Assembly (NCBI GenBank): GCA_050124795.1
Contig: JASFEO010000003.1
Location: 5,605 to 69,604, forward strand
Reading direction: 5' to 3'
Source: Candidatus Pacearchaeota archaeon
Lineage (GTDB): Archaea > Nanobdellota > Nanobdellia > Pacearchaeales > GW2011-AR1
Length of the DNA: 64,000 nt
Shown here: positions 1-64,000 of the stretch, one piece after another
How positions within the stretch are numbered: position 1 is the first letter of the stretch
Layout of the letters: every line of letters starts with the position of its first letter
Position numbers and translations under genes: made by a program
The notes under the pieces: generated by a model
The model's database searches: none
What the model was told of the DNA's origin: nothing
Seen by the model: the letters and a program-made list of their open reading frames with translations, nothing else

Positions 1-1317
1 CCAGTCTTTTGCTCCTTCAAGCCATTTGCCAAATCTTCCGTCGCGAATATGACTTGGCTCCCAATTAATTTCTTTATTTAATTCAACCATTTTTTTTCGA
101 ATTGAACTTGCGCGGATAAACCAGGAATTAATTGCATAATATAAAAGAGGAGTGGAGCATCTCCAGCAAAATGGATAAGAGTGAGTTGTTTTTTCTTTTT
201 TATATAAAAGTCCTTTTTTAATTAAGTCTTCTTTGATTTCTTTTTCTGCGGATTTTACAAATTTGCCTTCATACTCCGGAACTAATGAATTAAACTTTCC
301 GTCTTCTTCAACAGTGTGGACTAAAGGAAGATTGTTTTCCTTGCATAAGTTGTAATCATCTTCACCATACATTCCTGCAGTGTGGACAATGCCTGTTCCG
401 TCTTCAGTTGTTACAAAATCTGCTGCGATAATCTTATGCGAATTTTCATTTTGCGCTTCAGGGATATCAAACAAAGGTTCATATTCTGTTCCAATTAAAT
501 CTTTTCCCCTGAACTCCTCGACAATTTCATAATCCCCTCTCAAAACTTCTAATCTTTTTTTTGCCAGAATTATTGTATCATTGTCAGGAAGTTTTACTTT
601 TACATAATCTATTTTTTTTCCAACAGCAAGAGCAACATTTCCCGGAAGTGTCCATGGAGTTGTTGTCCAGGCTAAAATATATTCTCCTTTTTTATTTTTA
701 ACTTTAAATGCAATGTAAACTGATTCTTCTGTTACGTCTTTATATCCTTGCGCGACTTCATGACTTGAAAGAGGGGTTCCGCAGCGAGGGCAAAATGGTA
801 CAACCTTGTGACCTTCGTAAAGCATTTTCTTTTTGTATAATTCTTTCAGGCCCCACCAAACACTCTCAATATATTCATTCTCCAAAGTTACATAAGGATT
901 TTTTAAGTCAACCCAATAGTTTAATTCTTCAGTTGATAAATTCCAGTCTTTTATATTTGAGAAGACACTCATCCGACATTCATTAATGAATTTGTCTGTT
1001 CCGTATTTTATTACGTCTTTTTTTGATGCAAGGTTTAATTTTTTTTCAATTTGCACTTCAACAGGCAGACCATGGCAATCCCATCCGCCTTTTCGGGGGA
1101 CAGAAAAACCCTGCATGAATTTGAATTTGCAGATTAAATCTTTGTAAGTTCGGGTTTCCAAATGATGCAAACCCGGCGGGGCATTTGCTGTCGGCGGTCC
1201 TTCAAGAAATGAGAAAATTTTTCTGTTTGGGATATCATGCACAGCCGCCTTTATTTCTCTTTTATATTTTTTCCAAACCTTTCCTGATTCCTGTTCTACT
1301 TTTTTAAAGTCATACAT
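1..1317 (-). CDS. ileS: Isoleucyl-tRNA synthetase, N-terminal ~439 aa (C-terminal part lies beyond window start)
   Basis: Minus-strand translation from ATG at 1317: MYDFKKVEQESGKVWKKY...PPTANAPPGLHHLETRTYKDL (HIGH-type motif), GHKVVPFCPRCGTPLSSHEVAQGYKD (IleRS zinc/editing-region signature), FIRASSIRKKMVELNKEINWEPSHIRDGRFGKWLEGAKDW (class I IleRS core). ORF is open to position 1. Confidence 0.85.
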   Translation of the reverse strand, partial: MYDFKKVEQESGKVWKKYKREIKAAVHDIPNRKIFSFLEGPPTANAPPGLHHLETRTYKDLICKFKFMQGFSVPRKGGWDCHGLPVEVQIEKKLNLASKKDVIKYGTDKFINECRMSVFSNIKDWNLSTEELNYWVDLKNPYVTLENEYIESVWWGLKELYKKKMLYEGHKVVPFCPRCGTPLSSHEVAQGYKDVTEESVYIAFKVKNKKGEYILAWTTTPWTLPGNVALAVGKKIDYVKVKLPDNDTIILAKKRLEVLRGDYEIVEEFRGKDLIGTEYEPLFDIPEAQNENSHKIIAADFVTTEDGTGIVHTAGMYGEDDYNLCKENNLPLVHTVEEDGKFNSLVPEYEGKFVKSAEKEIKEDLIKKGLLYKKEKTTHSYPFCWRCSTPLLYYAINSWFIRASSIRKKMVELNKEINWEPSHIRDGRFGKWLEGAKDW

Positions 1318-1318
1318 A

Positions 1319-1618
1319 TTAACTCCTATTCACATTATTTTTTAAATATTTAGTATATCTTCTCATTTCCTCAACAGGCAGATGTCCGCCATAAATGCAT
1401 ATTTGCTGAAGAGAGTAAAACTGTCTAAATTGAATAAATGCCCTTTGCAACAAATCATTTTCTTTTATTTCTTCAGGGCCCCGCCCATTATTCATAAATT
1501 CCAAGAGAACATTTCTTTTAAGAAGGTCATCCTTTGGAAAAGGGTTTTTTCCTGTTTTATATAATTTAATTTTTAAACTCATTTTAAATCTCTGCGCAGT
1601 CCATATTAAGAACTGCAA
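1319..1618 (-). CDS. Hypothetical small protein (99 aa) immediately upstream of ileS; stop is 1 nt from ileS ATG
   Basis: ORF track; tight coupling to ileS; no recognisable motif. Confidence 0.35.
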   Translation of the reverse strand: MQFLIWTAQRFKMSLKIKLYKTGKNPFPKDDLLKRNVLLEFMNNGRGPEEIKENDLLQRAFIQFRQFYSLQQICIYGGHLPVEEMRRYTKYLKNNVNRS

Positions 1619-1720
1619 TCAAATAATAATTATAGAAATTATGGCTGCGGCTAAAATAATTTTCTCAAATTTTAAATTATTTTCAGTCATAAAATTCATA
1701 GAAGAAGTTTGTTTTTAAAA

Positions 1721-2440
1721 TTATCGAAATCTCTCCAGACTTTCTTTTTCAACAAAATGTAATTTCGACGGCAATATAAAACAAAATGGATAAAATATTT
1801 TTTTAGTTTTTAGTTCTTCAATTTTGCCATAATAAATTTTTGAGTGCTTTGTTCCGAGGTTAGAACAAACAATTAATCTGCCAATTTTTATTTTTTTTTC
1901 TTTTGCTGCTATAGTTAATTGCTCAATTGCTTTGTTGAATTTTAAGGAAATGTCAATTAAAATTAAACTATGGGCTTCTATTGATTCATTAACTTTTACA
2001 ACTCCCATGAAACTTGCAGGCGTGAAATTTTTTTCAAGGTCCCATTTTGGCATGCTTGCGATTTTCCCGAATTTATAAATTTGCAGACCTGTTTCAGCAA
2101 CAGCGTCGAGAACTGAACCTGCCTGAATTATTTTGCATTTAACGCGCGAGTGCTTTGCTTCATTAACTAATGTTATGTGGGTGGTTGCCATTAAGGGAGA
2201 ACCATAGATAAGGAGTGCAACATCTTTTTTCTTTGCAGAATCTACAATTTCTAAACCTTCGATAAACTCTCTGTTTGCTAAGATAATTTTTTTTCCAAGG
2301 ACTTCGCTTAACTGAGAAACTGAATAAGGAAAGTTAACTGTATAGTTTTCCAAATAAACAACTTTGCATTTTTTCACTGCTTCTAATCCTTTAAGTGAGA
2401 TTCCTTTTTTATCTAAGCCTAAGCCGATTAAGTATAACAT
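1721..2440 (-). CDS. dph5: Diphthine synthase (diphthamide biosynthesis methyltransferase)
   Basis: MLYLIGLGLDKKGISLKGLEAVKKCKVVYLENYT... tetrapyrrole-methylase-fold N-terminus typical of archaeal Dph5; ~240 aa. Confidence 0.88.
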   Translation of the reverse strand: MLYLIGLGLDKKGISLKGLEAVKKCKVVYLENYTVNFPYSVSQLSEVLGKKIILANREFIEGLEIVDSAKKKDVALLIYGSPLMATTHITLVNEAKHSRVKCKIIQAGSVLDAVAETGLQIYKFGKIASMPKWDLEKNFTPASFMGVVKVNESIEAHSLILIDISLKFNKAIEQLTIAAKEKKIKIGRLIVCSNLGTKHSKIYYGKIEELKTKKIFYPFCFILPSKLHFVEKESLERFR

Positions 2441-2504
2441 GAACGAAAGAAGTTAGTTGGTTATTTAAAATGCGCGCTTTCGCAAATGAGAAGAGTAGGA
2501 AGAA

Positions 2505-2514
2505 TTTATAAAAT
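2505..2514 (+). promoter_or_regulatory. TATA-like box (TTTATAAAAT) ~25 nt upstream of ATG 2534; implies leaderless transcript
   Basis: Sequence motif and spacing. Confidence 0.4.
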
Positions 2515-2533
2515 ATAATTTATTATTTTACCT

Positions 2534-3229
2534 ATGAAAAAAGGGGCAAGAATAAATTTATTATTCCTAATGATTATTTTGTTAATCTTTTTAATAAACG
2601 CAGAGATTAATATTTCTAGTCAGGATTCAATTAATATTAAAAATAATCTTGAAGATTTGGGATTTAATGTTGCAAAAATCTATCCAAATGAATTAGCAGT
2701 TAATTTGCTATATGATGGAAGAATTTTGATATTATATTTTTGGGAAGATTCTTTTGAGGAGGTTATTTTTAATAAAGATGGATTTGATTATGGGTTTTAC
2801 TTCAATGAAAAGATGAATATAAAATCATTTTCTGATCCCTCTATGAACAAAGGTGAATTAATTAAAAGGCTGGATTTAGTTACAAAATTTCTTGATTTTA
2901 TAGATAAAAATGCTTTGGAGGAATATAAATCTTCATTAGACTATATAAAATTTAAGATAGATAATATTGATAGTAAAGTCCTTTACTCAAATCTTTCCAG
3001 AGAATATAAACAAGGAGAATCTAAAGATAGTTATATCGGTTATGACGGAAAAAAGACCTATTTTGAGAAAAAACAGATCTCATTAGTGATAGATATTAAA
3101 AAAGAGACAATCTTAGAACAAGACCAAAATTATAATATGGATACTCCTCAGGAGGAAATTGACAAATACAAAGAAAGAAAAGCCAAATACTTGGTTGGCT
3201 ATCTTAAATATAACGTGGTATTTTTTTAA
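2534..3229 (+). CDS. Hypothetical secreted/membrane-anchored protein (N-terminal hydrophobic signal MKKGARINLLFLMIILLIFLINA)
   Basis: ORF track; signal-peptide-like N-terminus; no known domain recognised. Confidence 0.5.
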   Translation: MKKGARINLLFLMIILLIFLINAEINISSQDSINIKNNLEDLGFNVAKIYPNELAVNLLYDGRILILYFWEDSFEEVIFNKDGFDYGFYFNEKMNIKSFSDPSMNKGELIKRLDLVTKFLDFIDKNALEEYKSSLDYIKFKIDNIDSKVLYSNLSREYKQGESKDSYIGYDGKKTYFEKKQISLVIDIKKETILEQDQNYNMDTPQEEIDKYKERKAKYLVGYLKYNVVFF

Positions 3230-3324
3230 TCAGTTTACTTATCTTTCACTATCTAATTATTAAATTAAAAGTTGAAAACAAATCTATTCTTAATAATATT
3301 CTTATAATTATTGTAAATTGCTTT

Positions 3325-3588
3325 ATGAGATTTGTTTTATATATAACAATATTTTCCTATACTCATTTATATCTTTTCTTTGTAGCATTATTCGGTTGGC
3401 CTTTTGGACTTTTATTTGGGATGTTAATACTTTATGGAGCAATAGAAGTTTTCCTGATAATCGTGACTATGTTTTTAGTTAGATGGCGGTATAAAATTAC
3501 CTTGATTAAATCATTTATAATTATTTTAATAACAACAGCAGTATCAATGTTTATAGTGAATATCATTAATCCACTTAAATACCTATAA
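3325..3588 (+). CDS. Small hydrophobic membrane protein (87 aa, 2-3 TM)
   Basis: ORF track; strongly hydrophobic composition. Confidence 0.4.
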   Translation: MRFVLYITIFSYTHLYLFFVALFGWPFGLLFGMLILYGAIEVFLIIVTMFLVRWRYKITLIKSFIIILITTAVSMFIVNIINPLKYL

Positions 3589-3777
3589 ATAATTAGGGGG
3601 ATTCTTTTTTTATCTAAGCCAAGTCCAATTATGGATAATATAAAAAACTATATTCTCTGATTATTTAAATTAATTGCTTTGGGGATTAATGAGGATTAGA
3701 TTTTTCATAATTCTTCAGTTACTATTCAAAAGAAGTAAAAAAGAAACATTTAAATACTCCTGATACCTAAATAAATC

Positions 3778-3969
3778 ATGGAAAAAGTGATATACTTAGA
3801 TGAAAAGAGAAAAGGAAAAGAGTTAGAACCTGCAATAGAAACCAAGAAAGAACCTCCTAAAAGAAATTTTTTCAGGGAAGGATTTTTTGATATTATGAAG
3901 ATATTGTTTAATTATACGCCTCGTAGCCAAGTAGAAGCAGATTTAGCATATAGAAGGGGGGATTATTAA
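3778..3969 (+). CDS. Hypothetical small protein (63 aa)
   Basis: ORF track only. Confidence 0.25.
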   Translation: MEKVIYLDEKRKGKELEPAIETKKEPPKRNFFREGFFDIMKILFNYTPRSQVEADLAYRRGDY

Positions 3970-3978
3970 GATAATTAA

Positions 3979-4551
3979 TTATCTATTATCCAATTCATTA
4001 TTTACAACTGCAACAACCTGCGACGCAAAATACATTTTTGGACCAATTGAAATGGGTTTAGCAATTTGTTTTAATCTTTTTAATTCTTTTTTTGGAAGTC
4101 CTTCGTGGTCTCCTAAAATAAATGCACAATTTTTTTCTAATTTTATTTTTCTTAAATTCTCTCCTCGCTTATCTAAAATAAAAACTTCATTGTCCTCACT
4201 TAATTCATCTGCTAATTTAAGTAAACTTTTTTTCTCAACAAGGCAGCCAGAAAAAACTTCATGCTTTTCTCCTTCCCGAAATTTGTAAAGAATTTTCTTG
4301 ATTAATTTTCCCAAGTCCCTTTTATTTATTGGGGTTCCTTCTTTAACTTGTATTTCAATATGTTTTGGAGGATCAGGCATTCCATAAAGAACTAAATGAA
4401 AGACAACATCCCGCCTAAAATCGTGAGATAAAAAAATCCCTTGAATAAGTGAATGGATTGCAATATCAAGTCTTCCGGCTTTTGATAAATTCCCTAAGTC
4501 AAACCCTCCTGAAGTTGGTCCGTTTTTTGAAAAGTATATGAAATGGCGCAT
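3979..4551 (-). CDS. trmY: SPOUT-class tRNA (pseudouridine54-N1)-methyltransferase TrmY-like (DUF358 family)
   Basis: MRHFIYFSKNGPTSGGFDLGNLSKAGRLDIAIHSLIQGIFLSHDFRRDVVFHLVLYGMPDPPKHIEI matches archaeal TrmY pattern (MR.FI..S...G.F.L.DLPG.GRMD...R..N.AFFLSH.IRRDV..YLVL.GPP.PP). Confidence 0.7.
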   Translation of the reverse strand: MRHFIYFSKNGPTSGGFDLGNLSKAGRLDIAIHSLIQGIFLSHDFRRDVVFHLVLYGMPDPPKHIEIQVKEGTPINKRDLGKLIKKILYKFREGEKHEVFSGCLVEKKSLLKLADELSEDNEVFILDKRGENLRKIKLEKNCAFILGDHEGLPKKELKRLKQIAKPISIGPKMYFASQVVAVVNNELDNR

Positions 4552-4839
4552 GAAAAATATCTATATAGACAGGTTAATAAAATTATTCATTTCTCTTTAG
4601 ATTCCCCTTTGGGTCTTACCCCGCAGCTCTGCTGCGATTGGGTTATTGATTAAATACTCCGTAATAAAAACATTTAATTCTTTTTCAGAAATATCTGTTT
4701 TTCTTAAAAAAGAAAATCTCATTTTTCGATGCAGTTGGTTATATATTCTCAATGGAAAAAGGATATTTGTTTGCAACAGGAGATAAAGAGTTTGAAAAAT
4801 TTAGAGGTGTTGAGTTTAAGAAAAAATAAAAATCAAGTT

Positions 4840-5724
4840 TTATTCCTTAACTTCCTGCAAAACAAATTTAGCCTTTGCATAAACATGCTCTTCATATTTT
4901 ATTTCATAAATTCCAACAAACTTGTCTTCACAAAAAACAATTATTGTCTCACCTTTTTTTATCTTTTCTTTTTTTACTAAATCTTTTTCATGAATTGGTT
5001 TGCCTGTAAAAATTTGTTTTAAATTTTCTTTCTTAATTTTTATAGCTGGAAAAAGTTCTGAAATAATTTCTCCGGGGATTATTATTTTTCTTAATAATTC
5101 TTCATTTCCGTTTTTGTATTCTTCACAAACTTTTTCAAAGTCATATAAATTTGCACTTGGGTAAGTTTTATCATCTTCTGTAAAAATTCCTGCGCGAATT
5201 CGACGAAGTTCCAACATGTGCGCTCCGATTCCAAGTTCCCGCCCTAAGTCATCAATTAATTTTCTAATGTAGGTTCCGCCTTGAACATTTGTTTTAAACA
5301 AAATATCCTTATCATTAATTTCCAAAATTTTAAATTCTTTAATTTCTCTTTCTCTTAATTCTCTTTTAACTCTTGACTTTAACGGTGGCAATTGTTTTAT
5401 CTTGCCTGTAAATTTTTCCTTAATCTTTTTTTCAATTTCTTTTTTTGTTACATCCTTATGAATTCTCATAATCCCAATATATTCTTTGTCTTCACCTAAA
5501 AAATATCCAGTTAATTTACAAGCCCGATTTAATGCAATTGGCAGAACCCCTGTGACCTTTGGGTCAAGTGTTCCAAAATGCGAAGTCTTTCTTAAGTTCA
5601 AAGTTTTTCTTACAAAATCGGAAATATTGAAACTTGTTGGTCCGCTTGGCTTATTAATATTTATTATTCCAAATTCTAAAAGATCTTTAACTGATTTTTT
5701 TTGTTTTAGGGTTTTTAAATCCAT
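4840..5724 (-). CDS. cbf5: H/ACA RNP pseudouridine synthase Cbf5 (TruB family with PUA domain)
   Basis: GIININKPSGPTSFNISDFVRK...SHFGTLDPKVTGVLPIALNRACKL...GGTYIRKLIDDLGRELGIGAHMLELRRIRAG; C-terminal PUA-like region. Confidence 0.9.
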   Translation of the reverse strand: MDLKTLKQKKSVKDLLEFGIININKPSGPTSFNISDFVRKTLNLRKTSHFGTLDPKVTGVLPIALNRACKLTGYFLGEDKEYIGIMRIHKDVTKKEIEKKIKEKFTGKIKQLPPLKSRVKRELREREIKEFKILEINDKDILFKTNVQGGTYIRKLIDDLGRELGIGAHMLELRRIRAGIFTEDDKTYPSANLYDFEKVCEEYKNGNEELLRKIIIPGEIISELFPAIKIKKENLKQIFTGKPIHEKDLVKKEKIKKGETIIVFCEDKFVGIYEIKYEEHVYAKAKFVLQEVKE

Positions 5725-5774
5725 ATCATCTAGAATATAAATTGTTTTAAAGAAGTTTTGCTATATGAATAAAT

Positions 5775-6029
5775 ATGGAAAATAAACAACCTTACTTTGT
5801 TCAGATTGGGGGATGCACTAATTGTGATAATTTCCCAATTAAAGCAGACATGGACATGGTATTATGTAGTGTCAATGGATGCCGCGAATATGATGATGTC
5901 TCAGCAAAGAACCCTTTTATTACAGAAGAGGGATTGGCAGGTCTTCTTGAAGCAGGAAAGATAACCCCACAACAAGCCGGAGCATATAGAGATTGGGTCA
6001 AGGAAAAAGGACTTAACAAATATCTGTAA
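5775..6029 (+). CDS. Small Cys-containing protein (84 aa; C-x2-C ... C-x4-C, possible zinc ribbon)
   Basis: MENKQPYFVQIGGCTNCDNFPIKADMDMVLCSVNGCREYDD...; more protein-like than the overlapping minus-strand ORF. Confidence 0.4.
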   Translation: MENKQPYFVQIGGCTNCDNFPIKADMDMVLCSVNGCREYDDVSAKNPFITEEGLAGLLEAGKITPQQAGAYRDWVKEKGLNKYL

Positions 6030-6101
6030 GAAAACCTACTAAATTTTTTCTTATTTTTTTATTTTATCAATTAATACCTTACACTATTTTAATTACATAA
6101 T

Positions 6102-6112
6102 CTTTATAAATT
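6102..6112 (+). promoter_or_regulatory. TATA-like box (CTTTATAAATT) ~25 nt upstream of glmS ATG 6132; leaderless
   Basis: Motif and spacing. Confidence 0.4.
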
Positions 6113-6131
6113 TTCATTAAGATTTTTTTTC

Positions 6132-7907
6132 ATGTGCGGCATTGTTGCTTATAAAAATAATAAGAGAGATGTGTTTTCAGTTCTTCTTGAATCATTGAAA
6201 AAGCTTGAATATCGAGGGTATGATAGTTTTGGATTTGCAACTAGTTTTGAAAATGAAATTTTAAGGGAGAAAAAAGTTGGAAAGGTGAGTGAGACATTTT
6301 GCGAGCCTCTTAGAGGATTTGCAGGGATTGCTCATACTCGTTGGGCAACACATGGAAAAGTAACTGAGATAAACACACACCCGCATTTTAGTTGCAATGG
6401 AAAACTCGCAGTTGTTCACAATGGAATAATTGAAAATTTTAATGAATTAAAAAAAAGTTTAATTGAGAAGGGTCACAGATTTTTAAGTGAAACTGATACA
6501 GAGGTGATTGCGCATTTAATTGAGGAATTTTTAAGTTTAGGATTTAATCTAAAAGATGCTGTGATGAAAACAGGGAATTTGTTAAAGGGGAGAAATGCTT
6601 TTGTTATTCTTGATTCGTTGTCGAAAATTGCGGGGTTTAGAAATGGCTCGCCCATGATTGTGGGGATAAAAAAGGAAAATGGTTTTTCAGAAATTTTTAT
6701 TGCTTCAGACATCCAAGCATTTATTGACAAGACAAAAGACATCATGTATCTCGACGATAACCAGGTTGTTATGATTGAAAATAATCCAATCTTTTTTAAT
6801 TCTTTAACAGGAGAAAAAATAGAAAAGAGGATTATAAATGTTGATGTTGATGTTAATATCGCGGAAAAAGGAGACTATGCTCATTTTATGTTAAAGGAAA
6901 TCATGGAGCAAAAAGAAACTTTGCTTCGCGCAATAAGCCAGGATGATTTTGATTTAATGCATATTGCAAAAGAAATAAATAATTCAAAAGGGGTTTTCTT
7001 TATTGGGTGCGGCACAGCTGCGAGAGTATGCCATACTGCAGAATATATTTTTTCCAGCGTCGCTGACAAGCATGTTAATTATATCCCGGCGTCGGAATTT
7101 GAAAATTATAAAAACTTTTTAGTTCCTGAAACTCTTGTGATTGCAATTTCACAAAGCGGGGAGACTGCAGATGTTTTAGACGCATTGAAAGTTGCAAAGG
7201 AGAGGGGTTCAAAGATAATTTCAATTACCAATGTGGAAAATTCGTCTGTTGCAAATTCATCAGATTATAATTTTTTAATTAATGCAGGTCCTGAAAAAGC
7301 AGTTGCTTCAACCAAGGCAACGACCTCGCAATTAGCAGTTGTTTTACTTTTAGCTTATGCAGCCTCGGGAATTTTAAGAGAAGGAGACAGAGTCTTAGTT
7401 GACCTGGCAGGAAAAGTTAATGATATGCTTAATCCTCGTTATAGTGAGCACATAAAAAAACTCGCAGAAAAAATTTATCAGACAAAAAACATTTTTATTA
7501 TCGGCAGGGGAATGAACTACCCAATGGCTTTGGAGTCTGCAATTAAAATTATGGAAGTGAGTTACATTCATGCGCAGGGTTTTGCAGGCGGGGAATTAAA
7601 GCACGGGCCAATTGCATTAATTGAAGAAGGAACTCCCGTGATTGCATTAGTTGGAAATGATGAAACAAAGGAAGAAATTATTTCAAATGCAATCGAAGTA
7701 AAGTCGCGCGGAGCTTATGTAATCGGGGTTGCGCCGGAAAACAATCCTGCATTTGATTATTGGATAAAAACTCCTAAGGTTGAAAAAACAGTTTCCTCAA
7801 TTGTTAATTTAATTCCAGTTCAGCTTTTAGCATATTATCTTGGAACACTCAAGGGTTATAATGTTGATTATCCCAGAAGTTTGGCAAAATCTGTTACTGT
7901 GAAATAA
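6132..7907 (+). CDS. glmS: Glutamine--fructose-6-phosphate aminotransferase (isomerising)
   Basis: MCGIVAYKNN (N-terminal Cys nucleophile), GIAHTRWATHG, two SIS domains (ISQSGETADVL...; FIIGRGMNYPMALE), C-terminal ...VDYPRSLAKSVTVK. Confidence 0.92.
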   Translation: MCGIVAYKNNKRDVFSVLLESLKKLEYRGYDSFGFATSFENEILREKKVGKVSETFCEPLRGFAGIAHTRWATHGKVTEINTHPHFSCNGKLAVVHNGIIENFNELKKSLIEKGHRFLSETDTEVIAHLIEEFLSLGFNLKDAVMKTGNLLKGRNAFVILDSLSKIAGFRNGSPMIVGIKKENGFSEIFIASDIQAFIDKTKDIMYLDDNQVVMIENNPIFFNSLTGEKIEKRIINVDVDVNIAEKGDYAHFMLKEIMEQKETLLRAISQDDFDLMHIAKEINNSKGVFFIGCGTAARVCHTAEYIFSSVADKHVNYIPASEFENYKNFLVPETLVIAISQSGETADVLDALKVAKERGSKIISITNVENSSVANSSDYNFLINAGPEKAVASTKATTSQLAVVLLLAYAASGILREGDRVLVDLAGKVNDMLNPRYSEHIKKLAEKIYQTKNIFIIGRGMNYPMALESAIKIMEVSYIHAQGFAGGELKHGPIALIEEGTPVIALVGNDETKEEIISNAIEVKSRGAYVIGVAPENNPAFDYWIKTPKVEKTVSSIVNLIPVQLLAYYLGTLKGYNVDYPRSLAKSVTVK

Positions 7908-8409
7908 AATCACTCAATTTCAACAAAGAATTTAATTTTATATTGTGAGGATTTTCTTCTCTGTCTATAACAACAAGGGCGCCCAAAATTTTTGCAGGAG
8001 TTTGTTTTAATGAATCCAGTGTTTTATTAATACTTGTGCCTGAAGCAAAAATATCATCGATGATCAAAATTCTATCATCTTCTTTTGGATTGTACCCAAC
8101 AATTAAATTTTCTATTCCATGGTCTTTAGATTTTTCTCTAACTAAACATAATTTTAAATTTAAATTATTTGCTACTAAAGTTGCAATTGAAATTCCTCCA
8201 TAACCGGATGCTGCAATTACATTTGGTTTTTCTTTCAAATTATTTATTTTCTCACACAACAATTCAGAAATCATTTTGAGAATTTCAGGCTCACCATAAG
8301 CTTTTCTTAAATCAATGTAAAAGTCTGAAACTCTGCCACTTTTTAAAATGAATTTTCCTTTCTTTATTATGCCAAGTTCTTTTAATTTTTTTATTAATTG
8401 TTGTTTCAT
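7894..8409 (-). CDS. pyrE: Orotate phosphoribosyltransferase-like (type I PRTase)
   Basis: FILKSGRVSDFYIDLRK, KDHG, ILIIDDIFASGTS (PRPP-binding motif); ~171 aa like archaeal OPRTases. Confidence 0.75.
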   Translation of the reverse strand: MKQQLIKKLKELGIIKKGKFILKSGRVSDFYIDLRKAYGEPEILKMISELLCEKINNLKEKPNVIAASGYGGISIATLVANNLNLKLCLVREKSKDHGIENLIVGYNPKEDDRILIIDDIFASGTSINKTLDSLKQTPAKILGALVVIDREENPHNIKLNSLLKLSDFISQ

Positions 8410-8410
8410 T

Positions 8411-8803
8411 TTATTTTAACATACTGGAATGCATCCCCCCTGCGAATTCTTTTGATTTAATAAAATTTATTTTCTCAGGTTCTTGTTTTAGTATTGGAAT
8501 AAATTCAGAGTTTTGATCATATCCAAGGACAATTATATCTGGATTAAAATCTTTTATCATTAGAATATTTTTATTTTTATCATTTGATACTTTAATTATC
8601 TTATCTGCTATTTTTAATTCTTCTAAATTTTTTGCTCTTGTTTCCTGAGAATTTTTTGGAAATCTTTTTTTATTTTCATAAACTAAATCATCATGAATAA
8701 CTATCACTGCCAAATAATCTCCATATGACTTCGCATCTAATAAAAACTCTTTATGTCCTTCATGCAAAAGATCAAATGTTCCAAAGCATAAAATTTTTTT
8801 CAT
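8411..8803 (-). CDS. ribL: Cytidylyltransferase-fold nucleotidyltransferase, RibL-like FAD synthase (FMN adenylyltransferase)
   Basis: MKKILCFGTFDLLHEGHKEFL (HxGH motif), ...DIIVLGYDQ; length 130 aa matches archaeal RibL. Confidence 0.6.
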   Translation of the reverse strand: MKKILCFGTFDLLHEGHKEFLLDAKSYGDYLAVIVIHDDLVYENKKRFPKNSQETRAKNLEELKIADKIIKVSNDKNKNILMIKDFNPDIIVLGYDQNSEFIPILKQEPEKINFIKSKEFAGGMHSSMLK

Positions 8804-9513
8804 CTAAACTCCCCTCGCAAAAACCTCTTCCTTTTATCCTCAGGAAATTTCTCAATTGCATATCTCAAAGTTGTCCTAGGTAAACCTGAATAATTCTTTT
8901 TTAAAAATTCTTCTAAAATTTTTTCATTTCTTTTTCCAACTTCTCTTAACATCCAGCCAACTGCCTTGTGAATCAAGTCATGCGAGTCATCTAATAAAAT
9001 TTCAGAAATTGCCAAAGTATCGTCAAACTTATTTTCCCTGATAAAGGCATAAGTTGAAACAATTGAAATTCTTTTTTCCCATAGGTTTTTTGATTGCGCA
9101 AGTTTGTAAAGAATTTCTTTTTTTGAATAATCCTCTAATAAAAATCTTCCAACAATATGCCACGCTGAAATATCAACCAAATCCCAGTTATTTATCTTTG
9201 TTGTGTTATTTAAATAAAAATAAAAAATCTTTTTTTTCTCATCCATATCTTTTGCTTTGTTGTATTGGTGAACAAGAATTCTTAATGCACAAGTTCGCTC
9301 TGTATGAATTTTGCTTTTTAATAATTCCTGAATATCATTTAATTTTAAATCATGAAACTTCTTTGCAACATTTCTAATTTGCTGTGAACTTAATCCAAGA
9401 AAGATATCTCCTTCGCCATATTCTCCTTTACCTGTTTTAAAAAACCTCTGCAAAATTTCTGCCTGTTCTCTGTTAGCCAAACTTCTTAATTCTTTTTTTA
9501 ATTTCATTAACAT
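8800..9513 (-). CDS. DNA alkylation repair protein (AlkD/AlkC-like HEAT-repeat DNA glycosylase family)
   Basis: EILQRFFKTGKGEYGEGDIFLGLSSQQIRNVAKKF...WDLVDISAWHIVGRFL...HDLIHKAVGWMLREVGKR typical of PF08713 family. Confidence 0.6.
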   Translation of the reverse strand: MLMKLKKELRSLANREQAEILQRFFKTGKGEYGEGDIFLGLSSQQIRNVAKKFHDLKLNDIQELLKSKIHTERTCALRILVHQYNKAKDMDEKKKIFYFYLNNTTKINNWDLVDISAWHIVGRFLLEDYSKKEILYKLAQSKNLWEKRISIVSTYAFIRENKFDDTLAISEILLDDSHDLIHKAVGWMLREVGKRNEKILEEFLKKNYSGLPRTTLRYAIEKFPEDKRKRFLRGEFR

Positions 9514-9532
9514 AAAATAACTAAAAGAAAAA

Positions 9533-9543
9533 CTTTATAAAAA
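9533..9543 (-). promoter_or_regulatory. TATA-like box for minus-strand gene starting at 9513 (~25 nt upstream)
   Basis: CTTTATAAAAA on plus = TTTTTATAAAG on minus; spacing. Confidence 0.35.
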
Positions 9544-9619
9544 CATTTCTCATAAATTTTTTATGACTTTGTTTGATCACATACCAAAAATGTAATTAAA
9601 CTAATCGTGAGTTTCTAAA

Positions 9620-10564
9620 ATGGAATTTGTTAAGGATTTTAAGTGGAGTGAAAATATGTCTGTGTCTGAATGTGTCGACGCATTTGGGAATTTAGGTTAT
9701 CAGGCACTTGAGCTTAATGAAGCTGAGAAAGTTGTTTTGAAGATGAAAAAAAATGGCGCTAAAATTTTTCTTACATTTACTTCAAACATGGTCACTTCTG
9801 GCTTAAGAGGTTTTTTTGCGCAGCTTTGCAAATTAAAACTGCCAAATATTTTGGTTACAACTTCAGGAAGTATTGAAGAAGATATTATGAAAGCAATTGG
9901 CGAGGATTTTGAAGTTTCAAGTTTTAATGCAGATGATGTCGAAATGCATGAGAAGGGAGAAAACAGAATTGGAAATTTGGCAATTAGAAGTGAAAGTTAT
10001 ATGAAGTTTGAAGATTTAATGAGAGAATATTTAGAAAAAGTATATGAGAAGAAAAAAAGAATTTCTGTTTCAGAATTATTATATGAAATTGGGCTAATGT
10101 TAAAAGATGAAAATTCAATTCTTTATCAGGCTGCGAAAAACAACATTCCGATTTATTGCCCTGGAATTGCTGACTCAAGTTTTGGTTTTCAGTTATTTAT
10201 GTTTCAGCAAAATCACAGTGACTTTGTCGTCGATACAATTCTTGACATGCAGAGAGTTGTGACTGATTTAAGTTTTGATGAAAAAAAGGGTCTGATTTCT
10301 TTGGGGGGTAGCACTTCAAAACATTATGCAGTTTTTTCTGCGCTTTTATCAGGGGGTTTTGATTATGCAGTTTACATGACAACTTCGCACGCATCCTCAG
10401 GAAGTTTTTCAGGCGCAACAACTCAGGAAGCAAAATCATGGGGAAAAATAAAAGATGATGCAGAAGCAGCAACAGTAAACGGGGATGTGACAATTACTTT
10501 TCCTTTAATGATGTGCAGTGTTTTGGATAAGTTAAATGAGGAAGGGATTTTGGAAGATGAATAA
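9620..10564 (+). CDS. dys: Deoxyhypusine synthase
   Basis: KIFLTFTSNMVTSGLRG..., GENRIGNLAI, ISLGGSTSKHYAV, size 314 aa; consistent with DHS (NAD/spermidine-dependent) family. Confidence 0.8.
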   Translation: MEFVKDFKWSENMSVSECVDAFGNLGYQALELNEAEKVVLKMKKNGAKIFLTFTSNMVTSGLRGFFAQLCKLKLPNILVTTSGSIEEDIMKAIGEDFEVSSFNADDVEMHEKGENRIGNLAIRSESYMKFEDLMREYLEKVYEKKKRISVSELLYEIGLMLKDENSILYQAAKNNIPIYCPGIADSSFGFQLFMFQQNHSDFVVDTILDMQRVVTDLSFDEKKGLISLGGSTSKHYAVFSALLSGGFDYAVYMTTSHASSGSFSGATTQEAKSWGKIKDDAEAATVNGDVTITFPLMMCSVLDKLNEEGILEDE

Positions 10565-11147
10565 AGGAATTATAATTACTTGCCCAGGAAAAGGAATCTA
10601 CCAGGGACTGTCTGAAAGAAAAATTGCAGAGGTTTATACTAAAATGGCGTCAGATGATTTTGATAAGTTTGTTGGGTTCAGCGAGTCTTATGCAAATTCA
10701 GAAGCAACAGAAAATCCGGATTTGGAAAGAGAAATACATGAAAAAGAAGGGAGAAAAATAATTTTAGGAACTTTTGCAAGACAGCCTTTGTTAAATGTCG
10801 GGGATGTTGATGCAAGAGGTTTTATTTCTTCAAGTTATATTTTTAACCCATCTTATAATTCCAAAAATTTATGGCTGCCTGATTTAGAAGTTGTTTCGTT
10901 TAGAGGAGAAAATAAAAATAAATTAAGAGATATTCTTTATAATATGGTGGAATTTTATTCTGGATACAATTGGAATACAATTATTTGTAATGATTTTAAA
11001 AATAAAGAAAAATTTGGATTTCAGATTCAGAATAAAAATAGAGGATTTGCCCACGCCAGAGCTCCAAAGTTAGAAGCTATTGCAAAGAGAGCAGAGAGTA
11101 TAGGATATGATTTAGAAAAACTTTTTTTTACTCAAGATAAATCTTAA
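10557..11147 (+). CDS. Hypothetical protein (196 aa) between deoxyhypusine synthase and a PLP decarboxylase; start overlaps dys stop (ATGAATAA)
   Basis: MNKGIIITCPGKGIYQGLSERKIAEVY...; no recognised motif; operon context. Confidence 0.5.
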   Translation: MNKGIIITCPGKGIYQGLSERKIAEVYTKMASDDFDKFVGFSESYANSEATENPDLEREIHEKEGRKIILGTFARQPLLNVGDVDARGFISSSYIFNPSYNSKNLWLPDLEVVSFRGENKNKLRDILYNMVEFYSGYNWNTIICNDFKNKEKFGFQIQNKNRGFAHARAPKLEAIAKRAESIGYDLEKLFFTQDKS

Positions 11148-11148
11148 A

Positions 11149-12192
11149 ATGACACAACCTAAATTCATCCTATCAAAAAGTAAATTAATTTCTCAAGTAA
11201 AAAAATTAAAAGATTTAGATTTAGAAATTTCTTATTCATATAAAACAAATAAAGAGGTTGGAAAAGTTTTGCAGGATTTAAGTGATGTGGATTTTTCAAT
11301 TCATGCTAGAGAAGAGTTTGAGGATATTAAGGATAAGAAAAAGATTTGGTTTTTTACTCAGGCCCAAAGTAGAATTGAGTTTTCTGAGATTTTAGATATT
11401 GGGATTAAAAATTTTGTAATTGATAATGAAATTGATTTGGAAAACTTATTAAAAGTTTGTGAGGAGAAGAGAGTTAAAATTAATCTTTCTTTAAGAATGA
11501 AATTTCGTGAACATAGAATTGGAACAGGTAAATATTTTGTTTATGGAATGAATTCAAAAAGAGTAAATGAAATAATTTTAAGAATTAAGGATAATAAATT
11601 TATTGAAAAACTTGGAGTTCACATTCACAGAAAAAGCCAGAATACAAGTGAATGGGAAATTAAAAGGGAGATAATTGATTCTTTAAATAAAGAAAGTTTA
11701 GAAGAAATTGATTTTTTAAATTTAGGCGGGGGCCTTCCAACTAAATATAAAAGTTATAATTTAAAGGCAATGGATTATATATTTGAAAAAATAAAAGAAA
11801 CAAGAGATTTTTTAAAAGAAAATAATATTGAAACTTTTATTGAGCCTGGAAGATTTTTTGCCTCTCCCTCAATAAAACTTGTTACAGAAATTATTCAGAT
11901 TCAGGAAAAAAATATTATAATTAATACAACAATTTATAATTGTGCTCTTGATACACTTTTGACTGGAACTAAGATGCTTGTTGAAGGAGAATTAGAGGAT
12001 AATAAAGAGGGAGAATATTTTTTAATTAAAGGAAATTCTCCGACAAGAGATGATATATTTCGTTATAAGGTTAGGTTAAAGAATCCTAAGATTGGAGATA
12101 AAATTATTTTTTTAAATGCAGGAGCATATAATTATACAACTGATTTTTTTGGGTATAGGAAAATAAAAATTTTCCTTCAAGAAAGTTTTTAG
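11149..12192 (+). CDS. PLP-dependent fold-III (alanine-racemase-like) decarboxylase, ornithine/arginine/lysine decarboxylase family
   Basis: SYSYKTN (PLP-lysine region YA.KAN-like), EPGRFF (EPGR motif), NAGAYNYT (GAY motif); 347 aa. Confidence 0.7.
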   Translation: MTQPKFILSKSKLISQVKKLKDLDLEISYSYKTNKEVGKVLQDLSDVDFSIHAREEFEDIKDKKKIWFFTQAQSRIEFSEILDIGIKNFVIDNEIDLENLLKVCEEKRVKINLSLRMKFREHRIGTGKYFVYGMNSKRVNEIILRIKDNKFIEKLGVHIHRKSQNTSEWEIKREIIDSLNKESLEEIDFLNLGGGLPTKYKSYNLKAMDYIFEKIKETRDFLKENNIETFIEPGRFFASPSIKLVTEIIQIQEKNIIINTTIYNCALDTLLTGTKMLVEGELEDNKEGEYFLIKGNSPTRDDIFRYKVRLKNPKIGDKIIFLNAGAYNYTTDFFGYRKIKIFLQESF

Positions 12193-12231
12193 GGATGTGC
12201 GGAATAATTAAAAAACTCCTTCAGAATCATA

Positions 12232-13005
12232 TTATCTCGCAAGCGCCTTCCTTTGAGGAGCAGTTTTGCCTTTTGCTTTGCCTCCGCTCTCGTGCTTCAT
12301 TTGTTTCGCAGCCTGCTTTTCAATTTTCTTTCCCTCTTCTTTAACTGCCTTCTTTTTTTCCTCAGCTTCTTTTGCTTCTTCACGAGTTTCCTTTTTTTCA
12401 GTTTTAGCTTCTTTTGCTTTTTGCATTAAACCTTTTTTCTTTCCTGCAGATTCAACTGCTTTTTGCTCACGCTTTAATTCTCTTCCTCTTCTTAAACTAA
12501 TTTTCTTTGGAACATCAACAAGTTCAACACGAACAACTTCACCGTCCATAAAAGCTTTCACCTTAACTTTATGCGGGGGATTCTTAATTCCTCTGTGCCA
12601 AATAAATTCATTAATTGATTTTTCAAGTTTGATTTTTTTCAGGTCTTTATCATAAATTTTCATATGGCGAACTAAAAATTCTTTTATTGTCTTGATTGCT
12701 TTAGGTGATTTTTTATATCGTGGAGCAGGACGAACTTTATCACGAATTGGAATTGTAAATTCCTTATATTCTTTAGGAGTCTCGGTTGCTTTTTTAATTT
12801 TGTCTGTAGAAATTTTTTCTTTAATCTCTTTTTCAACTTCTTTTAACTTTTCTTTAGTTTCTTTTTTCTCTTCAACTTTTTCTTCAACTTTTGGTTCTTT
12901 GATTTCCTTATTTTCTTTTGGAGTTTCAACTTCTTTTCTTTCTATTTCTTTTTCCATTTTCTTTTCTTCTTTTTTTTGATTAGTCATTTGTTTTTCTTGC
13001 GGCAT
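12232..13005 (-). CDS. rpl31e: Ribosomal protein eL31 with long Lys/Glu-rich N- and C-terminal extensions
   Basis: Core FTIPIRDKVRPAPRYKKSPKAIKTIKEFLVRHMK...DLKKIKLEKSINEFIWHRGIKNPPHKVKVKAFMDGEVVRVELV matches eL31; flanked by ~70 aa and ~90 aa K/E-rich low-complexity. Confidence 0.78.
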   Translation of the reverse strand: MPQEKQMTNQKKEEKKMEKEIERKEVETPKENKEIKEPKVEEKVEEKKETKEKLKEVEKEIKEKISTDKIKKATETPKEYKEFTIPIRDKVRPAPRYKKSPKAIKTIKEFLVRHMKIYDKDLKKIKLEKSINEFIWHRGIKNPPHKVKVKAFMDGEVVRVELVDVPKKISLRRGRELKREQKAVESAGKKKGLMQKAKEAKTEKKETREEAKEAEEKKKAVKEEGKKIEKQAAKQMKHESGGKAKGKTAPQRKALAR

Positions 13006-13012
13006 ATTCTAA

Positions 13013-13216
13013 TTATCCAAAGTGTGATTTTTTTTGCTTGCGCGGTTTCACATGCAATTTAGTTCTTTTCCATGAACGCCTGTGTTTTGTCATGCTCGAC
13101 GGATGAATTCTTTTCCCCATTCCATATTTTTTCAAAACAGCCCAAACCGGCGCCCACTTAGTTTGCCTTGCTTTTTTTGCAAGAGTTGCTTTTTTTTGTT
13201 GATTTTTAATTCCCAT
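13013..13216 (-). CDS. rpl39e: Ribosomal protein eL39
   Basis: KKATLAKKARQTKWAPVWAVLKKYGMGKRIHPSSMTKHRRSWKRTKL. Confidence 0.8.
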   Translation of the reverse strand: MGIKNQQKKATLAKKARQTKWAPVWAVLKKYGMGKRIHPSSMTKHRRSWKRTKLHVKPRKQKKSHFG

Positions 13217-13565
13217 TTGAATCTCCTAAAAGATCATTTAATTGTGAATATGCATCGCTCAGAACAAAGGGATCCCCTGAAACAAGTACTGCAAGTAAAT
13301 TATCTTTTTCAGAATCATAACCCCCCCAAATATCTTTCACCCCCTCTTCAAATACCCCAAGAATCGCAGCACCCTCATCTGATCCTCGCTTATGAAAGGT
13401 AATTCCCTTGGGATGCAATTTATAATGATGTGCCCCCCTATACTTATGGATATAATGAATCTTAGTAGGTTCTTTAAGGTTAGATGATTCTCTATTTAAT
13501 TTATTTAAATCTTTCTGGGTTAACCTAAGAATCATTTCATTTTTTTCCTCAGTTTTAATTCTCAT
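13206..13565 (-). CDS. Hypothetical protein, tandem paralog A (119 aa) between eL39 and eS19
   Basis: Shares RLTQ.DL.KL and SGD...L..AYSQL..LL motifs with the adjacent ORF 13562-13891. Confidence 0.5.
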   Translation of the reverse strand: MRIKTEEKNEMILRLTQKDLNKLNRESSNLKEPTKIHYIHKYRGAHHYKLHPKGITFHKRGSDEGAAILGVFEEGVKDIWGGYDSEKDNLLAVLVSGDPFVLSDAYSQLNDLLGDSNGN

Positions 13566-13891
13566 TTTACTTCCTCCAAAATACTTTTTAACTGTGAATA
13601 TGCATTTTGTAAAAGAGACTTGTCTCCTGAAGAAAGTATAGCTATCTGATTATTGTATTCAGAATAATCCTCATCTCTATGTGGGTTCCCACAACCAATC
13701 CCCCAAATTTCTAATCCTACTTTTTTATTTCCTAAAAACAAATTATAATAATCCTTATTTCTATAAAGATTGAGATATTGAATTGATACCTTTCCTTCTG
13801 AACTTTCAGGAGTTAACCCAACTAATTTTTCCAAATCATTCTGGGTTAATCTAAATTTTATTTCACTCTTCTGAATATTTTCAGTTCTCAT
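13562..13891 (-). CDS. Hypothetical protein, tandem paralog B (109 aa)
   Basis: Paralogous to 13206-13565; 4-nt overlaps on both sides. Confidence 0.5.
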   Translation of the reverse strand: MRTENIQKSEIKFRLTQNDLEKLVGLTPESSEGKVSIQYLNLYRNKDYYNLFLGNKKVGLEIWGIGCGNPHRDEDYSEYNNQIAILSSGDKSLLQNAYSQLKSILEEVK

Positions 13892-14355
13892 TTTACTTCC
13901 TCCAAAAACTTCTTGCCTTTTTCAGTTAATTGCCTTCCTGGTCTTCGGCTTCTTACATTTTTTATGTCTTTTGCAATTTCAGTAAAACCTGCTTTGTCTG
14001 CTTGCTGCAAAATTGTTCTGATTATTTTCCCGCCTGCACGCTGGAATTTTTCAGGTCTGAATCCTCGGTTTTTTCGGCTTCCGTATTTTGTTCTAAGTCT
14101 GTTAACTCCGACAATTTTCTTTTTGTAAATTTGCCTTAAAATACTTGCAGCTCTCTTGTGCCAAAAGTCAGGGTCATCAATTGGCCTTTCTTTCGACGGA
14201 GAAGATTTAACAAACTTTGCCCATTCAGGTTCCTCAAACTCTGGCAATTTCTTCAAAGCATCAGCTAATTTTAAATTATATTCCTGTGCAGGTAAATCAA
14301 ATACACTAATCATCTTAGACATTCCTTTCGGAATTAGATTGAAAACTTGTTTCAT
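13888..14355 (-). CDS. rps19e: Ribosomal protein eS19
   Basis: DPDFWHKRAASILRQIYKKKIVGVNRLRTKYGSRKNRGFRPEKFQRAGGKIIRTILQQADKAGF. Confidence 0.85.
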   Translation of the reverse strand: MKQVFNLIPKGMSKMISVFDLPAQEYNLKLADALKKLPEFEEPEWAKFVKSSPSKERPIDDPDFWHKRAASILRQIYKKKIVGVNRLRTKYGSRKNRGFRPEKFQRAGGKIIRTILQQADKAGFTEIAKDIKNVRSRRPGRQLTEKGKKFLEEVK

Positions 14356-14465
14356 TTATCTAATAAAACAGGAAATTTATAGTTTATAAAACTTTTTACT
14401 TTGCAAAAATTTATGTAATTTTAATAACCATAATATTTAAAAACTGTAGTAATTCTAAAATTACA

Positions 14466-14645
14466 ATGGTAAACAAACACAACCTTAAAAATTCTTTTAG
14501 GGCGATTAAGTCTGACATCATGAAGATTGAGGGGGATATCATGAACATCAGAACTCAGCAGGCAGAGATTTTAGTTGAACTTGAAAAACTAACTGCAACA
14601 ACAAAAAAGCCTGTTAAGAAAAAAACTTCTAAAAAAAAGAAATAA
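14466..14645 (+). CDS. Small coiled-coil ORF (59 aa, below track cutoff) MVNKHNLKNSFRAIKSDIMKIEGDIMNIRTQQAEILVELEKLTATTKKPVKKKTSKKKK
   Basis: Hand translation; ATG 14466, TAA 14643-14645; K-rich tail. Confidence 0.25.
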   Translation: MVNKHNLKNSFRAIKSDIMKIEGDIMNIRTQQAEILVELEKLTATTKKPVKKKTSKKKK

Positions 14646-14729
14646 TTTTCTAAGAAAAAGTTGAAGAGAAAATTTTTAAGATTTGAAAGTTTGCAATATA
14701 TTTTAAAACCCCCCTTCCTTTATTTTAGA

Positions 14730-15509
14730 ATGGCAAAACAAATTTTTGTTATAAAAATGAATGGTGATAAAGCGCCTTATGACGAGAACAAATTAAGAAA
14801 TTCCATGCTTCGCGCAGGTGCAAGTGATGAGGCAATTAATCGTGTTTTAAAAAAAGCAAAAGAATTTGTTTATAATGGGATAAAGACAAAAAAACTTTTC
14901 AGATTTGTGTTTAGTGAATTAAAAAAAGAAAAAGGTGTTGCAGGGATAAGGTATAATTTAAAAAATGCAATAATTGATTTGCACATTCGGGGAGCTGGTT
15001 ATACATTTGAGAAATTTATGAAAAGGGTTTTTGATAAAAAAGGGTATGAAACAGAAATTAACAAAACAGTTAATGGAAAATTTATTACTCATGAAATTGA
15101 TATATTAGCGAGAAATAAAAATGAGACTTTGATGATTGAGGCAAAGCACCACACAAGACCATGGCTTGGAGTTGACATAAAAATCGCGCTTTATGTTTAT
15201 GCAAGGTTTCTTGAAGTGAAAAAACATTTTACAAAACCTGAACTTATTACAAATACAAAATTTTCCCCGCAAGTAATTAATTATTCAAAAGGTGTTGGAA
15301 TGAATTTAATGGGATGGAATTATCCTCGGGGGGATAGCTTGATTGAGAATATTGAAAAATATAAAATTTATCCAATAACAATTCTGCCAATGGAAAAAAA
15401 GAAAATTGAATATTATATAAGAAAAGGAATCTTAACACTTGATGAATTAAAAAATGAAAAAGATTTGCCAAATGAGTTAAGAAAAAATATTAATGAAATT
15501 TTAAAATAG
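14730..15509 (+). CDS. ATP-cone domain fused to Mrr-like (PD-D/ExK) restriction endonuclease domain
   Basis: N-term VIKMNGDKAPYDENKLRNSMLRAGASDEAINRVL (ATP-cone pattern); FEKFMKRVFDKKGYETEINKTVNG...HEIDILARNKNETLMIEAKHH (Mrr_cat-like D...E.K core). Confidence 0.6.
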   Translation: MAKQIFVIKMNGDKAPYDENKLRNSMLRAGASDEAINRVLKKAKEFVYNGIKTKKLFRFVFSELKKEKGVAGIRYNLKNAIIDLHIRGAGYTFEKFMKRVFDKKGYETEINKTVNGKFITHEIDILARNKNETLMIEAKHHTRPWLGVDIKIALYVYARFLEVKKHFTKPELITNTKFSPQVINYSKGVGMNLMGWNYPRGDSLIENIEKYKIYPITILPMEKKKIEYYIRKGILTLDELKNEKDLPNELRKNINEILK

Positions 15510-15575
15510 CCGCGCCCGCCAGAAAGAAAAATTTATAACCAAATAATTTAAAAACTAAAATTTGTAGATAATTCA

Positions 15576-16082
15576 ATGGCATTTAAGATTAATATTGCAA
15601 CCAAAGATGGAAAGACTTTTCATATTGAGTCAGATGCAGAAAGTTTAATGGGTAAAGAGCTTCATGATAAAGTTGAAGGTAAAGATATCTCCTCAGACCT
15701 TGAAGGTTATGAATTTGAAATTAGCGGGGCGAGTGATAAATCCGGTTTTACTGCAATGAAAAATGTCGAAGGTATTGGCTTAAAAAAAGTTCTTTTAACT
15801 TATGGCAAGGCAATGAAGACTCGGCCGAAAAAAGAAGGAAAGAAAAAACAGCTTTGCAAAAAACCAAAAGGTTTAAGACTTAGAAAAACTGTTCGCGGGA
15901 AAGTTATTAGTGAAGCTATTATTCAGATTAATTTAAAAATTGTTAAAGAGGGAAAAAAGAAACTTTCTGAAATTTTCCAGGAGCAAAATAATAAAGGTGA
16001 GGCTGTAAAAGAAGTTAAGGCTGAAGAAAAAGTTGAAGAGAAAAAAGAAAGTGAAACACCTAAGGAAGAGAAGAAAGAATAA
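15576..16082 (+). CDS. rps6e: Ribosomal protein eS6 with K/E-rich C-terminal tail
   Basis: FKINIATKDGKTFHIESD...GYEFEISGASDKSGFTAMKNVEGIGLKKVLLTYG...RKTVRGKVISEAIIQINLKIV. Confidence 0.8.
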   Translation: MAFKINIATKDGKTFHIESDAESLMGKELHDKVEGKDISSDLEGYEFEISGASDKSGFTAMKNVEGIGLKKVLLTYGKAMKTRPKKEGKKKQLCKKPKGLRLRKTVRGKVISEAIIQINLKIVKEGKKKLSEIFQEQNNKGEAVKEVKAEEKVEEKKESETPKEEKKE

Positions 16083-16552
16083 CAAACTAATTTTTTAATC
16101 AACCGATCAATAAATTCATCTTGTCCTGAAATTAATTTTTCTTTTGCTTTTTTAATTTCAAAATAATCTGCTTTGTCAACTTCAGGAATTTTTATTTTTT
16201 TGCCTGTAAAATTATCTTTAATTTCTATAAAATTTTGCTTCATTAAAATCCCCTTCCAGAAATTTTCTTTGTCTTCAATTGCCCAAGCAAGAATTTTTTT
16301 CCAGGATTTTTGTTTTACTTCTCCTAAAAAAATATACCTCTCTTTTTCTTTTGGCAACTTAATTCCTGTTTCTTCATTAACTTCTTTTATCGCCCTTGAC
16401 AAATCATTTTCTCCGTCGTTAATTTCTCCCTTGGGGATGCTCCAAACACCAAGATCTTTATTTTTCCAAAATGGTCCGCCCGGATGAACAATAAAAACTT
16501 TTAATTTATTCTCAACAAATTTATACATTAAAATTCCTGCTGATTTTTTCAT
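15923..16552 (-). CDS. NUDIX hydrolase (C-terminal ~55 aa is S/F-rich and lies antisense to the eS6 K/E tail; true stop uncertain)
   Basis: SAGILMYKF...VFIVHPGGPFWKNKDLGVWSIPKGEINDGENDLSRAIKEVNEETGIK (Nudix box G.x5.E.x7.REVxEETG-like). Confidence 0.6.
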   Translation of the reverse strand: MKKSAGILMYKFVENKLKVFIVHPGGPFWKNKDLGVWSIPKGEINDGENDLSRAIKEVNEETGIKLPKEKERYIFLGEVKQKSWKKILAWAIEDKENFWKGILMKQNFIEIKDNFTGKKIKIPEVDKADYFEIKKAKEKLISGQDEFIDRLIKKLVCYSFFSSLGVSLSFFSSTFSSALTSFTASPLLFCSWKISESFFFPSLTIFKLI

Positions 16553-16637
16553 AAATTCATAAGTAATTAAAGGTTATAAAATTATTTGATATAACTCGCA
16601 ATTCTTCTTAGTCTTCTGTAATTTGTTTCTCCTTCAA

Positions 16638-16856
16638 TTACTTTTTTATCAAGAAAATTGTTTCCTTTTTTCCAGACCATTTAAAACCCTCTGCAAAAAC
16701 GAATTCCCGGAAATTGAATTCCCCATCTCTAATTTTTTTAGTCAATTGATTTGTTGTTTCTCCATTTGCTATATCAATAAAAACTTTTTCAGGATTGACA
16801 AGTTCAATTTCCTGAGGAAAAATTCTTCTATAAAGTTTTTTTAAATATTCATACAT
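16638..16856 (-). CDS. Hypothetical small protein (72 aa)
   Basis: ORF track; more protein-like than overlapping + ORF. Confidence 0.3.
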   Translation of the reverse strand: MYEYLKKLYRRIFPQEIELVNPEKVFIDIANGETTNQLTKKIRDGEFNFREFVFAEGFKWSGKKETIFLIKK

Positions 16857-17069
16857 AATTAATCAAATAAAAGTAGGTTTATAAAAATTTATATAAAACA
16901 TTACAAATCTTCTAAAAGTTCCCGGAGTCTTTCATAAGTTATTATTCCTTGTTCGACATTTGCTTTAATATACTAATCATCACAATTTAACTTATAATGA
17001 ATTTTTATAGCTAATTCTTCACTATTGGGCTTTTTTACTTTGTCATAATTTTCAGGAAATTTGGAATTA

Positions 17070-17594
17070 TCAATTGATTTCATTTTCAAGATTAATGATT
17101 TTTCTAGGAACTTTAAATAATCTTTGTATTTTGCTGAAAATTATATTGGGATGGTTTGGGGTGAGGGTTTTATTGTATAAATTTAACATAAGCACAACAT
17201 CTTCTTCTGCAGCATGATTTGCAAATATGAGGTGAGGAAAATTACTATAATCTGAATAATGAAATATATAAGGATCATTTCTTGCTTTTGGAACTAAACT
17301 TAAATGCTGAAAAAGGGCATATTGAAAATTAGAGTGATTTGATCTGGTCGATTTAAAACTTATTTTGCAGAACCATTTTTTTTCACTGAATTTAATTCCA
17401 TTATTAAACTCTTTGACAATAGGACACAATGAAAACTTTAATGCATCTAATTGAGAATTCATATACAATTCTTTATAAGAATTATGATTAAACTCATCCT
17501 TGCCCCATTCTGGCTTATAGAAAAATTCAGCTTTTTTTATTGCCATATTTTTCATTATAAAAAACATTTTTAAAATTATTGTTTTGGAATTCAA
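17070..17594 (-). CDS. Hypothetical protein (174 aa)
   Basis: ORF track; 4-nt overlap with upstream ORF. Confidence 0.4.
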   Translation of the reverse strand: MNSKTIILKMFFIMKNMAIKKAEFFYKPEWGKDEFNHNSYKELYMNSQLDALKFSLCPIVKEFNNGIKFSEKKWFCKISFKSTRSNHSNFQYALFQHLSLVPKARNDPYIFHYSDYSNFPHLIFANHAAEEDVVLMLNLYNKTLTPNHPNIIFSKIQRLFKVPRKIINLENEIN

Positions 17595-17812
17595 TAATCA
17601 AAAGGATTTCCCCCGCCAAACAATATCTCAGGAGTTTTGTCATTTATGATTTCTTTTGGGACTCCATATTTTTTATTATACAATGTATCAACTGAACAAA
17701 ACAGAGCATCATTATAATCAAGTCCCAATTTTTCTGCCCCGATTTCTTTTAATTTTTTTCTAATTTCGTCTTTATCTATATTTGTAAATGTCGCTTCATA
17801 TTCAATTTCCAT
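17591..17812 (-). CDS. Hypothetical protein (73 aa)
   Basis: ORF track. Confidence 0.35.
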   Translation of the reverse strand: MEIEYEATFTNIDKDEIRKKLKEIGAEKLGLDYNDALFCSVDTLYNKKYGVPKEIINDKTPEILFGGGNPFDY

Positions 17813-17831
17813 AAAAAGATTATCTTAATAA

Positions 17832-17842
17832 CTTTTAAAAAG
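17832..17842 (+). promoter_or_regulatory. TATA-like box (CTTTTAAAAAG) ~26 nt upstream of aIF2-gamma ATG; leaderless
   Basis: Motif and spacing. Confidence 0.4.
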
Positions 17843-17862
17843 TCTTTGTTCAATCTATTTTT

Positions 17863-19065
17863 ATGAAACAAATACCAGAACTAAATATTGGAGTTGTAGG
17901 GCATATTGATCATGGAAAGACAACTTTACTTGGAAGGCTGACTGGAAAATTTACTGACACGCATTCTGAAGAATTAAAACGTGGGATAACAATAAAACTT
18001 GGTTATGCAGATATTTTAATTTCAAAAAATAAAGATAATTTTACAACTGAAAAGAAAGGTGAACCAGTTCGATATATTAGTTTTATCGACGCGCCGGGTC
18101 ATGAGATGTTAATGGCAACAATGCTTTCAGGAGCCGCGATTATTGACGGAGCAATTTTAGTTGTTGCTGCAAATGAGGGAATCAAGCCCCAGACAAAAGA
18201 GCACTTCATGGCTTTGCAGGCAAAAAAAATCAAGAATATAATTATTGTTCAAAATAAAATTGATTTAGTTACAAAAGAAGAGGCTTTGGAAAATTATAAA
18301 AAAATTAAGGAGTTTGTAAGGGGGAGCGCGGCAGAGAATTCTCCTGTTATCCCGATTTCTGCTCAGCAAGGAATTAATATTGACAAACTTTTAGAAGAAT
18401 TAACTAAATTTGAAATTCCCAAAAAAGATGTTGATGCAGAACCGGTTTTTTTAGTTGCAAGGAGTTTTGATATAAATAAGCCCGGGGGGGAGATTGAAAA
18501 ATTAAACGGGGGTGTTCTTGGGGGGATTTTAAAAAAAGGAAAATTAAAAGTAGGTGAGAAAATAGAAATTAAGCCGGGGTTAAGTTCTAAAAAAAATAAT
18601 CAATTAACTTATGAAACTCTTTACACGAAAATTTTGTCTTTGCATAAGGGAAATAAAAATGTGAAGGAGGTCCTGCCGGGGGCGAGCATTTCAATTGAAA
18701 CAGAACTTGACTCGTATTTAACAAAAACAGATTCTCTGACTGGCTGCATTGTTGGAAAAAAAGAAACATTGCCCGAGGCGACAAATAAAGTAAAATTAAA
18801 AACAGAACTTTTCAAGGAGGCGCTTGGAACAGGGGAAGAAAAAAAGATTGAAGAAATTAAAACAAAGGAAATGCTCATGCTTAGTGTTAACACAACAATT
18901 ACCGTCGGAACAGTTGAAAAAATCAAAGACGATATTGTTGAACTTTATTTAAACATCCCAATTGTTGCTTTAGAAAAGGACAATGTAGGAATTGCGCGAA
19001 ATATAAATGGTCACTGGAGATTAATCGGCTGGGGCGAAGTGGTTGGGGAGCGGGCAATTAGATAA
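17863..19065 (+). CDS. eif2g: Translation initiation factor 2 subunit gamma (aIF2-gamma)
   Basis: NIGVVGHIDHGKTTL (G1), DAPGHE (G3), NKIDL (G4), zinc-knuckle region absent/variant; 400 aa. Confidence 0.92.
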   Translation: MKQIPELNIGVVGHIDHGKTTLLGRLTGKFTDTHSEELKRGITIKLGYADILISKNKDNFTTEKKGEPVRYISFIDAPGHEMLMATMLSGAAIIDGAILVVAANEGIKPQTKEHFMALQAKKIKNIIIVQNKIDLVTKEEALENYKKIKEFVRGSAAENSPVIPISAQQGINIDKLLEELTKFEIPKKDVDAEPVFLVARSFDINKPGGEIEKLNGGVLGGILKKGKLKVGEKIEIKPGLSSKKNNQLTYETLYTKILSLHKGNKNVKEVLPGASISIETELDSYLTKTDSLTGCIVGKKETLPEATNKVKLKTELFKEALGTGEEKKIEEIKTKEMLMLSVNTTITVGTVEKIKDDIVELYLNIPIVALEKDNVGIARNINGHWRLIGWGEVVGERAIR

Positions 19066-19226
19066 ATTAAGGGAAATTTCTCATCCAAAAAATTTATAAA
19101 TGATTTAATTTTAAAAAATCTGTAAGACAAGAGAAACTAAATTAAAGATTATTAAATTCTCTATTTTGAAAATAGCAAATGACAATAAAAAAATTAAATT
19201 TGAAAAACTTAGTGAAGGTAATTTAA

Positions 19227-19952
19227 ATGGATATGCCAACAGATATGCAGCACCAGGCAATGGGTTATGACAGAACAGCGACGATGTTTTCCCCTGAGGG
19301 AACAATTTTGCAGGTTGAGTATGCGCAAAAAACTGTGAGACTTGGAGCGTCAAGTGTTGGGATGGTTTGTTCTGATGGCGCAATAATTATTGCTGACAAA
19401 AGAATTACTGATAAACTTGTTACACTTGAATCAACTTACAGAATTTATGAAATTGATTCTCACATTATTGCGAGCGCTGCAGGAATTGTTTCAGATGCAA
19501 GGGTTTTAATTGAAAGAGCGCAGGTCCAGGCACAGCAGCACAGGGTTACTTATGATTCGCCAATTGAACCGGAATTAATTATTAAGGATATTTCAAATGT
19601 AAAACAGCAGTTCAGCCAATACGGAGGAGCAAGGCCTTTCGGGGTTTCATTAATGGTTGCAGGAATTAACGGAAGTAAAGCAGAACTTTTCACAAGCGAC
19701 ATTACTGGAAATTATTTGTCCTATCATGCAAATGCAATCGGGGAAAACGACGAGAAGATAAAAGAAAAGTTAAGGGAAAAGTATAAACAAGATTTGACAA
19801 TGAAGAAAGGTGCTAAGTTAATTATTGATATTTTAAAGGAAATGCAAGGGACAAAGTTTGACTTGAACAGGCTGGAACTTGCATATTTAGAAAAACAAAA
19901 TGCAAGGTTAAAAAGAATTGAGGGAGAAAAAATTAAGGAGTTTGTAAAGTGA
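19227..19952 (+). CDS. psmA: Proteasome subunit alpha
   Basis: YDRTATMFSPEGTILQVEYAQK...GASSVGMV... Confidence 0.9.
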   Translation: MDMPTDMQHQAMGYDRTATMFSPEGTILQVEYAQKTVRLGASSVGMVCSDGAIIIADKRITDKLVTLESTYRIYEIDSHIIASAAGIVSDARVLIERAQVQAQQHRVTYDSPIEPELIIKDISNVKQQFSQYGGARPFGVSLMVAGINGSKAELFTSDITGNYLSYHANAIGENDEKIKEKLREKYKQDLTMKKGAKLIIDILKEMQGTKFDLNRLELAYLEKQNARLKRIEGEKIKEFVK

Positions 19953-19956
19953 GATT

Positions 19957-20256
19957 ATGGTAAATTTAGATCATGGAATTAGTAGTGAACCAATTGAACC
20001 AAAGGAGTATAATTTTAAAAAGAAGATAATTACTTCATTAGTCGTCCTTGGAACTTATGTTGCAATGGCAAGTAATTCTACTTTCTTCTTTACTTTAGAC
20101 CGTTTGATAAAAGAACATTCAAGAGAGGAGATAAATATAGAGGTTAATTCTGAGGATTCTGTTTTAAGGGGTTTTGCAAAGTATTCGATGTTTATCCCGG
20201 GAAAATTAGGGAAAAATCTAGCATATTATGTTTTTGACAAGGAGGACAGAAATTAA
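19957..20256 (+). CDS. Hypothetical protein (99 aa) inside exosome superoperon
   Basis: ORF track; tight spacing. Confidence 0.4.
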   Translation: MVNLDHGISSEPIEPKEYNFKKKIITSLVVLGTYVAMASNSTFFFTLDRLIKEHSREEINIEVNSEDSVLRGFAKYSMFIPGKLGKNLAYYVFDKEDRN

Positions 20257-20257
20257 A

Positions 20258-20578
20258 ATGAAATTTTTAGGATTAGATTTTTATTGGGATAATTTTGGAA
20301 TTGAAACTCCCAGTGGAGAAGCAATGATATTTTTTCCTTTTCCAAATATGCGAAGATATGAAGAGATTGTTATTACTTCGACTAAAAAAGAAAGTGGAAA
20401 AATTAAACATAAATCCAAACTAAAATATAGGTTTAAATCTCACAGAGACCCTTTATCAGTTGGTTTAGCAAGAGAGGTTTCTGCAAAACAATTATGTGAA
20501 AATAATTGGGGATTTTTACAAGACAAAAATATAGGAGAAAAAGTAACTTCGCAAGAATACTTATTTAGTAAATATTAA
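20258..20578 (+). CDS. Hypothetical protein (~106 aa from MKFLGL)
   Basis: ORF track; start chosen to avoid overlap. Confidence 0.4.
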   Translation: MKFLGLDFYWDNFGIETPSGEAMIFFPFPNMRRYEEIVITSTKKESGKIKHKSKLKYRFKSHRDPLSVGLAREVSAKQLCENNWGFLQDKNIGEKVTSQEYLFSKY

Positions 20579-20579
20579 A

Positions 20580-21251
20580 ATGACATCAACTATTGCAAGA
20601 ATAAGAAAATCAGGATTGAATTTTGAAATCAGGGTTGACTTGGATGATGCATTAAAACTAAAAAAAGATGAAGTTTCAGCAATTGATGTTGGGGGGGATA
20701 AGGTTTTTTCTGATATAAAAAAAGGTTTTGTTGCAGGAAATTCTGATTTGGAACTTGCATTCGGGACAACTGATATTCATGAGATTGCAAAGAGGATAAT
20801 TAAGGAAGGTGAAGTGCAGACGACTCAGGAACATAGAGACGAGGAAAGAGAAAAAAAGGTAAGGCAGGTTGTGAATTTTTTGGCTGCCAATGCAATCGAC
20901 CCTCAGACGAAAAATCCTGTTTCACAGTCGAGAATTGAAAGCGCATTAAAGGACGCGCATGTTAATATTAAGAATGTTCCAGTTGAAAATCAGATTAAGG
21001 AAATTGTCGAAGCAGTCTCAAAGGTTATCCCAATAAAATTAGAAATGAAAAAGGTGAAAATCACAATTCCTGCAATGCACACTGGTCGGGCTTATGGAGT
21101 TGTTTCACAATATAAGGAAAAAGAAAACTGGCTTGACAATGGAAATTTGGAAGTAGTGGTTTCTGTTCCAGCGGGGATAATTATGGATTTTTATGATAAA
21201 TTAAATAATGTAACACACGGCAGTGCAATTACTGAAGAGGTTAATGATTAA
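20580..21251 (+). CDS. sdo1: Ribosome maturation protein Sdo1/SBDS
   Basis: ARIRKSGLNFEIRVDLDDALKLKKDEVSAIDVGGDKVFSDIKKGFVAGNSDLELAFGTTDIHEIAKRIIKEGEVQTTQEHR matches SBDS N-terminal FYSH domain. Confidence 0.82.
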   Translation: MTSTIARIRKSGLNFEIRVDLDDALKLKKDEVSAIDVGGDKVFSDIKKGFVAGNSDLELAFGTTDIHEIAKRIIKEGEVQTTQEHRDEEREKKVRQVVNFLAANAIDPQTKNPVSQSRIESALKDAHVNIKNVPVENQIKEIVEAVSKVIPIKLEMKKVKITIPAMHTGRAYGVVSQYKEKENWLDNGNLEVVVSVPAGIIMDFYDKLNNVTHGSAITEEVND

Positions 21252-21420
21252 AATGCCAGACTCAAAATATTTTAGACCTGAACCTATCGATGTTCCGCAA
21301 AGAGAAGAGGACAATTATGTCGAAAAAGAGACTCCTTCTGATAAACTTTTTTTAGATGAAGATCCTAAAGTAAATGAAGTATTAAGATTTGGAGAATTAA
21401 ATATAAGGAGAGATTATTAA
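21244..21420 (+). CDS. Hypothetical small protein (~58 aa)
   Basis: ORF track; start overlaps sdo1 stop. Confidence 0.3.
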   Translation: MIKMPDSKYFRPEPIDVPQREEDNYVEKETPSDKLFLDEDPKVNEVLRFGELNIRRDY

Positions 21421-21684
21421 ATGAAACCAGAATATTTTTATAAATTAACTATCTCAAATTTTGATGAAGAAAACAATAGGATAACTTATGAAACAACAGA
21501 AGCGATAACTTTTAATGATCCAACTGACGGCGATGTAGGTTTAGAAGAGTTTTTAAGAAATAATCTTATTGATAGAATAAGGGCAGACCCTTCTGTGTTG
21601 CCAATCACCGGGAGATTAGGATTTCTCAGGAGGGAGCTAATAAACCAACAAACCCAAAACTTTAAAAGACAAATTTATGATTAA
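21421..21684 (+). CDS. Hypothetical protein (87 aa)
   Basis: ORF track; abutting neighbours. Confidence 0.4.
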   Translation: MKPEYFYKLTISNFDEENNRITYETTEAITFNDPTDGDVGLEEFLRNNLIDRIRADPSVLPITGRLGFLRRELINQQTQNFKRQIYD

Positions 21685-21689
21685 TTAAA

Positions 21690-22136
21690 ATGACAAAATA
21701 TGAAAACACACAAGAATTTTTAGACAATCTTTATAGTTGCGTTTTTGAGAGAACAAGGTCTCATTTTGCAGATTTTGGCTTAGCTGAAAGAGAGGATTTT
21801 ATCGGAGAGTCAAGCATACATGAAATTTCACTTAAACCATCTATCGGGGATTATTCTGTTGAAGTAATAAGAAGCTTGATAGAAAATTGTGCTAATCAAG
21901 AAAACTATTCTGAAAAAGAATTAGACAGCCTATTTTCTGGATTTGATTCAGTGATGTTCACAAATGAGGCAGGTCTTTCTCAAAAACAAGGAAGTCTCAT
22001 GATATCTTTAGTTAAGAAAACATTACTTGAAGATATGTTAGAAAATCCTGTTGAAATAGATTTTAACAAAAAATCTTATTGTATTGAAAAAACTAATGAA
22101 GGATTATCCGTAACTAATCTGGGAGGAAGAAATTAA
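21690..22136 (+). CDS. Hypothetical protein (148 aa)
   Basis: ORF track; TAAAATGAC junction. Confidence 0.45.
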   Translation: MTKYENTQEFLDNLYSCVFERTRSHFADFGLAEREDFIGESSIHEISLKPSIGDYSVEVIRSLIENCANQENYSEKELDSLFSGFDSVMFTNEAGLSQKQGSLMISLVKKTLLEDMLENPVEIDFNKKSYCIEKTNEGLSVTNLGGRN

Positions 22137-22137
22137 A

Positions 22138-22389
22138 ATGACAAATGAAAAATACACTTTAGGAAAAAACTCATGCGATTGTCATCCTGAAACATGCCAT
22201 TGCGCAGATTATGCAATTTACGAGGAAGGGAAAAAATATATCCCAGTTTTTGATAGACCAAAAGGAGAACATATTGTTAATGCTTTAAATCTTCTTGATA
22301 AATTGCAAAATCAATCTCAGGCTTCTGAAGAAAGATTAGACTCACTTGGAAATTGTCGGCGAGGATTAGATAATGGAGGCAAATACTAA
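22138..22389 (+). CDS. Hypothetical Cys-containing protein (83 aa; C-x-C-H...C-H-C)
   Basis: MTNEKYTLGKNSCDCHPETCHCADYAIYEEG... Confidence 0.4.
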   Translation: MTNEKYTLGKNSCDCHPETCHCADYAIYEEGKKYIPVFDRPKGEHIVNALNLLDKLQNQSQASEERLDSLGNCRRGLDNGGKY

Positions 22390-23060
22390 TGACAAATAGA
22401 AAAGTAGTTATTCCAGGAGAAGTTATTTCCAGTGGTGATGATTTTTTGCCTGGTGAAGGGACAGAAAAAAAAGACAATGATATTGTTGCATTAAGATTTG
22501 GTCTTGCTGAGGAATCAGGAAAACTTGTAAAAGTAATCCCCTTGTCAGGAGTTTATCAGGCTCGCAGAGGAAATGTTGTAATAGGAAATGTTGAAAATGT
22601 GACCTTCAATGGCTGGATAATTGATATCGGAGTTCCTGAAACAGCTTTTTTATCTTTAACTGAAGTGCCAATGTATGTTAATAAAAACGGGCTGGATGAA
22701 GTCATGGATATCGGCGACATGGTTGTTGCAAAAATCTGGAGCATGAATAAAAGAGGAGTTGACTTAAGTATAAAATCAAGAGGGCTTGGAAAAATCGACG
22801 AGGGAATAATTGTAAAAGTAAATCCAAACAAAGTTCCGAGGATAATCGGCAAGGAAGGAAGCATGATAAGTTTAATTAAAGACAAAACAAACTGCAATAT
22901 CACAGTGGGGCAAAATGGATTTATCTGGATAAAGGGCGAGAAAGTTGATGAAGAGTTATTTGCAAAAAGAGCGATTAATTTTGTTGCTGAAAAATCTTTT
23001 ATACAAGGTTTAACAGAAGAAGTTGAAAAATGGTTTAGTGAAAATGGAGGTAAAAAATAA
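22389..23060 (+). CDS. rrp4: Exosome complex RNA-binding subunit Rrp4 (S1 + KH)
   Basis: VVIPGEVISSGDDFLPGEG; S1 region GNVVIGNVENVTFNGWIIDIG; KH VPRIIGKEGSMISLIKDKTNCNITVGQNGFIWIKG. Confidence 0.85.
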   Translation: MTNRKVVIPGEVISSGDDFLPGEGTEKKDNDIVALRFGLAEESGKLVKVIPLSGVYQARRGNVVIGNVENVTFNGWIIDIGVPETAFLSLTEVPMYVNKNGLDEVMDIGDMVVAKIWSMNKRGVDLSIKSRGLGKIDEGIIVKVNPNKVPRIIGKEGSMISLIKDKTNCNITVGQNGFIWIKGEKVDEELFAKRAINFVAEKSFIQGLTEEVEKWFSENGGKK

Positions 23061-23061
23061 A

Positions 23062-23346
23062 ATGACAAATGAAACTGAACTTTTTAAGAGAATAAATGAA
23101 GCTTATCCTCGCGGGAAAATGCTTTCACCAACACCCGCCTATTATGAGATTGTTCTTTCTTCAGGAGAATATAAAATTTTAGCAACTTATGAAAATCTAG
23201 ATGGAACTAATGAAGAAGATTGGACCAAAGATGAGATTAGGATAAATAATGTTCCCGAAAGGTTTAAAGAACATTTTATTTTTAGAGATTTTGTAGATAA
23301 AAATAAAGAGAAGTTTCCAGAATTAAAAAAGATATTAATAAATTAA
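23062..23346 (+). CDS. Hypothetical protein (~94 aa) inserted between rrp4 and rrp41
   Basis: MTNETELFKRINEAYPRGKMLSPTPAYYEIVLSSGEYKILATYENLDGTNEEDW...; TAAAATGAC start. Confidence 0.4.
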   Translation: MTNETELFKRINEAYPRGKMLSPTPAYYEIVLSSGEYKILATYENLDGTNEEDWTKDEIRINNVPERFKEHFIFRDFVDKNKEKFPELKKILIN

Positions 23347-23347
23347 A

Positions 23348-24079
23348 ATGACAAAAGAATTCAAAAGAAAATCAGGAAGAAAGCCAGACGAGTTTAGAAC
23401 TCCGATTTCAGCAAAAGTTGGGGTTGTGAAAAGCGCAGATGGCAGTGCTATTTGGCAGCAGGGAAAAACAATTGCAATTGCTTCTGTTTTCGGGCCAAAA
23501 AAAATGCACCCGCAGCATTTGCAGGATCCTGAAAAAGGGACTCTAAGATGTACTTATAATATGATTAGTTTCTCAGTTACTGACAGAATAAGACCCGGAA
23601 TTAACAGAAGGTCTACTGAAATTTCAAAAATAATGGAGTGGGCGCTTGAGCCGGTTTTGTTAATTGACAAATACGCAAACATGGTTATTGATGTTCATGT
23701 GAATATTATTCAGGCAGATGCAGGAACGCGGTGTGCAGCAATTAATGCAGCAGCAATGGCTTTGGCTCATGCAGGAATTCCAATGAAAAATATTGTTTCA
23801 AGTATTGCAGCAGGAAAACTTGACAAGACAGTTGTTTTAGATTTAGATAAATACGAAGATTCAGAATTTGAAGAGGGCGAGGGTTCAACTGATATCCCAA
23901 TGACTTTTACTCCTGACGGAAAACTTACACACATTCAGGTTGACGGCAAAATTGATAAAGGGCAATTACTCGAAGCAATTGAAATGGCAAAAGAAGCTGC
24001 GAAGGAAATTTATGAAGTTCAAAAACAGGCTTTAAAAGATTCAGTTAAAAATTCAGATGAAGAAGGAGGAGAAAAATAA
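23348..24079 (+). CDS. rrp41: Exosome complex exonuclease Rrp41 (RNase PH-like)
   Basis: RKPDEFRTPISAKVGVVKSADGSAIWQQGKTIAIASVFGPKK...DVHVNIIQADAGTRCAAINAAAMALAHAGIPMK. Confidence 0.88.
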   Translation: MTKEFKRKSGRKPDEFRTPISAKVGVVKSADGSAIWQQGKTIAIASVFGPKKMHPQHLQDPEKGTLRCTYNMISFSVTDRIRPGINRRSTEISKIMEWALEPVLLIDKYANMVIDVHVNIIQADAGTRCAAINAAAMALAHAGIPMKNIVSSIAAGKLDKTVVLDLDKYEDSEFEEGEGSTDIPMTFTPDGKLTHIQVDGKIDKGQLLEAIEMAKEAAKEIYEVQKQALKDSVKNSDEEGGEK

Positions 24080-24080
24080 A

Positions 24081-24890
24081 ATGGATAAAGTGCAAACAAC
24101 ATCAGACATAACAGCAGAAAGAATTGTTAAGTATATGGAAGAAGGCAAACGTTTTGACGGCAGGGGGCTTGATGAATTTAGAGAAATAGAAGTCGAGACA
24201 GGTGTTTCAAAAAATGCAGAGGGCTCAGCAAGGGTTAAAATTGGAAAGACTGAAGTTATTGTTGGTGTTAAAATGGATGTTGCTACGCCTTATCCTGATT
24301 CGCCTGATAAAGGGAACATGATGGTGACTGCTGAACTTTTGCCTTTGAGTTCGCCGAGGTTTGAATATGGTCCTCCGAAATTTCCTGCAATTGAATTGGG
24401 GAGAGTTATTGACAGAGGAATTCGTGAATCGCATTTTATTGATTTGGAAAAACTTTGCATTAAGGAAGGGGAGAAAGTCTGGACAGTTTTCATAGATATT
24501 TATACAATTAATGACGACGGAAATTTGTTTGATGCTGCAGGCTTGGGCGCAATAATTGCTTTGAAAAATGCTCGCGTTCCAAAGTATGATGAAGAAAATG
24601 AAAGAGTTTTATATGGAGAATTAACTGATGAAAATGTTCCTTTAAGCAAGACAACTCCGATTTCAATTACTACTCACAAAATCGACGGCAAATTCATAGT
24701 TGACCCGACTCGCGAGGAAGAAGACATAAGCGAAACACGGATAACAATCGGAAGCACTGACGGCGTTATTTCATCAATGCAAAAAGGAGAAAAAAGCGCA
24801 TTAACAATTGAGGAATTTTCAGAAGCACTTGACTTAGTCAATAAAGTGTATAAAGAAATTTTTAAAAAGTTAGAAAAACATTTAAAATAA
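24081..24890 (+). CDS. rrp42: Exosome complex subunit Rrp42 (RNase PH-like, inactive)
   Basis: GKRFDGRGLDEFREIEVETGVSKNAEGSARVKIGKTEVIVGVKMDV...FIDIYTINDDGNLFDAAGLGAIIALKNARVPK. Confidence 0.85.
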   Translation: MDKVQTTSDITAERIVKYMEEGKRFDGRGLDEFREIEVETGVSKNAEGSARVKIGKTEVIVGVKMDVATPYPDSPDKGNMMVTAELLPLSSPRFEYGPPKFPAIELGRVIDRGIRESHFIDLEKLCIKEGEKVWTVFIDIYTINDDGNLFDAAGLGAIIALKNARVPKYDEENERVLYGELTDENVPLSKTTPISITTHKIDGKFIVDPTREEEDISETRITIGSTDGVISSMQKGEKSALTIEEFSEALDLVNKVYKEIFKKLEKHLK

Positions 24891-25262
24891 ATGAAAGCTG
24901 AAAATTTTACAAAATATGAGCAGGCGAGAATTCTTGGAGCGCGGGCTTTGCAAATTGCAATGAATGCGCCTTTGTTAATTAAGATTGAAAAAGATGATTT
25001 AGAGAAAGTAAAGTTTGATGCTTTGAAAATTGCAGAAATTGAGTTGAGGTCAAATATTCTGCCGATTTCAATTAAGAAACCTTTTCCCGGAAAAAAACAA
25101 GGAGCATTAAAAAGAATTCCGGAAGTTAAGTTAACTGAAAAGAAAAAGAAAGCTTTAGAAGAAGAGGAAGAAAAGGATATTTCCTCAGAAGGAGAAATCA
25201 TGGCTTTGGCAAATCCTGAGGACGAGCGTGAAGATTCTGATGAAGGAAATAGTGAAGAGTGA
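24891..25262 (+). CDS. rpoK: RNA polymerase subunit Rpo6/RpoK (Rpb6-like) with ~60 aa K/E/D-rich C-terminal extension
   Basis: TKYEQARILGARALQIAMNAPLLIKIEKDD..DALKIAEIELRSNILPISIKKPFPG matches Rpb6/RpoK core. Confidence 0.6.
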   Translation: MKAENFTKYEQARILGARALQIAMNAPLLIKIEKDDLEKVKFDALKIAEIELRSNILPISIKKPFPGKKQGALKRIPEVKLTEKKKKALEEEEEKDISSEGEIMALANPEDEREDSDEGNSEE

Positions 25263-25289
25263 AAAATTATTTAAATAAATTTAAATGAT

Positions 25290-25781
25290 TCAATCTTCAT
25301 CTTCAAAAAAACTATCTAAAGTTGGAATTTTCGGCTCCACTATATCATAAATTTCAATCCCTTTACCATTAATTCTTAATTTTCCCCATTGCTGGACTTG
25401 CCCTCCATTTTCTACATATTGAAAAAATTCATTATGAAGTCTTTTGTAAAAATCTTTTTTTGACTTTGGAACTTCTAAAGATTCCTCTAACCAGTTTAAT
25501 AAAATCTGATTAAATTCTCCGCGTTTAGAAACTTCTGTTAAATATCTTGAAGAATAATTATGTATCACATCCTCTAAACTTTCTGAAAGGTCTTTTCTAT
25601 AACCATTTTTTGAAAGACTTGAAAATGATTTCCAAAATCTGCCATGAGATAACTCATGAAAACCATCTGAAATGAACGAATTAAAAAGTCCTCTCCAACT
25701 ATCCTGAACTAATCGATATTTAAAATATTCTCTTCGGTATTCCCCAGCCAACTTCCTGCTTGGGGTAAATTGGTTTTCCAT
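25290..25781 (-). CDS. Hypothetical protein (163 aa)
   Basis: ORF track. Confidence 0.4.
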   Translation of the reverse strand: MENQFTPSRKLAGEYRREYFKYRLVQDSWRGLFNSFISDGFHELSHGRFWKSFSSLSKNGYRKDLSESLEDVIHNYSSRYLTEVSKRGEFNQILLNWLEESLEVPKSKKDFYKRLHNEFFQYVENGGQVQQWGKLRINGKGIEIYDIVEPKIPTLDSFFEDED

Positions 25782-25880
25782 AAAAATAATTTTTAATTGA
25801 ACTTAATAAATATTATTATACTTTAGACTACATTGCGAAGCATACAAAATCTATATAAACCAGATTTCATTTTGTTCTTT

Positions 25881-27041
25881 ATGGTTGTGATAAAAGGAGT
25901 TGATGCCAAGGCAATTCGTGATTCCCGTCGTGAAAAAACTATTTTTGTTGCAATAAAGACAAATGTTGGGAAATTTTCTGCATCAGCGCCAAATGGAAAG
26001 TCAACTGGCAAGAGAGAAGCGAAAAGTTACAGAAAAGATTTAGAGGGCGACATAAAAACAATAAAAGATTTTAGTGATTATTTTTCAAATGAGCAAATTG
26101 AAAAGTTTGATGACCTGAGAAGAATTGAAGATATTGTCGACAGGCACATTGGAGCAAACACTTTACTGGCGCTTGAATATGCAGTTCTAAAGGCAATTGC
26201 AAAAGAACAAAAAAAAGAAGTCTGGCAACTTATTAATGAAAAGGCAAAAAAATTCCCAAGACCAGTCGGCAACTGCATTGGGGGAGGAGCGCATTCAAAC
26301 ACAGACAAGAAACCTGATTTTCAGGAATTTTTATTAATTCCAAATTTAAAAACTTTTAAGGAAAATTATGAATTAAATAAAAAAATAAAATCCAGTGTTG
26401 AGACAACTTTGAAGAGGCTTGACAAAAATTTTAAATCTAAAAAAAATGACGAGAATGCCTGGGTAACGCACTTAAATGAAAAGCAGGTTTTTGAAATCTT
26501 AAAGGAGGCAGAAATTCCAATTGGAACAGATGTTGCGTCTTCAAACTTTTTTAAGAGAAAAAAATATTCATATTTTAATCCGCCTTTGAAGAGAACAGAG
26601 GAAGAGCAGTTTGGGTATGTTTCTAATTTAATTAAAAATTTTAATTTGTTTTATATTGAAGATGCATTTGGGGAAGAGGATTTTACAGGTTTTGCAAAAC
26701 TCCTTAAAAAATTTCCTGAATCATTAATTGTCGGGGATGATTTGACTGTTACAAATTCAAAGAGACTGAAAAAAGCAATTGATGAAAAGGCGATTAATGC
26801 AATTATTGTTAAACCAAATCAGTGCGGCTCACTTTTGGAAGTTGCAAGAGTTTGCGAAATGGCAAAAGAAAATAATATTAAAACTATTTTCTCGCACAGA
26901 AGCGGAGAAACTGACGAGAGTATTTTAGCTGATTTGGCTTTTGGATTCCAAGCTGATTTTTTTAAATGCGGAATTGACGGCAAAGTTCGTGAAGCAAAAC
27001 TGAAACGATTGATTGAGATTGAGAAGAGTTTGGGAAAATGA
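25881..27041 (+). CDS. eno: Enolase (divergent)
   Basis: MVVIKGVDAKAIRDSRREKTIFVAIKTN...SAPNGKSTGKREAKSYRKD; SHRSGETDESILADLAFG (enolase SHRSGETED motif); KPNQCGSLLE (KxNQIGT-like). Confidence 0.78.
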   Translation: MVVIKGVDAKAIRDSRREKTIFVAIKTNVGKFSASAPNGKSTGKREAKSYRKDLEGDIKTIKDFSDYFSNEQIEKFDDLRRIEDIVDRHIGANTLLALEYAVLKAIAKEQKKEVWQLINEKAKKFPRPVGNCIGGGAHSNTDKKPDFQEFLLIPNLKTFKENYELNKKIKSSVETTLKRLDKNFKSKKNDENAWVTHLNEKQVFEILKEAEIPIGTDVASSNFFKRKKYSYFNPPLKRTEEEQFGYVSNLIKNFNLFYIEDAFGEEDFTGFAKLLKKFPESLIVGDDLTVTNSKRLKKAIDEKAINAIIVKPNQCGSLLEVARVCEMAKENNIKTIFSHRSGETDESILADLAFGFQADFFKCGIDGKVREAKLKRLIEIEKSLGK

Positions 27042-27634
27042 AAAAGTGGGAAAGATTATATTTAGAGGGGAAATTTAAGATAGATAGTTTTGCCCCAAGC
27101 AAATTAGTTAAGGGAATATTAAAATACCAAGATAAGTTCGATAATGTTCTGGATATCAGGTGCGGGAACGGAAGAAATTCTGTTTATCTCTCTAAATTCT
27201 CAGTGAAGATTGATTCAATCGATAAAGTTGATTTGGATTTCTTAAAACAATCTCCAAAAAGTGCAAAAGATAAAATTAGGTTTTATAAGAAAGATATAGA
27301 AAAATTTAATTTTGAGAAAAAGGAATATGATTTAATCCTGATGATAAGAATTATACAGTATATCCCGAAATATAAATTAAAAAAAATTTTTCATAATCTA
27401 TCAAAAGTATTGAAGAAGAATGGATTAATCATAATTAGTTATACTCAATCTGGGGGGATTTTTAGCCAGAACCTAAATATAAAAAAGTATAAACATTCAA
27501 TTGAATTTTTAAAAAAATTATTTAGTGAAAATGGATTAAAAACTAAAATGATTAGAAAAGGTTGTGAAAATACTACTCATGTTCCTTATAAATGCAAAGT
27601 AAAAACATATGAATTAATTTTGATAAAAAAATAA
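27038..27634 (+). CDS. Class I SAM-dependent methyltransferase (TehB-like)
   Basis: VLDIRCGNGRNSVYL (motif I), ...YDLILMIRIIQY; start overlaps eno stop (ATGA). Confidence 0.6.
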   Translation: MKKWERLYLEGKFKIDSFAPSKLVKGILKYQDKFDNVLDIRCGNGRNSVYLSKFSVKIDSIDKVDLDFLKQSPKSAKDKIRFYKKDIEKFNFEKKEYDLILMIRIIQYIPKYKLKKIFHNLSKVLKKNGLIIISYTQSGGIFSQNLNIKKYKHSIEFLKKLFSENGLKTKMIRKGCENTTHVPYKCKVKTYELILIKK

Positions 27635-27689
27635 TTAATTGAAAATTCTCAATCCAAATCTTTTTAAACTAAATTTCTTGTTAAGTTAC

Positions 27690-28496
27690 ATGACAAAAGC
27701 TAAGGAAGAAAAAGTTTCAGAAGAATTAAAAAAAGAAGCTGAAAGTGTTGACACTAAAAAAACTGATGAGTTAAAGGAAAAGGAAGAATCTAAATCTTTG
27801 GAAGAAAGGAAAAAAGAATTACTTGAGAAAGTTGCGAAGTTAAAAGAGAAAGTTGCTTCAGAAGGGCCGAGCACAGACGAATTAAAAGAGCAGGTTAAAA
27901 TTAAGAAGCGAACTGATATGCTGATTCCCCTTGAGGAATATGTTAAGGCAGGAATTTATCTTGGGACAAAAGTTGTAACTCCTGCAATGAAAAAATATGT
28001 TTACCGTAGACGTGCAGATGGTTTGGCAATCTTCAATACAAATATAATTGATGAAAAATTAAAAGAAGGAATTGAATACTTGTCAAAATTTAATTCTGAA
28101 GATATAATCTTAGTTTGCAAAAGACCTGCTGGTTGGAAAGCTGCAAAAATGTTTTCTGAACTTACAGGAATAAGAGTTTTCACAAAAAAGTATCCTGCAG
28201 GAGTTTTGACAAATACCAATTTGCCTGATTTTTTTGAAAATGAATTAACAATTGTAACTGATTCATGGCTTGATAAAAATGCTTTGAATGATACAATGAA
28301 AGTTCATAAAAATATTTTAATGATTTGCGACACAAACAATTTTGCAAAAGGTGCAGACCAGATTATTATTGGAAATAACAAAAGCGCGAAATCTCTTGGT
28401 GTAATTTTTTATCTTTTAACGCGCGGTTATCTGAAAGCAAAAGACATGGATACTTCAAAATTGCCTGACCTTGAATGGTGGACAGGTGAAGAGTAA
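27690..28496 (+). CDS. rps2: Ribosomal protein uS2 with K/E-rich N-terminal extension
   Basis: LIPLEEYVKAGIYLGTKVVTPAMKKYVYRRRADGLAIFNTNIIDEKLKEGIEYL...ILVCKRPAGWKAAKMFSELTGIRVFTKKYPAGVLTN. Confidence 0.85.
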   Translation: MTKAKEEKVSEELKKEAESVDTKKTDELKEKEESKSLEERKKELLEKVAKLKEKVASEGPSTDELKEQVKIKKRTDMLIPLEEYVKAGIYLGTKVVTPAMKKYVYRRRADGLAIFNTNIIDEKLKEGIEYLSKFNSEDIILVCKRPAGWKAAKMFSELTGIRVFTKKYPAGVLTNTNLPDFFENELTIVTDSWLDKNALNDTMKVHKNILMICDTNNFAKGADQIIIGNNKSAKSLGVIFYLLTRGYLKAKDMDTSKLPDLEWWTGEE

Positions 28497-28577
28497 AAAT
28501 CATGAAATGATTTTTAATTATATTTTTTAGGGAATAACTTTCACATAATTTTAAAAAGCATTAAGATAAATAATTTT

Positions 28578-28829
28578 ATGGCAAAGCTTGAAAGAATAAA
28601 ATTTAAATCTTTAGGACCTGAGCAAGAGTGTGTTGGGAAATCCTTAATTCATTGGTGCCATGGAAAGAGAATGGAGATTGTAAAAAATGATTATCTCCCG
28701 GGGAATGCCCAAGAATTTTATATCTGCAGAATATGTTATTCAATTGAAATCCCTTATTTTGCTCAGTTATCGGGAAGGAATCCGGAAAACTTTTTTAAAA
28801 ATTCTAATATCAGTGTTGTGAAAACATAA
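28578..28829 (+). CDS. Hypothetical Cys/His-containing small protein (83 aa)
   Basis: ...EQECVGKSLIHWCHGKRM...FYICRICYSIE... Confidence 0.35.
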   Translation: MAKLERIKFKSLGPEQECVGKSLIHWCHGKRMEIVKNDYLPGNAQEFYICRICYSIEIPYFAQLSGRNPENFFKNSNISVVKT

Positions 28830-28831
28830 TA

Positions 28832-29032
28832 TTATTTTATCACAACCAAAGTATCAAGACTTTTAATACAGTTTCCGCAATCAGGATTTAGTTTTCCTTT
28901 GTCTTTTGAAAAAAATTTTCTATGATACTCGCATCTTGCGCCAAAACTTTTTGGATAAGGAGCATAACCTTTATCAAAATCCCCGCCAAAATTATAATAC
29001 AGACATCTTGTATTTGTTTTATTCTTTTTCAT
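28832..29032 (-). CDS. Hypothetical Cys-containing small protein (~66 aa from MKKNK; ORF open to 29089)
   Basis: MKKNKTNTRCLYYNFGGDFDKGYAPYPKSFGARCEYHRKFFSKDKGKLNPDCGNCIKSL. Confidence 0.3.
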   Translation of the reverse strand: MKKNKTNTRCLYYNFGGDFDKGYAPYPKSFGARCEYHRKFFSKDKGKLNPDCGNCIKSLDTLVVIK

Positions 29033-29252
29033 GATATCTCCAAAGATATTTATCAACCCATATTGTTTGGCCATTCCAAAAATTCTCAACTAAATAATCA
29101 ATTATTTCATCAGGAGTTCTGTTCTCAAACAAAGAATGATAATACTGATGTTTATTTTTAGGAACATATGCAAGATTTTCTTCGAGGTTTTTTCCCTTGC
29201 GTGAAGTCGGGATGATGTGGTGTTTTGTTTTTCTTTTATTCTTTTTTGTCAT
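29019..29252 (-). CDS. Small HNH-endonuclease-family protein (77 aa)
   Basis: KHHIIPTSRKGKNLEENLAYVPKNKHQYYHSLFENRTPDE matches minimal HNH pattern (HHI.P.S.GG...N...L....H...H.LF). Confidence 0.5.
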   Translation of the reverse strand: MTKKNKRKTKHHIIPTSRKGKNLEENLAYVPKNKHQYYHSLFENRTPDEIIDYLVENFWNGQTIWVDKYLWRYHEKE

Positions 29253-29416
29253 TTGAATTTTTCTTTAATGTTTCCCAATAAACTGAATAATATTTTCTTT
29301 GTTCAGGATAATCCCCAATACAAAGATAAACATAGAGGTCGTAAAAATCACGATTGGATAAATCTTTTTTCCATAACTGAAAAGTGTCATAAATTTCTTC
29401 CTGAAGTGTTTTCATT

Positions 29417-30127
29417 TCACAAGTATTTTAGAAAATTTTTAATTGGCTGAAAATAACCCGCCCCCCAGAAACGCAAACCCATAATTCCCACTAATTTTTT
29501 GTCTGACATTGAAATCACCGGGGTTCCTGAGTCTCCAGGGATTACCCCTATATCAGTTCCAATTGAATTTTCATATCCTTCTCCGCCAGGAATTTTAATT
29601 CCATCTAAGTCACTAATTTTTCCCATTCGATAATTAAAACCGAGCAATTGAGGATTTCCTATGTCTGCAATTCTCTCTCCAAGATATATGTCCTTCCTTG
29701 GTTCTAATGGAAATCTCGGAACATCTAAATTTTTTGGTAATTTAAAAATTGCTACATCATTTTCATCAAAAATTAATTTTTCAAGTTTAACTCCGTTAAT
29801 CTTTGTCTCAAATTTAAGTTTTTCCGGGACTCTATTAATTAATCCAAAAGGGGTGTTTACCGGAACTCCCTTGCTAAAATCAACAATGTGGCCAAGTGTG
29901 AAATAAAAATCCTTATATACAATCCCCATCCCGTATTGTGTAAGATTCCTATCATAATTATCCATAAAATAATCTACTTTTGTTTCCGACTTAATGACAT
30001 ATTTTTTTAAACTTAATAATAATTTGCCTTCATCTAAATCAATTTCGTTTAATAAATTACTTAAATAATTTTTACAACCAATTAATCCTGCAGCCAAGCC
30101 TGTGACTAGAAAATGCCTTCTGTCCAT
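29417..30127 (-). CDS. Trypsin-like (S1/chymotrypsin fold) serine protease with twin-arginine/lipobox-like N-terminus
   Basis: MDRRHFLVTGLAAGLIGC (RRxFL Tat motif + Cys); GDSGTPV (GDSGGP-type catalytic Ser motif); TLGHIV (His region). Confidence 0.65.
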   Translation of the reverse strand: MDRRHFLVTGLAAGLIGCKNYLSNLLNEIDLDEGKLLLSLKKYVIKSETKVDYFMDNYDRNLTQYGMGIVYKDFYFTLGHIVDFSKGVPVNTPFGLINRVPEKLKFETKINGVKLEKLIFDENDVAIFKLPKNLDVPRFPLEPRKDIYLGERIADIGNPQLLGFNYRMGKISDLDGIKIPGGEGYENSIGTDIGVIPGDSGTPVISMSDKKLVGIMGLRFWGAGYFQPIKNFLKYL

Positions 30128-30226
30128 GGTTAATTAAGGGATTAAAAATTTATATGCCCTTGCTGAGTACAATAATAAGCAAAAAATAAATTATATACTT
30201 TTTGGAAAAATAAATAAATTATATAG

Positions 30227-31102
30227 TTAGTTTTTCTGGAAGAATTTTTCATTTAAGTTAATTGAAGAAATATCCCTGTAAATGTCTTTTATTAAACTTG
30301 CAAGTGGAATAAAAATTCTCTTCATTTCTTTATTATTTGTTTTGAAAAATTCTTCATTAAATTTTAAACTCTGTTTTTTATAAAGGCATGCATAAATATT
30401 GTCAATAATTTTTCTTAATTTTTCAAAATCTTTTTTTGAATAATTAATTTTCTGATTGCGAAATAAGATATCTCCAAATGCCTCGAACTTTTTTACCATG
30501 TCCAGATAAAAGAAAACATCCTCAATAGAATTTATATGCTCGTTGTTTCTCAAAAAAGGATCTTTTGCACAGGAAAATAAAATTCTTCTTGAAAGAAAAT
30601 AAAGGCTATCAATTTTGTCTTCTATTTTTTTTAATCCAAAAGAATCTTTTTCTTCAATTAAATCAACCATTAACTCCAGAAGGTAGATTATTCTTTTAAT
30701 CATTTTGCGGATGTTTACATTAAGCCCCTCAAATAAAAAAGTGATTTCAATTTTTTCTTTTGTTTCATTTGTTATTTCGTATCCTTCAAGATATTTTAAT
30801 ATTTTATTAATTTCAAAAATTTCTTTTTTCATTTTATCAAATTTAATTATGATTTTTTGAATATTTTTCATATAACAAAAAACAATGAATTCAGAAATAT
30901 TTTTTATGTCCTTAAGATAAATTGTTATTTTTTCTTTTTGTTTTATCCCTGATTCAGAAGTTTTAATTAATAATTCATTGTCTTTAAAATCTTCAATAAA
31001 TAAGATATTTCCTTCTTTTAAATTATTTTGAATTACCCATTTTTTAGGTAAAGAAATTGCATAGGTTCTTTTTCCAACAAGCTGTATTTTTCTTGATTCC
31101 AT
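30227..31102 (-). CDS. PhoU-domain regulator with N-terminal AbrB/SpoVT-type swapped-hairpin DNA-binding domain
   Basis: IQLVGKRTYAISLPKKWVIQNNLKEGN (SpoVT/AbrB-like); C-terminal helical repeats typical of archaeal PhoU homologs. Confidence 0.55.
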   Translation of the reverse strand: MESRKIQLVGKRTYAISLPKKWVIQNNLKEGNILFIEDFKDNELLIKTSESGIKQKEKITIYLKDIKNISEFIVFCYMKNIQKIIIKFDKMKKEIFEINKILKYLEGYEITNETKEKIEITFLFEGLNVNIRKMIKRIIYLLELMVDLIEEKDSFGLKKIEDKIDSLYFLSRRILFSCAKDPFLRNNEHINSIEDVFFYLDMVKKFEAFGDILFRNQKINYSKKDFEKLRKIIDNIYACLYKKQSLKFNEEFFKTNNKEMKRIFIPLASLIKDIYRDISSINLNEKFFQKN

Positions 31103-31161
31103 AATTATATATTTTGTAAGAAGGATTATATAATTTATATATTTTTCTAAAACTAAAAATA

Positions 31162-31398
31162 TTAATTTAAATTTTTAATTCTGCAGTTTAAAATCTGAAG
31201 AAGTTTTGAAATAAATCTTTTTCTCAAAATATTCTCAATTCTTTTTTCAGGTCCGATGGCAGATTGATTTTTTTCTGTCATAAAAATATTTTTCAGTTTA
31301 ACAGAATTATATCCCAAGCCATAATTTGTTGAAGCAGATAATTTCCTATAGTTGCAAAATCCGCGAAATGCAATCAAATCTGCCGTCATTAAAATCAC
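31162..31398 (-). CDS. Hypothetical protein (78 aa)
   Basis: ORF track only. Confidence 0.25.
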   Translation of the reverse strand: MILMTADLIAFRGFCNYRKLSASTNYGLGYNSVKLKNIFMTEKNQSAIGPEKRIENILRKRFISKLLQILNCRIKNLN

Positions 31399-31537
31399 TG
31401 TCTTTTAAATATTCATTATATTTTTAATGATTCTTTCATCATGGCGAGACAAAGTTTCACTTTCTAAAAGTTCTGTGTTTTCGCAGGCCGCTCTATAAAT
31501 TTCAATTCTATCAGAATCCTTTAATCCTTTTTTCATT

Positions 31538-31990
31538 TTATATTTTCATAAACAGCCAACTTTTCTCAGGCTTATTCCCATAATGAGTTTTTACTAAAAC
31601 ATATTTTCCTTTTAGTTTTTTACCAGTTAGTTTTATTTTGATTTCTTTTTTTGTCTTTTTAATTAGTTCATAAGTTCCTTTGTCCCATATTCCAACTTTG
31701 CCTGCGCCGTAATTTCCCTCGGGGATTGTTCCATGAAATTTTGCATATTCAACTGGATGGTCTTCAACTTTTATTGCTAATCTTTTTATTCCTTTAACTT
31801 TTGGGGGAATTTTTGGAATTGCCCATGATTTTAAAACTCCGTCGTATTCCAATCTTAAGTCATAATGCAAATGTGAGGCTGAATGTTTTTGAATTACATA
31901 GATTAATTTCTTTTTTGTTGATTTTATTTTTGGTTTTGGTTCGCCTGATTTTTTTAAGTTTCTTTTTTGTTTGTAGGTTGTTAGTGTCAT
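31538..31990 (-). CDS. Stand-alone LigD-type 3'-phosphoesterase (PE) domain protein
   Basis: KLIYVIQKHSASHLHYDLRLEYDGVLKSWAIPKIPP...KRLAIKVEDHPVEYAKFHGTIPEGNYGAGKVGIWDKGTYEL aligns motif-for-motif with bacterial LigD PE (FVIQKHDASRLHYDFRLE.DG.LKSWAVPKGP...KRLAV.VEDHPLDY..FEG.IP.G.YGAG.V.VWD.G). Confidence 0.8.
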   Translation of the reverse strand: MTLTTYKQKRNLKKSGEPKPKIKSTKKKLIYVIQKHSASHLHYDLRLEYDGVLKSWAIPKIPPKVKGIKRLAIKVEDHPVEYAKFHGTIPEGNYGAGKVGIWDKGTYELIKKTKKEIKIKLTGKKLKGKYVLVKTHYGNKPEKSWLFMKI

Positions 31991-32406
31991 TTTAATTCAT
32001 TAATTAATTTAATAAACTCTAGAATATCCGGGATTAATTCTTCCGACAGAGAATGAAAAACTTGCGCATCATCTAATTTGCCGTATTGATGAGAAATTAT
32101 ATTTCTCATGCCTTTTGCTTCTTGCAGCCTTTCAGAAAGTTCTTTTGAGATTATTCTTTCGTTTGCAAGAATTTCAAAAACCTGTTTTTCATATTCAGGC
32201 TGTTTTAATTTTTTCTCTTTAATTATAAAAAATGCAACATCAACAACTGCTTCAATTATTTTCTCAAAATATCTCTCGCCGATTGCTTTTATTTTATAAT
32301 CATTTCTGTAATCTTCAAAATCTGAAGGCAAAACCGGTTCTAATTCTTCAATAAATTTTTCTATCTCAATAATTTTATCTTTTATTCTATCTTCTTTGTT
32401 TTTCAT
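31987..32406 (-). CDS. hepT: HEPN-domain protein, HepT/DUF86-type toxin
   Basis: ...RNIISHQYGKLDDAQVF = R-x4-HxY HEPN catalytic motif in DUF86 context; 139 aa; 4-nt overlap with PE gene. Confidence 0.75.
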   Translation of the reverse strand: MKNKEDRIKDKIIEIEKFIEELEPVLPSDFEDYRNDYKIKAIGERYFEKIIEAVVDVAFFIIKEKKLKQPEYEKQVFEILANERIISKELSERLQEAKGMRNIISHQYGKLDDAQVFHSLSEELIPDILEFIKLINELK

Positions 32407-32902
32407 TATTAAATAAGACTTTATGATTTTTTAAAATTGACTTTTTTACTTTTTCGGGGAGAAAATTAAAAACCTGTATGTCGAGTTTGTCAGGGAGTTT
32501 TGCCATCACGCTTCTTCTGAAATTAAAAGCACCTTTTTTTGTAATTTTATTAAACATAACTGCGATATCAATATCTGATTTTATAGTAATTTCATTTTTC
32601 ACAACAGAACCAAATAAGAATATTTTTTTTATTTTTGGTTTTAATGGATGATCCAAGATAACTTCAAGAGCAAGATTGATTAATTTTTTGTTTTCAATTC
32701 CTTTTTTCAGGTTAAAATCATCTTCAAATTTTGAAAGCTCTTTAATGAATTCTAATTTTTTTCTTATGTCCCTTGACAGCCTGTTTTTTTCAGACTGAGT
32801 AAGATTAATTCCATTAACCTGTTTTTCAATTATTTTTAATTCCCCTGCCCCGAATATTTTTCTACTCTCCGGGGTTTTTTTAAGAAATTCAATCATTTTC
32901 AT
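32387..32902 (-). CDS. mntA: MntA-like minimal nucleotidyltransferase (antitoxin partner of HepT) with ~70 aa N-terminal extension
   Basis: IKKIFLFGSVVKNEITIKSDIDIAVMF (GS...SDIDI Pol-beta NTase motif); 20-nt overlap with hepT. Confidence 0.72.
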   Translation of the reverse strand: MKMIEFLKKTPESRKIFGAGELKIIEKQVNGINLTQSEKNRLSRDIRKKLEFIKELSKFEDDFNLKKGIENKKLINLALEVILDHPLKPKIKKIFLFGSVVKNEITIKSDIDIAVMFNKITKKGAFNFRRSVMAKLPDKLDIQVFNFLPEKVKKSILKNHKVLFNNEKQRR

Positions 32903-32921
32903 TGTGGGATAATTAATAAAA

Positions 32922-32934
32922 TAATCTATATAAA
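32922..32934 (-). promoter_or_regulatory. TATA-like box (TCTATATAAAGG, read on the plus strand) ~28 nt upstream of mntA start at 32902
   Basis: Motif and spacing; lies in a 220-nt region that must also hold the promoter for the oppositely oriented large gene. Confidence 0.3.
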
Positions 32935-33158
32935 GGTTATTGTAACCATAATTATGGTTATAGGTTGATAGTTTGCATTAAGCTTGAAATATATTTTCTA
33001 AAACAGTAATAATTATAAAGGCTTGAATATTTAGTAAGCCATGGCTAACAAAGGGGTGCCGGGAGTTCTTGAAGAACTGGTGCATCATGCTGTTTCTTTG
33101 ATTAAGCCAAATTCAATTTATTTTGCTTATAAAAGGAGGGTTTATCCTGCGATTTAAA

Positions 33159-36149
33159 ATGGTAAGGGAGAAAAGAGACCTTATTTATTTAAACCCAAAC
33201 GAATTAAAATTATTTAAATTCTTAAGATTAAATTCTGCTGAAATCTCGAATTGGCCTTCCTTGAAAGATATAACAAAAAAATTTAAGATTCCTGAAAAAA
33301 AAGCAAAAAGTTTAATATCCTCGTTAAGAAGAACAGATGGAATTACATTATCTTCTGAAACAAAAAAATTAGGAGATGAAATAATAACAAGATATGGTTT
33401 AACACCTGAAACTATCGGGGTCTTAGTTAAATCAGGGGAATCAAATAGTCAAAAGGAATTTAATTATTGCTCATTATATCTTGGAAAACCTTCTTTTGGA
33501 ACTAAAGCATTTGATGAAAGATATACAATGAAAGGGCTTGCTTTAGCATTAGAGGTTAATGGATTAGCAAAAGAGATTCAGGAAGTAATTATTCAGGGGG
33601 GGATAATCCCGACTGTACCTCCTTTTTCTTCTGTAAGTTATTTAACTGCTTTAAAATTTTTAAGCCAAATAGATAGAACCTCCGACAGAAAAAGTATCTC
33701 CGAAGAAATGCTTGAAGAAGAAATAACTACTGAATTTGAAAGAGACTTTTACAATAAATTTGTTAACAATGATAAAAAGAAAAAAATCACCTCCCTTACA
33801 GAAGCTTTTAGTGCTGCAGAAGAACAAATTTCTACGTTAATGAATGCACTCCCCGAAGAGACTGTTTTAAGAATGCAATTAGGTCATGAAGAAAGAGAGA
33901 ATATCCGTTTTTTAGAACAGGCGCAAATTCAAGGATTTGCTAAGAAAAAAACAAAGAGAATTAAAGCAATGAAAGAGGATTTAATTCAGGATAGTGAAAT
34001 TGCCTACGCAAAGTCATATGGGCTGGCAGCTAAACAATTTATTTTAGAAAAAATTTCTTCTTCAGAAGCATTAAAGAGTAAAATTGGGGAGAAAAAAAGA
34101 GATTATATTAAAAGAATTGAGAAAAAATTCTTAGACGCTAAAAAGATAGGGGGAAAATTAGATTTAATATGGGGGGGCTATCCTCTTGCAAGAACAAGCG
34201 AAGTATCTTTAGAAACAATCTGGGAAAAAGCAAAGGAAGAAGCTTTTAGGTATAGCTATCACTGGAGTAAGAGGGATCAAAAAAGGATAGGGATGCAGGC
34301 AAAAGAATTAGAAGACGAACTGGAAAAAATTCCTAAACAAAAAAGGGATTTAGAATCAAGAGTCGAAGATATAGAGGAGACTGAAAGCTGGACAAAACAA
34401 CTTCTTGGGGGGGATAGGGCAGCCATAACCTGGTTCACCAGACAATATCCTGTTGATGCAGATTACGCAGAATTCGGATGGAAAAAAGTAAAAGATAAGT
34501 TTACTAAACATTTTTTTAACTGGCACATTTCAAATCCAACAGTTATTCATGTATCCCCCAGAAAAAAAGTTACTCTCGATACAGGGATTGTAACGAATGT
34601 AAAAACAAAAGAAAAAGATACAGCAGAAGTAGAATACCGAATTCATTCAGATGGAAAAAAGAAAGTAATGATGATTGAAAATATAAATCATATTTCTTCA
34701 AATGATATTCCTGCAAAAGCCATTAATGCTGCAAAACAACTTATGAATTATGAAACTACTGTTTTAAAGAAACTTTATGAAAAAGAGATCAAGATGGTTC
34801 AACCAGATATTGTTCTTTTGGGGGCTCATTTAAGTGGGGGTTTTAGAGCAATGCCTTGGTTTAAAGAATCAGAGCAATTAATTGAAGGAGAGTTTGTTGG
34901 TGCACAGGATATTAGTTGGTTAATTAACCTTCCAACACTCCAATCTATCCCCCATCTGGAATGGCTCACAGCCCATCAATTTAGAAATTGGGATGTTAAA
35001 AGATATTTAAAAGGCCCCTATGCTTCTGCAGCAATTGCCCATATAGAAGATAACGAAGGAGTTAATAAATTTTCCATAATGGATAATGGGTTTTTAGTTG
35101 AGGCAGGCAAATTAGCCGAGCAAATTGAAACATACAGAGATGAATTAAGAGATAAATCCCTTGATAAAGAAACGCGCTCAAAAATTTTTGGATTAATAAA
35201 AGAAGCTAAACAAAAAGTTAAAGCAAATTTCAAAAAAATAGAGGCTGCCGGGGATTTTCACTTAGGTTCTCCGGATCAATGGGAAAGATATAGTAAAGAT
35301 CAATTAATTAAAGCCGCCCAATCATATCAAAAAAGAAAAGGTCTTCCAAATATTGTTTGTTATGATGAAATATTAAATGGTGTTGAAGAAAGAATTTTTA
35401 AATCTTCTACAAGATACCTTGGCGGGATTCCCCAAAAGTTTGAAAGGCAAGTTATTACGCCAATCTTAGAATCTGAAAATCTTTCTAATGAAGAAAAAGC
35501 AAGATTGATCGCAAAAGAGAGCATGGCTAATCTTAGGTCGATACCTATTCATAATATGTCTGATCAAAAAGATGCATTTAGATGGCTGTGCAAACCTTAT
35601 TTGGATAGAATTCTTGAAAATAATGGACTTTTAGTTCTTACAAGTGGGAATCATGCAAATCAATCACAGAGATTAGCTGACGAAGCTCAGGAACTTGCAA
35701 ATCAGTTTGACAAGGAATTAATATATGACCGATTCAATAAGCAAGGAAAGATTCATGTTCATTCAGGAAAAGGCAATCCTGTTGGAGTCGGGACAATAAG
35801 ATTAGGTGGAAATGCTCAGCAAAAGTTATTCACAATTCATAAAATGCCAGAAAGAATGGATGAAGGTTATGGGGGGGCATTGCATTTAAGAAAAGGGAAA
35901 AATGATGCAGATATAATTGTATACGGAGATAGACATCATCCTATAGCGTGGTATGCGGATGGACATCTTGGAACTCTTCATCCAGGAATGGAGCCTATTA
36001 ATACATATGTTCCCTTGATAGGAAAGCCTGCAGGAATTCATGGAATTAATAATATTTTTTATGACCCTGATAAAAGAGGGATATACCAAGTAGATTTTAT
36101 TTTAGATGATGCCCTTGAAAAGATTATTGAAGCTGAGAATATAATTTAA
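33159..36149 (+). CDS. Large multidomain protein (~996 aa from ATG 33159; ORF open from 33123) with N-terminal wHTH-like region and C-terminal calcineurin/Mre11-like metallophosphoesterase motif set
   Basis: C-terminal third: AAGDFHLGSPDQ (motif I GDxHxG as in Mre11/SbcD), VLTSGNHANQ (motif III GNH[DE]), IIVYGDRHHPIAWYADGHLG (GH / GHxH-like). N-term NELKLFKFLRLNSAEISNWPSLKDITKKF resembles an HTH. Start ambiguous (SD GGAGGG at 33134-33139; ATG 33159). Confidence 0.55.
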   Translation: MVREKRDLIYLNPNELKLFKFLRLNSAEISNWPSLKDITKKFKIPEKKAKSLISSLRRTDGITLSSETKKLGDEIITRYGLTPETIGVLVKSGESNSQKEFNYCSLYLGKPSFGTKAFDERYTMKGLALALEVNGLAKEIQEVIIQGGIIPTVPPFSSVSYLTALKFLSQIDRTSDRKSISEEMLEEEITTEFERDFYNKFVNNDKKKKITSLTEAFSAAEEQISTLMNALPEETVLRMQLGHEERENIRFLEQAQIQGFAKKKTKRIKAMKEDLIQDSEIAYAKSYGLAAKQFILEKISSSEALKSKIGEKKRDYIKRIEKKFLDAKKIGGKLDLIWGGYPLARTSEVSLETIWEKAKEEAFRYSYHWSKRDQKRIGMQAKELEDELEKIPKQKRDLESRVEDIEETESWTKQLLGGDRAAITWFTRQYPVDADYAEFGWKKVKDKFTKHFFNWHISNPTVIHVSPRKKVTLDTGIVTNVKTKEKDTAEVEYRIHSDGKKKVMMIENINHISSNDIPAKAINAAKQLMNYETTVLKKLYEKEIKMVQPDIVLLGAHLSGGFRAMPWFKESEQLIEGEFVGAQDISWLINLPTLQSIPHLEWLTAHQFRNWDVKRYLKGPYASAAIAHIEDNEGVNKFSIMDNGFLVEAGKLAEQIETYRDELRDKSLDKETRSKIFGLIKEAKQKVKANFKKIEAAGDFHLGSPDQWERYSKDQLIKAAQSYQKRKGLPNIVCYDEILNGVEERIFKSSTRYLGGIPQKFERQVITPILESENLSNEEKARLIAKESMANLRSIPIHNMSDQKDAFRWLCKPYLDRILENNGLLVLTSGNHANQSQRLADEAQELANQFDKELIYDRFNKQGKIHVHSGKGNPVGVGTIRLGGNAQQKLFTIHKMPERMDEGYGGALHLRKGKNDADIIVYGDRHHPIAWYADGHLGTLHPGMEPINTYVPLIGKPAGIHGINNIFYDPDKRGIYQVDFILDDALEKIIEAENII

Positions 36150-36660
36150 ATGAAAAAACAAATCTACTTAATTTGTCCTGTAAGAGAGATTACTCCTGAG
36201 CAAAGAGAATATCTTGATAATTATGTAGGGAGCGTATTCTTTTAAAACACGTGTCCAAAATAAGGCGAAATGTTTTTGGGCCCATCCTTTTGCGAAAAAT
36301 CTCTCAGGTTCAATAATTAGATAAAAACCCCTTTTGTGCATCCTTTTTCTTATCATGCTCCTTTCACCTAAATTTTTTTTTCTTAGGCTTTTTATAATAT
36401 CCGGGTTAATAGCATTTTTCATCAACACTTGAAACATTGTATTCTTTTAGGGCTCGATAGTATCTTTCCCCTTTTGTAACAAAATGAGTTAGGAATACAA
36501 CATCGTTTTCTGGGGCGATAATAGAATCATAAACAGAAAGGCAATTTTATATTTCCAGGATTATTCTTCTTTCTGTCATAAGTTTTGGTTTGTTTTTTCA
36601 TTTAAAAATATTGTCGGGGGTTTTGCAATTAATTTTTAAACTAATTTTTCTTTAGAAAAG
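36150..36660. pseudogene. Region of short, frame-broken ORFs on both strands (possible gene remnants)
   Basis: 31-aa ORF MKKQIYLICPVREITPEQREYLDNYVGSVFF* on +; 89-aa ORF on -; protein-like segments (DSIIAPENDVVFLTHFVTKGERYYRALKEYNV) in a third frame; no intact long ORF in 500 nt. Confidence 0.3.
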
Positions 36661-36673
36661 TGAGGAGGTGAAA

Positions 36674-36895
36674 ATGAAAAAGAGATTAAGAAAGAAAAAA
36701 ATGCAGAAATGTTTTAATATGAATTCCAGATGCGGATGTTGCGGCGGAGGAATTTACGGGCTTGGATTTTTAGGTTCAGTAATTTATTACATCTCAACTG
36801 CTCAAGGTTTTTGGGTTGGAGTTTTAGGAATTTTAAAATCAATTGTCTGGCCTGCATTTTTAGTATTTGAAATCATGAAATACTTAGGGATGTAG
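36674..36895 (+). CDS. Small membrane peptide (73 aa) with basic N-terminus, CGCCGGG motif and two hydrophobic segments; strong SD (GAGGAGGTG)
   Basis: MKKRLRKKKMQKCFNMNSRCGCCGGGIYGLGFLGSVIYYISTAQGFWVGVLGILKSIVWPAFLVFEIMKYLGM. Confidence 0.5.
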   Translation: MKKRLRKKKMQKCFNMNSRCGCCGGGIYGLGFLGSVIYYISTAQGFWVGVLGILKSIVWPAFLVFEIMKYLGM

Positions 36896-37547
36896 AAGAA
36901 AAGACTTTGAATTTTTTTGTCCTATCATCGAAAAAGCTTGTTATGTACTTTGGCGTTTTTGATTTTATTACTTTTTCTAGAATATATTTTGTTTCCGGAA
37001 AAATATTAATTTTTTTCAGTTCATTTGGGCTAACCCATTCTCCGTCCTCAGGCGTATCTTTTGTTGTTGCCCTAAAGAAAAACATTAAAAAATGATTTGT
37101 TTGGGAAATAAAATTATTAATGCAAAACAGTTTGGGATTTTGGATATCAATTCCTGTTAATTCTTTTGCTCTCTTTTTTGCAGCTTCATAAATATCTTCG
37201 AATCTTTTTAATTTCCCGCTTAAACCGATATAATATTCTTTGAACGGCTCCCATTTCCTTTTCAACAATAAAACTTTATCTCCTTTTTTTACAAATACCG
37301 CAACGGATACCATCGGGAGCAGGTCAAATTCGCTGGCATAACGAAGATAGGGCATTAATGTCTTGCTTTTTTGCGTTAAAGAATAGCCTTTTGTACTTTT
37401 AGATAAAAATTTATTTTTCACAAGATTTTTAATATGATAAGCCAGCTGATTTGATTCTATTCTTAATTTTTTCTTAATTTCACTAAAAGAAGTTAATCCG
37501 CCCTCTACTAATGCGAGTATTTTTCTTTTGTATTCTTCATTTATCAT
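36873..37547 (-). CDS. Winged-HTH + NUDIX-domain protein (NrtR-like putative regulator)
   Basis: N-term KRKILALVEGGLTSFSEIKKKLRIESNQLAYHIKNLVKNKFL (wHTH); VSVAVFVKKGDKVLLLKRKWEP...GLSGKLKRFEDIYEAAKKRAKELTGI (Nudix-like box). Confidence 0.55.
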   Translation of the reverse strand: MINEEYKRKILALVEGGLTSFSEIKKKLRIESNQLAYHIKNLVKNKFLSKSTKGYSLTQKSKTLMPYLRYASEFDLLPMVSVAVFVKKGDKVLLLKRKWEPFKEYYIGLSGKLKRFEDIYEAAKKRAKELTGIDIQNPKLFCINNFISQTNHFLMFFFRATTKDTPEDGEWVSPNELKKINIFPETKYILEKVIKSKTPKYITSFFDDRTKKFKVFSSTSLSIS

Positions 37548-37661
37548 AAAATCAATTTAATTTGACTAGATATAAACTTTGCGTTATATATTTTAGAGAA
37601 CAGTAATATTTATAAGTCAAATCATTTTGACTCAGATTAAGATGACTTAAGGAGATGAAAT

Positions 37662-38171
37662 ATGGATCTAAAAAAACAACTTAAAAAAGAAGAAACTGCT
37701 GAATTAAATAGAAGAAGGAAAAAAGAGAAAGATATCCTAAGAAAAGAAAGAAATAGATGTATCGAAAATTGGATAGAGGACATAAAAGAATATTCTTTTG
37801 ACCCATTTAAAGATAACGATCAAACTATCATCAAGTCAATATATAAAAATAAAATATCTAGTGGCGATGATAATGAACTGCAAATCCGATTTACTAATAC
37901 AACAAATTGTTACCAGAGAGATATGGATAACTGGGAATATTTTTTTCCAAGGGTAAAACATATGTTTCCTGCGAAAGGCGAGGGCATTGCAACTAATAAA
38001 ATAAATCCAAAAAGGTTAAGAGAATTTCTCTCAAAAATTGAAGATCGGTTGGAGATTGATATAGAATGGGCAATCGGGCATGATTCATATACGAGTTATA
38101 CCCTCCAGACAATTATAACTGAAGGACTTTACGGACATTGCACATATAATAAGAAAATAGGTAAGAGGTAA
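37662..38171 (+). CDS. Hypothetical protein (169 aa)
   Basis: ORF track. Confidence 0.4.
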   Translation: MDLKKQLKKEETAELNRRRKKEKDILRKERNRCIENWIEDIKEYSFDPFKDNDQTIIKSIYKNKISSGDDNELQIRFTNTTNCYQRDMDNWEYFFPRVKHMFPAKGEGIATNKINPKRLREFLSKIEDRLEIDIEWAIGHDSYTSYTLQTIITEGLYGHCTYNKKIGKR

Positions 38172-38202
38172 ATTTATATAAAAATATTTTTAAATAATTT
38201 TT

Positions 38203-38703
38203 TTATTTTTTATTTACCAACCTTTCTATGAAGAGTCCGCTGATTATTGAAAAAATAAAGATATAAGAAGCAGCAACTATTGTAAATGAAACCCCAAAGT
38301 AATATGTCATCGCCGGAATGAAAGCTACCTGGATATTTCTGTTATATAAAAAATAAACAATTAATGAATTTTTCATTCCTGCTTTTTTTAGTTCCCCGAG
38401 AAGGGGGAAAATTACATAGGGCGGCGCGGGAATTAAAAGGCAGGGAAAGAGCGTATAAACCCAGGCTTTGATTCCTGATTTTTCTCCCAAATATTTGCTG
38501 ATTTTTTCAGGTCTTAAAAAAATATTTATAAAAAACATAAACCCAAAAACAATTAAAATTAATGGAAAAAGTTTTAGAAACGCTTTGAGAAAATTATCAA
38601 ATGCAATTTTTGTATAGTCAGGGTTTACAAAAAAAGAAATTAGATATACAACAACCATCGCAAGAAAGAATAAAGTTGCAAAGCCGATTTTTCTTTTTTT
38701 CAT
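38203..38703 (-). CDS. Predicted permease, C-terminal half (DUF318/YraQ-like), 166 aa
   Basis: Multi-TM; together with upstream 137-aa ORF gives ~300 aa typical of DUF318 permeases; 1-nt gap between the two ORFs. Confidence 0.45.
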   Translation of the reverse strand: MKKRKIGFATLFFLAMVVVYLISFFVNPDYTKIAFDNFLKAFLKLFPLILIVFGFMFFINIFLRPEKISKYLGEKSGIKAWVYTLFPCLLIPAPPYVIFPLLGELKKAGMKNSLIVYFLYNRNIQVAFIPAMTYYFGVSFTIVAASYIFIFSIISGLFIERLVNKK

Positions 38704-38704
38704 T

Positions 38705-39118
38705 TTAATTTAGAAGATGCAAAGTTAGGATTGTTAATGTTGAGATGATTATCGCTAAAACAAAGTTAACAGTATTTCTTAGGATTGCAAATTTTTTCCC
38801 TAAGAATTTTATTTCAAGAGGAAGCATCGCAATTCCAACAGTTGTCCATGCGATTACAAAAGCTGCAACAGCGAGAAGACTGACTCCGCTTTTTAATAAT
38901 TCTCCCCCGGTGATATATGCAGTAAAGGGTATCCCGAATGCAATGCTCCCTCCAAGGGCTCCGATTAAAGGATCAAGAAAATAATTTCCCGTAAAAATAA
39001 GCGGATAATACTTCTGGAAAAGAGGATTTAAAATATTCAGAAGCAAAAGAATCCCAAGAATTATCGGGGTTGCCATTTTCAAAACTCTAAAAGTTTTTTT
39101 AGCAGATTCTTTTATCAT
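38705..39118 (-). CDS. Predicted permease, N-terminal half (DUF318/YraQ-like), 137 aa
   Basis: GSIAFGIPFTAYITGGELLKSGVSLLAVAAFVIAWTTVGIAMLPLEIKFLG. Confidence 0.45.
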   Translation of the reverse strand: MIKESAKKTFRVLKMATPIILGILLLLNILNPLFQKYYPLIFTGNYFLDPLIGALGGSIAFGIPFTAYITGGELLKSGVSLLAVAAFVIAWTTVGIAMLPLEIKFLGKKFAILRNTVNFVLAIIISTLTILTLHLLN

Positions 39119-39197
39119 CTAATTTCAAAAGGTCAGGAGTATAAAACTCTTTAGGCAATTTAGGAATATTTTTAATTATCTATTTTATTCTTTATTT

Positions 39198-40307
39198 ATG
39201 CACTTCCATATAATTTTAACAGAAAAATGCAACTCGCGTTGCAAATATTGTTTTGAAAAATCAATGAATGAATTTGAAAATGGTCTTGATAAAAAATGGG
39301 AATTTGATTTAGACGCTCCTATTGAATCAGTTGTGGAAATTGAAAAATTAAAAAGTTTTTTAGAAAAAGATGAAAATCCAACTTTAATTTTTTATGGAGG
39401 TGAGCCGCTTTTAAAAATTGAAAAAATAAAAGATATAATTGATAATGTAAATGCAAGATTTTGTTTGCAGACAAATGGAAAATTACTTGATAAAATTCCT
39501 GAAAAATATTTAAAAAAACTTTCAAAGATTTTAGTTTCTATTGACGGAGATGAAAAAATAACTGATTTTAATAAAGGTGAGGGGGCTTACAAAAAAGTAA
39601 TTGAAAATATAAAAAAAATTCGCAGGAAAGGTTTTAATGGAGAGATTGTTGCGAGGATGACAATTGCGCAAGACTTTCCTGATATTGAAAAGCAAGTAAA
39701 ACATTTAATTGAATTAGGAATTTTTGATTCAATGCATTGGCAGATCGACGCTGGTTTTTATAAAAATGATTTTAATGAAAAAGAATTTTCAAAGTTTGTT
39801 GAAAGTTATAATAAATCAGTTTCAAAACTAATTGATTATTGGATTAATGAAATGGAAAAAGGAAATGTAATAAAACTTTATCCGTTTTTAGGACTATATG
39901 ACAATCTTTATTATGAGAAAAAATCAAAACTTATGTGCGGGGCAGGTTATACAAATTACACAATAACAACAAATGGAAATCTAGTTGCCTGCCCGATTAT
40001 GGGATGCATAAAAGATTTTTATTGCGGGAACTTAGATTCTAAAATTAAAGATTTGAAAAAAATTTATGTGGGTGTTCCCTGCACAGATTGTGAGTATCTG
40101 GATAATTGCGGAGGAAGATGTTTGTATTCAAACTATGCAAAACTCTGGCCAAGAGCCGGAGAAAAATTAATTTGCAAAACAGTAATTCATTTAATTGAAG
40201 AGATAAAGGGAGTTTTACCAGAAATAAAAAAATTAATTAAAGAAGGAAAAATTAAAGAAAGTGATTTTGAATATGAAAAATATTTTGGACCTGAGATAAT
40301 TCCATAA
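39198..40307 (+). CDS. Radical SAM enzyme with C-terminal SPASM domain (peptide/protein-modifying rSAM family)
   Basis: CNSRCKYC (CxxxCxxC); FYGGEPLL; SPASM cysteines CGAGYTNYTITTNGNLVACP and CTDCEYLDNCGGRC. Confidence 0.8.
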   Translation: MHFHIILTEKCNSRCKYCFEKSMNEFENGLDKKWEFDLDAPIESVVEIEKLKSFLEKDENPTLIFYGGEPLLKIEKIKDIIDNVNARFCLQTNGKLLDKIPEKYLKKLSKILVSIDGDEKITDFNKGEGAYKKVIENIKKIRRKGFNGEIVARMTIAQDFPDIEKQVKHLIELGIFDSMHWQIDAGFYKNDFNEKEFSKFVESYNKSVSKLIDYWINEMEKGNVIKLYPFLGLYDNLYYEKKSKLMCGAGYTNYTITTNGNLVACPIMGCIKDFYCGNLDSKIKDLKKIYVGVPCTDCEYLDNCGGRCLYSNYAKLWPRAGEKLICKTVIHLIEEIKGVLPEIKKLIKEGKIKESDFEYEKYFGPEIIP

Positions 40308-40360
40308 TTAATTTTTTAAACTCCAAACTCTTTTATTCATAAAATTAAAAGGAGGTTAAA

Positions 40361-40732
40361 ATGAATTTAAAGAGAGGAATTTTGTTTGGAAGTTTGCTTT
40401 GGGTTTTGATTTTTGTCTGGTGGTCAGTGTTAATATTTATCCCGGGATTAAATGAGACTCTTCAATATGTGATCCACTATTGTTTATTGATAGTCGCAGC
40501 AAGTTTTATAGCAAATCTTTATTACAGAAAAAAAGACAAGGTTAATGGATTTTTGCTTGGTTTGGTTTTCCTTGGCGCCGGGCTCATTCTTGATACAATT
40601 ATTACTGTGCCTTTGTTTACAATGCCGCAGGGTGTTGGGTATTTGGATTTTTTCTTTGCCCCATTAATGCTTGTAGGTTATGCAATTTCAGTTTTGACAG
40701 TTGGAATATATGACAAAATAATGAATAAGTGA
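40361..40732 (+). CDS. Small integral membrane protein (123 aa, ~4 TM), SD AAAGGAGGT upstream
   Basis: ORF track; hydrophobic segments. Confidence 0.45.
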   Translation: MNLKRGILFGSLLWVLIFVWWSVLIFIPGLNETLQYVIHYCLLIVAASFIANLYYRKKDKVNGFLLGLVFLGAGLILDTIITVPLFTMPQGVGYLDFFFAPLMLVGYAISVLTVGIYDKIMNK

Positions 40733-40773
40733 GCACAATTAATTTTTTAAATTCTTTTTTTGTTTGTTTTACA

Positions 40774-40845
40774 GGCGTGGTTAGTTTATTGGTAGAATAT
40801 TTCGTTGCCAACGAAGTGAGCCGGGTTCGATTCCCGGACCGCGCA
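40774..40845 (+). tRNA. tRNA-Gly (anticodon GCC), 72 nt, no encoded CCA
   Basis: Hand-folded: acceptor GCGTGGT/ACCGCGC(+A), D-arm GTTT-ATTGGTA-GAAT, anticodon stem TTTCG/CGAAG with loop TTGCCAA, T-arm CCGGG-TTCGATT-CCCGG. Confidence 0.75.
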
Positions 40846-40991
40846 TAAATAATCGAAGCCTTGGGTTTTGTTTAAAACTGAAATTTCAGACGACGGAGAG
40901 TTCTTTGAACGGCCCGCGATCCCTGGCAGTGCATTTTATTTCATTTCCCGCCAGAGGCAACATTTATAAAACTAAATTTTCTTTTGTATCT

Positions 40992-42548
40992 ATGACTAAA
41001 AATAATCCTGAGCAGGATAATGATATTCCTGAAATGAATCTTGACAGAAAGTATGATGAGAAGTCGAAGATTATTAATGAAAATCCTGAAGAGATGCAAA
41101 AGGAGATGGACAAGACTAAGAAGGAACTTGAGAAATTAAAAAATTTTATTGTAAAAAAATATCCATTTACAAAATCGCTTTCTGTTCTGCCTCCGCAGGC
41201 AATTCCGCGTTTTATCGAAGAGGAAGAAGTTCCAAAAGAGACTGAAAAATATATGCAGCTTTATATGATTGTTCCTGAAGAAAAATTAAAAGAGATCCCA
41301 AAAATGAAAACTGAAATTGTTAAAGAAATTGAAAAATTAAAACAAAAGATTTGGCTTCAGATTAAAACTCCTGTTGATATTTGGGAAATGTGCCTGGATT
41401 CAAAGTTTGATTTGTCAAGCGCAATTGGGATGAGTTACCCCCTTTATGATAAGGCATTTTTAGGAGCATTGAGATTAGCTGAAATTCACAAGTCGCTTGT
41501 AATGCAAAAGTTTGAGAAATATGTTGTAAGTTATGTAATTGCAGGAAGTTTCCTAAGAGGAGATGCGACTAAGACTTCTGATGTTGATGTGTTTGTTGTG
41601 ATTAATGATACTGATGTAAAAAGAATGCCAAGACTTGAATTAAAGGAAAGATTAAGAGGGATTATTGCAGGTGCTCATCTGCAGGAAGCAATTGCTTTGG
41701 CAGGGGTGAAAAATACTCTGCATATTCAGACTTATTTATTAACTGATTTTTGGGAAAGTGTTAAAGACGCAAACCCAGTTATTTTTACTTTTATCAGAGA
41801 CGGAGTTCCGATTTATGACAGGGGAACTTTTTTGCCGTGGAAGACTTTGTTAAAGATGGGAAAACTAAAACCTTCGCCGGAATCAATTGATATGTTTATG
41901 AAGGCTGCGGACAGAACAAAGGAAATGATTGAGAGAAGACTTATGGATGCGATGGTGGATGTTTATTATGGAGTCTTGACTCCGTCGCAGGCTTTAATCA
42001 TGCTTTATGGCGCGCCTCCACCGACACACAAAGAAACTTTGAAACTCATGAAAGAAATTTTTGTTGATAAAGAAAAAATGCTTGAAAAAAGATATCTTAA
42101 CATTTTGGAAAAAGTAATAAAACTTTACAAAGATTATGAACATGAAAGATTAAAAAAGATTTCAGGAACAGAGATTGATAAATTAGTAAAGGAGTCTGAA
42201 GATTATGTTAAGAGGTTAAAGGAACTTCGCGAGCAAATTGACAAGCGAACTCAGGAAAAAACAATTGAGCAGATTTACAAAGATGTTTTTGAATTGTTAA
42301 AAATAATTGTCGGCAAAAAATCACAAGAAAAAACAATTGAAGAGTTTAATAAAAATTTTGTTAAAAATGGCCAGTTTGCTCCGCAGGATTTAAGAATTAT
42401 AAAAGATTTAGTTAGTGCGCGAAAAGATTTCAAAAAAGGAAAACTTGATTTGCATAAAGTTGACAATGCGCGAAAAAATGCAAGTATTTTAATTAATGAT
42501 TTAATTGAATATAATCAACGTTGTGAATTAAATACTAAGAAAAAATAA
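40992..42548 (+). CDS. Pol-beta-superfamily nucleotidyltransferase domain protein with long C-terminal helical region (paralog 1)
   Basis: VVSYVIAGSFLRGDATKTSDVDVFVVIND (GS..D.D NTase motif); homologous over ~200 aa to 48256-49329 product. Confidence 0.6.
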   Translation: MTKNNPEQDNDIPEMNLDRKYDEKSKIINENPEEMQKEMDKTKKELEKLKNFIVKKYPFTKSLSVLPPQAIPRFIEEEEVPKETEKYMQLYMIVPEEKLKEIPKMKTEIVKEIEKLKQKIWLQIKTPVDIWEMCLDSKFDLSSAIGMSYPLYDKAFLGALRLAEIHKSLVMQKFEKYVVSYVIAGSFLRGDATKTSDVDVFVVINDTDVKRMPRLELKERLRGIIAGAHLQEAIALAGVKNTLHIQTYLLTDFWESVKDANPVIFTFIRDGVPIYDRGTFLPWKTLLKMGKLKPSPESIDMFMKAADRTKEMIERRLMDAMVDVYYGVLTPSQALIMLYGAPPPTHKETLKLMKEIFVDKEKMLEKRYLNILEKVIKLYKDYEHERLKKISGTEIDKLVKESEDYVKRLKELREQIDKRTQEKTIEQIYKDVFELLKIIVGKKSQEKTIEEFNKNFVKNGQFAPQDLRIIKDLVSARKDFKKGKLDLHKVDNARKNASILINDLIEYNQRCELNTKKK

Positions 42549-42586
42549 TTTTAATTTTGTTTTTCACTTAAAAGAAATCTTCTTCT

Positions 42587-43267
42587 TTATTCAAATCTTT
42601 TATTTACACTTTCTCTTGTAAAATAAATTCTTGGTTTTATTCCTTTTTTAGGGTTCCCGGCATAATACCCCGGAAAAAAATCTTCAAAAGGATTTATTTC
42701 GTCGCATTCTGATTTTGCGTTTTTTAATTTTTTAATTATTTCATAACTTCCATTCATAGCTAAACCCTGCTCGCATCCACAGGCATGCAATACTTCGTGT
42801 TTTGCAACTCCGACAGGTCCGCGGGAAAACCCCTGGTCTGCAGAAAGATACATTAAAGAATGAGTCATAGTATCGACTGCCCCTGAAATTTCCGGCAATA
42901 AGGATAAACCCCATAAATAATCCCCCAGATTTTTTTCAACAAGATATAAATTTCTATCACATGGTTTTTCAATTTTCGCCCCGCCCATGATAATTGAATC
43001 AAAAATGCTTTTGAAAAAAAATCCCCCTCTTTTAAAATCTCTTATCCATGCTACTTCAGGTTTTATGGCATAAGCTTCTAATTCTTCTTTCATTCCATTA
43101 AAAATCTTTTCTACTTTTTTATCTGAGACACCTTTTGTTTTATAGACTCCGAATCTCAAATGCATTTCAGGACCAAAGTCAATTGAGTCTTTTAATTTGT
43201 GATTTTCAAAACCCATTGTGGAACATCCTGTAATTAATGCGCTAGTTAGCAATAAACCTGGTTTCAA
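42587..43267 (-). CDS. Putative secreted lipoprotein zinc metalloprotease (zincin, HExxH)
   Basis: MKPGLLLTSALITGCST (lipobox-like); VAKHEVLHACG (HExxH). Confidence 0.55.
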   Translation of the reverse strand: MKPGLLLTSALITGCSTMGFENHKLKDSIDFGPEMHLRFGVYKTKGVSDKKVEKIFNGMKEELEAYAIKPEVAWIRDFKRGGFFFKSIFDSIIMGGAKIEKPCDRNLYLVEKNLGDYLWGLSLLPEISGAVDTMTHSLMYLSADQGFSRGPVGVAKHEVLHACGCEQGLAMNGSYEIIKKLKNAKSECDEINPFEDFFPGYYAGNPKKGIKPRIYFTRESVNKRFE

Positions 43268-43427
43268 AAAATCTCTTCTTATATTTTATTTTCAATATTT
43301 TCTTTCATTTTTTAATAAACATTTTCATTAATGGAAATTTATAAACTTTTCCTTTTTGTTACTACTATAATGTTATTATTTTATTGCTCTCCAAAACTTA
43401 TTTAATCTATTTTAATCTTTAAATTAA

Positions 43428-44504
43428 ATGGCAAAATACTTATTCATCTTGGGAAGAAATATTGAATTGTCTTTAGCAGAACTAAAATCTGTTTTAGGAG
43501 AATTTGAATTTGTAAAAAACAAAAACGCAATACTAACTGAACTTGAAAGTTTAGATGAAAACATAATTGACCGGCTTGGGGGGGTAATTGCAATTGGCAA
43601 AGTTATTTGTAATATAAATGAATTAGAAAATAAAGAAATTTATTTCGGTGCAAAAAACAATTTTACATATTGTATTTGGGATTTTTCTACAGATAGTGAT
43701 TTGGTTTCAGAAACATTAAAGAAAAAATTCAAACAAAATAAATTAAAAGCAAGTGAAAAAAGGATTCATGAAGAGATGCATTTGCAGGGGGAAGGCAAGG
43801 TAAAAGTTTTGAATTCAAAAAGATTGGTTGATGAAGAATATTTTGTGTTTGAAGAATCTTTTGGCAAAGTGATTAAGAAAACTAATTACAAAAGTATTGA
43901 AGAGCGGGACATGAAGAAGCCTCATCGTCGGGAATCACTTTCAATTTCTCCCCGCTTAGCAAAAATAATAATTAATTTGCCAGGTGCAAAAAAAGGTGAA
44001 ACTTTGTTGGATGGGTTTTGCGGAGTTGGTGTTGTTTTGCAGGAAGCACTTTTGCAAAATATAAAAGTTGTTGGAATTGATAAGGACAAAGATGCAATCA
44101 GTTCTGCGAGGGAGAATTTAGAATGGTTTAAATTTGAAAAACAAAATTATAAATTAATTTGCGATGATTCAGCAAAAGTTAAGATTGGGAAAGTTGGCGT
44201 GATGGTGAGTGAACCTGATTTTGGGAAAATTTTAAGAAAAGCTCCAACAACTGAATACGTCGCAAAAGCATTAAAAGATTTTGAGAATTTAATGATAAGA
44301 GTAATTAATAATTTAAAAGCAAATATTAAAGGGAGAATTGTTTTCACTTGTCCTAATATTAAAACTATGAAAGGAAGAAAGAGTTGCGATTTTGAAAAGA
44401 TTGTTAAAAAAACCGGTCTTGAGGTTATGGAAGGTTTTCCAATTTCTGAATTTAGAAAGAATAAAATTGTTGGGAGAGATGTTTTGGTTTTGGAAAGGAG
44501 ATGA
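43428..44504 (+). CDS. THUMP-domain tRNA (guanine-N2)-methyltransferase (Trm11/TrmG10-like)
   Basis: RESLSISPRLAKIIINLPGAKKGETLLDGFCGVGVVLQEALL (D.FCG.G motif I of m2G MTases); N-terminal ferredoxin-like/THUMP region. Confidence 0.65.
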   Translation: MAKYLFILGRNIELSLAELKSVLGEFEFVKNKNAILTELESLDENIIDRLGGVIAIGKVICNINELENKEIYFGAKNNFTYCIWDFSTDSDLVSETLKKKFKQNKLKASEKRIHEEMHLQGEGKVKVLNSKRLVDEEYFVFEESFGKVIKKTNYKSIEERDMKKPHRRESLSISPRLAKIIINLPGAKKGETLLDGFCGVGVVLQEALLQNIKVVGIDKDKDAISSARENLEWFKFEKQNYKLICDDSAKVKIGKVGVMVSEPDFGKILRKAPTTEYVAKALKDFENLMIRVINNLKANIKGRIVFTCPNIKTMKGRKSCDFEKIVKKTGLEVMEGFPISEFRKNKIVGRDVLVLERR

Positions 44505-44566
44505 TAATTTTAAAACTTATTTTTTATCACAATAATTCTTAAAAAGATTATAAAATAAAAAGATTT

Positions 44567-44830
44567 ATGTACAATCCGGATAAAGACATTTTGGAAAAAG
44601 ACCCTGTTAATGCCATAATCCAAAAAGTTCGGGGGATTATGACTAATAAAAGAATGGAGATTTTTACAGAAGATGATTACAAAAGATATGGGGCGATTTC
44701 TGAAGAGATTCTTTATTCAATGGAAAAAGTTCTTGATAATATTATTCTCGATCTGGGGGACGGAAATGTATCTGAAAGGTTTTATAATGAATTAAATAGT
44801 TTATCTAAAGAAGAATTTTATCCCATATAA
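44567..44830 (+). CDS. Hypothetical protein (87 aa)
   Basis: ORF track. Confidence 0.3.
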   Translation: MYNPDKDILEKDPVNAIIQKVRGIMTNKRMEIFTEDDYKRYGAISEEILYSMEKVLDNIILDLGDGNVSERFYNELNSLSKEEFYPI

Positions 44831-45044
44831 AAACAAAAACTCTTGAAAAACTTTCTCAAGACCAACAATGTTATGATTTCGGAAATTTACTTACGAGAGG
44901 AAAGCCTCGTTTGTTAGTTTTTAAGTAAATCTCATTAGAAAATTTTTTAATTAGTAATCTTTTTAAACCACTTTTATTCATAATATTTATGGCAAGAGTA
45001 AATCCTAAAAGGATTTTCACTCATTCAATTATAGGAGTAATCAA

Positions 45045-45302
45045 ATGAAAGGAAAAGTTATTCAATTCAGGCGAGGACGAAAGACTGTTCACGAAAGGCA
45101 TTTTTTAATAGAAGTGGCTGATAGTAAAACTAAAGAAGACGCTGAAAAGTTTGTTGGCAAAAATGTTGAATGGGAAAGTCCGGCTGGAAAAATTATCAAG
45201 GGAAAAATTAAATCTGCTCACGGCAACAAAGGTGTATTAAGAGCAATTTTTGAAAAAGGTCTGCCGGGGCAAGCAATTACGACGGAGGTAGAAATAAAAT
45301 AA
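45045..45302 (+). CDS. rpl35ae: Ribosomal protein eL33 (L35Ae)
   Basis: MKGKVIQFRRGRKTVHERHFLIEVADSKTKEDAEKFVGKNVEW...IKSAHGNKGVLRAIFEKGLPGQAI. Confidence 0.8.
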   Translation: MKGKVIQFRRGRKTVHERHFLIEVADSKTKEDAEKFVGKNVEWESPAGKIIKGKIKSAHGNKGVLRAIFEKGLPGQAITTEVEIK

Positions 45303-45303
45303 A

Positions 45304-45456
45304 ATGGCAGATTTATTAAAAGAAGATTCAATATTAGGATTAATTGATATGATAAGACAAAGGGGGGCTTATGAGGAAGCGAATTTACTTGAAGGGCTTT
45401 ATCTTTTTACTAAGGATCAAAAAACGCGCGAATATAATCCGGAGGCAAATAAATAA
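45304..45456 (+). CDS. Unannotated 50-aa ORF between eL33 and uL16 (MADLLKEDSILGLIDMIRQRGAYEEANLLEGLYLFTKDQKTREYNPEANK)
   Basis: Hand translation; ATG 1 nt after eL33 stop; its stop abuts uL16 ATG. Confidence 0.35.
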   Translation: MADLLKEDSILGLIDMIRQRGAYEEANLLEGLYLFTKDQKTREYNPEANK

Positions 45457-46002
45457 ATGGCAACACTTAGAAAAGCAAATGCATATTCAAAGAGAAAGGT
45501 TACGCCTTTTACGCGGGTGAGTAAGAGGAGGCAAAAGTCGTATATTAAAGTTGTTCCTGCACAAAAGATTGTTAAGTTTGAAATGGGAAAAAATAATTTA
45601 TTGAAATCAGGAAAACTCCCTTTTGTATTAACCTTAGTTACAGACGAGAAAGTTCAGATTCGGCACAATGCGCTTGAAGCATGCAGGCAGTATATTAATA
45701 AAAAACTTGACAAGGAATTAAATGGGCAGTATTTTTTTAAAGTTATTCCTTTTCCACATCACATTCAAAGGGAGAATAAAATGCTTACAGGCGCAGGGGC
45801 TGATCGTATGCAGACAGGAATGCAATTAGCTTTTGGAAAGTCAATGGGCAAATCAGCAATTATGAAAAAAGGCGGGAAAATATTTTTTGCTGCGCTTCCA
45901 AATCAAAAGGCAGTAACTTTCGCAAGACGAGTTTTCAAGCAGGTTAATTCTAAACTTCCCTGCAAGACAAAAATAATTTCTGAAGAAATAAAAAATAATT
46001 AA
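45457..46002 (+). CDS. rpl10e: Ribosomal protein uL16 (L10e)
   Basis: MATLRKANAYSKRKVTPFTRVSKRRQKSYIKVVP...GAGADRMQTGMQLAFGKSMGKSA. Confidence 0.88.
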   Translation: MATLRKANAYSKRKVTPFTRVSKRRQKSYIKVVPAQKIVKFEMGKNNLLKSGKLPFVLTLVTDEKVQIRHNALEACRQYINKKLDKELNGQYFFKVIPFPHHIQRENKMLTGAGADRMQTGMQLAFGKSMGKSAIMKKGGKIFFAALPNQKAVTFARRVFKQVNSKLPCKTKIISEEIKNN

Positions 46003-46226
46003 ACTTTTAATTGATAATTCTCGTCATAAAATTGCCGACGATAGATCCTTGCTTCTTCTTTAGTTAAATAACCAAAATTTTCAAAACGAAAAACAGCTGC
46101 TCGAAAAATATTTTCTTTTTTTAATCTTTTAAAGTAAGGAAGTTCTCTGATTCTTTGCATTTCCGTATAATCACAAATATTTTTCTCGCTCCATTCATTT
46201 AAATTTCCCGCAAATATTTTTTTCAT
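45999..46226 (-). CDS. Hypothetical protein (75 aa)
   Basis: ORF track. Confidence 0.3.
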   Translation of the reverse strand: MKKIFAGNLNEWSEKNICDYTEMQRIRELPYFKRLKKENIFRAAVFRFENFGYLTKEEARIYRRQFYDENYQLKV

Positions 46227-46279
46227 TTTTGTTAATCCTTTAGTAGTAACAGAATAGAAAGGTTTATAAAGTTTGTGTT

Positions 46280-47317
46280 TTGATAAATTTCATGAATTTG
46301 TATGATTATATTACAATCGGGGCAGGAGCAGTTGCAAGTGGAGTTGCGATTTATCAATATGCTACAGGTGGTTGGCCATTTGAAGAATTTCCAGAATATG
46401 GCTGGTATATTGTAGAGTCCTGGAGAGAAAGAATCGCTACCCCAAAAGAAGGTCCGGATACTCACACCCTTATTCGTCCATTTTATAGAAAAAAATTAGA
46501 TAAAGATGGAAATCCAATAGTTGTTCCTAAGGGAGTTCAGGAAGAAGAAATCCCTAATTTAAAATTTCTTTCAGCAAAAAATTATCAGGGAACTTTAACT
46601 CTTGAATATCGTTGGTTTGTTGACACTCCTGAAGGGGCAAATGATTTTTATTTTCGTTCAAATGCAGAACCAGATCAGATTGATAATTTCATTAAAAGAA
46701 GAACCTCTCAGCTATTAGCAGGAGTAGACCCTAAGATTTTAGGATCAAAACAAGAAGAACTTTCACAATCTCTTTATTTATATTTTGATGGGGGAGAAGG
46801 AGAAAAAGGACTTCTTTACGAAAAAACAGGGGTGCATCTTGATTCCCTGAGCATTTCAGAAGTTCAGTGGGATCCTAAATCATGGGAGGTATTGATGATG
46901 GAAGAAAAAGCAAATAAAGAAGTTGCACAGCAGGCAACTCAATCAGAAGGACCTGTAAGGAGTTGGGATGCAATCTATGCCAGACTAAAAAAATCATCTG
47001 AAGAAAAAGGTTATAATTTCTCTGATGAAGAATTAATTCAAAGAACAGATAAGATGTATGATGATCAAAGAATCTTTGAATATACTCAAAATAGTGCAGG
47101 AGTTATTTTAGATACACGAAGAGGAGATTATCATGATAGAATTACTCCAATACCCCCAAGAAGTTCACCTCAATCACCGTCGCCAAATTCACAAAATAGT
47201 TCACAAAATGATTCAACAGAAAGTCCTCAAGAACCAAGACCTCAAAACCTCGACGATATTATAAGAAATAGTGATAATAAGGCAAGAGTAAATTTTATAT
47301 TAAAGGATAGTGAGTAA
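46280..47317 (+). CDS. N-terminally TM-anchored protein with possible SPFH/band-7-like domain and Ser/Pro/Gln/Asn-rich C-terminal tail (345 aa)
   Basis: TM: YITIGAGAVASGVAIYQYATGGW; YIVESWRERIATPKEGPDTHTLIRPFYRKKL weakly resembles SPFH N-terminal strand pattern; tail PIPPRSSPQSPSPNSQNSSQNDSTESPQEPRPQN. Confidence 0.45.
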   Translation: MINFMNLYDYITIGAGAVASGVAIYQYATGGWPFEEFPEYGWYIVESWRERIATPKEGPDTHTLIRPFYRKKLDKDGNPIVVPKGVQEEEIPNLKFLSAKNYQGTLTLEYRWFVDTPEGANDFYFRSNAEPDQIDNFIKRRTSQLLAGVDPKILGSKQEELSQSLYLYFDGGEGEKGLLYEKTGVHLDSLSISEVQWDPKSWEVLMMEEKANKEVAQQATQSEGPVRSWDAIYARLKKSSEEKGYNFSDEELIQRTDKMYDDQRIFEYTQNSAGVILDTRRGDYHDRITPIPPRSSPQSPSPNSQNSSQNDSTESPQEPRPQNLDDIIRNSDNKARVNFILKDSE

Positions 47318-47372
47318 TTACTTAGTAGTAACAAACCAAAAGATTTAAATACTTGAACAACTTAAATAAATC

Positions 47373-48050
47373 ATGGCAGAAGTAATACCAATGAAAAAGA
47401 AAGAAGAATTAACTGAAAGAGATATTGCTAAAAAGACTCTTGAGTCTAAATTTTGGCAGAATATTTATGGAGCTAATAGTTATGAACTTGGTGTAAAAAA
47501 TGGAGAGATAGCAGGAGACCCTGGGTTAACAGGGGCATATGATGCAGTTTTAGGAAGTGAAGAAGCTTCAAAATTAAGAGAACAAACATATGTTGCCAGA
47601 AAGAAAGCTTACGAAGAAGCAGGAATTGCAGGAGAACCGGCAATGCCTTCAAATGCAGATGTTGTTTATGGAGGGATGGGGGATATTCGAAATAGTCTTC
47701 AACTTGTTGGATTAGAGGACTTATATGAGATTATGACAAAAATAGATCCCACTATAAAAAAATATTCTCTTCCTGAAAAAGGGCTTGAATTATCTTTAGC
47801 AGATATTTATGTGAAAGCAGAGAAGGATGGAGCACTTGTTAGGGAAGAAGGAAAGGAACCAAAATTGGATTTTGAAAAATTAAGCCCGGAATATCAGGAG
47901 GCACTAATTTCATTAAATGAATTGCAAACAAGGTATCAAGAAAGCTGCCAGGAATCATTAAGAAGAGAAAGAAAAGAATCTACTCTTGAGGCATTGAGCA
48001 GGCAAAGACATGAACAGTTTCATCCTAAAGAAGAAAAACAGGCTGCTTAA
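47373..48050 (+). CDS. Hypothetical protein (225 aa), Glu/Lys-rich C-terminus
   Basis: ORF track; no motif recognised. Confidence 0.45.
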   Translation: MAEVIPMKKKEELTERDIAKKTLESKFWQNIYGANSYELGVKNGEIAGDPGLTGAYDAVLGSEEASKLREQTYVARKKAYEEAGIAGEPAMPSNADVVYGGMGDIRNSLQLVGLEDLYEIMTKIDPTIKKYSLPEKGLELSLADIYVKAEKDGALVREEGKEPKLDFEKLSPEYQEALISLNELQTRYQESCQESLRRERKESTLEALSRQRHEQFHPKEEKQAA

Positions 48051-48055
48051 TTAAA

Positions 48056-48262
48056 ATGACAAAAAATAGAAATTTAAAACTTGAAAAAATCGCAAAATGC
48101 GCAGGAGCTTTGTTAGTCAATGGGATTATGTATTCACTTTATTCTCTTACAACTATTTTTAATTCTTCTTTTAGAGATACTCAGGATTTAGAAAGAGGAA
48201 TGGATGAAAGTTATCAGGCAATATCCGAAAAGTTTGAGAATATTCGTGGAAGATCTTATTGA
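48056..48262 (+). CDS. Hypothetical protein (68 aa, one TM)
   Basis: TTAAAATGAC junction; ORF track. Confidence 0.35.
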   Translation: MTKNRNLKLEKIAKCAGALLVNGIMYSLYSLTTIFNSSFRDTQDLERGMDESYQAISEKFENIRGRSY

Positions 48263-49329
48263 GGCGAAGTTCCGCTAACTAAGTCATCAACAATTTTTAT
48301 CATTGTTTCTAAGAAGTCTTTTGTTCTTGCCTGCCATTCGTCGATTTCAACACCTTTTAAGTCGCTTATTTCTCCATGAACAATTTTTTTATGCAATGCT
48401 AATAAATCCCTGTACCAGACAACATATTTCATTTTTAGTCGTCCTGTGTCAACAAAAGTTTCTTTTAATTCTTTTGGAATGAATTCCGGCGACGGCGGCA
48501 AGACATTTGCTGAGATTAATGCAGCATGCGCAGAATCAACCATCGCCCAATAAAGTCCTTCAATGCTTCCAAGTTCTGCTGCTTTGCTTCTTGCATAATG
48601 TATTGGCGCTCTTTGAAGGCAGTCATGAATTGCTTCCGGTGTTGCCCTGATTTTTCCTTTTATTAATAAATATTTAAGTGGCTCAAAAAATCCTGCAAAG
48701 TCAATCATTGCTTCGCCATATCTTAAAACATTAATTACCGTTGGGTCCCCCTTCATTAGGTCCCCCCACCACGTTGACAATTTAACTGTGTTAATATGCA
48801 GGTCTTTTGAATATGGATTTGCTCTTAGAATCTTGTCCAGTTCTGTTCTGTACCATGCAATGAGTTCTTCATCCCAGTTTATTGCAATATCGTCGATAAC
48901 AATTATTATGTCAATATCTGAACCTGCTTGATTCATCTGCTTTGCAACTGAACCAAATAAAACAATTGACTTAATTAACTTGTTGAATTTTTGATAAACT
49001 TTTGTTGCAAAGTCCATTGCAATTTCCTGTTCACTTTTAAACTGCAAGCTTGGAGAATTTTTTTCTATTGGTTTTTTTTGAGAAGTTTTTTTATGAATAG
49101 TTTTTTTCACTGGCTTTTTTTCACTGGCCCTTTTTTCTGCCATGGCTTTTTTAGCTTTTTTGTAAACTTGCCAGCCTTTTTTAAAACCCATTTTTGCATA
49201 TTTTTTAGGCAAGCCTTTTTTTGCTGAATGTTTTTTATGAACAATTTTTTTGTCAGGGTTTTTTTTAGCAACTTCCTTTTTATGAAAAGTTTTTTTCTTA
49301 GAATTTTTTCTAGTCTTTTTTTTCACCAT
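48256..49329 (-). CDS. Pol-beta-superfamily nucleotidyltransferase domain protein (paralog 2) with ~100 aa Lys-rich repetitive N-terminal region
   Basis: IVLFGSVAKQMNQAGSDIDIIIVIDD (NTase motif); LHINTVKLSTWWGDLMKGDPTVINVLRYG aligns with LHIQTYLLTDFWESVKDANPVIFTFIRDG of paralog 1; N-term repeats KKTFHKKE / KKIVHKKH / KKTIHKKT. Confidence 0.6.
   Translation of the reverse strand: MVKKKTRKNSKKKTFHKKEVAKKNPDKKIVHKKHSAKKGLPKKYAKMGFKKGWQVYKKAKKAMAEKRASEKKPVKKTIHKKTSQKKPIEKNSPSLQFKSEQEIAMDFATKVYQKFNKLIKSIVLFGSVAKQMNQAGSDIDIIIVIDDIAINWDEELIAWYRTELDKILRANPYSKDLHINTVKLSTWWGDLMKGDPTVINVLRYGEAMIDFAGFFEPLKYLLIKGKIRATPEAIHDCLQRAPIHYARSKAAELGSIEGLYWAMVDSAHAALISANVLPPSPEFIPKELKETFVDTGRLKMKYVVWYRDLLALHKKIVHGEISDLKGVEIDEWQARTKDFLETMIKIVDDLVSGTSPQ
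49000..49329 (-). repeat. Low-complexity Lys-codon-rich coding repeat (poly-T runs on plus strand) encoding KK-x-HKK repeats
   Basis: Seen in sequence; part of NTase paralog 2 N-terminus. Confidence 0.5.
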
Positions 49330-49392
49330 CTTTTCTCAATAACAAAACGCATTACTTGTTTTTAAATTTATTGAAATCACTAATGTGATTTT

Positions 49393-51300
49393 TTATTCCA
49401 TCCCCCGCCCGCTCATTCGAGAACCTCCGCCGCCCTGCATTTGACCTCCAAGTTCAGTTGGCAAACTTGCCATTGAAAATCCCCCGCCATACATTTGAAA
49501 ATGTGTGTTTGGCAAAATCTGTCCGTACCCTGAAAAATATCCTTGCTGAAGACCTGCTGTCTGATTCCAATAAGGCCCCATTTGCATTGAATAAATTCCT
49601 GAGCCAAAAGCTTCAAGTGATGCCTGAACAGGGGCAGTCTGAAAATGCTGCCACCAATTACCAGCCTCAATAACTTTCTTTGCTTCAAACCCTTCCTTGC
49701 CAAGTTTCTCCATAATTTCTTTAATAGGAACATTCCCCATCCCCATTGGCAGTTCAGTGTGTTCAAGACCGAAATTATCAGACAAGTGAACATGCTTGAC
49801 AAAGGGTTTTATTGCTTCGCTCTCTTGTATAACATTTTCTTTTGTTGCGCCAAATTTTCTGATCATGTTTATATGCCCCACGTCCCATGTTGCGCCAATT
49901 AATTTCTCAGCCTCTTTTCTTGCTTCTCTTTCAGAAATTCCTTCTGCCTTTGCTTTTTCAATAAACTTTGCATGGGATTTTTCAATTAACATTTTTAATT
50001 CCTTGCCTGTACTCAATGCCCCGCCTGCAGGAGGATTCTCAATTGCAATAATTGGCGCAGCTTTCCATTCTCCTTTTCTTACTTTTTCATATCCTGCAAA
50101 AGCAGTGTTGGCGAAAGTCTCAGCAGATTTATCACTTGCAAACTTCTCCATTGACTCATACATTTTTGGTGCAAGACGACGGTTTTTTAAATTATGAAGC
50201 AAATTCTGCATTGCATTTGACTGCCCGACAATTGACTGCCCGCTATTTTTTAATTCCTCGCCGTATTGTTTTGATATTATTTTTAATGCTTCTCTTTGAT
50301 TTTCATCTCCATATTCATAAGCCTTGCTAAATAATGCCTGAAGCTGCTGGTCTGTATCATGAAGATATGTTTCTGCATTTTTGTAATGGTCATATGCTGC
50401 CTTTTGCTCTGGGAATTGACTTAGCAGTTGAGGATTAAGTTTCCCTTCTTGGCGAGCTTTTTCAAGATGCGCAATCTTAGGAGCATTCCTCTGTAAAATT
50501 TCATCTGCTCTTTCTTTATTAAATAAAATCTGGTTAAGAGAATTATCCCATTCTGAATGATTCAACATATTAATTCTGTCTTCAGGGGCCAGAAATTTTC
50601 CATCGCCTTCCAAGGGGATTTCTTTAAAAACTTTTTCAGGGGAGATTTCACCTGCTTTATATCTTTTAATGTCTGCTTCTGTAACGCCCTCTTTTATTTC
50701 CCCTTCTGTCATTCCTCCATAAATTCCTCCTGGATAAAACTTTTTTTCAGGTTTTAATTGTCCGGGTTTACCAGTCTCGCGATTTACAATAATTAATTCC
50801 TTTGTTTTTCCTTTTCCTTCTTTTCCCCATTCATATTGAGAACCAGGGATTCCCGCAGAAGAATGAAAAACAACAGGTGAACTTCCGTCAGGGTTTACGT
50901 CGTGGGCTCTATCCATGACATTTTGCATTTGCCTCTCAACTGCTTCTCTTTGCAATTCACTAAAGCCCTGATTTGTCATCCCTGAAGCTTCAAATTGAGG
51001 TGAGCCGTGAACAGTCACAGTAGCTCCGACTAATTTTGCCTGTCTTGCAACCTCCTTGAAATGCTCTTTTGGGATTGATTCAAAAACACTGGGCTCAACA
51101 GGAGAAATCTCAATATGCTTAACCCCGCTTGATAATTTGTCAGTAACTTCTTTTAAGATATTCGCAGATCGAAAATCAGTTGTCAAACCAAACTGGCCAG
51201 CAGTTACAGGATAATTAGAAGGCGATAAACTGTTTTTATTTGGGTCCAGGCTTGAATAACCCCCCTGATAAATATTTTTAATTTCGTAAGCCATTTTCAC
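49393..51300 (-). CDS. Xylose-isomerase-like TIM-barrel (endonuclease IV / sugar-phosphate isomerase fold) protein with ~300 aa internal insertion and Gly/Gln/Met/Tyr-rich C-terminal tail (635 aa)
   Basis: TVTVHGSPQFE, VVFHSSAGIPG, ...insertion..., IAIENPPAGG, WDVGHINM, VHLSDNFGLEHTELPMGMGNVP (metal-ligand H/E/D/H/D/E pattern of the fold); tail GPYWNQTAGLQQGYFSGYGQ...GGGFSMAS...GGQMQGGGGSRMSGRG. Confidence 0.5.
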   Translation of the reverse strand: MKMAYEIKNIYQGGYSSLDPNKNSLSPSNYPVTAGQFGLTTDFRSANILKEVTDKLSSGVKHIEISPVEPSVFESIPKEHFKEVARQAKLVGATVTVHGSPQFEASGMTNQGFSELQREAVERQMQNVMDRAHDVNPDGSSPVVFHSSAGIPGSQYEWGKEGKGKTKELIIVNRETGKPGQLKPEKKFYPGGIYGGMTEGEIKEGVTEADIKRYKAGEISPEKVFKEIPLEGDGKFLAPEDRINMLNHSEWDNSLNQILFNKERADEILQRNAPKIAHLEKARQEGKLNPQLLSQFPEQKAAYDHYKNAETYLHDTDQQLQALFSKAYEYGDENQREALKIISKQYGEELKNSGQSIVGQSNAMQNLLHNLKNRRLAPKMYESMEKFASDKSAETFANTAFAGYEKVRKGEWKAAPIIAIENPPAGGALSTGKELKMLIEKSHAKFIEKAKAEGISEREARKEAEKLIGATWDVGHINMIRKFGATKENVIQESEAIKPFVKHVHLSDNFGLEHTELPMGMGNVPIKEIMEKLGKEGFEAKKVIEAGNWWQHFQTAPVQASLEAFGSGIYSMQMGPYWNQTAGLQQGYFSGYGQILPNTHFQMYGGGFSMASLPTELGGQMQGGGGSRMSGRGME

Positions 51301-51660
51301 CTCGATTAATTTAAGTATAAGAAGTTTATAAAATTATTTATCCTGATTGCTTTATACTTTCTTTTTGGTTCGAGGAAAATTTGTCTTTGCGAAAGACTTA
51401 AATAATTGCAATTATTCAGTATTTTAAGGTAACAGGGATTGCCTTAAGTCATCATGACATCCCGCTATGTATCCCGGCTGTGTCTAACACTGGGATTTTT
51501 AAAAGGGTAAAGAGAGTTTCTGTTTATATTGATGGGGCTAATTTTTATGGCGGTCTAACATCTATAAATAAAAATTTTAGTGATTTGAATTTTTATTAGA
51601 TATTTTATTTTTGATTTTTCCTGCAAAAAGTTTAAATACTTATAGATATCTATTAGTACC

Positions 51661-51915
51661 ATGGAAACAAAACAGATAAACATGAAAATTCCCCTGAATC
51701 TTCTTAGTGCTGCCGAGAGTTATGCAAAAAATTTCGGGTTTAGAAATATTCAGGAACTTGCAACAGAGAGCATGAGAGAAAAGATTTTTGAAAAAAATGA
51801 ATTTGATGAAAATTTTAGTGAAAGGGAAATTGATTTAATTGATAATTTAATTTCAAAAACATTAAAGAGTAAAAAATTTATTTCTGAAGATGAATTATTT
51901 GGTTCATTAAAATGA
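51661..51915 (+). CDS. Putative antitoxin (84 aa) of RelE/ParE-type TA pair
   Basis: 4-nt ATGA overlap with downstream RelE-like gene; size and position. Confidence 0.5.
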   Translation: METKQINMKIPLNLLSAAESYAKNFGFRNIQELATESMREKIFEKNEFDENFSEREIDLIDNLISKTLKSKKFISEDELFGSLK

Positions 51916-52205
51916 ACTATTATGTAATTTCATCAAAAGAATTCAAAAAACAATTTGATAAGTTAGATGAAAAATCAAAAAAAATTATTTATGAAAAAGT
52001 CCAGTTAGTTAAGGCAAACCCATTCAGATATAAAAAGATTCACTCAAAACTTTTTTCAAGAGTTTTTAGAATAAGATTTTCAATTACAAGAAAAGAAACC
52101 CGTCTTATTTATGTATTATTGCATCAAAAAATAATTTTAATTTGTCTTCTCAACAGAAAAAATGATTATAAAAATTTAGAAAAATATTTGAAAAAAATTA
52201 AATGA
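51912..52205 (+). CDS. RelE/ParE-family toxin (97 aa)
   Basis: FKKQFDKLDEKSKKIIYEKVQLVKANPFRYKK...LFSRVFRIRFSITRKETRLIYVL matches RelE/ParE pattern (..L...NP......L.G...G.YR.R.G.YRIIY.I). Confidence 0.6.
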   Translation: MNYYVISSKEFKKQFDKLDEKSKKIIYEKVQLVKANPFRYKKIHSKLFSRVFRIRFSITRKETRLIYVLLHQKIILICLLNRKNDYKNLEKYLKKIK

Positions 52206-52287
52206 TTTTTCAAACTTTCACAAAAATTAAATTTTTGAGTATCCTTAATTATCCAATGCAGAATTAAAAAATTTCTTTAGAAATTTT

Positions 52288-52866
52288 TTACTTAACTTCA
52301 TACTTTCTTTCAAATTTTCCTATTTCTTCAAATCCGCTTTTTCTTTTTTTTCCTGCGCTTTCAAAATCTGTTCTTTCAACAGAATAAGTTTCTCCTGATG
52401 AAGAATTATTTTCCATGGTGCCTTCAGACGGCATAAATGCAACTTCATCTGGTGAAGAAGATTGCCTTGTTCTTCCTGCCTGAGAAAAGTCAACTTGCCC
52501 CGGGGCATTATAAGTTTCTGAAGACTGAGCATATTTTCTCTCTTCTTCATTTTCTGAATCTACCCTGTAACTAAATGGTTCTTTGTCTTTTGTTTTTGGA
52601 GCAGATTTCATTCCTGCCTCGAGATTTAACCCTCCTTCTTTTGGAGCTTCTGCCATTTGCGTTAAAACAGGCGCGCGAAAACCAATTTCCTGCAATCCTG
52701 AATCAGAAGAAAAATCCTCCTCAATTAAAATTTCCTCCAAGTCATCATCCTTCGGCTTTTCTTTTTTCTCAATTAAAATTTTTTTCTTAGTTTCCTTAAT
52801 TTCTTTTTTATCTTTAGAATTTTCTTTTAATTCTTTTTTATCTTTTTTTTCCTCTTTCTTTTTCAT
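52288..52866 (-). CDS. Hypothetical acidic/low-complexity protein with K/E-rich N-terminus (192 aa)
   Basis: ORF track; compositionally biased. Confidence 0.35.
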   Translation of the reverse strand: MKKKEEKKDKKELKENSKDKKEIKETKKKILIEKKEKPKDDDLEEILIEEDFSSDSGLQEIGFRAPVLTQMAEAPKEGGLNLEAGMKSAPKTKDKEPFSYRVDSENEEERKYAQSSETYNAPGQVDFSQAGRTRQSSSPDEVAFMPSEGTMENNSSSGETYSVERTDFESAGKKRKSGFEEIGKFERKYEVK

Positions 52867-52942
52867 AAGTTGTTAAAGAAATTTTAATTTTTAATTTTTT
52901 CTAATTGGTTAAATTTATAATGTTTGTTTTCTTTTTGTTTTT

Positions 52943-53356
52943 ATGAAAAGAGGTATTGGGATTTTATTTTTTGCATTTGGGATTTTGCTAATTTTAAATT
53001 CATTCCATGGATTAACCGGATTTGCAATTTATGAGAAAATTAGAGAAGCACAGAGTTCTGTATTTGGGCTTATGTTTATTCTTGTTGGGGTATTTTTGAT
53101 TTCTCTTGGAAAACTTGAAAAAGGATTAATGAAATTGAAAACCGGAGTTATAACTGATCCAAATCAATTAAAGAAGATTGCAAGAAAATTGGGCTATGAA
53201 GGAAAAATGGTAAAAGAAGGTTGGCAGGTTCTGGATGAAAAAGGAAAACCAGTAACAGTAATCCCAAGGCGTGTTTCACGAGGAGTTTTTTATAATATCC
53301 GAGATGCATTGAGAAAAGGAGAATCAAATTTCAGAAGATATAGTTATGGAGGTTAA
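52943..53356 (+). CDS. Membrane protein (2 TM) with soluble basic C-terminal domain (137 aa)
   Basis: ORF track. Confidence 0.4.
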   Translation: MKRGIGILFFAFGILLILNSFHGLTGFAIYEKIREAQSSVFGLMFILVGVFLISLGKLEKGLMKLKTGVITDPNQLKKIARKLGYEGKMVKEGWQVLDEKGKPVTVIPRRVSRGVFYNIRDALRKGESNFRRYSYGG

Positions 53357-53765
53357 TCTTCTTCATTAATTAATCCATCATACTCAGCAATTTCTTCTTT
53401 TATAGTCGGTCTTTTTTTGCCATAGGGTGAATCAGAAAAATGCTTTTCTTCAAAAATTTCTTCTTTATTCATCTTAATTAAAAAAATTAAAGTTTTTAAA
53501 ATTAATGAAGGGAAAATCTGCATGAGAAAAATTTTTAAATGGTGTTTTTGTAAAGGTTTTATGACAAGAAATGAATATAAGTTAACAAAAGAATTTGTTA
53601 GGCTTAGCTATGCTTGTCATCTTTCTTCGTAAACTTATTTCCCTTTAGAGGAGAAGTATGCAAAATTTCTAAATTTTCTAACGAGACTATGATTTCTATG
53701 CAAACTTTTTTTGACATTGAAAGAGAAAACTATTCTAAATTAAAATTAATTTGGAGGAAATTCTA

Positions 53766-55004
53766 ATGGGGATGCCAATCGATGTTTTAAAGCAGTCAAT
53801 TAAAGAGCGGCTTTTGGGAAAAGAAGGAAAGGCAAGAATTGAAGAAGTTAAAAAAATCTTGTCAGAAATTCCAAATATTCATCCAAGTCCTTATGGCAGG
53901 ATAAAGAAGTTGTTAAGAAAAGAAATTGATACAAGAGTGAATGCTTCTTACAAAACTTTCAAAAAAGCAGTTGTAATAGATGAATCTAAATGGGCGTTTG
54001 CAAATATTGCGATAACTGCAATGGCGGTCCTTGTCCTAATCTATAAGACTTATACAGACTTTCATACAACAGGCGTTATCTTAATTGGAACACTTTATAT
54101 TTTATATGGTTATCTAAATAAAGTTGGAGAATCTTTTTTCCAATTTGGAAGATTTTATGGAAGATGCACAAGATTAAATGCAAGAATTGAAGGAGCTTAT
54201 TCAATTGATGAGGAATTTGAAAAATTGAATTTTTCAAAAAAGAATAAAATTCAAAATGATTGGAAAAATATTGAAATTAAAAATTTAAATTTTAGTTATA
54301 ATGAAAATTCTGAAAACAGCCATCTTGATAAAGTAAATTTTAAGTTTAAGCGAGGAGAAAAAATTGCATTAGTCGGAGAGAGCGGCTCAGGAAAGTCAAC
54401 AATTTTAGCAATCTTGCGAGGACTTTATTTGCCTCAAAAAGGAGAAGTTTATGTTAATCGCGAGAAAATAAAAAGGGGATTTGAAAAATTAAAACAAAAT
54501 ATAACTTTAATACCGCAGGACCCTGAAATTTTTAATGACACAATCGGCAACAACATTACAATGAATCTGCCGACAAAAAAAGAAGATTTAAATAAGATGA
54601 TTGACATGGCGCAGTTTACAAAAGTTGTTGATAGATTGGAAAAAGGTCTTAATACAAATGTTTTGGAAAAAGGAGTTTCACTTTCAGGAGGAGAAAAACA
54701 AAGATTAGCCTTAGCCAGAGGACTTTTAGCTGCGAAAAATAGCGACATAGTTTTATTAGATGAATCAACTTCAAGTGTTGACAGTTTAAATGAAATGAAG
54801 ATTCATGAAAATATATTTAAGGAGTTTAAAGACAAAACAATTATTTCCTCAATTCACAGATTGCATCTTTTAGATAAATTTGACAGAATTTATTTGTTTG
54901 ACAAAGGACGAGTTATTGCAGAAGGAACTTATGCTGAATTAAAGAAAAATTACAAGTTCAGATTTTTACTTAAGAAGTATGGATTGAAGCGAGAGATGAA
55001 ATAA
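53766..55004 (+). CDS. ABC transporter ATP-binding domain fused to a truncated (about 2-TM) membrane region and a novel ~70 aa N-terminus
   Basis: Walker A GESGSGKST, signature LSGGEKQRLALAR, Walker B IVLLDE, H-loop SIHR; only two hydrophobic helices (AFANIAITAMAVLVLIY, GVILIGTLYILYGYL) precede the NBD. Confidence 0.75.
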   Translation: MGMPIDVLKQSIKERLLGKEGKARIEEVKKILSEIPNIHPSPYGRIKKLLRKEIDTRVNASYKTFKKAVVIDESKWAFANIAITAMAVLVLIYKTYTDFHTTGVILIGTLYILYGYLNKVGESFFQFGRFYGRCTRLNARIEGAYSIDEEFEKLNFSKKNKIQNDWKNIEIKNLNFSYNENSENSHLDKVNFKFKRGEKIALVGESGSGKSTILAILRGLYLPQKGEVYVNREKIKRGFEKLKQNITLIPQDPEIFNDTIGNNITMNLPTKKEDLNKMIDMAQFTKVVDRLEKGLNTNVLEKGVSLSGGEKQRLALARGLLAAKNSDIVLLDESTSSVDSLNEMKIHENIFKEFKDKTIISSIHRLHLLDKFDRIYLFDKGRVIAEGTYAELKKNYKFRFLLKKYGLKREMK

Positions 55005-55058
55005 TTATATATTTTCAAGAACAATAATTCTTAAAAAAGATTCAATTAAAGAATTTTT

Positions 55059-55709
55059 ATGAAGAGATTAATTTTAATTTTATTTTTGATATTATTTTTT
55101 TCAGTTATAACTGCAGAAGAAGTTTCTATTTCAAGGGATTTATCTAATCTCAAAGTTAATGAAACATTTGAAGTTGTTTTGGAAATAAATGTTTCCGGAA
55201 ATTTGCTTGCTGTTGGAATTGAAGAATATGCTCCGGAAAATGCAACAATAATAAACTCATCTGCTGAAAATTTTAGGATTAATAAAAGCAAAATTGAGTT
55301 TTTGTTATTTGATTTTAACGATTCTGTTCAAAGTCAAAATATAAGTTACTTTGTTTTGTTAAATTCTTCAAATACTAATTTTACAGAGAATCATGAAGTT
55401 ATGATTATTGGAGAACCAACAGATAATCCTTCCGAGGAGGATAATCTGGAACCTTCGGGAGGTTCTTCATCAGGCAGTGGAGGTTCTACTTCAACAAACT
55501 CCGGAGAAAATCAAACCCAAAATGATTCATTAGCAAACAATATAACTATTTTAAATAATATTAATAATCTTGGTTTAGAAGAGGGGCAAATTGAAGAGAC
55601 TGTAAAGGAAGTTTCTAAAAAGATGTTTAATAAAAATAATTTTGTTTATATCGGAGTTCTACTTTTTATAGGGGTTTTCTTTTTTATAAGCAATCTAAAG
55701 AAGAGTTAA
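55059..55709 (+). CDS. Secreted surface protein: signal peptide, many N-x-S/T sequons, Ser/Gly-rich linker, C-terminal TM anchor
   Basis: MKRLILILFLILFFSVITA; >10 N-x-[ST] sites; SGGSSSGSGGSTSTNSG; C-term FVYIGVLLFIGVFFFISNLKKS. Confidence 0.55.
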   Translation: MKRLILILFLILFFSVITAEEVSISRDLSNLKVNETFEVVLEINVSGNLLAVGIEEYAPENATIINSSAENFRINKSKIEFLLFDFNDSVQSQNISYFVLLNSSNTNFTENHEVMIIGEPTDNPSEEDNLEPSGGSSSGSGGSTSTNSGENQTQNDSLANNITILNNINNLGLEEGQIEETVKEVSKKMFNKNNFVYIGVLLFIGVFFFISNLKKS

Positions 55710-57166
55710 TTATAACTCGGCATGCCATGAGCTTTTTTGTAAATATTAAAAAGTAAAAATGCTTTTTTTTCTGCGTCTTCAATTGCTTTTTTCCGAATGT
55801 AATTTTTTTCTTCCCATGTTTCAGGCGCTATTTTTTTATCTTTTTTCTCTTTCTCTTTTTTTGGTTTATCACTTTTTTCATAATGCCCAATTAAAGCTAA
55901 AAAAGGGTTAGCGCCACTATCAGATTTCTTTTTTTCTTTTTTCTTTTTTTCCTTTTCCTCTAAAAAATCATTAATTTCTTTTTGCAAAACATCCAGGCTT
56001 TCTGTTGTTGTGCCCTCAATTAATTTCAGTGCATCTCCGACATCAGACTTGCCCAACTCTTCATTAAGTTTATCTAATTCATCAGAATTTAATGCATAAG
56101 CGCTGAATGTTATTTCTGCTCTGCCTCCAAATGCATAATGCTGCTGCTGAGCAACTCTCTGCGGGATCCCCCTGAAACGAAAATCAACCAAAACACATGA
56201 AAAATAATCTCTTTTTAATTTTAATTTTGCAAAATGCGCAGGAAAATTTCCAGCTAAAGCCTCTTCATCAACTTTAATTTTATTTTTTCCAAAGATACTT
56301 AATTCTAAAATTATTGTATTAAAAGTTTTCACAAGCGCCGCCTCTCTTCCCCCTTCCTTCATTTCCAAACTTTGCGCAGCTTTCAAATACGGCTTTGCCC
56401 AACGCGAATAAAGTTTCAAACTATTCACCTGACTTTTCAAATAAGTTTTTTCCAAATTATATCTTTTTTTTAATTCTCCTTCTGAATGTTCCAGCCAGGT
56501 ATTAAATTCCAAAATCCTTGCTCTCAAAATTCTTTTAACTCTGTCGTTCAAATCAATTTCATTTCCTTTTGAGTCTTTTAATTTTTCATCTCTAACTGCT
56601 AAGAACGCATCCCGCAAAGTTTGAAAACCTAACTGACCTGTTGCCATTGCATGAATACTTCCCTGTCCTCTGCCAATATCAACTTTGTCAAGCCAGATTT
56701 GTTTTAAACTTAACCTCGCTGCCTCGCTTGTTGCTTTATCCTTGGAATGAAAATCATTATAAATTGCAAGCCTTGTTCTGAAATCCTTTAAGTCATAAAT
56801 AATATTCAAAACACTTCTTAAAATTGTGTTAATATCCCCCATAACCTTGAAACCCTGCTGCTGCATAACTGCTGATCTTTGACCGAGTTCAGAAAAATGA
56901 CCTGAACCTGGCGACGACGTAAAATTATCAAGAAGTTTTTCTGTGCCCATTCCAAAATCATTCATTAAATCCAAAATAAAAAAATAAACCGGCTCCAACT
57001 GCTCTGTTGCAGAATCATAAACCAACTTATGCTCAACCAAAGGTTTTGCTTTTATTTTCTCAGGAGGGATTTTTTCATATGAACCATATTCCTCAAGCAG
57101 GTCCTTTCCATTTTCAGAATAAGAAAAATTAACTTTCCCAATCATTTGCTGAATTGTCGCCACCAT
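55706..57166 (-). CDS. Hypothetical protein (486 aa) with K/E-rich segment near C-terminus
   Basis: ORF track; no recognised motif. Confidence 0.5.
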   Translation of the reverse strand: MVATIQQMIGKVNFSYSENGKDLLEEYGSYEKIPPEKIKAKPLVEHKLVYDSATEQLEPVYFFILDLMNDFGMGTEKLLDNFTSSPGSGHFSELGQRSAVMQQQGFKVMGDINTILRSVLNIIYDLKDFRTRLAIYNDFHSKDKATSEAARLSLKQIWLDKVDIGRGQGSIHAMATGQLGFQTLRDAFLAVRDEKLKDSKGNEIDLNDRVKRILRARILEFNTWLEHSEGELKKRYNLEKTYLKSQVNSLKLYSRWAKPYLKAAQSLEMKEGGREAALVKTFNTIILELSIFGKNKIKVDEEALAGNFPAHFAKLKLKRDYFSCVLVDFRFRGIPQRVAQQQHYAFGGRAEITFSAYALNSDELDKLNEELGKSDVGDALKLIEGTTTESLDVLQKEINDFLEEKEKKKKEKKKSDSGANPFLALIGHYEKSDKPKKEKEKKDKKIAPETWEEKNYIRKKAIEDAEKKAFLLFNIYKKAHGMPSYN

Positions 57167-57288
57167 TTTTATAATAAACTAAAGTAAAGAGTCTTTAAAA
57201 AATGTTTTGTGGATTTTAATAATAGAAACCTTGGGCTTATCCTTTTTGAGTAGAAAAATGAATTTGTTGAAGATGAATTTTTGTGGGA

Positions 57289-57537
57289 TTATTTTACTTT
57301 AATCATTTCAGGGATAAAACTCCTAATTTCATAGGAAGTTTCCCATATTGTTTTTGAACCAAATTCTTGTGAGACCTCTTCTTTAGTGATGCATCCAAGG
57401 TCTGTTCCTTTTTCCTTATAATAATCATAAATAACTCTTAAAGAGTTGATAGTTCCTTCGGGTAGAATATATCTTCCAAGAACTTCACTTGACCTATCAC
57501 CGGGATTAGACCCATGAATTCTTAGAACTTCATACAC
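57289..57537 (-). CDS. Hypothetical protein (82 aa)
   Basis: ORF track. Confidence 0.3.
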   Translation of the reverse strand: MYEVLRIHGSNPGDRSSEVLGRYILPEGTINSLRVIYDYYKEKGTDLGCITKEEVSQEFGSKTIWETSYEIRSFIPEMIKVK

Positions 57538-57657
57538 TTCACATCTTTTAGTTTCTTTTCCTAAAAATTCTTCTCTTGTCTTTAATCTTTCTTGGTAATT
57601 TTTCTCTATATATAAATTTTATTGTGATTGAATTTTTAATCATAAAATATCTAAGAA

Positions 57658-57918
57658 CTAATCATAAACTCTTTCGCGTTTGTCAATCTTTACTACAACA
57701 ATCAAATTATTTTCATAATTGATTCTGTAAAGGATTCTATATTTTCCAATCCTTATTCTAAAAGTCGGCTCCTTATGGCCTTTCATTCTTTTGGCATTGG
57801 ATGGAACAGGATTTTCTTTTAATCTCTCAAGGCAATTGAAGATTCTTAACAATAAATTTTTGTCTAATCTTTTAAGAAATTTTTCAGGTTGATTCTCATA
57901 ATCTATATTGAGTTTCAT
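57658..57918 (-). CDS. RelE/ParE-family toxin (86 aa)
   Basis: NIDYENQPEKFLKRLDKNLLLRIFNCLERLKENP...RIRIGKYRILYRINYENNLIVVVKIDKRERVY fits RelE pattern. Confidence 0.6.
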   Translation of the reverse strand: MKLNIDYENQPEKFLKRLDKNLLLRIFNCLERLKENPVPSNAKRMKGHKEPTFRIRIGKYRILYRINYENNLIVVVKIDKRERVYD

Positions 57919-58160
57919 AATCCTAACTCTTTCTTTAATTCCTCGTGAGAAATTAGTTTTCCTTCTTTTTCATTAACTAAACTTTCATCAATCATCCGGA
58001 TTTCTTCATCTGTTAAAACATCATCGTCTTCATCAACCATATTTCTCTTGATAAAATCAACATCTGCCTGAAGTTTCGCCAACCTTGCGAGAATTTCATT
58101 ATTGCCAATTTGCATTTCCATGGATTTATTTAATTTCCCAATTTTATAAAACTTTTGCAT
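57915..58160 (-). CDS. Putative antitoxin (81 aa) paired with RelE-like toxin
   Basis: 4-nt overlap with toxin gene; acidic C-terminus. Confidence 0.45.
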   Translation of the reverse strand: MQKFYKIGKLNKSMEMQIGNNEILARLAKLQADVDFIKRNMVDEDDDVLTDEEIRMIDESLVNEKEGKLISHEELKKELGL

Positions 58161-58200
58161 TTTATTTAGAATTTATTTATTTGCTTTTTTAACCCTCATC

Positions 58201-58626
58201 TTGAAACAACAAATTATAAAAAGAAAAATTCATTCTGATTTTATGGCATTGTTTAAGTCAAAGAGAAATAATGTTCTCGATTTAACTGAGCGTTACAAAA
58301 GGCAGCAGGAAAAACTTGCTGAACTCAAGGCTGAAAGAGAAGAAGCAATTGCAGAACAAGGTTCTCAGGAAAGTTTGCCTTCCCAAAGTTCAGGAGGATT
58401 TTTTAGTTTTTTTGATAGTTCTTCAAATGCAGTAACTTCCTCTTCAACTGCGCAAACAGAATCAAATGAACCTGTTGATTTAGAAAGTGCAGAAGATAGA
58501 AAAAAGAAACTCGCAAAAAGACTTCTTGATATTACAAATAAGTTAGAAGAAATAAGCAATCAAATTTATCATCTGCAGCAAAGACTTGAAGTTGTTGAAA
58601 GAAAAGCCGGTGTTAATAATTTTTAA
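58201..58626 (+). CDS. Hypothetical coiled-coil protein (141 aa)
   Basis: ORF track. Confidence 0.35.
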   Translation: MKQQIIKRKIHSDFMALFKSKRNNVLDLTERYKRQQEKLAELKAEREEAIAEQGSQESLPSQSSGGFFSFFDSSSNAVTSSSTAQTESNEPVDLESAEDRKKKLAKRLLDITNKLEEISNQIYHLQQRLEVVERKAGVNNF

Positions 58627-58668
58627 TTTTAAATAAGTTTATTAATAAGGGGTTCTTTAGAGAGTAAA

Positions 58669-59541
58669 ATGAAATTCTCACACATTTCAATAATGCCAAA
58701 TGAAGTTCTTGAAGCTTTTTCAGATTTAAAAAAAGAAAGTATAATCGTCGATGGAACTCTTGGAAAGGGAGGGCATTCAAAACTTCTTCTTGAAAGGGGA
58801 TTTCATATTATTGGGACGGATAGAGATAAAGATGCAATTGAAGAAGTTAAAAAAAACTTGAAAAATAAAAATATAAAAATCTTCCATGACAATTTTTCAG
58901 ATATCAAAAAAGTTTTAAAAAAAACAAAAGTGAATTTAGTCTCTGGAATTTTGCTTGATCTTGGAGTCTCAACTTATCAACTGGAAAACAAGGAAAGGGG
59001 ATTTGGATTTGCTGGAAAACTTGACATGAGAATGAATCAACAACAAAAAACAACTGCAGAAGAAATTGTGAATGATTATGATGAAAAAACTCTTTCCAGG
59101 ATTTTTAAAAAATACGGCGAGAAAGTTTACTATAAAGAAATAGCAAAGAATATTATCAAAAAAAGAAAAGAAAAAAGAATAACTTCTGGTGAGGAATTAG
59201 TTGAAGTAATAAAGATGAGCATGCCCCATAGATATAGAAAAACAAGAAAACATCATTGGGCAACTCCGGTTTTTCGGGCCTTGCGAATTGAAGTAAATCG
59301 CGATTTTGAAAATCTTGAAAAATTTCTTAATGATTTTAAAGACTGCTTAGAATCGGGGGGGATTTTGTGCATTATAACTTTTCATTCACTTGAAGAAAGA
59401 ATAATTAAAACAAAGATAAAATTATTAAAGAAGCAAGGAGTAAGATTAGTAACTAAAAAAGGAATTATCGCAACTGAACAGGAAATTAGAAAAAATCCTA
59501 AGGCTAAGAGAGCTAAGTTGTGGATAGCAATCAAAAAATGA
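58669..59541 (+). CDS. rsmH: 16S rRNA (cytosine-N4)-methyltransferase RsmH/MraW family
   Basis: HISIMPNEVLEAF...IIVDGTLGKGGHSKLLLER...GTDRDKDAIE; ...ATPVFRALRIEVNRDFENLEKFL. Confidence 0.82.
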   Translation: MKFSHISIMPNEVLEAFSDLKKESIIVDGTLGKGGHSKLLLERGFHIIGTDRDKDAIEEVKKNLKNKNIKIFHDNFSDIKKVLKKTKVNLVSGILLDLGVSTYQLENKERGFGFAGKLDMRMNQQQKTTAEEIVNDYDEKTLSRIFKKYGEKVYYKEIAKNIIKKRKEKRITSGEELVEVIKMSMPHRYRKTRKHHWATPVFRALRIEVNRDFENLEKFLNDFKDCLESGGILCIITFHSLEERIIKTKIKLLKKQGVRLVTKKGIIATEQEIRKNPKAKRAKLWIAIKK

Positions 59542-60734
59542 AAAACTTAAATAAAAAAGCTCGTGCATATGCACTAAAAAATGCAATTAGTTATGGCGGC
59601 AAAGCAAATCAAGGAGCAGTAGTTTCAGGATTGTTTAATGAAGGAATGAAAAAAGACGAAGTTAAAAAATACATTAGAGAAATTTCTGAAGTTGTAAAAA
59701 AAGTTAATTCATTATCAGTTGATAAACAAAAAAAAGAATTTGAAAAATTAAAAAACTTGGTTGGAAAAAGACCTGAGCGAGAGGGTTTGCCAGAACTACC
59801 AAATGTAAAAAAGTCGGGGGTTGTAATGCGTTTTAGTCCTGCACCGTCAGGAAGACTTCATATCGGAGGAGTGAGAACAGCTGCGCTTTCTTATTTATAT
59901 GTAAAAAAATATGGAGGGAAATTCTACATAAGGATGGATGACAGCGACCCTGCAAAAGTGAATCAGGAATCTTATGATTATATAAAAGAAGAATTAAAAT
60001 GGCTTTTTGGCAATTCTTTTGAAATAATTATTATCTCCGACAGATTAAAACTCTATTATAAATATGCAGAAAAATTAATTAAAAAAAATTCAGCTTATGT
60101 CTGCACCTGCTCAGGCGAGGATTTTAGAGAACTTGCAAAAGAAAAAAAAGAATGCCCCTGCAGAAATAATAGTGTGGGAGAAAATCTCAAAAGATGGAAA
60201 AAGATGCTTGACAAAAAAGGATACAAAGAAGGGGGGGCAGTGCTACGTTTTAAATCAGACATGAAACATAAAAATCCCGCGATGAGAGATTTTCCCTTGG
60301 CGAGAATTAATCTGACTTCTCACCCGATTCAAAAAAATAAATTTAGGGTTTGGCCTTTGATGAATCTTATTGTCAGTGTTGATGATATTGAATTAAAAAT
60401 GACGCACATTATAAGGGGGAAAGATCACAAAGATAATGCAGAACGACAAAAAATGATATTTGAAGTCTTGGGCAGAAAATTTCCCTGGACGAGTTTTATT
60501 GGCAGATATAAATTTAAAGGTGTTGATTTATCAAAAAGAAAAATAACTCAGGGGATTAAAGAAGGAAAATATTCAGGCTGGGATGATGAAAAACTTTTAA
60601 CTGTTGCCTCATTAAAAAAGAAATATTCGCCAGAAGTTTTTTTAAAATTCACAGAACATATGGGGATAAGTGAAGTCGATAGAATTTTTGACAGAAAAGA
60701 ATTTCTTAGATTGCTGGATACATTTAAAGAATAA
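59538..60734 (+). CDS. Class I glutamyl-tRNA-synthetase-family catalytic core with N-terminal GatB/YqeY-like region; lacks the usual ~200 aa anticodon-binding C-terminus
   Basis: VVMRFSPAPSGRLHIGGVRTAALSYLYVKKYGGKFYIRMDDSDP (HIGH region), ...KFKGVDLSKRK (KMSKS-like), ends ~60 aa later; ATGA overlap with rsmH. Confidence 0.7.
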   Translation: MKNLNKKARAYALKNAISYGGKANQGAVVSGLFNEGMKKDEVKKYIREISEVVKKVNSLSVDKQKKEFEKLKNLVGKRPEREGLPELPNVKKSGVVMRFSPAPSGRLHIGGVRTAALSYLYVKKYGGKFYIRMDDSDPAKVNQESYDYIKEELKWLFGNSFEIIIISDRLKLYYKYAEKLIKKNSAYVCTCSGEDFRELAKEKKECPCRNNSVGENLKRWKKMLDKKGYKEGGAVLRFKSDMKHKNPAMRDFPLARINLTSHPIQKNKFRVWPLMNLIVSVDDIELKMTHIIRGKDHKDNAERQKMIFEVLGRKFPWTSFIGRYKFKGVDLSKRKITQGIKEGKYSGWDDEKLLTVASLKKKYSPEVFLKFTEHMGISEVDRIFDRKEFLRLLDTFKE

Positions 60735-60838
60735 AGAAAGTTTTTGATTCTTAATAAATATAATAAATAACCTCTGAACAAAAAAGTTTTTAAAGAAGTT
60801 TTGTTTAATTAAATTATAACATTCAAAAGGAGGTTAAG

Positions 60839-61288
60839 ATGATAAAAAATAAGAAGGCATTGTCGACTGTTGTGACAACTTTGATAATTATTCTTTTGGT
60901 GCTCGTCGCTATCGGGATAATCTGGGTGGTTATTAGTAATGTTGTAACAGAGGGTTCTCAAAATGTTGATTATGCAACAAAATGTTTTAGTATAGATGTA
61001 AAGGCTACTACAGTTGCATGCTCCGGGCCGACTTTATGCAATGTAACCTTAAAAAGAGGAGCAGAAGGAGATGATATTGCAGGTATAAAATTTGTATTTA
61101 GCAATTCTACAACTGGTTCAAGTGATGTTATTGATTATCCAAATAATGTGGCTCCATTGCAGACAATTACAGTGCCAATAACAATAACGGGTTTAACAAG
61201 CAATCCTGACAAGGTTGAAGTAACTGCTTACTTCGCAGATGACATGGGAGAAGAAAGACCCTGCACAACATATCCATTTAGTTTTTAA
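60839..61288 (+). CDS. Archaeal type IV pilin-like protein (class III signal peptide)
   Basis: MIKNKKALSTVVTTLIIILLVLVAIGIIWVV (KK-A/G-hS + hydrophobic stretch); SD AAAGGAGGT upstream. Confidence 0.55.
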   Translation: MIKNKKALSTVVTTLIIILLVLVAIGIIWVVISNVVTEGSQNVDYATKCFSIDVKATTVACSGPTLCNVTLKRGAEGDDIAGIKFVFSNSTTGSSDVIDYPNNVAPLQTITVPITITGLTSNPDKVEVTAYFADDMGEERPCTTYPFSF

Positions 61289-61324
61289 TTAATTTTTATT
61301 TTTCTATTTCTTTAATTTTTATTT

Positions 61325-62506
61325 TTAAGAATTATTTTTTATAATATAGACTTCGTCATTTTTTCTTAGTCTTGAAATTTTTATTCCAACTTCATCTCCT
61401 TTTTTCCCTGAGTTGACTTTTTTATTTTTTATTTCTATTGAATTAATTTTTGAATTTTTAATTCCTGTTGTTTTTCCTATCACAATTATTTTATCTTTTA
61501 TTTTTAGGGGGGAAACAAGTTTTATTGTTGCGACTTTTGCTTTTGGATAATAATGAGTTACTTTTCCTACAAAGTGTTTTTTTTCTTTTGTTGCACTGTG
61601 CTCTACTCGTGAGAAATCGTCTGATGTCGGAAGACCAAAATAAAATCCAGATGAGAAACCCCGATGATAAACTTTTTTTAATTCTTCAATTGATTTTTTG
61701 ATTTCTTTTTTTGAAAGTTTTTTGTCAAGTGCCATTCTATAAATTTTTACAACTGTATCAACATATCTTGCATCGCGATTTCTTCCTTCAATTTTAAATC
61801 CTTTTATCCCGGATGATTTTAATTTTTCAATAAATGGCAAGGTGCATAAATCTTTTGCAGACATAACTTTGTCATTATTTATTTTAAGTTCATATCCTTC
61901 CTGCTTGTCTTTTACAATGTAACTTCTTCTGCACGGCTGGATACATTTTCCTCTGTTAGCAGAATGGTTAAATAAAAATTGTGAAGTGAAACAACGTCCC
62001 GAAATAGCAACGCACATCGCGCCGTGGGCAAAAACTTCCACATCAATTATTTTTGAAATTTTTTTTATTTGCAATAAACTCAATTCTCTTGCAAGAACAA
62101 TTCTTTTTGCCCCGAGGTTTTTGTAAAATTTTGCAGTTTCAATATTTGCAACTGAGGCCTGGGTAGAAATAAAAAAAGGAATTTTATATTTTTTGCATAA
62201 ATTAACTATTGAGAAGTCCCAGCAGATTATTGCGTCTATTTTTTCTTTTACTTTTTTAATTATATTTTCAATCTTCTTTATTTCGTCGTCATAAATTATT
62301 GTATTAAGTGTTAAATATTTTTTTACTTTTTTCTTTTTACAAATTTTATTGATTTTATCTAAGTCTTTGATTGTGAAATTTTTTGCGTTTTTGCGCATTG
62401 AAAATTCTTTTAATCCAAAATAAACTGCATCTGCATCTGCGTTAACTGCTGCAACTAAGGTGGGGAAACTTCCTGCAGGGGCTAATAATTCAAATTTATT
62501 TTTCAT
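61325..62506 (-). CDS. Peptidase U32 family protein (collagenase-like; TrhP/RlhA-type RNA modification enzyme family)
   Basis: MKNKFELLAPAGSFPTLVAAVNADADAVYFGLKEFSMRKNAKNF... AIICWDFS. Confidence 0.82.
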   Translation of the reverse strand: MKNKFELLAPAGSFPTLVAAVNADADAVYFGLKEFSMRKNAKNFTIKDLDKINKICKKKKVKKYLTLNTIIYDDEIKKIENIIKKVKEKIDAIICWDFSIVNLCKKYKIPFFISTQASVANIETAKFYKNLGAKRIVLARELSLLQIKKISKIIDVEVFAHGAMCVAISGRCFTSQFLFNHSANRGKCIQPCRRSYIVKDKQEGYELKINNDKVMSAKDLCTLPFIEKLKSSGIKGFKIEGRNRDARYVDTVVKIYRMALDKKLSKKEIKKSIEELKKVYHRGFSSGFYFGLPTSDDFSRVEHSATKEKKHFVGKVTHYYPKAKVATIKLVSPLKIKDKIIVIGKTTGIKNSKINSIEIKNKKVNSGKKGDEVGIKISRLRKNDEVYIIKNNS

Positions 62507-62579
62507 TTTAAAATTTTAAAAGATTTGTAACAGATGATTCTCATAAAAAGAAATATGAATTTTGGTTTTTAAGTTTTTA

Positions 62580-62846
62580 TTAGTAATTTTTTATCGCGGA
62601 AATAAGGCCTGCTGCTGAAAATCCTGCTGAAGCAAGATACATAAGCACATTTTCTGTTATGTTATATCCCGCCACATTAATATAATCCGGCAGGGGGGTG
62701 TCAATGTTTATTCCTGATATAATGCCAAGAACTCCAATTGCAGTAAGTGTAAACCATGATGTTGAATAAAACGGAATCTGAGAATTATCATTAAGGGTAG
62801 GTTGGTTTCTTGAAGTTTGTTCAAGTAAATTTATTTTCCTTGGCAT
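62580..62846 (-). CDS. Small membrane protein (88 aa)
   Basis: ORF track; hydrophobic. Confidence 0.35.
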   Translation of the reverse strand: MPRKINLLEQTSRNQPTLNDNSQIPFYSTSWFTLTAIGVLGIISGINIDTPLPDYINVAGYNITENVLMYLASAGFSAAGLISAIKNY

Positions 62847-62910
62847 TTTATGACTACCCGGGGGGTATTATGTTTAAAAGTCTTTGCATTGCTAATGAAT
62901 TCTGAATAAA

Positions 62911-63321
62911 ATGAAGTTAGTTAAAAAGATTTATAAGTTAATTTTTTGGAATAAATTTATGGATAAAGAAGAATATTATGAAATAGTTAAAGATTTGAGA
63001 TACAATTATAGTGGAGGGTCCCAATCTGCAGGTGAAGTGGGCGGACTGAAGATGAAAATTAGAAAAGCATTGTTTCAGGCAGTAGAAGGAGTTTTGGTTA
63101 AGGGAGTGGATAATGGATTTTTGCCAGAGGAAAAATATTCAGGAGAACTTCATAAGTTTAATAACCGGGTTAGGGAAACAAAGTTTTATCGTGGAAACCC
63201 GACAAGAGAAGATATTTATTATGGCAATAAAATTTTAGATGGGATTCTTGCTGAGTTAGAGTTAGGGGAGGTGACTACAAAGACTCCCCCCAGAGATAGA
63301 GGATATTATTTTTCTATATGA
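62911..63321 (+). CDS. Hypothetical protein (136 aa)
   Basis: ORF track. Confidence 0.35.
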   Translation: MKLVKKIYKLIFWNKFMDKEEYYEIVKDLRYNYSGGSQSAGEVGGLKMKIRKALFQAVEGVLVKGVDNGFLPEEKYSGELHKFNNRVRETKFYRGNPTREDIYYGNKILDGILAELELGEVTTKTPPRDRGYYFSI

Positions 63322-64000
63322 TTATTTTCTGATATGAATATCTGTTTGCGGGAAAGGGATTTCTATTTTGTTTTTGTTTAGTGTGTTATAAATTTTTGTG
63401 TTGGCTTCGTCAATTGAGGAGATTCTGTTTTCAAAAGAGTCCACGTAAAAGTAGGCTTTGAAGTTTAGGCTTGAGTCTGCCATTTCTAAAAATCTTACTT
63501 TGATGTCATCGTCTTTTACAATGTGCTTTAGTTTTTTTATTTCTGTTAGGATTAATTTTTTTACTTTTTCAATGTTTGAACCATAGGCAACTCCGAATGG
63601 AACAACGACTCTTGTTTTTGGTTCAGGCAATGCGACATTTTGTATTGTGCTGTCTGCGAGTTTATTGTTTGGGACAATTATTAGTTCGTTATCAAAGGTT
63701 TTTATTCTTGTGCTTCTTAAACCAATCTTGTCAATTTTTCCTTTTGTTTGGGCATCAAGATAAACTAAATCTCCGACTCTGACAGAATGGTCGAGGATAA
63801 TTGCAGCTCCTGAAAAAATATTACTCAATATTGGCTGTAATGCGAGTGCAACTGCAAGACCTGCAATTCCAAGTCCTGCCAAAAGAGGGGTTATTTCAAT
63901 TCCCCATAAATTAAGAATATAAAGAAATGTTATTAGGATTAATGCAATTTGCAAAACACTTTCGAAGAGGGAAATTAAACTGTCGTCGATTCTTGACTTT
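63322..64000 (-). CDS. mscS: Small-conductance mechanosensitive channel MscS family, C-terminal part (N-terminus beyond window end)
   Basis: PLLAGLGIAGLAVALALQPILSNIFSGAAIILDHSVRVGDLVYLDAQTKGKIDKIGLRSTRIKTFDNELIIVPNNKL; frame stays open upstream of the TTG listed by the ORF track through position 64000. Confidence 0.8.
   Translation of the reverse strand, partial: KSRIDDSLISLFESVLQIALILITFLYILNLWGIEITPLLAGLGIAGLAVALALQPILSNIFSGAAIILDHSVRVGDLVYLDAQTKGKIDKIGLRSTRIKTFDNELIIVPNNKLADSTIQNVALPEPKTRVVVPFGVAYGSNIEKVKKLILTEIKKLKHIVKDDDIKVRFLEMADSSLNFKAYFYVDSFENRISSIDEANTKIYNTLNKNKIEIPFPQTDIHIRK

Follow-up and report, generated by a model that had tools for sequence, protein, structure and literature searches.

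A minimal nucleotidyltransferase antitoxin gene (mntA), a HEPN RNase toxin gene (hepT) and a gene for a stand-alone LigD-type 3′-phosphoesterase (PE) follow one another in the window, the 64-kb stretch of a Pacearchaeota MAG contig analyzed here. The reading we prefer, at a probability of roughly 55%, is that a canonical, autoregulated type VII toxin-antitoxin (TA) cassette occupies a variable, TA-rich spacer, and that transcripts of the cassette probably extend into the resident PE gene, which encodes the usual DNA 3′-end cleaner. The evidence favors long-kept neighbors in an insertion hot spot rather than a new combined machine; functional coupling of TA and PE is possible.

Composition of the trio

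The window has a GC content of ∼31%, and its genes, among them those for the exosome, enolase, and S2, mark it as archaeal housekeeping DNA. An earlier sequence-only reading had named the three gene products and described an operon-like layout. Profile searches, signature motifs, and a PDB match gave the same three identities, and the layout was also as described, with all genes on one strand and overlaps of 20 nt between mntA and hepT and 4 nt between hepT and PE (ATGA, combining the hepT stop codon TGA with the PE start). The mntA-hepT pair is co-directional with the antitoxin upstream, as in type VII TA systems. The 386-bp segment directly after PE probably lies outside the module. It is missing from the closest relative (locus L162), whose nucleotide homology to the window picks up again at position 31151. 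No family matches to its two ORFs were found in profile searches, and no further copies of the segment were found elsewhere.

Table 1. Features of the trio and its immediate surroundings, in window coordinates
Feature	Position	Strand	Evidence
mntA, minimal nucleotidyltransferase antitoxin, 171 aa	32387-32902	minus	Pfam, NCBIfam, GSX10DXD motif
hepT, HEPN RNase toxin, 139 aa	31987-32406	minus	Pfam, NCBIfam, RX4HXY motif
PE, stand-alone LigD-type 3′-phosphoesterase, 150 aa	31538-31990	minus	Pfam, TIGR02777, PDB 3p43
Putative promoter/operator of the TA cassette, tandem inverted repeats and TATA box	32921-32961	minus	Pattern search
386-bp segment with 43-aa and 78-aa ORFs, directly after PE	31152-31537		Homology gap relative to L162

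MntA was matched by the Pfam profiles Polbeta (9e−15; 55.1 bits against a cutoff of 26.9) and NTP_transf_2 (1e−8), and its score against the NCBIfam MntA_antitoxin equivalog (50.5 bits) fell under the cutoff of 60. It carries the GSX10DXD motif (FGSVVKNEITIKSDID), read as GS-VVKNEITIKS-DID, and a clade-specific N-terminal extension of ∼85 aa; a single-sequence AF2 model of the protein was unusable (pLDDT, 46.7). HepT matched Pfam HepT-like (PF01934; 1.4e−26) and scored 98.9 bits against NCBIfam HepT_toxin (NF047751), above the cutoff of 60. Its RX4HXY motif reads RNIISHQY, and the residues R101, H106, and Y108 are invariant or nearly so in the clade alignment A1. Both signature motifs, RX4HXY of HepT and GSX10DXD of MntA, were set out for type VII systems by Yao et al. 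(PMC7641770). Applied to the trio, PADLOC returned only generic NTase candidate-system matches for MntA and none for HepT or PE.

The pair shares with the type VII system HepT/MntA of Shewanella oneidensis (SO_3166/SO_3165) its two overlapping genes, antitoxin first, and the RX4HXY and GSX10DXD motifs. It differs in the extra ∼85-aa N-terminal domain of an MntA that scores below the equivalog cutoff, in a third gene (PE) overlapping the toxin stop codon, and in its host, a DPANN archaeon.

The 150-aa protein, for which a comparison with LigD PE models had been proposed, scored 184.3 bits against TIGR02777 (LigD_PE_dom; cutoff, 144) and 136 bits against Pfam LigD_N (PF13298; 6e−40; cutoff, 31). 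Its best PDB match, over the full length, was 3p43, the PE of Methanosarcina barkeri (E value, 1.4e−52). It belongs to the Methanosarcina class, with the N-peptide present and the C-peptide absent. Catalytic counterparts are present as Q34, H36, H42, D44, R46, H78, and Y82, based on the sequence and the 3p43 alignment, with the last six located in QKHSASHLHYDLRLE ... EDHPVEY; the metal- and phosphate-binding residues are kept. The active-site residues of PaePE are His42, His48, Asp50, Arg52, His84, and Tyr88 (PMC3082917, PMC8656161). With the M. barkeri enzyme (MbaPE, 3P43) the window PE has in common a length of ∼150 aa, an N-peptide without a C-peptide, the catalytic His/Asp/Arg/Tyr set, and a stand-alone state without a Ku partner.

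A PE without Ku had been considered notable, which does not hold for archaea, where a stand-alone PE of ∼150 aa without Ku is the norm (PMC3082917); Smith et al. described archaeal PEs as free-standing and active and found them in genomes without Ku. A protein database search with the window PE identified 7977 homologs at an E value of ≤1e−10 among 8000 candidates scored. Almost all of the best 120 of these were 148 to 170 aa long and had LigD_N as their sole domain; the named hosts among the 120 listed were Pacearchaeota or Nanoarchaeota. When Ku, ligase, LigD, and POL queries were run against the 64-kb window using phmmer and tblastn, only the PE ORF was matched, and Pfam scans of the large ORFs in the window identified no Ku, LigD ligase, or POL genes. 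A Ku/LigD NHEJ system, comprising Ku, a LigD-type ligase, and a polymerase together with PE, was not detected in these 64 kb. According to Smith et al., the PE genes of archaea do not cluster with other notable genes, whereas the window PE comes third in a probable TA operon and the PE genes of its relatives lie beside the rRNA operon.

The spacer between the rRNA operon and rpS2-enolase

The genomic context of PE was surveyed in the best 80 species-level loci around PE homologs, with ORFs called by a simple longest-ORF procedure. In DPANN relatives, a divergent rRNA operon precedes PE and a convergent rpS2-enolase(-rpoK-exosome) cluster follows it. A 16S rRNA gene was found upstream of PE in 24 species-level DPANN loci. 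In 11 of these, the distance from the 16S 5′ end to PE was 255 to 360 bp and the interval was TA-free; the spacer of other species spanned 0.5 to 3.7 kb and held assorted cargo. PE is a resident gene of this conserved locus, which can be written as 16S rRNA ↔ PE → ← rpS2-enolase.

Most relatives carry PE without the TA pair. Among the PE-centered loci, only L020 and L038 had a homologous MntA-HepT pair 5′ of PE, making it present in just 2 of 25 species-level loci. Genes for VapBC, ParE-like, MazF, PBECR2 with DUF2283, and DUF2683 proteins flank PE in related loci. The window and L162 (∼83% nucleotide identity) differ by an indel or a replacement at three places in a 4-kb span, namely, a swap of the cassette, the 386-bp segment with its two ORFs, and a trypsin-like peptidase gene. 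The stretch separating the rRNA operon from the rpS2-enolase cluster is a hypervariable, TA-rich hot spot. In two other archaea (L051 and L066), an endonuclease III gene lies directly 5′ of PE, which points to a role in DNA repair or 3′-end cleaning. Bacterial PE loci had the expected Ku and ligase neighbors, and no NTase gene was identified near PE in Bathyarchaeia or bacterial loci.

To view the locus from the side of the toxin, the HepT clade alignment was used to retrieve the best 80 metagenomic loci. The DPANN clade of HepT comprises at least 272 homologs (53 to 74% identity), and MntA was present 5′ of HepT in all 80 loci wherever the contig reached far enough. PE directly followed HepT in 21 of the 80, mostly with a gap of −4 to +2 nt when measured to the conserved start codon. 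Three near-identical loci from one lineage had the order PE-MntA-HepT, 42 lacked PE, and the remaining 14 ended too early for PE to be judged. Dereplication at 95%, including the window, L020, and L038, left 18 lineages with PE downstream, 1 with PE upstream, and 36 without PE, so the trio persists in about one third of the lineages with known context. A triad conserved nowhere else, which the sequence-only reading had named as an argument against its own proposal, was not what the survey returned; the trio occurs in many DPANN loci, and the objection fails.

Where flanks were long enough, PE-linked HepT loci were positioned at the S2/enolase locus. The TA pair was also found there without PE (L117, L119, L127, and L128), and all four presence/absence combinations of TA and PE occur at this one locus. 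About two thirds of the TA clade lies tightly 5′ of unrelated housekeeping genes. From translations read by eye, without profiles, the genes after HepT in PE-less loci appeared to be Bud32, Rpe (ribulose-phosphate epimerase), PIG-L, GatE, archease, asparagine-synthase-like, PHP phosphoesterase, EF-1alpha, and PEP synthase genes. HepT often overlaps these genes by the same 4 nt, so a close junction is no hallmark of PE. Overall, the three components do not co-occur consistently enough to form an obligate three-gene module.

Distance matrices computed from 15 distinct trios were correlated for MntA and HepT (r = 0.64), MntA and PE (r = 0.61), and HepT and PE (r = 0.45), with Mantel p ≤ 0.0015 throughout and similar mean divergences for the three proteins (0.34 to 0.39), which indicates that the trio genes have long been inherited together. 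A scenario in which a mobile TA inserted recently and repeatedly on its own was rejected because of this co-divergence, and pure chance adjacency because of the recurrence of MNT-HEPN and PE arrangements. PE-linked HepTs and TA-linked PEs were scattered across neighbor-joining (NJ) trees of these short proteins, which were used only qualitatively because of their weak resolution. For a TA, the co-divergence is unusually stable.

In the closest relative, another cassette occupies this very junction. L162 shares 85% protein identity in PE and 77 to 84% DNA identity over PE and the downstream genes, and its nucleotide homology with the window sets in 3 nt ahead of the PE ATG. Upstream lies another pair, a wHTH-NTase (176 aa) and a 139-aa protein, referred to here as family 2. 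The 139-aa partner, with 442 homologs, matched no Pfam family. Its alignment (A2) contains the invariant residues YSHEAF ... KFDRFRKIRNxxNYYG, and the RX4H histidine is absent. Sequence comparisons did not link it to HepT (hhalign single sequence against A1, E value of 0.34; profile-profile, E value of 0.11), and the family-2 profile matched nothing among PDB sequences and Pfam at an E value of ≤1. An AF2 model of the partner (pLDDT, 96.9) was compared using Foldseek, and the top matches were HEPN proteins of MNT-HEPN systems (2hsb, 7ae8, 7ae9, and 5yep; probability, 0.93 to 1.0; TM, 0.5 to 0.6), with weak E values. The model suggests that the partner has a HEPN fold, non-orthologous to HepT and devoid of the catalytic His. 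Both MNT-HEPN families found before PE keep GSX10DXD and a tyrosine beside the R..N motif.

The family-2 sample covered 8 contexts. Pairs were located 5′ of PE in L070, L162, L170-172, and L173; another was at the S2 locus without PE, and others lay 5′ of genes for an ATP-dependent DNA ligase (L174-176), Ham1/ITPase (L178-179), and an uncharacterized product.

Putative operator and transcription

Upstream of mntA, a pattern search identified two adjacent matches to the inverted repeat ATAACC-N8-GGTTAT, each with 1 mismatch, at 32921-32940 and 32942-32961. The spacer of the second repeat is a TATA box, TTTATATA (32927-32934), situated 25 to 32 nt 5′ of the mntA ATG. The same tandem repeat is found 5′ of MntA in ∼35 related loci, whichever gene follows HepT. 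As it precedes MntA clade-wide and independently of the downstream gene, the TA cassette appears to bring its own promoter. We infer that the repeat serves as an autoregulatory operator; with the TATA box falling inside it, the cassette is probably autorepressed.

In the trios there is no intergenic space for a PE promoter, and PE is most likely transcribed as the third gene, given that the hepT stop codon overlaps its start codon. An internal PE promoter may also be present within the 3′ end of hepT, where the codons for the conserved C-terminal EFIK of HepT, located −28 to −40 relative to the PE ATG, have the sequence TTTATTAAA. PE genes without the TA carry a TATA-like box of their own, around −24 to −35.

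Interpretation of the TA-PE arrangement

Under the preferred reading, MntA would use its GSX10DXD motif to oligo-AMPylate Tyr108 of HepT and thereby silence the RNase, and the cassette would repress its own promoter, probably via the N-terminal domain of MntA. PE would be transcribed as the third gene, perhaps with translational coupling to hepT, and its product would be an ordinary Mn-dependent DNA 3′-end-cleaning enzyme, independent of the TA and without biochemical interplay with it, acting in base-excision or strand-break repair rather than Ku-dependent NHEJ. The adjacency of TA and PE would be old and co-inherited, within the variable spacer between rRNA and rpS2-enolase. The recurrence of the trio, its co-divergence, the −4 to +2 nt junctions, the family-2 swap, and the PE-MntA-HepT order speak against this reading, as such recurrences exceed what a single chance adjacency would give. 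Should the link be only positional, the locus still documents a TA-rich hypervariable spacer beside the DPANN rRNA operon and a conserved operator for this TA clade, and illustrates how little tight gene overlaps say about shared function in genomes as compact as these.

Two alternatives would give PE a role in the TA system itself. The sequence-only reading held that PE heals the 3′-phosphate or 2′,3′-cyclic phosphate RNA ends made by HepT, forming a self-limiting RNA-cleaving stress or defense module. The tight, conserved operon layout and the co-diverging proteins agree with this, as does the archaeal enzyme CkoPE, which has 3′-phosphatase activity and prefers single-stranded substrates with 3′-terminal ribonucleotides (PMC3258152, PMC3082917). 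However, no direct support for the rationale emerged, and we consider it quite improbable. Most relatives have PE without the TA, most of the TA clade is without PE, and each is found alone at the locus. The HEPN-fold partner of the swapped-in cassette (RKIRNxxNYYG) lacks the RX4H histidine, and there would be no obvious RNase products to heal. In addition, healing would not restore the RNA without an RNA ligase, and no paper was found in the literature on PE activity with 2′,3′-cyclic phosphate RNA or all-RNA substrates. The trio had been thought undescribed, and the literature indeed yielded no published description of it or of a HEPN-PE link. A DUF86/HepT-type module published in 2013 likewise has a phosphoesterase as an extra operon member, but that enzyme has a HAD fold rather than the beta-barrel of LigD PE, and that work tested no mechanism.

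PE could alternatively act as a type VII "eraser" whose phosphodiesterase activity, which removes 3′-ribonucleosides, and 3′-phosphatase activity trim the 3′-5′ oligo-AMP chain built by MntA from the HEPN tyrosine and so tune or reactivate the toxin. The adduct consists of three AMPs joined by 3′-5′ phosphodiester bonds with a free 3′ end (PMC7641770) and is chemically a short 3′-ribonucleotide tract, the signature PE substrate. The GSX10DXD motif and tyrosine retained by both MNT-HEPN families before PE would fit such a role, which would also fill a gap, as AMP-removing phosphodiesterases have only been speculated on in the field (PMC13000451). We nevertheless regard it as unlikely: PE is known to act on the ends of polynucleotides and halts when one ribonucleotide is left, and most PE genes have no MNT-HEPN neighbor, just as most of the TA clade has no PE. 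If true, MNT-HEPN plus PE would be a real DPANN functional unit in which PE resets or re-arms type VII systems, and the joining of two unrelated MNT-HEPN families to the same PE start codon would be explained. The MNT-HEPN-PE arrangement bears both on the pathway of stand-alone archaeal PEs, to which none has been assigned since 2011, and on how type VII toxins are reactivated.

Under a third proposal, the MNT-HEPN pairs of DPANN archaea would be no selfish TAs but would have been domesticated to serve genes of nucleic-acid maintenance (PE, DNA ligase, and Ham1) in an accessory or regulatory capacity, for example as a two-subunit nucleotidyltransferase that assists PE at DNA ends. The location of family-2 pairs directly 5′ of PE, DNA ligase, and Ham1/ITPase genes is consistent with it, and viral-contig scans for both HEPN families returned nothing. 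This proposal is highly doubtful, as the toxin motif of the window HepT is complete, most of the genes that follow HepT across its clade have no relation to nucleic-acid ends, and the family-2 locations come from those 8 contexts only. Makarova et al. (2019) described unusually conserved MNT-HEPN genes in DPANN housekeeping contexts (PMC6393860), which favors domestication. In their DPANN cluster cls.004259/NEQ050 (Makarova, Wolf and Koonin 2019), MNT and HEPN domains are conserved among housekeeping genes, like the window pair, and no PE link was described. The cls.004259/NEQ050 product is a fused protein, whereas the window encodes MntA and HepT as two separate genes with intact toxin motifs.

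Surroundings of the phosphoesterase gene

The order rRNA operon, divergent LigD-type 3′-phosphoesterase (PE) gene, and convergent rpS2-enolase (rRNA operon <-> PE -> <- rpS2-enolase) was conserved in Woese-/Pacearchaeota relatives and has apparently not been reported so far. In many of these relatives, only 255 to 360 bp separated the divergent PE gene from the 16S rRNA 5′ end (loci L002 to L004, L009, L014, L031, L041, L043, L050, L068, L074, and L104/106). Contigs of metagenome-assembled genomes frequently broke at this gap. The LAGLIDADG endonuclease gene of locus L054 is a further type of cargo in the 16S rRNA-PE spacer. Two segments of the window, one directly following the PE gene and the other carrying a trypsin-like peptidase gene, were missing from L162, the closest relative, pointing to fast turnover around PE; the gene for a MazE/AbrB protein was also kept downstream of PE in L162. 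The location of an endonuclease III gene directly upstream of a stand-alone PE gene in two uncultured archaea suggests that PE cleans 3′ ends in base-excision repair.

Features of the window and of related loci (L-numbers)
Feature	Location	Strand	Context
Endonuclease III (HhH-GPD)	L051:4537-5619; L066:5358-6444		upstream of PE
LAGLIDADG endonuclease	L054:1514-2575		between 16S rRNA gene and PE; overlaps PE start
386-bp segment (43-aa and 78-aa ORFs)	window 31152-31537		directly after PE
Trypsin-like peptidase gene segment	window 29417-30149		
291-aa protein, N-terminal MazE/AbrB (SpoVT) domain, weak PhoU-like region	window 30227-31102	-	
1008-aa protein	window 33123-36149	+	divergent from toxin-antitoxin operon
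357-aa protein, minimal-NTase domain	window 48256-49329	-	adjoins 635-aa protein gene
635-aa protein, AP_endonuc_2 (endonuclease IV-like TIM barrel) domain	window 49393-51300	-	
wHTH-NTase + HEPN-fold pair	L174-L176 (3501-5654)		upstream of ATP-dependent DNA ligase; 0-nt gap
wHTH-NTase + HEPN-fold pair, separate lineage	L178-L179 (3501-4450)		upstream of Ham1/ITPase gene; 4-nt overlap
Two MntA(-HepT) cassette copies	L134:2-812 and 2636-3025		one contig, within 3 kb

Nucleotidyltransferase and HEPN genes at other loci

The paired MntA(-HepT) copies of L134 indicate that this clade has duplicated within genomes. The second DPANN pair was found upstream of different genes in separate lineages, and its HEPN-fold protein lacked the catalytic His. 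Within the window, the 357-aa protein is possibly of the fused MNT-HEPN type noted in DPANN by Makarova et al.

The divergent 1008-aa protein

No significant Pfam or PADLOC match was identified for the 1008-aa protein, and no homologs were noticed in the related loci. Read by eye, its C-terminal half carries the calcineurin-like metallophosphoesterase motifs GDFHLG, GNHAN, and GDRHH.
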